A DNA stretch of 25,073 nucleotides from Granulicella sp. (GCA_027339965.1 DAHWNL010000041.1:1-25073); one strand, 5' to 3'; shown: positions 1 to 25,073, numbered from the stretch's first letter. Numbers and translations are program-made. The notes: a model not told the origin generated them from the letters alone.

Positions 1-215
1 AGACGGCTGATTTCCATCTGCTCGGCCGTCACCCCAGCCTTGCCGCTGACTTCCTTCAGCTTGCCTTCCCGCTTCGCCTTCACCCAGTTGGACAGGGTCT
101 GCTCCACCACTCCCAGACTGCGCGACGTCTCGGCAATGCTCGAGCCCGACTCCACCAGCCGCACCGCCTCCTGCTTAAACTCCAGCGTGTACCTGCCCCG
201 TTTTCCGTTCCTCAT
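1..215 (-). CDS. IS3-family transposase OrfA (partial; not in the supplied ORF track)
   Basis: ATG at 215 after GAAAGGGG. Translates MRNGKRGRYTLEFKQEAVRLVESGSSIAETSRSLGVVEQTLSNWVKAKREGKL...EQMEISRL, with the typical YTxEFKxEAVRLV / TLxNWV HTH signature. Confidence 0.9.
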   Translation of the reverse strand, partial: MRNGKRGRYTLEFKQEAVRLVESGSSIAETSRSLGVVEQTLSNWVKAKREGKLKEVSGKAGVTAEQMEISR

Positions 216-278
216 CTGCCGCCCCTTTCGCTATTACAGCAGCTCAGCTAAGGGATACGTTTTACGCGGGCAAGGTCA
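1..278 (-). mobile_element. IS3-family insertion sequence, left end (continues beyond window start)
   Basis: The minus strand begins 5'-TGACCTTGCCCGCGTAAAACGTATCCC at 278, matching the TG start of IS3-family ends. An OrfA-type HTH reading frame follows and runs off the window. Confidence 0.85.
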
Positions 279-392
279 TGCCTCCGCCGACCGCACTGTT
301 TGCTGCTCCGAATGCATCCTCCATCAACCCCACCGGCACGATGTCATCCTTCCCCCATCTCCCACAGCGGCCGTCCGCCCTAAAATGGAGTG

Positions 393-1571
393 ATGGAGCG
401 CATTTACCTCGACGCCAACGCCACCACTCCGGTTCTCCCTCAGGTCGTCGAGGCCATGCGCCCCTTTTGGACAGAGAGCTTCGGCAACCCCAGTTCGACG
501 CATCACGCCGGCCAGCGTGCCCGGGCCGCCGTCGAGCAAGCCCGTTCGTCCATCGCCCGGCTGTTGAACTGCTCGGCCAAAGAGATCGTCTTTACCTCCG
601 GAGGCACGGAGAGCGACAATCTGGCGCTCAACGGCGTGCTCAGCCCTTTCCTGGAGAAGCGCCAGCCAGCGCACCTGCTCACCACGGCGATCGAGCACCA
701 CGCCATCCTCTATACCGCGCAGGCGCTGCAGCGACGCGGCGCAGGCGTCACCTTCCTGGCTCCCAACCGCGAAGGCGTCATCGACCCCGAGGCCTTTCGC
801 GCCGCCCTGCGCCCGGACACCGAACTGGTTTCTATCATGTACGCCAACAACGAGACCGGCGCCGTTCAGCCGATCGGCAAGCTGGCCCGCATCGCCAAAG
901 CTTTCAACCCCGCCATCCTCTTCCACACAGACGCAGTCCAGGCCGCCGCAAAGCTGCCTCTGGACCTAAGCGGAGCGCTCAAGAACGTAGATCTGCTCTC
1001 CATCTCCGGGCATAAGATGTACGCCCCGCAAGGCACCGGCATTCTCTTCATCCGCAGCGGCCTTCACCTGGCGCCCCTGCTCTACGGTGGCCCGCAGGAG
1101 CGCCAGCGCCGCGCCGGCACAGAGAACGTGCCCGGCATCGTCGCCTTGGGCCGCGCCGCCGAGCTGGCGCAAGACTGGCTCGACTCTCATCAGGACCGCG
1201 AGTTGGCCGCGCTGCGCGACCGCCTCGAGTCCGGCCTGCTGGCGGCTATCCCCGAATGCAGCGTGAATGGGCCGGCAGGGGACGCAGAACGCCGCTCACC
1301 CAACACTTCCAACCTGCGCTTTAAGGATGTCGATGCCGAGGCTCTGCTGATCGCACTCGACATGCAGGGCATCGCAGTCGGCTTCGGCGCAGCTTGCCAG
1401 TCCGGCGCCACTGAACCCTCGCACGTCCTGCTCGCAATGGGGCTCACAGCGCAGGAGGCTCAGGGAAGTCTGCGGCTTTCGCTCTCCCGCCTGACCACCC
1501 GCGAAGAAATTGACCGCGCTTTGGAGATCATCCCAGCCGCAGTGACCCGTCTTCTCTCGCTGGCCCAATAG
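393..1571 (+). CDS. iscS: Cysteine desulfurase, NifS/IscS family (PLP aminotransferase class V)
   Basis: Motifs IYLDANATT, FGNPSS, FTSGGTESDN, HTDAVQ, SGHK (PLP lysine), RAGTEN and the catalytic Cys loop GAACQSG. No isc/suf neighbours, so exact orthology is uncertain. Confidence 0.93.
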   Translation: MERIYLDANATTPVLPQVVEAMRPFWTESFGNPSSTHHAGQRARAAVEQARSSIARLLNCSAKEIVFTSGGTESDNLALNGVLSPFLEKRQPAHLLTTAIEHHAILYTAQALQRRGAGVTFLAPNREGVIDPEAFRAALRPDTELVSIMYANNETGAVQPIGKLARIAKAFNPAILFHTDAVQAAAKLPLDLSGALKNVDLLSISGHKMYAPQGTGILFIRSGLHLAPLLYGGPQERQRRAGTENVPGIVALGRAAELAQDWLDSHQDRELAALRDRLESGLLAAIPECSVNGPAGDAERRSPNTSNLRFKDVDAEALLIALDMQGIAVGFGAACQSGATEPSHVLLAMGLTAQEAQGSLRLSLSRLTTREEIDRALEIIPAAVTRLLSLAQ

Positions 1572-1961
1572 AGAGCGTTTGATTCAGCGGCGAGCGCCTC
1601 CCTGGCCTGCATGGGCCGGCTCCCCGGCAAAGACCTCCTGCACGGGCCTTCCAAACCTCGCCTCTTCAGGTGAAAGCCCGCGGCGGACGACCCTCTCCTC
1701 CAGGAACAACCCTGGCGGATGGCTGGAGCCGGGCTGAAACAAAGGTCTGCGCCTCGGACGACGCAGCAAAAGGCATGGAAATCCGCATCGCCAGAAAACC
1801 GATGGATGAGGAAGACGCATCCTAGGTGCTTGAAACTGAAGCGCGAGATGCTACGATAAGGCATTTGCCACAATGACGCCATCGGCCTTGCGCGGAGGCG
1901 CTCTGTGACCCGCTGGGATTCCCGGCACTCAAATCTAGTCTTCTTGTGGAGGTTGTAAAGT

Positions 1962-2363
1962 ATGGACTCACGATTCTGGCAGCTAACTCGTGCGCTGGCT
2001 GTTGGAGTGCTCGCACTCGCCGTCCCTTCCATGGTTCTTGGGCAGACGCAACACGTGGTGGGCCCCATGGATCTGCAGCGGGCGGAGCAGGGCGCAACCC
2101 AGGCCCGGCAACAGAACATCGATACGCTGCAAGGATTTCTCGGCTCTGCGGAAGCGCGGGAGTCCCTGCAGAAGGCGCATATGAACCCGATCCAGGTGGA
2201 AAAGGCGATCGCGGGGCTAAGCGACCAGGAACTGGCCCAACTGGCCTTACGCGCCACCCGGGTCCAGAATGAGTTCGCTGCAGGCGAGATCAGCAACCAC
2301 GATCTGCTGCTGATCCTGGTTGGCATCGCCGCGCTGATCCTGATTATCGTAGCCGTCCATTAA
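1962..2363 (+). CDS. PA2779-like exported protein with hydrophobic C-terminal tail
   Basis: GGAGG RBS, Sec-like signal peptide, an LSDQELAQLA motif, and AAG followed by an Ile/Leu/Val-rich tail. 133 aa and adjacent to a C39 peptidase, as recalled for the PA2779/PA2778 pair. Confidence 0.8.
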   Translation: MDSRFWQLTRALAVGVLALAVPSMVLGQTQHVVGPMDLQRAEQGATQARQQNIDTLQGFLGSAEARESLQKAHMNPIQVEKAIAGLSDQELAQLALRATRVQNEFAAGEISNHDLLLILVGIAALILIIVAVH

Positions 2364-2520
2364 GCATTCGCCAGGGAACGAGCGGAGAGCGCAGGCGCCG
2401 CCGGCGCAGTCACCAGCTTTTGAAGCCGGTGGTTGCGCCGGTCAGAGTAGAAACTCACGCCGCGTGGCGGCTTCATCTGCCCCCAATCCCCGCTCCCAAG
2501 GCCTTGCATGGAGAGCCAAT

Positions 2521-3066
2521 ATGAAGTTCCGTTTCGTGCTGCCGGTCGTGCTATGGATAGGTGCATGCGGCGCAGCCGCGGCAGCCGCGACCGCCGGCAT
2601 GTGGCTGGATGTGCCCTTCGTGCGCCAGACAAAGCAGGCCTGCGGCGATGCGTGCATCGCCATGGTGATGCAATACTGGCAGGAGAAGAACTACCAGCCT
2701 GAGAAGACCTCCATAAATGCTGCCGCCATTCTGCGTGAGCTGCCGCCGGGACGGCGTGGCGTGAGCGCTACCAGCATGGCGAAGTTTTTCCGGCAACATG
2801 GCTATCGCGCGTTTGCCTATGCGGGTGATTGGAAAGACATCCAGCATCAAATCGCCCAAGGCCGCCCCCTGATCGTCGCGCTCAAGCCCCTGGGGGACTC
2901 GGAGTTGCACTACACCGTAGTGGCTGGAGTCGATGACCCGCAGCATCTACTGTTTGTGAATGATCCGGCGCAACGTAAACTTCTCAAGATGGATCGCCTG
3001 CGGTTTGAACGCGAGTGGAGGGCCACGAAGAATTGGACACTGCTCGCCGTTCCCGACCTGAAATGA
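2521..3066 (+). CDS. Exported C39-like (papain-fold) cysteine peptidase
   Basis: GGAGAG RBS before ATG 2521. Signal peptide with a possible IGAC lipobox. LDVPFVRQ...CG (oxyanion Gln and catalytic Cys), HYTVV (His), NDP (Asp). Confidence 0.88.
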   Translation: MKFRFVLPVVLWIGACGAAAAAATAGMWLDVPFVRQTKQACGDACIAMVMQYWQEKNYQPEKTSINAAAILRELPPGRRGVSATSMAKFFRQHGYRAFAYAGDWKDIQHQIAQGRPLIVALKPLGDSELHYTVVAGVDDPQHLLFVNDPAQRKLLKMDRLRFEREWRATKNWTLLAVPDLK

Positions 3067-4718
3067 CTGCCGCAGTAGCCCGCCCAGCGCTTCGCTCCCG
3101 AGCCTGCTGGCCTCTTCCCTGCATCCTGATCCTTGGCAGCCTCGGCTCCCACGCCCAGAGCACGCAAGCACCGGCCCTAAAGCCGACCGGCACCGCTGAC
3201 ACGTACTTTGCCCAAGGCATGGCCATGGCCAAGGCCGGAAACTGGACGGAAGCGGAACGCGCCTTGAAGAAGGGGCGTAAGATGGCCCCCGAGGACGTGC
3301 GATTTCCCGAGGAGTTGGCCGGAGTCGCCTTCAAACAGAAGAAAAACTCTCTGGCCAAACGGCGGTTGCGCGCGGCCTTGCGTCTTGCCCCACGGGACGG
3401 CTATGCCCTGAATTTCCTGGCGACCCTTTATTTCCTTGACGGCAATGATCAGGCAGCATTGAAGTACTGGAACCGAGAGAGCAAGCCACAGATCGCAAGC
3501 ATCAGCGCCGAGCCTCTGCCGCAGGTCTCGCCCGCGCTGCTGGACCAGGCCTTCGCCTTTTCGCCGGCCAGCACCCTGTTGCTGCCGCAGTATCTTTCAA
3601 CCGAGACGAGGCTGAGCGCTCTGGGTATCTTCCCCACGTTCCAGTTGAACCTGGACGCACTCGCGGACGGACGTTTCAATGCGACCCTGCGCGCCCACGA
3701 ACTGGATGGCTTTGGCGGCGCAGGCTGGGGAGATCTTGCCTATCTGCTGCAAGGGCTACCCTTCGCCGCCGTTGAGCCAAGCTACTGGAACATCCGGAAG
3801 CAGGCCATCAACTTCAACTCGATGCTGCGCTGGGACGACGAGAAGCGCCGCGCCTTCGCACGACTCTCCGGCCCATGGCAGGGCAGCGCCAAGTATCGCT
3901 GGGAGTGGCTTACCGACCTGCGCAACGAAAACTGGGCGCTGCGCAGGGAGTCCTCGGGACCTGCTCCGGTCCTGGCCAGCTTCAACATGCGCACCGAGCG
4001 CGGAGGGTTCAATCTGGCCTCCCGCGCGAGCGGGCGAATCGGCTGGAGCGTCGGCGCTGAATTATCCAACCGGAACTTTCGCAGCGTGGAACCGGGAACG
4101 GTATTGACCTCGCACATGATTGCATCCGGCGTCGAGCTGAAACAGCGGGAGCAGTTGACCAGCATATTGTGGAGCGTGCCGGAGCACCGCTTCGTCTTGA
4201 GCGCCGGGACGCAGTTTGAGGCGGCACGGTTGTGGTCCAGCCCGGCACAAAATTTCGAGAAGCTGACCGGATCGCTTCTTTGGCGGTGGTTTCCGCGCGC
4301 ACGGGGAGACGACGATGCGATAACGCAACAACTGCGCGCCGGAAGGATCTTCGGACGCGCGCCCATCGACGAACTTTACATCCTGGGCCTGGAGCGCGAT
4401 AACGATCTGCCGATGATTGCGCATATCGGTACCCGCGACGGACTCAAAGGGAGCGCCCCGTTGGGCCGCGACTATCTGCTGCAGAACTGGGAGATGGACA
4501 AAAATATCTACGGGGACGGTTTGTTCAAGATTCAAATCGGACCCGTTCTGGACATCGGCAAGATCACTGATCCGGGGACCGCGCTGGGTTCGCAGCAGTG
4601 GATGCTCGATACTGGGGCCGCGCTCAAGCTGCGCGTGCTTGGCGTGGGGATGGTATTTACTTACGGCAGAGGCCTGCGCAGCGGTGTCAATGCTCTCTAT
4701 GCCGAAGGGCTGGATTGA
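3063..4718 (+). CDS. TPR-containing outer-membrane beta-barrel protein, Omp85-like with one POTRA-like domain
   Basis: ATGA overlap with the peptidase stop. Signal peptide, about 3 TPR-like repeats, a POTRA-like segment (RLSALGIF...ATLRAHE), then amphipathic aromatic-rich strands. The CDS is secure; the Omp85 call rests on motif resemblance. Confidence 0.7.
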   Translation: MTAAVARPALRSRACWPLPCILILGSLGSHAQSTQAPALKPTGTADTYFAQGMAMAKAGNWTEAERALKKGRKMAPEDVRFPEELAGVAFKQKKNSLAKRRLRAALRLAPRDGYALNFLATLYFLDGNDQAALKYWNRESKPQIASISAEPLPQVSPALLDQAFAFSPASTLLLPQYLSTETRLSALGIFPTFQLNLDALADGRFNATLRAHELDGFGGAGWGDLAYLLQGLPFAAVEPSYWNIRKQAINFNSMLRWDDEKRRAFARLSGPWQGSAKYRWEWLTDLRNENWALRRESSGPAPVLASFNMRTERGGFNLASRASGRIGWSVGAELSNRNFRSVEPGTVLTSHMIASGVELKQREQLTSILWSVPEHRFVLSAGTQFEAARLWSSPAQNFEKLTGSLLWRWFPRARGDDDAITQQLRAGRIFGRAPIDELYILGLERDNDLPMIAHIGTRDGLKGSAPLGRDYLLQNWEMDKNIYGDGLFKIQIGPVLDIGKITDPGTALGSQQWMLDTGAALKLRVLGVGMVFTYGRGLRSGVNALYAEGLD

Positions 4719-4754
4719 ACTGGACCCATGCGCCAGTTTGAATCTCACGCCAGG

Positions 4755-5621
4755 CTAGATATTTAGCCCCTTCAGGTAGGCAAAGCTCTCCGTCATACTC
4801 TGAACCACAGGACCTGCCGTCTCATCCTGGTCGAGGTACGCGTAGCGGATCCCCTGCCAGCGGGCCTGCATCAGCAGATGGGGCCAGTCGATAGAACCTG
4901 TTCCAAGTTCAGTGAAGTGTTCGGCGCTGGGCCCCAGCACGAAGCCAGTCGGCGCTCCCGGAACGCGATCCTTCAGGTGGATCAGCTTTACCCGGTCCTT
5001 GTAATCCAGCATCACCTGGGCGGGATTCTGTCCAGCCTGGACCAGCCAGTAGAGATCCAACTCCAACATCACCAGCGTGGGATCTGTATTTCCCATCAGG
5101 ATCTGCCAACCGGTCAGGCCGCCGGCCTGCGGCTTGAACTCATAACAGTGGTTATGGAAGACAAACTGCATGCCTGCCTGACTCACCTGCGCGCCCCAGT
5201 GGTCGAACTCGTCAGCAGCCTTCTCGAACCCTGCTGCGGAGTCCCACTGCGGCTGTGGAATCATTGGGCAAACCATGTACTTCAGCCCCAATTGCCTGGC
5301 ATAGTCGATCCGCTGGGCAAAATCTTCGTAGTTAAAGTGCGCCGACACCAGCCCCAGACCCGCATCCGCCACGATCTTCTTCAGCTCCGACGCCGGGTGA
5401 TCGTACACCACCGGATACAGCTCCACCTGAGTAAAGCCTATCTGGCGGATGGAGTGCAGAATCCCGGCCAGATCCCTGGCCGCCTGGCGCCGGACCATAT
5501 AGAGTTGCACCCCATAGTTCAACGGCCCGGGATCCTGACCCAACGCCCTGCGCGAAAAGACGACCACGCAGCCCGCAGCCAGTGCGGAAGCTTGCACGAA
5601 CCGTCGCCGCGTACTCCTCAT
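4755..5621 (-). CDS. Sugar phosphate isomerase/epimerase (xylose-isomerase-like TIM barrel) with Tat signal
   Basis: N-terminal TRRRFV twin-arginine motif. GVQLYMVR, FHNHxxEF, ELDLYW, HLKD, ELGTGSIDW. Confidence 0.9.
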   Translation of the reverse strand: MRSTRRRFVQASALAAGCVVVFSRRALGQDPGPLNYGVQLYMVRRQAARDLAGILHSIRQIGFTQVELYPVVYDHPASELKKIVADAGLGLVSAHFNYEDFAQRIDYARQLGLKYMVCPMIPQPQWDSAAGFEKAADEFDHWGAQVSQAGMQFVFHNHCYEFKPQAGGLTGWQILMGNTDPTLVMLELDLYWLVQAGQNPAQVMLDYKDRVKLIHLKDRVPGAPTGFVLGPSAEHFTELGTGSIDWPHLLMQARWQGIRYAYLDQDETAGPVVQSMTESFAYLKGLNI

Positions 5622-5696
5622 AGGCTCGCCTCTCTCCCAACGATTACCCGCACCGGGGAACCTGAGGCTGCCTGCGGACGCCGGGTGCAGGCTCTA

Positions 5697-5763
5697 CGCC
5701 TCATCCCGAGCGCCCCGGTCCAGCCTCGGGGGCCTGGGCGCTTTCGCGCCTCATCCCGAGCGC
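5697..5763. repeat. 17-bp direct repeat, two copies 50 bp apart
   Basis: CGCCTCATCCCGAGCGC at 5697-5713 and 5747-5763, with a hairpin between them (AGCGCCC 5709-5715 / GGGCGCT 5736-5742). Confidence 0.7.
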
Positions 5764-5903
5764 TCTCATCAGGAGACCGGGAAGCACGTCCACGGCCCAC
5801 AGTCGGAGACACCTTTCTCCACTGCCAAACTCTAGTCCTGCCAGCCGCTCGGGTCAAACCCCGCGGTGTAACACCAGCGACACGGCCGATACCCGCACCG
5901 ACC

Positions 5904-7541
5904 TCAGCGGCGCGTCAGCTTATACAGCACTAGAGTCTGCTGCTTCGGGTCGTCAAACACTCTGTATCGCGCCACGGCGTCCATCCGATACCGCATCCCC
6001 ACCTCGGCGATCACAATGTCCTCCCGCCCCGGCCACGCCGCAAACCAACCGGGCTGATACCTGGCCAGCACCGCATCCATACCATGCGTGGTTCGGGTCG
6101 CTGACACCGCTGGCAAGCCGGTCCATAGCGTCAGATCATCCCCGCTATCGGAGAGCAGCATGGGCCGTGAGCCTCCATCGGTTGCGACGATCGCAGCAAT
6201 TCCCTGTGCGGCCTCCCAATAGCTGTACTCCTGATGCAGGACGTCTTCCAGCATCTGCACGCCCATCATCCCCAGGCTCGCCACCACCGTCAGCAGGGTC
6301 ACAGCCAGCATCCAGCGCATACGCCTTTCCTGCCTGGATCCCTTGGCGCACAACCGGCGACGGTCAATCACCGCGCCCACACCCAGGCCCACCACCATCA
6401 TCACCGGCATCAGAATTGGGAGCAAAGATCTCGCCGCAATCTCTCCGTGGTATCCGAGATACGCCATCTGGCCGGCCACAGCCAGCACGGCCGCGCCGAA
6501 TAGCGGCCTGCTCCACAACTCGCGCAGCCAAACCACAGACAGCAATAGGATCAACACCGCCAGCGGAAACAGCACCGGACTGACCCACAAACCGCCTTGC
6601 AGCAATTGCCAGGCCGGCAGAGAGCGCCAGGCCACATGTCGGGTCGCCATGTCCGCCAGCAGCGCATAGTCCAGCATGGCGTGGGGCAGGACCAGAATGC
6701 GCAGATAGGCCTCCCACAGCGCCAGTGGAAGACCCAGCGTAAGCGCCAGGGAGACGCCGATTCCCTTCCCGGAGATGAGCTTGGAGTCCTTCCTGGCGCG
6801 TTCTGCCTCGTTCCCTGCCCGCTGGCCCCAGCTCGCCCCCATCATGTACAGCACCGCGGGAACCAATGCCACACCAGAGAACTTGGTCAGCACCAGAAGA
6901 AAGACCACCACCCCCAGCAACAACTGTTTGAGCCAATCTCTGGGCTGAGCGGATCCAGCAAGCCAAAGCGCGAACATGAACCAGAGGATGGTCACCGGCT
7001 CCAGAATCGCCAGCCGGTTGAAAGCGTAACCAAACGGATCGATCTCAGCCAACAGCACCACCAGGGCAGCCAGCCTTCCCGGCCTGGCCCTCCACGTCAC
7101 GCGGTAGAACAGGATCAGCGACAGGCCATACAGCACCATCGTCAAGGTTCTGGCCCAGAGCATGCTCACTCCGGTGATCTTGAACCAGAGTCCCAAGAGT
7201 AAGGGCCAGACCGGCATCGTCACGGCCGCATTCAGAACATCGGGCAGGTACCAGTGACCCTGGACAAAGTAGTGAATGGCGCCTCCGGCATACCATCCCT
7301 CATCGGCGATCCCTGACCCATCCAGCCAAGCAGGTCCGCCGGAGAAGTCCGCGCGCAGATGCAGAAAGCCCAGCCCATAAGCCGCCAGGCTAAGCAGCAA
7401 CAGCAAACCGACGAGTCTTCGCCCCTTCGGTCTCGCCACACTCCTGCCGCTCATCTGCCTGGATTCGATCGCCACGGATTCTAGTTCTAGTATCACATCC
7501 AACCTGTCCGCGGAGGCTGCTGCCGGGCCGGATCTCTTCAT
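5904..7541 (-). CDS. ArnT/PMT-like (GT-C fold) membrane glycosyltransferase
   Basis: DEGWY motif after the first TM helix, many TM segments, RLAILE and LTK motifs. The start may be the ATG at 7454. Confidence 0.8.
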   Translation of the reverse strand: MKRSGPAAASADRLDVILELESVAIESRQMSGRSVARPKGRRLVGLLLLLSLAAYGLGFLHLRADFSGGPAWLDGSGIADEGWYAGGAIHYFVQGHWYLPDVLNAAVTMPVWPLLLGLWFKITGVSMLWARTLTMVLYGLSLILFYRVTWRARPGRLAALVVLLAEIDPFGYAFNRLAILEPVTILWFMFALWLAGSAQPRDWLKQLLLGVVVFLLVLTKFSGVALVPAVLYMMGASWGQRAGNEAERARKDSKLISGKGIGVSLALTLGLPLALWEAYLRILVLPHAMLDYALLADMATRHVAWRSLPAWQLLQGGLWVSPVLFPLAVLILLLSVVWLRELWSRPLFGAAVLAVAGQMAYLGYHGEIAARSLLPILMPVMMVVGLGVGAVIDRRRLCAKGSRQERRMRWMLAVTLLTVVASLGMMGVQMLEDVLHQEYSYWEAAQGIAAIVATDGGSRPMLLSDSGDDLTLWTGLPAVSATRTTHGMDAVLARYQPGWFAAWPGREDIVIAEVGMRYRMDAVARYRVFDDPKQQTLVLYKLTRR

Positions 7542-7667
7542 GCCTCATCCTTCCTCGCACAGATCTTCAGCTTCTGCAGTGTTCTCCGGCGCCGCAAGAG
7601 TTCCCAGCGCCTCGACAGCCCCATGGAAGACCAAGCATCGTTCTGGCGCCACTTCTCTCACGGATGC

Positions 7668-9332
7668 TCACGAAGAGGGCGGACCTTCCAGCTCCGGTGC
7701 CTGAACCTCCCGAATTCTTCCGTCCGGCAGCAGCTCCAGGGTAGGCGCATAAGTTCCCAGCAGCTTTCGCGTCCACCAAATACCTTGGCCACGCTTCTCC
7801 TCTGGAGTGCTGAACCAATACTGCCAGAGCACGGCCCGCACCTGGCGGGGAGGCAACTCTGGAAACGGATTGCTGCGGAACAAGCTGAGCACGTCTTTAT
7901 CCCCCACCAGCAAGCGCTCCTCGGTCAACGGCACAATCGGGGCATTCTGCCAGGAGGTCAGGGAAGCAAACCACAGGTTCCAATCAAAGCGCGGCTGATA
8001 AGGCGCATAGATTCCGGGCCGCTCTCGCACATCCTGCGGCTTGAAGCGGAAGATATACGGCTTCCAAGTGATCCCATCGTCAGATCCCTGAAACTCGATC
8101 TCATAGCGATGCGGCGTCATCACTGCAAACAAGCCGTACTGATTGGCGATCCGCAGCGGCTCCAGCGCCTGAATCGGAGCCCCCCACACCGGAGCTCCCT
8201 GCCAGAACATCAGCACCATCTGCGCCGTGGTGGCGTATGCAACCCAGGTGAGCAGAATCGCAGTGACCGCAACCCCCATAGCGGAAACCCGGTTCAAAGC
8301 CCTCACAGAGTGTGCCGATTCCATCTCCTCGGCGTGAGGGGAGGTCTCTTCCAGCGGGCTGGAGAACAAGCTCTGGAAGCCGCTTGGACGCAAATCCGGC
8401 TGGCCAACTGACTCCGTGGCCAAGCCGGCGCGCCAGCCCCGCGGAACAAACCGTTCCAACGCCTTGTCGTCCAGTAGAAGGAACGCCAGCACCAGCACCA
8501 GGTAGTTCAGAAAGGCGTAGTTGGCCGTGGCGATCACCACCGTCTGCCACACCGTGACTATGCAGAAGCAAGCGATCTTCCAGCGCCGGGGCAGAAAGGC
8601 CATCCACACCAGCACCAGTTCCATTCCCAGCGTAGCGCCCGCGGTTGCCCGCTGAAACCAATGCGGCAGATGCTGCAAATACCAGCCAATCCAGGTGGGC
8701 AATGGCCCATTCTGGTAGTACTCATACATGGCGGTCAGGTTGCGCCAGGTAGGATCTCCGCTCAGCAGCTTCACCGCTCCAGACTCAAAGTAGATCCGAA
8801 ACCACTCCCAGATCAGCAGCCACCAGGCCGCCCGTATCGGCAGGCTTCTTCTGCCCCACCCTGGCCACCAGCCTGCCGGAGCCACAAACAAGGACAAAAA
8901 ACCAGCCTCCAGCAACATACCGTCCGACTGGTACTGGCCGAAGTCCTGGGACACCGCAATAAAGCTCAAAAAGCAGACAAAACACAGCGTCAGAGAGATC
9001 CTTGGCGCGACGTTGGCGATCACCAGCAGGGAAGCCGCCAGGCCTACCCATACCAGCACCATCAACGCATGATTGCTGCTGTCCAGCCAAAGCATGGTCG
9101 GGGCGTACCAGAAACCCAAAGCACCCAGAGAGCGCACCTTTTGCAGGTACTGATCCGCGGGCAGAATCCCGTCGCTGCCAACCATCCCGCAAATCTGAAA
9201 CAACAAGGCAAGGAACGCAGAGAGATAGATGGCTCCCAGAGCGCGCAGGAACAGCCAGCGAGCGACCAGATGATGGGAAACCCCCATTTTGCGGTCAAAG
9301 AGAGTTCGAACTCTGTATTCAAGGCTGTGCAT
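7668..9332 (-). CDS. Lipase maturation factor (LMF1) family membrane protein
   Basis: RWLFLRALGAIY, DGMLLEAGFL, SGAVKL..GDPTWR, PLPTW, YGLFAVMT..RYEIEFQGS, APYQPRFDWNLWFA. GAGG RBS. Confidence 0.92.
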   Translation of the reverse strand: MHSLEYRVRTLFDRKMGVSHHLVARWLFLRALGAIYLSAFLALLFQICGMVGSDGILPADQYLQKVRSLGALGFWYAPTMLWLDSSNHALMVLVWVGLAASLLVIANVAPRISLTLCFVCFLSFIAVSQDFGQYQSDGMLLEAGFLSLFVAPAGWWPGWGRRSLPIRAAWWLLIWEWFRIYFESGAVKLLSGDPTWRNLTAMYEYYQNGPLPTWIGWYLQHLPHWFQRATAGATLGMELVLVWMAFLPRRWKIACFCIVTVWQTVVIATANYAFLNYLVLVLAFLLLDDKALERFVPRGWRAGLATESVGQPDLRPSGFQSLFSSPLEETSPHAEEMESAHSVRALNRVSAMGVAVTAILLTWVAYATTAQMVLMFWQGAPVWGAPIQALEPLRIANQYGLFAVMTPHRYEIEFQGSDDGITWKPYIFRFKPQDVRERPGIYAPYQPRFDWNLWFASLTSWQNAPIVPLTEERLLVGDKDVLSLFRSNPFPELPPRQVRAVLWQYWFSTPEEKRGQGIWWTRKLLGTYAPTLELLPDGRIREVQAPELEGPPSS

Positions 9333-9643
9333 ATCGATTGCACCTCGTCAGTTCCTGCTGTGCATATCCCGATGCTCAGATGCCGGCCATGGTCAGCATA
9401 GCGCAACCGCGGTGACTCCCAGGAACACATTGTCTCTTTCCGGCAAGAGCCGTCCGCAAACCGCAACGGCACCCAACCCGGCCCTGCGGTCCTGATCTCT
9501 CTTTGAACTCTGAAATGATCCTGCTCGCCTCCGGCAGTTTCGTAGCGGAGATCCCTGGCCCCGCGTAGCTCACCGCAGCCGGCCAATAGAGAGACACATC
9601 CATCGCCGTCGAGCCTGCGCTGTCCAGCGGCGATCCAACGGCT

Positions 9644-10546
9644 CTAACTTCCAGGCGCAGCTTCTGGGGAGCCCTTGAGGAGCGCAATCGCCTCCCGGTA
9701 TCCCATACCCGCCGCCACTGGCTTGAAGTCTGTCGCCAGCTCATCGATGCGGATATGGATCGCCTTGACCATCACCGCCCGGCCTTGAAGGTTGATCTTC
9801 AGCACAGTAGGCTGCCACTCCTGCGCAAGATCTTCGTGGCTCTGCTCCAGCAGGATCGTCCCGCCCCTATCCACCCGCCCCAGAATACCGAAGCCGATAT
9901 TCACATCTCTCACCAGGTGAGCATTCAACCGCACCAGCCGATTCTGAGAGCGGTCGATCAACAGATCCCCGGCAAACCCCTGTAGCACCTCAGCCTCAAA
10001 ATCAGGCGGGTTAAAATTCGGATTGGGCACAAAGCTCAGGCGGTAGCACTCTCCTGCCCCGCAAGGCACGGTGCCCTCCAGGCTGTAGATCTCCGAATCC
10101 GGAAGCAGTTGAATCAGATGATCGATCCGGGCCGCATCACGCTCTTCGCTGCGTTGCCGCTTCCGCTGCAACTCCGGATTCGCCGCCAGCGTATTCAATC
10201 GGCTGATCTCCGCCTTTTGCTGCACAGCATTGAGCGCATGTCCGTTGATGGCCATCAGCCGAGCGACGTCACCGTCCTTCGTCTCAATGATCTGCTTGGT
10301 GGTGTCATGATCGCCATCCTTCTTGCGCAGCACATACTCTACCGGCAGATGATGCTTTTCCTCCTGCAACCGGAGCTGAATGGCGCGACGCACCAGAGCC
10401 ACTGGATCCTGCGTTGCGGCTGCTTGCACCTGGGCGCCCGTGGCCGAGATGCTGGAAGCCGCGAGGCTCATCGCCGCAGGGGCTACCAGCCAGCACCATA
10501 GCGACAGCGCGCCGTAAGCTTTTGCTCTCGGGCCAAAACGTCTCAC
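9644..10546 (-). CDS. Exported hypothetical beta-rich protein (possibly LolA/lipoprotein-sorting-like fold)
   Basis: Long ORF with a signal-peptide-like N-terminus from GTG 10546, which sits 6 nt after a TATTCT box (the track start is 10612). The fold is a guess. Confidence 0.7.
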   Translation of the reverse strand: MRRFGPRAKAYGALSLWCWLVAPAAMSLAASSISATGAQVQAAATQDPVALVRRAIQLRLQEEKHHLPVEYVLRKKDGDHDTTKQIIETKDGDVARLMAINGHALNAVQQKAEISRLNTLAANPELQRKRQRSEERDAARIDHLIQLLPDSEIYSLEGTVPCGAGECYRLSFVPNPNFNPPDFEAEVLQGFAGDLLIDRSQNRLVRLNAHLVRDVNIGFGILGRVDRGGTILLEQSHEDLAQEWQPTVLKINLQGRAVMVKAIHIRIDELATDFKPVAAGMGYREAIALLKGSPEAAPGS

Positions 10547-10669
10547 TTCTTCAGAATATCGAATCTTCCATCCTGACCCGAGCCATGAGCCCGGGAAATA
10601 CACCGCATGCAAACTCTTCCTTCTTCTCTGTTCCTGTCAGCCTCGGAGGAATCGCCGTACACTATTTCC

Positions 10670-11230
10670 ATGTCAAAACTCGAATCCATTCCGCTCCTCA
10701 CCATCGATGGAACTCCTACCTCGCTGGCCGCGTACTCTGGTAAGGTCCTGCTGATCGTCAACGTAGCCTCCAAGTGCGGCCTAACGCCGCAGTACACGGC
10801 TCTGGAGGCCGTCTACCAGCGTTACAAGGACCGCGGCTTCCAGGTCCTTGGCTTTCCAGCCAACGACTTCGCCGGCCAGGAGCCGGGGACCAACCAGGAG
10901 ATCGCCAAGTTCTGCTCCACGGAGTATCCCGTCACCTTTCCCCTGTTCTCCAAGATCGCCGTCACCGGTCCGGCCAAGCACGATCTGTACGCCGCCCTGA
11001 TCGCTGCGGCGCCCGAACACATCCCCCACGGCCCCTGGCGGGAGAAGCTCACCGGCTTTGCGGCGAAGAACGGCTTTCCTCCGCCCAACGAGCTTCCGGA
11101 GCTGCTCTGGAACTTTGAAAAGTTCCTCATCGGCCGTGACGGCAACGTCCTGGCCCGCTTTGCGCCGGACACACCTCCAGATGACATCAAAATCACATCG
11201 GCCATAGAAAAGGCGCTCGCCGCCTCGTAG
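10670..11230 (+). CDS. Glutathione peroxidase family (Cys-type, BtuE-like)
   Basis: NVASKCGLTPQY, LGFPANDFAGQEPG, WNFEKFL. Confidence 0.95.
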   Translation: MSKLESIPLLTIDGTPTSLAAYSGKVLLIVNVASKCGLTPQYTALEAVYQRYKDRGFQVLGFPANDFAGQEPGTNQEIAKFCSTEYPVTFPLFSKIAVTGPAKHDLYAALIAAAPEHIPHGPWREKLTGFAAKNGFPPPNELPELLWNFEKFLIGRDGNVLARFAPDTPPDDIKITSAIEKALAAS

Positions 11231-11578
11231 GCAAAGTTCGGCCTGAGCTTCCAGGGAGCCCGGAATCTTCCCAACGCCTTGGGCTGCTCCTCATGCACAG
11301 CCGCCGCTGTTCGGAAGTTGCGCGTGGCAAGCAGCCCCTTGCAGCACAACCCTTGTCCTTCTCAATCAGCCGGCGAGGAGCATCTCCCCCAAAGGAAGAA
11401 GCCCCTCGCTGGCGAGGCTCCCTCCGGCAACGGAAGGATGGGGGCGAAAGACCGCATCCCCTCAAAAAGCCTCGCTTCAGAAGCCTGTTCTTTACGGGAC
11501 CTTGCGACTTCAATCCGCCCTTGAACGTCTCTTCACCAAGGTTGCGTCCGACCAAATCTTCAACACGGAAAGGTTCCC

Positions 11579-13543
11579 ATGCAGCTCAAGCCTTTGCTTT
11601 TCGTCGTTGCAATTGCGCTGACCCATTCAGCCTTCGGCCAGATCACAGGGGCCTCCTCGTCCGCCACGGCAGGGCGGACGCCGATCCGCATCACAGCGGA
11701 TCTCACCGGAGCTCCGCGCAAGCTGTATCAAGCCGAGATCGATCTCCCCGTGAAGCCGGGACCGGCCACCTTCATCACGCCGGAGTGGATTCCCGGAGAC
11801 CACGCACCCAATGGCCCGGTAGCGGACATCACGGGCGTCGTCTTCACGGCCAATGGCAAAACCCTCCCCTGGCGCCGCGACTATCAGAACCTCTACGAGT
11901 TTCATGTCGACATCCCGCAAGGGGTCTCTACGCTCCATGCCCATCTGGACTGCATCGTAAAAGCTCGCGCGGACGACAAGATGGCCGTGCTCGAGTGGGA
12001 GAAGCTGATGCTCTATCCAGCCAACATCCCGGTCCGTGACATCCCCATCCAGCCCAGCGTGACGGTCCCTGCCGGCTGGGGCATCGGAACAGCACTCACT
12101 CCGATCGGTCCCTATGACCCGAACGCCAAAGTGGGCGGAACTACGCAATATGAGGCAACCACCGTCGAGCAACTCGAAGACTCCCCCGTGCTCACCGGAG
12201 AGTACTTCCACGAGTTTCCTTTGGCTCCGGAGATCTCGCCCAAACACTACATCGATGTCGCCTCGGACAACCCGGATGACTCCAATCTTCGCCCCCAGCT
12301 CCTCTACGAGATCTCGAACCTGGTACGCGAGGCTACGGCGGCTTACGGCTGCCACCACTATTACGTCTATCACTTCCTGCTCACCCTCTCGAACTACGCA
12401 GGCGGAGAGGGACTTGAGCATGGCCAGTCGTCGGATAACGGCACAGGAGAAAAGGCCTTCGCCACGCAGCAGGGCCAACTGGCGGACGCGGACCTTCTAC
12501 CCCACGAGTTCACCCACTCCTGGAACGGCAAGTATCGCCGCCCCTACAACCTTTATCAGCCCACCTTCGCCCTCATGCAGCAGGGATCGCTTCTCTGGGT
12601 GTATGAGGGGATGACGCAGTACCTGGGCAACGTATTGGCAGCGCGCTCCGGCCTGAAGTCGCAGGCCGGCTACCGCGACCTGCTGGCTGCCTCGGCCGCG
12701 CAGATGGATTACAAATCCGGGCGTGACTGGCGGCCAACCCTGGACACCGCCATAGCCTCCAGCGTGCTGCGTTCAGACGGCCAAGCGTGGTCCAACTGGC
12801 GGCGCGGTCAGGACTACTACCAGGAGGGTGAACTCTTCTGGCTGGATGCCGACACCAAGATCCGAAAGCTCACCAATGACCAGAAATCGCTGACCGACTT
12901 CCTGCGCATCTTCCTCGGCAAGGGAGGCAACACCGGCCCGTTGATTGTTACCTACACCCGGGCCGAGCTCATCGCCGATCTCAACCAGGTGGTTCCCTAC
13001 GACTGGGCAAAGTTCATCCATGATCGCATCGATCTGATCCATCCCCACGCCGACCTGGACGGCATCACTCGCGGGGGCTACAAGCTCGTCTATCAGGACC
13101 ATCCCACCCCCGGCATGGCTGCCACGATCCGCGCCTTTAGCCGCCGCTCCGCTCCCGGACCCTTTGTCTGGTACTCCCTGGGGCTGCGGCTCGGTGCTGA
13201 TGGAACCATTGCCGACGTGCGCTGGGGCAGCCCCGCGGACAAAGCCGGATTGGCGCCGGGCCAGAAACTGATCGCCGTCAACGGCATTGTCTTCTCGGGC
13301 GACGCTCTGCACCAGGCCATCGTTGCCGCTCAAGCCAGCAAAGATCCCATCCACTTCCTGATGCAGTCGGAGAAGTACATCACCCCTGTGGACATCGACT
13401 ACCACGACGGCGAGCGCTATCCGGTGATGGTCCGCATCCCCGGCAGCAAGGACTACCTGGACGAGATCATTTCCCCGCTAGCCCAGCACCCCGCTCCTCC
13501 ATCCACCCCTGCAGTCGCAGACAGCCAATCCGCAAACCAATAA
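11579..13543 (+). CDS. M61 family metallopeptidase (glycyl aminopeptidase-like) with C-terminal PDZ domain
   Basis: Signal peptide, WIPG, GLEH, HEFTHSWN zinc motif, LWVYEG, and PDZ segment GSPADKAGL...AVNG. Confidence 0.93.
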   Translation: MQLKPLLFVVAIALTHSAFGQITGASSSATAGRTPIRITADLTGAPRKLYQAEIDLPVKPGPATFITPEWIPGDHAPNGPVADITGVVFTANGKTLPWRRDYQNLYEFHVDIPQGVSTLHAHLDCIVKARADDKMAVLEWEKLMLYPANIPVRDIPIQPSVTVPAGWGIGTALTPIGPYDPNAKVGGTTQYEATTVEQLEDSPVLTGEYFHEFPLAPEISPKHYIDVASDNPDDSNLRPQLLYEISNLVREATAAYGCHHYYVYHFLLTLSNYAGGEGLEHGQSSDNGTGEKAFATQQGQLADADLLPHEFTHSWNGKYRRPYNLYQPTFALMQQGSLLWVYEGMTQYLGNVLAARSGLKSQAGYRDLLAASAAQMDYKSGRDWRPTLDTAIASSVLRSDGQAWSNWRRGQDYYQEGELFWLDADTKIRKLTNDQKSLTDFLRIFLGKGGNTGPLIVTYTRAELIADLNQVVPYDWAKFIHDRIDLIHPHADLDGITRGGYKLVYQDHPTPGMAATIRAFSRRSAPGPFVWYSLGLRLGADGTIADVRWGSPADKAGLAPGQKLIAVNGIVFSGDALHQAIVAAQASKDPIHFLMQSEKYITPVDIDYHDGERYPVMVRIPGSKDYLDEIISPLAQHPAPPSTPAVADSQSANQ

Positions 13544-13557
13544 ATCAGTTCACGCTC

Positions 13558-13593
13558 TGACCACCCCCGCAAGCCTGCTTGCCGGGGTGGTCA
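13558..13593. terminator. Hairpin between convergent genes, probable terminator
   Basis: TGACCACCCC-C-GCAAGC / GCTTGC-C-GGGGTGGTCA inverted repeat with one mismatch, 14 bp after the M61 stop. The U-tract is weak (TTT) and on the minus strand only. Confidence 0.7.
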
Positions 13594-13698
13594 AAGTCGA
13601 AAAGCAGCAGGCGGAACATCCGGTTTGCCTCTCTCGATTCCTAACTGGCCACGCTCCACGACGAAATGCCTTGAAGTCGCTCCTGTTCCTCCCGTCGC

Positions 13699-14496
13699 TC
13701 AGCGTAGATCCTCTTGCATCCGCACAGCGACTTCCTTCAGAAGAACAACATCGCCGGGCGTCGCCTTTCCACTCAAAAGCGGCTCCATGGTGCGTCCCAC
13801 CAGCAGCAGCAGCGGAGCTGGCCCACACGTCATTCCTTCCACGCGATCCAATCGCGCCGCTACCCAGCTCTGCCGCTCGGTCGCCGCATGGCTGATGGCG
13901 CAGCAGGCCACATCCCCAGCGACCCCCGCCTGGGAGAGATCCCATGCGATCCGTTCCAGATTGCGCCCGGGCATGTAAACCACCAGGGTTGCATCCTCCG
14001 GTAACGGGCCGCTCCAGATGGGCGCGACGTCCTTGCCATCCGCATGGTGGCCGGTGCAGAAGATCAGCTTGCTCGAGCTCGCTCTGTCCGTCAAAGGCAG
14101 TTGCAAGACCGCTCCCGCAGCCAGCGCAGCCGTAACCCCCGGTACCACCTCAAACCGCACTCCGGCTTTGCGCAGCGCCGCCATCTCTTCACCGGCTCGC
14201 CCAAAGACCAACGGGTCGCCGCTCTTCAGCCGAACCACGCTCTGTCCGGCGTGCGCCGACTCGATCAGCAGCGCATGAATCCCAGCCTGGGTGATGCGAG
14301 GGCGCCCGCAGCGCTTGCCTACACTGGTCACCAGAGCATGGCGCTGCGCCCTCGCCAGCACCTCCTCCGGCACAAGATCATCATGGAAGATGACGTCCGC
14401 GGTTTCCAGCAACCGCAGCGCGCGCAAGGTCAACAGCTCCGGATCTCCCGGTCCAGCGCCCACCAGGTACACCACTCCCTTTTCCGCAGCTGTCAT
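13699..14496 (-). CDS. cobA: Uroporphyrinogen-III C-methyltransferase
   Basis: VYLVGAGPGDPELLT, VRLKSGDPLVFGRAGEE, VPGVTA. ATG 14496 overlaps the upstream stop (ATGA). Confidence 0.95.
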   Translation of the reverse strand: MTAAEKGVVYLVGAGPGDPELLTLRALRLLETADVIFHDDLVPEEVLARAQRHALVTSVGKRCGRPRITQAGIHALLIESAHAGQSVVRLKSGDPLVFGRAGEEMAALRKAGVRFEVVPGVTAALAAGAVLQLPLTDRASSSKLIFCTGHHADGKDVAPIWSGPLPEDATLVVYMPGRNLERIAWDLSQAGVAGDVACCAISHAATERQSWVAARLDRVEGMTCGPAPLLLLVGRTMEPLLSGKATPGDVVLLKEVAVRMQEDLR

Positions 14497-15155
14497 GGCT
14501 CTGTCTCCTTTGGCGCCGCCTTGGACGCCGCCAACCCGTGCTCCACAGCATGCCGGCGAGCCCGGAGCCGGGATGGGCACTGCTCATAACCGCAGACTTC
14601 GCGCTGCGCCAACTCATGCAGGAACAGCCTGCGCTCCTCGCCCAGCGGCTCCGCGGCGGTGACCTCGCGCCGCAGCCATCCAAGTTCTTTCAACCAGTCT
14701 CCTGCGTCCGGCGGTAACGCCTCCTGGATCTCCCGGCGAAGCCGCTGCGCCAGGGCCGGGCTCTCTCCACCCGTGGAGATCGCAATCTGCAAATCGCCGC
14801 GCCGCACCACGCTGGGAAAGTAAAAGTCGCAGAACGGCGGGTCATCCACCGAATTGCACAGAACCCCCGCCGCGCTCGCTTCAGCGAACACCGCGCGATT
14901 CACCCCCGGCGTGGAGGTTCCCGCAACCACCAGAAATGCCCCGGCCAGATCCCCTGGGCGATACTCCCTCCGTTCCCAACGCAGATCCCCAGCCTCTGCC
15001 CACTCCCACACGCGCACGGTAGCCTCCGGCGCAATCACGGTGACCCTCGCATGGGCTGACAGTAAGCTCTCGATCTTGGCCGCAGCCACCGCTCCAGCCC
15101 CCACTACCACACAGGGCCGCGCCGTCAGTTTCAGAAAGATTGGGAATAGGCTCAT
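14493..15155 (-). CDS. Precorrin-2 dehydrogenase/sirohydrochlorin ferrochelatase (CysG N-terminal, SirC/Met8-like)
   Basis: LFPIFLKL, Rossmann-like VVGAGAVA, NSVDDP..CDFYFPSVV, IAISTGGESPALA. Confidence 0.92.
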   Translation of the reverse strand: MSLFPIFLKLTARPCVVVGAGAVAAAKIESLLSAHARVTVIAPEATVRVWEWAEAGDLRWERREYRPGDLAGAFLVVAGTSTPGVNRAVFAEASAAGVLCNSVDDPPFCDFYFPSVVRRGDLQIAISTGGESPALAQRLRREIQEALPPDAGDWLKELGWLRREVTAAEPLGEERRLFLHELAQREVCGYEQCPSRLRARRHAVEHGLAASKAAPKETEP

Positions 15156-15159
15156 AGTT

Positions 15160-16887
15160 TCACCCTACATTCGCGGGCACTGGTCCGGGCGCGAGATCCC
15201 GCTTCACCGCTTCGACTTCTGCCCCGGCCAGCAGCGCCCGCAACTCTTCATCAGTCTTGCGGCGAAAGAAAGCGCGCAGGTTCTCGTCCTCCTGGCGTTG
15301 ACTCAGATACCCTCGCAACAGCCGCTCAATGGCCTCAGGACAGTCCTGGGCGGCGGCGCGAAAGCCGATCTGTCGCGCAATGCCCGCATACTCCCCCACC
15401 GCCCCGCCGACACAGAAATAAAACGCATCGACCATCTGTCCATCCTGCTTCAACTTCTTTCCTTCCAGCCCGATATCGGCCAGCCAACTTTGCCCGCAAC
15501 TATTGGTGCAGCCCGTGACATGCAGTCGAATCTGCTGGTCGAACTCCGGCAGCCGCTCTTCCAGCTCCCCCACCAGCCACTGGTTGAATCGTTTGGTCTC
15601 AGCGATCGCCAGCTTGCAAAATTCGGTTCCCGTGCAGGCGACTGCTCCGCGATAGAAGACTGTGGGCTGCACCTCCAGACCAAGCGCCGCAATCTTGCCG
15701 ACAACCTCCGCGGTCCTGGCCCTGGCAAGATTCACCAGGACGATGTTCTGCCCAATGGTGGCGCGCAGGGATCCATCCCCATAAGCCTCGCTCAGGGCGG
15801 CCAGGCCATGGAGCTGCGCTGGGTTCAATCGCCCATTCAGTACCGTCACGCCGATGGAGTTCAGCCCCGGCTGCCGTTGCGGAACCACACCCACATGATC
15901 GCGGTAAATGTCCTGGGCGACGGCTCCCTCGGGGCAGGGTTCGAAACGGAAGCCGATCTTCTCTTCGATAGCCTCCAGCATCTGCTCGGACGTCCAGCCA
16001 TGCTTCAGGAAAAGGTACTTCAACCGCGCATGGGTGCGGCTCTGGCGCAGCACCTCTTGCTCGCGAAAGATCTCGCAGATGGCCCGCACAACCGCCAAAG
16101 CCTTTTCCTGTGGCACGAATGCGTTCAGGCGCACAGCCAGGTGCGGCTCAGTCGAGAGCCCTCCACCCACGCGCACACTGTATCCCACCTCTTCCTTGCC
16201 GTCCTTGACACGACTCAGGCCTGTCAAAGCTACATCGTTGATCTCTGGAAAGCTGCACCAGATTGGGCACCCCGTCACGCTGATCTTGAACTTGCGGGGC
16301 AGATTGTGAAACTCCCGATTGCCGGACAACATCCGCGATACCGCCAGGGCCAACGGCGAGGCATCCAGGAGTTCGTGCCGGTCCAGCCCTGCCAGCGGGC
16401 ATCCGGTCACGTTGCGGACGACATCGCCACAGGCACCCTTGGGGCTCAATCCGACGGTGCTGAGCGCATCCACCACCTCCGGCAGGGCTTGGATCGTCAG
16501 CCAGTGGAGCTGGATGTTCTGCCGCGTGGTGATATCCGCAACTCCGCGAGCATATCGCTGCGTGATGTCAGCGATGGCGTGCAGTTGCCGGGCGGTGAGC
16601 AGTCCATTCGGCAGGCCGATCCGCATCATGAAGTACTCCGTGGCCTTGCCTTGTCCGCCCGATCCTCCGGTCACTCCGGCGCCGTCGCCCTGGGTGTAGA
16701 TTCCCCACCCCTTGAAGTAGAACTCGGCCCACTCCGGCAGCACGCTCTCACGGCCCTCGCGAGCGAACCGGCGCACCTCGTCCCAGGCCTCCCAGGGATT
16801 CTTCTCCAGCTTTAGCCGCTCGGACCGCTGCGCCTTTGTCTCCTTGACCAACGCGTCTCCTGCGCCAGGCTTCACTGTCTCGCTCAA
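15160..16887 (-). CDS. Siroheme [4Fe-4S] nitrite/sulfite reductase (ferredoxin-type, probably a sulfite reductase)
   Basis: TTRQNIQ, LPRKFK, ACTGTEFC and TGCTNSCGQ cluster ligands. TTG start at 16887 after GAGAGGA (the track start is 16926). Confidence 0.93.
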   Translation of the reverse strand: MSETVKPGAGDALVKETKAQRSERLKLEKNPWEAWDEVRRFAREGRESVLPEWAEFYFKGWGIYTQGDGAGVTGGSGGQGKATEYFMMRIGLPNGLLTARQLHAIADITQRYARGVADITTRQNIQLHWLTIQALPEVVDALSTVGLSPKGACGDVVRNVTGCPLAGLDRHELLDASPLALAVSRMLSGNREFHNLPRKFKISVTGCPIWCSFPEINDVALTGLSRVKDGKEEVGYSVRVGGGLSTEPHLAVRLNAFVPQEKALAVVRAICEIFREQEVLRQSRTHARLKYLFLKHGWTSEQMLEAIEEKIGFRFEPCPEGAVAQDIYRDHVGVVPQRQPGLNSIGVTVLNGRLNPAQLHGLAALSEAYGDGSLRATIGQNIVLVNLARARTAEVVGKIAALGLEVQPTVFYRGAVACTGTEFCKLAIAETKRFNQWLVGELEERLPEFDQQIRLHVTGCTNSCGQSWLADIGLEGKKLKQDGQMVDAFYFCVGGAVGEYAGIARQIGFRAAAQDCPEAIERLLRGYLSQRQEDENLRAFFRRKTDEELRALLAGAEVEAVKRDLAPGPVPANVG

Positions 16888-16937
16888 TGTCCTCTCCAAT
16901 CTCGTTCCATCGTCCCAGCCGCACAAATCCGTTGCTG

Positions 16938-16973
16938 AAAAAACGAATGCCCACGATCAGCTTCGTGGGCACT
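16938..16973 (-). terminator. Intrinsic terminator in the 5' leader of the reductase operon (attenuator)
   Basis: Minus strand AGTGCCCACGA-agctga-TCGTGGGCATT followed by CGTTTTTT, about 50 nt before the reductase start. Confidence 0.85.
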
Positions 16974-17008
16974 TGAGGTAACTGGGGAATTTCTATCTGA
17001 TGCAGCAA

Positions 17009-17080
17009 TCAACCGCAGGCAGTATCCCAGACCCCAAGGTCAGGACACAGACAACAAGCCGGGATGTGCGTCAGGCTCAT
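17009..17080 (-). CDS. Putative Cys-rich leader peptide MSLTHIPACCLCPDLGVWDTACG
   Basis: 23 codons with 4 Cys (TGT TGT CTG TGT cluster), lying between a promoter and a terminator upstream of the reductase. Confidence 0.75.
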   Translation of the reverse strand: MSLTHIPACCLCPDLGVWDTACG

Positions 17081-17086
17081 GAACGT

Positions 17087-17115
17087 AGTCTATCGAGAAT
17101 CTCAGTTGATAGCAA
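17087..17115 (-). promoter_or_regulatory. Sigma70-type promoter of the reductase operon
   Basis: TTGCTA (17115-17110), 17-bp spacer, TAGACT (17092-17087). The predicted +1 falls on the leader ATG. Confidence 0.75.
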
Positions 17116-17139
17116 CTTTCTCCCACCAAAAAAGCACAA

Positions 17140-17940
17140 CTAAACTCCTATCTGTGACTCTGCCTCCTTGGCCGCCTCGTAGATCTGTTCGAAGCTTTCG
17201 ATGGCATACAACACCGGCTGCATCCGGGCGACGTCCACCTTCGTATCCATCACCTCCGCCAGCCGAAACTCTCTTATCTCCAGTCCTGCCGCTCGTTCGA
17301 CAACATGCGTGCACTCGCCATGCGAGGAGATCAATCCACTGCCGTAGACCTTGATCCTTCCTTCCTCATGAATCACCCCGAACTCCACCGTGAACCAGAA
17401 CAGCCTTCCCATTCGTTCGAGAGCCTGGGCGCTGTTCAAGCCGGCGCACACCCGGCCATACTCCTGTAGAAAATCGGCAAAAACAGGATGCGCATGCATC
17501 GGCACATGCCCAAACACATCATGGAAGATATCCGGCTCCGGGGTGTACTCCATGGAGTCGCGGCTGCGAATCCAGGTCGTGGTCGGGAAACGGCGGGCCG
17601 CCAGCATCTCAAAAAACGCATTCGAAGGCAGAAACCCGCTTACCGGCGTCGAGTTCCAGCCCGTCCGGGGCTCCAGCCGCGCGCTGACCTTGGCTAGATC
17701 CGGCAGTTGGTCCACCTGCAACCCGATCTGATCAAAGCCTTCCAGGTAGGTTCTTGATGCATACTCGTAGAGCTGGGGCAAACGGCGCGTCACCAGTTCA
17801 CTCCAGATGGCATGCTGCTCCGGCGTGTAGGCCGCCCAAACCTGCTCGATCAGATAAGGCTGCGCGGCTACCAACTCCATTGCGGTCGCCCGGCCGCGGT
17901 CTCTCCCGGTCTTCGCGGAACCCGCCATGGATGCAGCCAT
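17140..17940 (-). CDS. phhA: Phenylalanine 4-monooxygenase (biopterin-dependent aromatic amino acid hydroxylase)
   Basis: YTPEPDIFHDVFGHVP iron ligands, WFTVEFG, YGSGLISSHGE. GGAGG RBS. Confidence 0.93.
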   Translation of the reverse strand: MAASMAGSAKTGRDRGRATAMELVAAQPYLIEQVWAAYTPEQHAIWSELVTRRLPQLYEYASRTYLEGFDQIGLQVDQLPDLAKVSARLEPRTGWNSTPVSGFLPSNAFFEMLAARRFPTTTWIRSRDSMEYTPEPDIFHDVFGHVPMHAHPVFADFLQEYGRVCAGLNSAQALERMGRLFWFTVEFGVIHEEGRIKVYGSGLISSHGECTHVVERAAGLEIREFRLAEVMDTKVDVARMQPVLYAIESFEQIYEAAKEAESQIGV

Positions 17941-18012
17941 TGATTCCTCCCGCCAAGATCCTTCCGCGCTTCGCCTGTCATCGCCTGGCGCCCTAGGAGG
18001 ATCGCTGCAAGG

Positions 18013-19317
18013 CTACTCGGCAATCTCCACGCTCGACAAGTCCACCCCTTTTGCCTCCGGGCCGAGCCAGGTCACCACGGCCACCAGGCACCCCACCAGC
18101 AGCACCGTCCACGCCATCACCGGTGCCAGTCTCCCGCGGTAAAAATGGGCTGCAATCTCGGCCTGAAACACTCCATTCCGTGAAGCCAGCAGGTTGCCTA
18201 GCTGGTAGGCCACGCCGGGAAATACCGCGCGGACCGCCGGCGGAGCCAACTCATTCAGATGCACCGGAATCACTCCCCAGGCCCCCTGCACCATGAATTG
18301 CATCAGAAACCCTCCCGCCGCAAGCTCCACCACTGTATGGCTCCATGCCCACAACGGGATCACCGGAATCGCCAGAAGAGCCGCCACCACGATGGCTCTG
18401 CGTCTGCCCAGCCGCTCGGAGAGCATGCCGTACGCCAGGCCTCCAAGCAATGCGCCAAAACTTCCCACCATGGCCAACGCCGAAACCAGCGGCAGGCCCA
18501 TCTGCTTGTTGTGAAGGAGAAACTCGGGATACAGATCCTGGGTCCCATGGCTGAAGGAGTTGAAGGCGAACATCAGCACGGTGAGGAAGAGAAACATTCC
18601 GCCGTAACGCAAACCCAGTCTCGCCCCCATACCGACCCTGTCCAGAATGGACGGGCGCGGTTCGGCACTGCTGCGCCATCGACTTTGCCTTCTTGACTCC
18701 CAGAGAGGCGACTCATCCGTTCTTTTGATCAGATAGAGCACCGGCGGCGCCGGCAGCAGGCCAAGGAGAAAGAGCATCCGCCAGCTTCCGACAAATCCGG
18801 TTAGATGCAGATGGGCTAAGGCCAATCCAAAAACTCCCGCCACTGCGGCAGCCAGCAGATTACCGATCACATATCCCTCCTGCAGAAGACCGGAGAAGAA
18901 TCCCCGTAGCTCGGTGGGCAACGTCTCCATCACCAGCGCCGCTCCGACACCCCACTCTCCGCCCATGGCCATGCCGTATGCGGCGCGAAACAATAGGAAT
19001 ACCGGCCAGCTTGGGGCAAATGCCGAGGCCAGACCAAAAAGGCAGGAGGAGCTGATATTCAGCAGCAGCGCCGGCCTCCGCCCATACCGCTCCGCCAGAG
19101 AGCCAAATAGGAGCGCTCCTGCCGGCCGCATGGCGAGTGTCCAGAACAGTGCCTCCGCCACAACCGCCAGGGAATGATGAAAGGTGGCGCCCACGGAATC
19201 CAGGCAGTAGGTCAGTAGAAAGAAATCAAAGGCATCCAGCGACCAGGCAAGGAAGCACGCCAAAAAGACACGCTGCTGGCTTCCGCTCAACGCCCGGAAA
19301 GGCTGCAAAAGATTCAT
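18013..19317 (-). CDS. MFS transporter, SHS family (NanT/Jen1-like carboxylate:H+ symporter)
   Basis: LDAFDFF, ERYGRR, MGGEWG, SGLLQEGY, SHGTQDLYP, QGAWGVIP, YQLGNL. Alternative GTG start at 19338. Confidence 0.92.
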   Translation of the reverse strand: MNLLQPFRALSGSQQRVFLACFLAWSLDAFDFFLLTYCLDSVGATFHHSLAVVAEALFWTLAMRPAGALLFGSLAERYGRRPALLLNISSSCLFGLASAFAPSWPVFLLFRAAYGMAMGGEWGVGAALVMETLPTELRGFFSGLLQEGYVIGNLLAAAVAGVFGLALAHLHLTGFVGSWRMLFLLGLLPAPPVLYLIKRTDESPLWESRRQSRWRSSAEPRPSILDRVGMGARLGLRYGGMFLFLTVLMFAFNSFSHGTQDLYPEFLLHNKQMGLPLVSALAMVGSFGALLGGLAYGMLSERLGRRRAIVVAALLAIPVIPLWAWSHTVVELAAGGFLMQFMVQGAWGVIPVHLNELAPPAVRAVFPGVAYQLGNLLASRNGVFQAEIAAHFYRGRLAPVMAWTVLLVGCLVAVVTWLGPEAKGVDLSSVEIAE

Positions 19318-19574
19318 CGCCTCTGGATCCTCAAACACCCAGTTCTGCGACAGGCCCCCTGCCGGAACCGGCTTCGGATGCCTCCTGTCGCCCTCTGGCC
19401 GAGAAAGCTCAATCGATCCAGGTCTCCTTCAGCAACTTCATCGCAAATCCCAGCCAGCCCGAATCCCAAATCGCCGGGAAAGATGCGAGACGGCTTCAGC
19501 GCCCTCCTCCATTCTGCGCGGCTCGATCACCCCAGATGCAGGACATAGCGGCCGTCCCTTCCGGCGGCCTACCT

Positions 19575-20399
19575 CTACAGTTTGGCCCGCAAAGGAACTC
19601 CCGGATCGACAAACGGAGCCTCCGCCGCGCCCGGGTTCGACTGCAGAATCTTGTGGTGCAGGCAATAAAGCGCCAACTCCAAGCGATCCGCCACCCCCAG
19701 CTTGTCGTAGATCTTGCGCAGATAGTTCTTCACCACCTGCTCGGTGGTTCCAATCTGAAAGGCGATCTCCTTGTTCCTCATGCCGCGGGTGATGCAAGTA
19801 ATGATCGCCAACTCCTTCTCGGAGAGACGCGGCTGCGCCCTGGGGTTGGTCAGCATCGACGCCTGCTCGCGATACGCGTCGATAACCCAACTGATGGACT
19901 GATTGTCGATCCAGGTTTCGCCGGCCGCGATTTTGCGCACGCACTTCACAAGCATGTCCGGGGAGATTGACCGCGGCACCACCCCGCGCACCCCGCGGCG
20001 GAACAACTCCACCGTATTTCCCTCGTCGCTGGAAGAGATCTGCACAATCAGCTTCGCGTCCGGCGCACGCCGAAGCAGCTCGGGAATTGCATCCACAGTT
20101 CCGGCGATCAGGTGCCCTTCCAGCAGAACCACATCGGTTGGAAAGCGCAGCAGAGCCGCGTAGAGATTCTCCAGAGTCTCCGCCTGGGCCACCACACGGA
20201 TGTCATCCTCCAGAGCGAAGACCTTGCGCATTCCCACCCGGTAAATCGCCTGGGAGTCAGCCAGAATCACTCGGATGCCGCCCACGGCCTCATCAAAATC
20301 GCTGTCCGAGCCCAATCCGTCGGGATCCAGATCCGGCTTGCCTCCCTCCGGGGCATCCTGCCGCTTCCTTGCATCTCGGTCGTCAAACGCTTCACTCAT
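19575..20399 (-). CDS. NarL/LuxR-family response regulator with degenerate receiver domain
   Basis: Receiver-like VILADSQ...DVVLLE and LuxR HTH LSEKE...GMRNKEIA...VKNYLRKIYDKLGV. Confidence 0.92.
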   Translation of the reverse strand: MSEAFDDRDARKRQDAPEGGKPDLDPDGLGSDSDFDEAVGGIRVILADSQAIYRVGMRKVFALEDDIRVVAQAETLENLYAALLRFPTDVVLLEGHLIAGTVDAIPELLRRAPDAKLIVQISSSDEGNTVELFRRGVRGVVPRSISPDMLVKCVRKIAAGETWIDNQSISWVIDAYREQASMLTNPRAQPRLSEKELAIITCITRGMRNKEIAFQIGTTEQVVKNYLRKIYDKLGVADRLELALYCLHHKILQSNPGAAEAPFVDPGVPLRAKL

Positions 20400-20405
20400 A
20401 ACTGC

Positions 20406-20732
20406 TCAGCCTCTAAACGAGTATTCATCGATGACCGCCGCGGCCATGGACTTGCCTTCCAACCACTGGTGGCGAACAATCCGCCCCACGCAATGAAGCA
20501 AAACATCAACGGCACCGCCCATAATCGCCGCCGGCATGGTTAGCTCAAACCGAACCTCCGCTCCAACCGGCGGAAGCTCCGGTGCTGCGAACAGCAGCCC
20601 ATTGGCAGACACGTCCTCCGTCACCCCTGGGTACTCTTTGTCAGCGGTGTGAAGAACAAGCTCCAAATGCAGCGGAAAGCGCACCGCCGCTCGCACCGGG
20701 ACACTCTCGTAAGACTTGTAGAGAGTTGTCAA
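20406..20732 (-). CDS. Stand-alone PilZ-domain protein
   Basis: RAAVR (RxxxR) and DVSANG (DxSxxG) c-di-GMP-binding motifs. TTG start after GAAGGGGG (the track start is 20831). Confidence 0.88.
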   Translation of the reverse strand: MTTLYKSYESVPVRAAVRFPLHLELVLHTADKEYPGVTEDVSANGLLFAAPELPPVGAEVRFELTMPAAIMGGAVDVLLHCVGRIVRHQWLEGKSMAAAVIDEYSFRG

Positions 20733-20922
20733 CCGATCCCCCTTCCAGGCATGACTCGCCCGCGCTCTTCCAGCCGAAAGGTATGGAAGCGTGTTACTAA
20801 AGAATTCTAATTCACGCACCGCCCTCCCCAAAACCTTTTTGCAAGCATTGGCCCATACCGCGTCACCCCTTCCGTGACAGAGCAGCAGCCCATGCCTCTA
20901 TGCCAAAACCCCTCTTTTCCCA

Positions 20923-20951
20923 TTGCGAAAGCTGCTGAAATCCGCGATACT
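20923..20951 (+). promoter_or_regulatory. Putative sigma70 promoter of rpsP
   Basis: TTGCGA, 17-bp spacer, GATACT. Confidence 0.5.
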
Positions 20952-21117
20952 TAGGTGTTCGGACTTTTGCTTCGGCCGGTTGCTCTGGTCTTGCCCTTGG
21001 ACCGGCCTGGGTGGATGTGCATCTCCCAGGTCAAACCCCAAGTTTGGGCTCCCTCCTTGAACCCGCCGACCGAGGCCCCCGATACGAAGACCACTGCCTT
21101 TGGAGAGGATCTACCCT

Positions 21118-21426
21118 GTGTTGATGATTCGTCTGGCGCGCGTTGGCGCCCGCAAGCAGCCCCACTACCGCGTTGTTGTTATTGAAAAGGACCGCGCACG
21201 CAACGGCCGTTCGCTGGAAGTGGTTGGAACCTACAACCCCCGGACCAGCACGGCCACCGTGAATCTGAAGCGTGATCGCATCGATTACTGGACAGCCCAG
21301 GGTGCCCAGCTCTCCGAGACCGTCAGCAAACTTCTGGCCAAGCAGCCTGCGATCGCCGGCACCCCTGCGCCGACCCCTGCGTCGGATGTGACTCCCGCCC
21401 CAGCAGAGGCAACTCCTGCCGTATAG
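21118..21426 (+). CDS. rpsP: 30S ribosomal protein S16
   Basis: MIRLARVGARKQPHYRVVV...RNGR..EVVGTYNP...GAQLSETV. GGAGAGG RBS. Pro/Ala-rich C-terminal tail. Confidence 0.97.
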   Translation: MLMIRLARVGARKQPHYRVVVIEKDRARNGRSLEVVGTYNPRTSTATVNLKRDRIDYWTAQGAQLSETVSKLLAKQPAIAGTPAPTPASDVTPAPAEATPAV

Positions 21427-21691
21427 GTAATCATCCCAAAGATAACTTTCGTGCCGCTTGCGTAGATCCAAAGATTATCGTTTAACCCGCTTCATTTGCA
21501 GTACACTCAGCCAAGCGAACACCGCCCTTTTTGATGTTTTCAAACGTAGAACTTTCGAACTGGATTGCAGGGTTTGGACCGCATTGTTGTGTTCTGCGCC
21601 ACACCTCAAAGCGGCAACCAACGGGACCCTCCCACCGTGGAGAAGCGGCTGGTGCTGTGGTGCTAGCGGATTTCTCTCTAGAGGTGTAAGA

Positions 21692-21991
21692 GTGTCTTCT
21701 TCCGATCCACTTCAAGACAACAAACTAGCTGTCTCGGAGATGCAAACTCTGATGACTGAGATCACACGAGCCTTGGTTGACGATGTCGACGCGGTTCGGG
21801 TCGAAGTCATCAGCGATCAAAATTCCGTCGTTCTTCGCCTTCGTGTCGCCAACAACGACATTGGCAAGGTGATCGGCAAACAGGGTCGGACGGCTCGCTC
21901 TCTGCGCACCATCCTTGGCGCCGCCAGCATGAAGCTCCAGCACCGTTTCTCGCTGGATATCGTCGAAGCTGACCAAGACGCTCAGAGCTAG
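21692..21991 (+). CDS. khpA: KH-domain RNA-binding protein (KhpA/YlqC)
   Basis: DIGKVIGKQGRTARSLRTIL, located between rpsP and rimM. GTG start after GAGGTG, alternatively ATG 21740. Confidence 0.92.
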   Translation: MSSSDPLQDNKLAVSEMQTLMTEITRALVDDVDAVRVEVISDQNSVVLRLRVANNDIGKVIGKQGRTARSLRTILGAASMKLQHRFSLDIVEADQDAQS

Positions 21992-22423
21992 GGGAGATTT
22001 TCCTGCGACGCTCATCATGGCCGAGCTTGCAATCTTGCTTGAGTTCTCCTGCGCTTCGTTCCGCGTTCAGGGCTTGCTCCGTGTCTTGCTCGCCTTCAGA
22101 TTGCCGATCTTTTCAAGTGAATCGTCCAACGAGGGGGTCCGCCCAGGCGGCATCGCCTTCCACGGGGTCTAAGCGGCATGGCCATTCCACCGTGAGGCGC
22201 CTCCCCACGCAGCACATGCGAGCCATCCGAGACCGAGCGCCAAAAGGGGCTTCTCAGGAGGGACCTTGGGCCAGTCCTGTCCAAAGCATCTGACCCAAAC
22301 ATGCCCACAGCATGGCGGATTCGAGGCTCAGCCGGCCAAGAAGGTGCAAGCTATACGCGCGCAATCGATTGATGAAACTCTTGACAAACTCTGAGTTGCC
22401 CAACAAACTCCCAGGAGGCATCC

Positions 22424-23053
22424 ATGCAGGCTAGGATCTCTGACGCGCCTTGGTTTCCCATCGCCCGCCTGCTGCGGCCGCAAGGACGTCTCGGTGAACT
22501 CCTTGCCGAACCGCTCAGCGACCTCCCGGGAATCTTCACCGTCCAGCGCGAAGTCTTCCTGGTTACGTCCGCTGCCGCTCAGCCGTTGCCCAATGCCGCA
22601 CCCCTGCGGATCGAAGACCACTGGTGTCCCTCGGGGAGAAATGCCGGACGCGTTGTTCTCAGGCTCTCCGGTTGCAGCTCAATCTCGGCAGCCGAAACCC
22701 TAGCCGGACATACCTTGGTCATTGCCGGCAGCGATCTCCCCTCACTTGACCCCGGCTCCTTTTTCGTCGGCGACTTAACAGGTTGCACTCTATGGGACTC
22801 CGCCGCCTCCGAGTCCTGTGCTCCTCCCCGCTCCGTCGGAACTGTGACGGGGGTTGAGTTCATCACCACCCCGGACGGCCGCACCCGCCTGCAAGACGCC
22901 GCGCCCTTGCTCGCGGTGGAAACTGAAGCCGGCGCCGATCCCATCCTTATCCCGTTCGTCCTGGCCTGGATCGACTCGGTCGACATCCCGGCTCAGCGCA
23001 TCACCATGCGCCTTCCGGAAGGCCTTTTGCCCTCTGTCAAGAGACCTTTCTAG
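22424..23053 (+). CDS. rimM: 16S rRNA processing protein RimM
   Basis: IARLLRPQGRLGEL, FFVGDLTG, ILIPFV, MRLPEGLL. AGGAGG RBS and conserved synteny. Confidence 0.92.
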   Translation: MQARISDAPWFPIARLLRPQGRLGELLAEPLSDLPGIFTVQREVFLVTSAAAQPLPNAAPLRIEDHWCPSGRNAGRVVLRLSGCSSISAAETLAGHTLVIAGSDLPSLDPGSFFVGDLTGCTLWDSAASESCAPPRSVGTVTGVEFITTPDGRTRLQDAAPLLAVETEAGADPILIPFVLAWIDSVDIPAQRITMRLPEGLLPSVKRPF

Positions 23054-23141
23054 CAGGTATGAGAATCTCGATGCCGGGTAGTGGGTCAGTTTGAAATCAG
23101 CAGCCCTTGAAGGCTGGTCGCGATAGGGGCATCATAGAGAC

Positions 23142-23390
23142 ATGCCTACGCGCTCAAGCAAAGCCCATGATTTCGCGACCGTCGCTAGAAGAGTTGTCGA
23201 ACAGGCTATTGGCGAGCAGCTAGACGGAAATCCGCTAGAAGACCCAAACGCCAGGAAGAATCTAGCGGCAGTTGCTCTGGGAAAACTGGGCGGGGCCAAA
23301 GGTGGACGAGCGAGAGCCGATAAGCTCTCACCCGCGAAACGTAAACAGATCGCGAAAAAGGCCGCTGATGCCCGGTGGGGAAACTCATAG
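23142..23390 (+). CDS. Small basic protein with GGxKGGxARA...IAKKAAxARW motif (IS-associated, putative nucleic-acid binder)
   Basis: 82 aa, Lys/Arg/Ala-rich, preceded by TTGAAG-17bp-CATCAT-6nt-ATG. Confidence 0.82.
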   Translation: MPTRSSKAHDFATVARRVVEQAIGEQLDGNPLEDPNARKNLAAVALGKLGGAKGGRARADKLSPAKRKQIAKKAADARWGNS

Positions 23391-24458
23391 ACCTTCGCCT
23401 GAATCTGGTTGTCCATCGTTGAACGGCAATAGCAAATTCTGCCCGTAACGTGGGGCGATCCTATCCAACTTCGCAAGGAAGTCGCCGTAATCGTTGCTAA
23501 GTTTCATGGTCGCAACTACTGCGCCGAGATGTTCACGCAGTTTGGGGTATCCCAAATTAGAAGTGAGCCGCTGAAAATACTTGTGGACAGGGCGCCCCGC
23601 CTCGTTACGGCGCACAGCCTTCTTAAGTTCGGTCAGCACGTTCGGCGCCAGCCTCTTGTAAACAATGTCGTTCGTCAGACAGCCAAAGTATTGAGGACGC
23701 TGCACAGAGTCCACGCGATAATCCAGACCGCGCAGACGGAATAGGTGCTCATAGTAGTCAGCGGGGAAGGTGGGGATGTAAGGCTGGAGCTCCTTCGCGA
23801 TGAAGGCTTCCAGAATCCTCGCCAGCGCATCTACTGGACGCTTGTACTGGTATCCCGTAGCCTCGTCAATGAGAGCAATGATTCCAGTGTGCGCCAGCGC
23901 ACGAATAAGGATGTCGGCAGAGATTGCAATGTTCTCTTGGCTGGGCAGCAGCTTCCGCGCATCCCGCGCCTTGAGAAACACGTCGCAGATCATGGGGTAA
24001 AGTTCTCCACGCAAGCCGTGCGCCGCGCTTCCACCGCGTCCGGGATTCTTGAACATGTAACGGGAGTTCAACCCTTGCATGAGGTCTTCGCTGATGAACT
24101 CCCGCAAGTTCGCGGCGGAGAGAATGGGTGGCAGGTTCGCTGCATCAGCATCTTCCCTCGCCCGCAACCAGTGGGAACCGCCGCGCTTCCCGCCAAGGGA
24201 CTTCACCAAGTCTCTTTCTGAAACCAAGCGAATTATTTCACCCTCCACGACGATCACGGCACAGGGGATTGTATGCCCGACAATCGGCAAGTCGCCTATC
24301 GCCTCTGGCGTATAGACCTCTCCGCCTTGATACCGAGCCCAGCGTTCAGCAGCAGCCTTCTTAGCGAGACTGGTGCGTTCTGCGGGGGTTAGCTTAGCCA
24401 TCCGTGCTGCTCCTGAGCGACTCCTTCCATCGGCGCCATTGCTTTCAAATTCATCCAT
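23385..24458 (-). CDS. P63C-domain protein (phage Mx8 p63 C-terminal-like)
   Basis: LAHTGIIALIDEATGYQ, FPADYYEHLFRLRG, RPQYFG.LTNDIVYKRLAP. GAGGTG RBS. Confidence 0.88.
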   Translation of the reverse strand: MDEFESNGADGRSRSGAARMAKLTPAERTSLAKKAAAERWARYQGGEVYTPEAIGDLPIVGHTIPCAVIVVEGEIIRLVSERDLVKSLGGKRGGSHWLRAREDADAANLPPILSAANLREFISEDLMQGLNSRYMFKNPGRGGSAAHGLRGELYPMICDVFLKARDARKLLPSQENIAISADILIRALAHTGIIALIDEATGYQYKRPVDALARILEAFIAKELQPYIPTFPADYYEHLFRLRGLDYRVDSVQRPQYFGCLTNDIVYKRLAPNVLTELKKAVRRNEAGRPVHKYFQRLTSNLGYPKLREHLGAVVATMKLSNDYGDFLAKLDRIAPRYGQNLLLPFNDGQPDSGEGL

Positions 24459-24521
24459 AAATCACCTCACCAGTGCCAGTATACACATAAGTGTTGGCAT
24501 AAAATAAAGTTTGTGCAAGTA

Positions 24522-24550
24522 TTGACATAGGCGCCAGAGGTAAGCATAAT
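24522..24550 (+). promoter_or_regulatory. Sigma70 promoter of the transposase
   Basis: TTGACA (24522-24527), 17-bp spacer, CATAAT (24545-24550), with the ATG 7 nt later. Confidence 0.8.
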
Positions 24551-24557
24551 GGTCAGT

Positions 24558-25073
24558 ATGAATAGGCTAGACAATTCGGCTCAGGCGCAAGTGATTCGGT
24601 GCCTCATCGACGGTTGCTCCATCCGGGCCACCGTCCGCATGACTGGCATATCCAAAAATACAGTCACAAAACTTTTGGTAGAGATGGGCTGCGCTTGCGC
24701 CGACTACCACCACCGCAATGTGCGCGGCGTGAAGGTGCGGCGCCTCCAGTGCGATGAAATCTGGAGCTTTGTAGGCGCAAAGAAAAAGAACGTGACCCCA
24801 GAGCAAGAGCAAGCGGGATGGGGAGATGTATGGACGTGGACGGCGATTGATGCTGATACGAAGTTGTGCGTGACCTACTACGTCGGAGACCGTGGCAAGC
24901 ATTCCGCGTTTAGTTTCATGGACGATTGCCGGAAGCGCATCGTAGGTCATCCCCAGATCACCACAGACGCGCACAAGCCCTATCTAAAGGCCGCGGAAGC
25001 TGCATTTGGCGGTGACGCTGATTACGCGATGCTACATAAAATCTATGGAGCATCTGGCGAGCCTGAAACACGG
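24558..25073 (+). CDS. IS1-family DDE transposase (partial; not in the supplied ORF track)
   Basis: MNRLDNSAQAQVIRCLIDGCSIRATVRMTGISKNTV (HTH)...QCDEIWSFVGAK...WTWTAIDADTKL...ITTD. Open to the window end. Confidence 0.92.
   Translation, partial: MNRLDNSAQAQVIRCLIDGCSIRATVRMTGISKNTVTKLLVEMGCACADYHHRNVRGVKVRRLQCDEIWSFVGAKKKNVTPEQEQAGWGDVWTWTAIDADTKLCVTYYVGDRGKHSAFSFMDDCRKRIVGHPQITTDAHKPYLKAAEAAFGGDADYAMLHKIYGASGEPETR

Follow-up and report, generated by a model that had tools for sequence, protein, structure and literature searches.

The siroheme reductase operon in a 25,073-nucleotide stretch of Granulicella sp. DNA (GCA_027339965.1, DAHWNL010000041.1:1-25073; hereafter the window) is preceded by a short open reading frame (ORF) rich in cysteine codons and by an intrinsic terminator. 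We propose, with a probability of about 0.7 on the strength of sequence comparison, that this leader is a cysteine-sensing, ribosome-mediated transcription attenuator of the sulfite reductase-siroheme operon. We regard this as well supported because the ORF is conserved, its start coincides with the transcript start predicted from a conserved promoter, and the rare codon TGT is preferred for its cysteines. The individual parts and their conservation can be read directly from the DNA (Table 1). That the leader responds to cysteine, and how it switches, we infer from these; it would most likely activate sulfur assimilation under cysteine shortage. Leader positions are numbered from the A of the ATG as nt 1, with nt n corresponding to window position 17081-n.

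Table 1. Features of the reductase locus in the window and of the second leader found in the same genome.
Feature	Position	Strand	Basis or detail
Uroporphyrinogen-III C-methyltransferase	13699..14580	-	Pfam TP_methylase; NF004790, 257.6 bits (cut-off 198)
Siroheme synthase N-terminal-type protein (precorrin-2 dehydrogenase / ferrochelatase)	14493..15155	-	Pfam; TIGR01470, 167 bits (cut-off 62.3)
NirA/SirA-type siroheme [4Fe-4S] reductase, probably ferredoxin-sulfite reductase	15160..16887	-	Pfam NIR_SIR and NIR_SIR_ferr
Reductase ribosome-binding site (RBS) GGAGAGG; start codon TTG	16897-16891; 16887	-	
U-run (T6), nt 138-143, after CG	16938..16943	-	Sequence and terminator scan
Terminator hairpin, nt 108-135	16946..16973	-	Terminator scan; 11 pairs, 6 G-C, loop of 6; tail CGTTTTTT
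Helix 3' strand (B), nt 95-109, adjoining the terminator	16972..16986	-	Duplex and shuffle tests, alignment
Small hairpin, nt 64-69 : 75-80, stop codon UGA in loop	17001..17017	-	Minimum free energy (MFE) folds
Leader ORF, 23 codons and TGA, predicted leaderless	17009..17080	-	Sequence and comparison; MSLTHIPACCLCPDLGVWDTACG
Candidate antiterminator strand AT2, nt 50-60 (UCUGGGAUACU), which can pair along the entire terminator 5' arm	17021..17031	-	Duplex and mask folds
Helix 5' strand (A), nt 43-55	17026..17038	-	Duplex and shuffle tests, alignment
Sensor codons TGT TGT CTG TGT (Cys9, Cys10, Leu11, Cys12), then Pro13	17045..17056	-	TGTTGT conserved in alignments
-10-like hexamer TAGACT	17087..17092	-	17-nt spacer from -35; 6 nt (ACGTTC) before ATG
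-35-like hexamer TTGCTA	17110..17115	-	Read in sequence; TTGnnn at same spacing in relatives
Second leader, Cys/Met short ORF MVFCCTNVARMHVDMSMCRRSWVRAGTV	G000:C25:27612-27698	-	Relaxed scan

A sequence-only reading of the window had described the promoter TTGCTA-17-TAGACT followed by an ATG at the expected position without a Shine-Dalgarno sequence, a 23-codon ORF with cysteine at codons 9, 10, 12 and 22, and an 11-bp hairpin with a U-tract before the reductase RBS. The promoter elements and the ORF are present in the sequence as described, and the terminator scan recovers the hairpin. That reading had further taken the leaderless cysteine-rich leader and terminator to sense cysteine. The idea gains support from the comparison of orthologous loci detailed below, in which a short ORF with adjacent cysteine codons recurs almost throughout; the specific switch wiring that came with it does not stand.

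The comparison drew on the DNA upstream of orthologous reductases in 24 same-genus genomes, 5 sister-family genomes and 80 named records. The counts take in L028 and L030, from genomes flagged as unpublished, and the conclusions are the same without these two loci; the upstream DNA of L025 ends at a contig edge. Among the named records, the closest reductases come from Acidobacteriaceae and other Terriglobales, including Tunturiibacter, Silvibacterium, Granulicella, Terracidiphilus and Candidatus Sulfotelmatobacter. A few bins among these records are labelled as other lineages. The gene on the 5' side of the leader encodes a biopterin-dependent aromatic amino acid hydroxylase (phenylalanine-hydroxylase-like) and ends at 17140; such a neighbour was found at only 15 of 109 loci, so the leader module moves with the reductase rather than with the upstream gene. 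The start codon of the reductase varies in relatives, with TTG, GTG and ATG interchanging at the same position. An Rfam 15 scan of positions 16000-18000 at a permissive E-value returned only two chance-level matches (E values of 1.9 and 4.6), well under the gathering scores.

Conservation of the leader ORF was assessed by a fixed rule: an ATG or GTG start, 8-45 codons, two adjacent cysteine codons (CC) inside, and a position no more than 260 nt upstream. An ORF of this kind was found at 100 of 106 orthologous Terriglobales loci, compared with 0 of 106 on the reverse complement and a mean of 9.7 (maximum 18) in 20 dinucleotide shuffles, and conservation of the cysteine codons in orthologues, which the sequence-only reading had offered as a check on itself, is thereby borne out. 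The Cys-pair ORF sits 110-200 nt upstream of the reductase in nearly all loci collected. Two cultured relatives, Tunturiibacter psychrotolerans X4BP1 (L041) and Silvibacterium bohemicum S15 (L049), carry the leader. An ORF with the leaderless geometry was present at 21 of the 23 other same-genus loci with upstream DNA, and all five sister-family loci have the ORF; the same-genus exceptions were L016, in which TGTTGT is present but out of frame with the ATG, and L021, which has just two separated cysteine codons and no in-frame CC. Across the order the cysteine codons alone persist, while the rest of the peptide and its length vary freely, from MTCCRCCMLLARQR-like peptides to ...CCCTCCCCACVC... 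within Terriglobales. Such conservation of cysteine alone is the pattern of a sensor ORF and not of a functional peptide. The CCxCP motif is kept in clades I-III, and the closest clade keeps the whole peptide, PDLGVWD(T/A)ACG, beyond the cysteine codons. Hairpins like the small one around the stop codon (Table 1) occur in relatives, as read by eye from the upstream sequences.

The cysteine codons of the leader are unusual in both number and kind. Four of its 23 codons specify cysteine, compared with 1.04% in the long ORFs of the genome. Codons 9, 10 and 12 are TGT and codon 22 is TGC, so that TGT makes up 3/4 in the window; in the leader ORFs collected it accounts for 273 of 400 cysteine codons (68%), against a genome-wide share of 23% (1994/8567; ORFs of at least 400 codons). 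The genome has a single tRNA-Cys with anticodon GCA, and TGT is therefore read by wobble, which would sharpen the response to cysteine.

No purine-rich Shine-Dalgarno sequence precedes the ATG (17080-17078, minus strand). A promoter scan at its threshold called no promoter at the leader because the hexamers match at 8 of 12 positions and the threshold is 9. A further search, blind to cysteine codons, looked for TTGnnn-16..18-TAnnnT-5..8-RTG in the upstream DNA of 108 loci. This promoter geometry picked out one start site in 75 of the 108 loci. The ORF read from that start contained CC at 71 loci, whereas the two shifted frames did so at 2 and 4. The arrangement suggests that the transcript begins at or beside the ATG. 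A search for RNA runs covering positions 16500-17400 found none with the locus, the three runs listed matching next to none of it. Leaderless genes are predicted at 9.7-19.4% in three Acidobacteria genomes, according to the accessible text of a published survey (PMC3160421).

The terminator lies 34 nt beyond the stop codon, with a predicted energy of -15.6 kcal/mol for its 9-bp core and -18.3 kcal/mol for the full hairpin. A hairpin followed by a U-tract was found at 83 of 88 loci with a leaderless start, and 77 of these hairpins are at -10 kcal/mol or stronger. Of the same-genus loci L001-L024, to which the window's locus belongs, 22 of 24 share the core GCCCACGA / UCGUGGGC (6-bp CCCACG / CGTGGG) without change, with a loop of 5-10 nt and with loop and flanks varying around the constant core; because the loci were partly chosen by this motif, the invariance of the core in the alignment is by construction. 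Distant relatives carry other G+C-rich stems (GCCC...GGGC) followed by U-runs. The hairpin occurs once in the genome at the leader, plus one match elsewhere. A genome-wide repeat was considered and rejected, the single other match being unrelated. In a metagenome scan for the hairpin, 11 of the 80 matches listed passed a filter for a T-rich tail and an upstream TGYTGY, and in 10 of these 11 the match lies in a Sir-type leader whose start is leaderless. Among the matches listed, none of these leaders belongs to the window's clade, and the scan therefore gave no covariation for the helices discussed next.

Codons 15-19 had been noted earlier as complementary to a segment overlapping the base of the terminator by about 2 nt, and this pairing (helix A:B) was confirmed as a helix of 13 bp with one G-U pair and a 2-nt bulge, at -20.1 kcal/mol (RNAduplex). 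Only A108 and G109 (16973-16972) are shared with the terminator stem. Compared with 200 shuffles, helix A:B scored -16.6 for a shuffle mean of -8.5 (z = -3.55; 0/200 equal), and z ranged from -1.9 to -3.6 in the window's clade (L001-L005). The signal was modest over the 29 leaders with the same terminator (mean z = -1.03; 6/29 at p ≤ 0.05). In 14 aligned leaders, 77.9% of cells were paired versus 27-45% for slid partners, three pairs differed in both partners (U-A to C-G in L004 being one case), and the 3' end of strand B adjoined the terminator in every leader. The covariation score of these 14 leaders was no better than that of column shuffles, 269 of 500 reaching it. In place of helix A:B, RNAalifold on the 14 leaders gave another 5' helix, in which columns 19-28 pair with columns 55-62; the L001 equivalent of that other helix, AUCCCGG : CUGGGAU (-10.1 kcal/mol), is not conserved in L002-L005.

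The sequence-only reading had further proposed that a ribosome stalled at the cysteine codons frees helix A:B and so gives readthrough. This does not hold in the form proposed. The helix adjoins the terminator rather than invading it; the terminator was in the MFE structure under every ribosome-mask state folded, and at equilibrium the probability of the terminator core pair was 1.000 in L001-L005, with or without helix A:B and masked as in a stall or not. Equilibrium terminator probabilities under ribosome masks are uninformative in themselves, since in 27 of 29 loci P stays at 0.96 or higher. With a 2-nt overlap, an untouched core and a P of 1.000, helix A:B as drawn cannot block the terminator by competition.

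In other Terriglobales, complementarity between the upstream segment that a stalled ribosome leaves free and the terminator 5' arm is above that of shuffles (19/44 at p ≤ 0.05; mean z = -1.41), and in example folds the end of the ORF, stop codon included, pairs with the terminator arm in textbook fashion. Within the genus, in clade consensus folds, an A:B-like helix extends to GCC (clade III) or GUGCCC (clade II) of the arm, the equivalent helix in these two clades entering the core 5' arm by 3-7 nt; in L006 the extended helix drops the terminator probability to 0.24. This extension was lost in the window's clade because GGC became GAC at nt 40-42. GGGUAC lies opposite GUGCCC in another clade, akin to the motif at nt 50-60, and reading the sequences by eye revealed GGGCAU opposite GUGCCC in another clade.

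We tentatively prefer a switch, derived from fold modelling, in which helix A:B acts as a lock and nt 50-60 as the antiterminator. Helix A:B may be a lock rather than an antiterminator because the terminator core folds beside it and because nt 50-60 can pair with the arm. Pairing of nt 50-60 with nt 108-118 (AGUGCCCA(C)GA) comprises 10 bp with two bulges, at -10.2 kcal/mol, and covers the whole 5' arm. When nt 1-47 were masked, it was the MFE structure of the nascent leader in L002-L005 (4/5 clade members); in the window it was never the MFE and lay 1.2-3.0 kcal/mol above it once nt 1-47 were masked. With nt 1-42 or fewer masked, helix A:B was favoured by 5.6-10.5 kcal/mol. Nucleotides 57-58 vary among UA, CG and CA in the alignment, and pairing to G111 and U110 is preserved in all. 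The complementarity of nt 50-60 to the arm is at the shuffle level (-8.7 versus -8.8 in L001; p = 0.53), and in the same-terminator leaders the part left free by a stalled ribosome shows only chance complementarity to the core 5' arm (mean z = +0.18; 0/29 at p ≤ 0.05). A classical antiterminator directed against the core arm was rejected for the window's clade, its complementarity being at the shuffle level.

In the proposed mechanism, transcription would start at or next to the ATG, and a 70S ribosome would translate the 23-codon leader. The helix between nt 43-55 and nt 95-109 would form the default lock and hold nt 50-60 off the terminator. When Cys-tRNA is ample, the ribosome would run on to the stop codon and cover nt 55-84, including half of nt 50-60; no pairing with the arm would form, and the terminator would stop most transcripts. 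When charged tRNA-Cys is short, the ribosome would be held at TGT-TGT-x-TGT, the nascent RNA would fold without the terminator hairpin, and RNA polymerase would enter the reductase gene. For the lock, a ribosome front edge at about nt 47, with Cys12 or Pro13 in the A site, would melt the first half of the helix, and the freed nt 50-60 would pair along the entire 5' arm (nt 108-118), blocking the terminator. With Cys12 in the A site, a standard footprint would, by our estimate from the sizes we assume for it, reach only about nt 45-46. Were the ribosome to stall at Cys9 or Cys10, the lock would stay shut, being favoured by 5.6-10.5 kcal/mol, which is awkward for a sensor. It is conceivable, if unlikely, that the lock melts only when the ribosome passes the first two cysteines and stalls at the third (CCxC-P), which would make a two-stage, possibly non-monotonic sensor and, together with the sulfhydrylase leader described below, a sulfur amino acid regulon in Acidobacteriaceae.

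Several other explanations deserve weighing. The nearest keeps the same attenuator and makes helix A:B itself the antiterminator, prevented by a translating ribosome on nt 43-57, free when the ribosome is at Cys9 or Cys10, and weakening termination through the lower stem. It is possible, if doubtful. The strength of the helix (-20.1 kcal/mol, and far better than shuffles in L001-L005), its paired alignment cells with three two-sided changes, its constant junction with the terminator in the 14 aligned leaders, and its reach into the arm in clades II and III with the low terminator probability of L006 all argue for it. In the window's own clade, however, only 2 nt of the stem are shared, the 9-bp core hairpin is untouched and keeps its probability of 1.000 beside the helix, the terminator stays in the MFE in all mask states, and covariation does not exceed that of column shuffles. 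The preferred lock differs in giving the blocking role to nt 50-60.

Departures from transcription attenuation fare worse. Translational attenuation of the mycobacterial kind, with the hairpin incidental, would fit the leaderless poly-Cys design that the leader has in common with M. smegmatis Ms5788A, as presented in the accessible part of that report (10.1101/834739); it is very improbable here, given that complementarity between the Cys tract and the RBS is at chance (mean z = -0.05; 1/29 at p ≤ 0.05) and that a conserved hairpin with a U-tract stands between ORF and RBS. We also hold it improbable that the ORF encodes a cysteine-rich peptide with its own job (for example, in metal or redox functions), or is untranslated with the terminator serving as a constitutive leaky insulator. 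Conservation of the whole peptide in the closest clade would suit an independent function, but over the order both length and sequence vary while the adjacent cysteine codons stay; moreover, the frame test (71 versus 2 and 4), the enrichment of the rare codon TGT and the constant position of the ORF between promoter and terminator before a cysteine-pathway gene all count against these readings. Finally, the hairpin GCCCACGA / UCGUGGGC might be a site for a regulatory protein or a ligand, with the ORF secondary, and its constant 6-bp core among variable loops and flanks and its uniqueness to the leader in the genome could be read this way. That reading, too, has a low probability: there is no match to an Rfam family, the 5-10-nt loop has no conserved unpaired nucleotides visible, the GCCC...GGGC stems with U-runs are ordinary terminators in distant relatives also, and the invariance in the alignment follows from the loci having been partly chosen by the motif. 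A cysteine-sensing transcription attenuator remains the best explanation of the leader.

A second leader in the same genome bears on this explanation. A strict genome scan (G000) for leaderless short ORFs with CC yielded 3 candidates, 2 of them outside long ORFs, namely the sulfite reductase leader and one without a downstream gene. A relaxed scan yielded 74 candidates; the DNA of 10 was inspected and 4 loci were scanned, of which only C25 proved relevant. At the three other scanned loci, located before a decaheme cytochrome, a hydrogenase-4-like subunit and a polysaccharide exporter, the architecture was absent. The C25 leader has the geometry TTGCAT-18-CATACT-7-ATG with a strong terminator next, and it precedes an O-acetylhomoserine/O-acetylserine sulfhydrylase (TIGR01326; 667 bits, cut-off 495). 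It is kept in five close relatives, two of which have CC and the others separated cysteines in a Met-rich stretch. In the folds, UCGUGGGUGC pairs with the terminator arm when the ribosome is at Cys4 or Cys5 but not when it has reached the stop codon. The second leader is thus predicted to fold as a classical attenuator, which supports the view that ribosomes reading such leaders control sulfur amino acid genes in this organism.

The leader also bears on the substrate of the reductase. NCBIfam cannot assign the enzyme because every equivalog scores under its cut-off (NirA family, 382.7/523; nitrite reductase, 359/594). Among solved structures compared over the full length, M. tuberculosis NirA (1zj8; E = 4.7e-84), which we take to be a sulfite reductase, ranks first, ahead of plant nitrite reductases (2e-66). 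The cysteine leader and the siroheme genes provide circumstantial evidence for sulfite as the predicted substrate. The earlier suggestion that the enzyme acts on sulfite and not nitrite is consistent with this evidence, which falls short of proof.

Classical leader-peptide attenuators include those of trp, his, leu, thr, ilv and pheA in E. coli and Salmonella. Like these, the Granulicella leader has a short ORF rich in codons for the end product, a terminator before the first structural gene and a stop codon upstream of that terminator, and it has relatives with clear terminator/antiterminator alternatives. Unlike them, it would sense cysteine, its ORF is apparently leaderless without a Shine-Dalgarno sequence, and the strongest alternative helix in the window's clade leaves the terminator arm unshared. 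Canestrari et al. (10.1101/834739), in the accessible part of their report, call cysteine uORF-mediated attenuation previously undescribed and show a translational mechanism. The mycobacterial polycysteine sORFs described there begin at the transcript start, as is predicted for the Granulicella ORF, and they likewise contain at least two consecutive cysteine codons and lie upstream of cysteine-pathway genes, and the regulon idea put forward for them is echoed by the second Granulicella leader. The mycobacterial case characterised in that text works by Shine-Dalgarno sequestration at the level of translation and has no terminator, whereas the Granulicella leader has a conserved intrinsic terminator and a Cys tract that is not complementary to the RBS, and belongs to another phylum. 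The uORFC-8-2 motif of Brewer et al. (2021), given in the accessible text as a predicted attenuator before cysS in Rhodobacterales (PMC8632094), similarly combines two tandem cysteine codons with a terminator; it differs in its gene (cysS) and lineage, in having the cysteine codons inside the first stem and in the dominance of UGC, TGT being dominant here. No sequence relation between uORFC-8-2 and the Granulicella leader was found (no Rfam match). Seliverstov et al. (2005) described candidate cysteine leader peptides before cys operons in Actinobacteria (PMC1262725), which also have runs of cysteine codons in short ORFs before cysteine genes; for these, as far as the accessible text goes, no terminators were found and Rho dependence was proposed. 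A literature search on Acidobacteria, which falls short of most subscription journals, found no published description of a cysteine leader, in line with the earlier remark that none was known in this lineage.

The principle of attenuation is a textbook one, and it is the occurrence in Acidobacteria, before a sulfite reductase, for which no description was found. Acidobacteriota abound in soil, yet to our knowledge hardly anything has been studied of how their genes are regulated. The leader, present before the sulfite reductase in about 100 Terriglobales genomes, provides a concrete regulatory element for sulfur assimilation, and it offers a putative substrate, sulfite rather than nitrite, as the functional label of a NirA-type reductase beyond the reach of family models. 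Its variants, from classical antiterminators to an adjoining helix, form a natural series for the evolution of attenuator wiring. The predicted leaderless cysteine-sensing short ORFs would thereby no longer be confined to Actinobacteria, and in the present case they come with an intrinsic terminator.

The terminator between the Cys-rich leader ORF and the siroheme reductase gene has a 6-bp stem core, CCCACG / CGTGGG, that does not differ among 22 of the 24 reductase loci from this genus, the window's own being counted. Across these loci the terminator loop differs and reductase identity falls to about 70%, with the stem core constant in all but the two exceptions. Slow compensatory change is the sole explanation we offer for this constancy. 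The predicted fold includes a small hairpin that has the leader ORF's stop codon in its loop and may act as a pause or timing element. Comparable hairpins holding the stop codon were seen when upstream sequences from relatives of another clade were read by eye.

This reductase with a Cys leader was also recorded at loci (L043, L046, L058, L065, L097 and L110) whose records are labelled as bins of Gammaproteobacteria, Rhodanobacteraceae, Acetobacteraceae, Dormiibacterota or Eisenbacteria; such labels could reflect mis-binning or transfer. The window also encodes a class-V aminotransferase, which belongs to the cysteine-desulfurase-like fold family, as well as a glutathione peroxidase; no further sulfate-assimilation genes (cysH, cysD/N, cysK) were seen among the window ORFs scanned.

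Coordinates of the leader-associated elements and other genes (leader nt counted from the A of the leader ATG)
Feature	Position	Strand
Class-V aminotransferase	window 390-1571	+
Glutathione peroxidase	window 10607-11230	+
Terminator	window 16946-16973	
Small hairpin, leader nt 64-69 : 75-80 (predicted fold)	window 17001-17017	minus
Second leader short ORF, MVFCCTNVARMHVDMSMCRRSWVRAGTV (outside the window)	G000:C25:27612-27698 (locus L111, 1443-1529)	minus

Elsewhere in the window's own genome (G000), on contig C25, a short ORF rich in Cys and Met is followed by a terminator and then by an O-acetylhomoserine/O-acetylserine sulfhydrylase gene. At locus L120 of a relative (G008, contig C51), the O-acetylhomoserine sulfhydrylase match contains one TGA and one TAG; the gene could be broken, or the assembly could be in error. 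The Cys/Met leader on C25 is kept in five close relatives, and RNA folding predicts a classical terminator/antiterminator switch for it. Alongside the candidate in the window, this leader is probably the genome's second leader-peptide attenuator.
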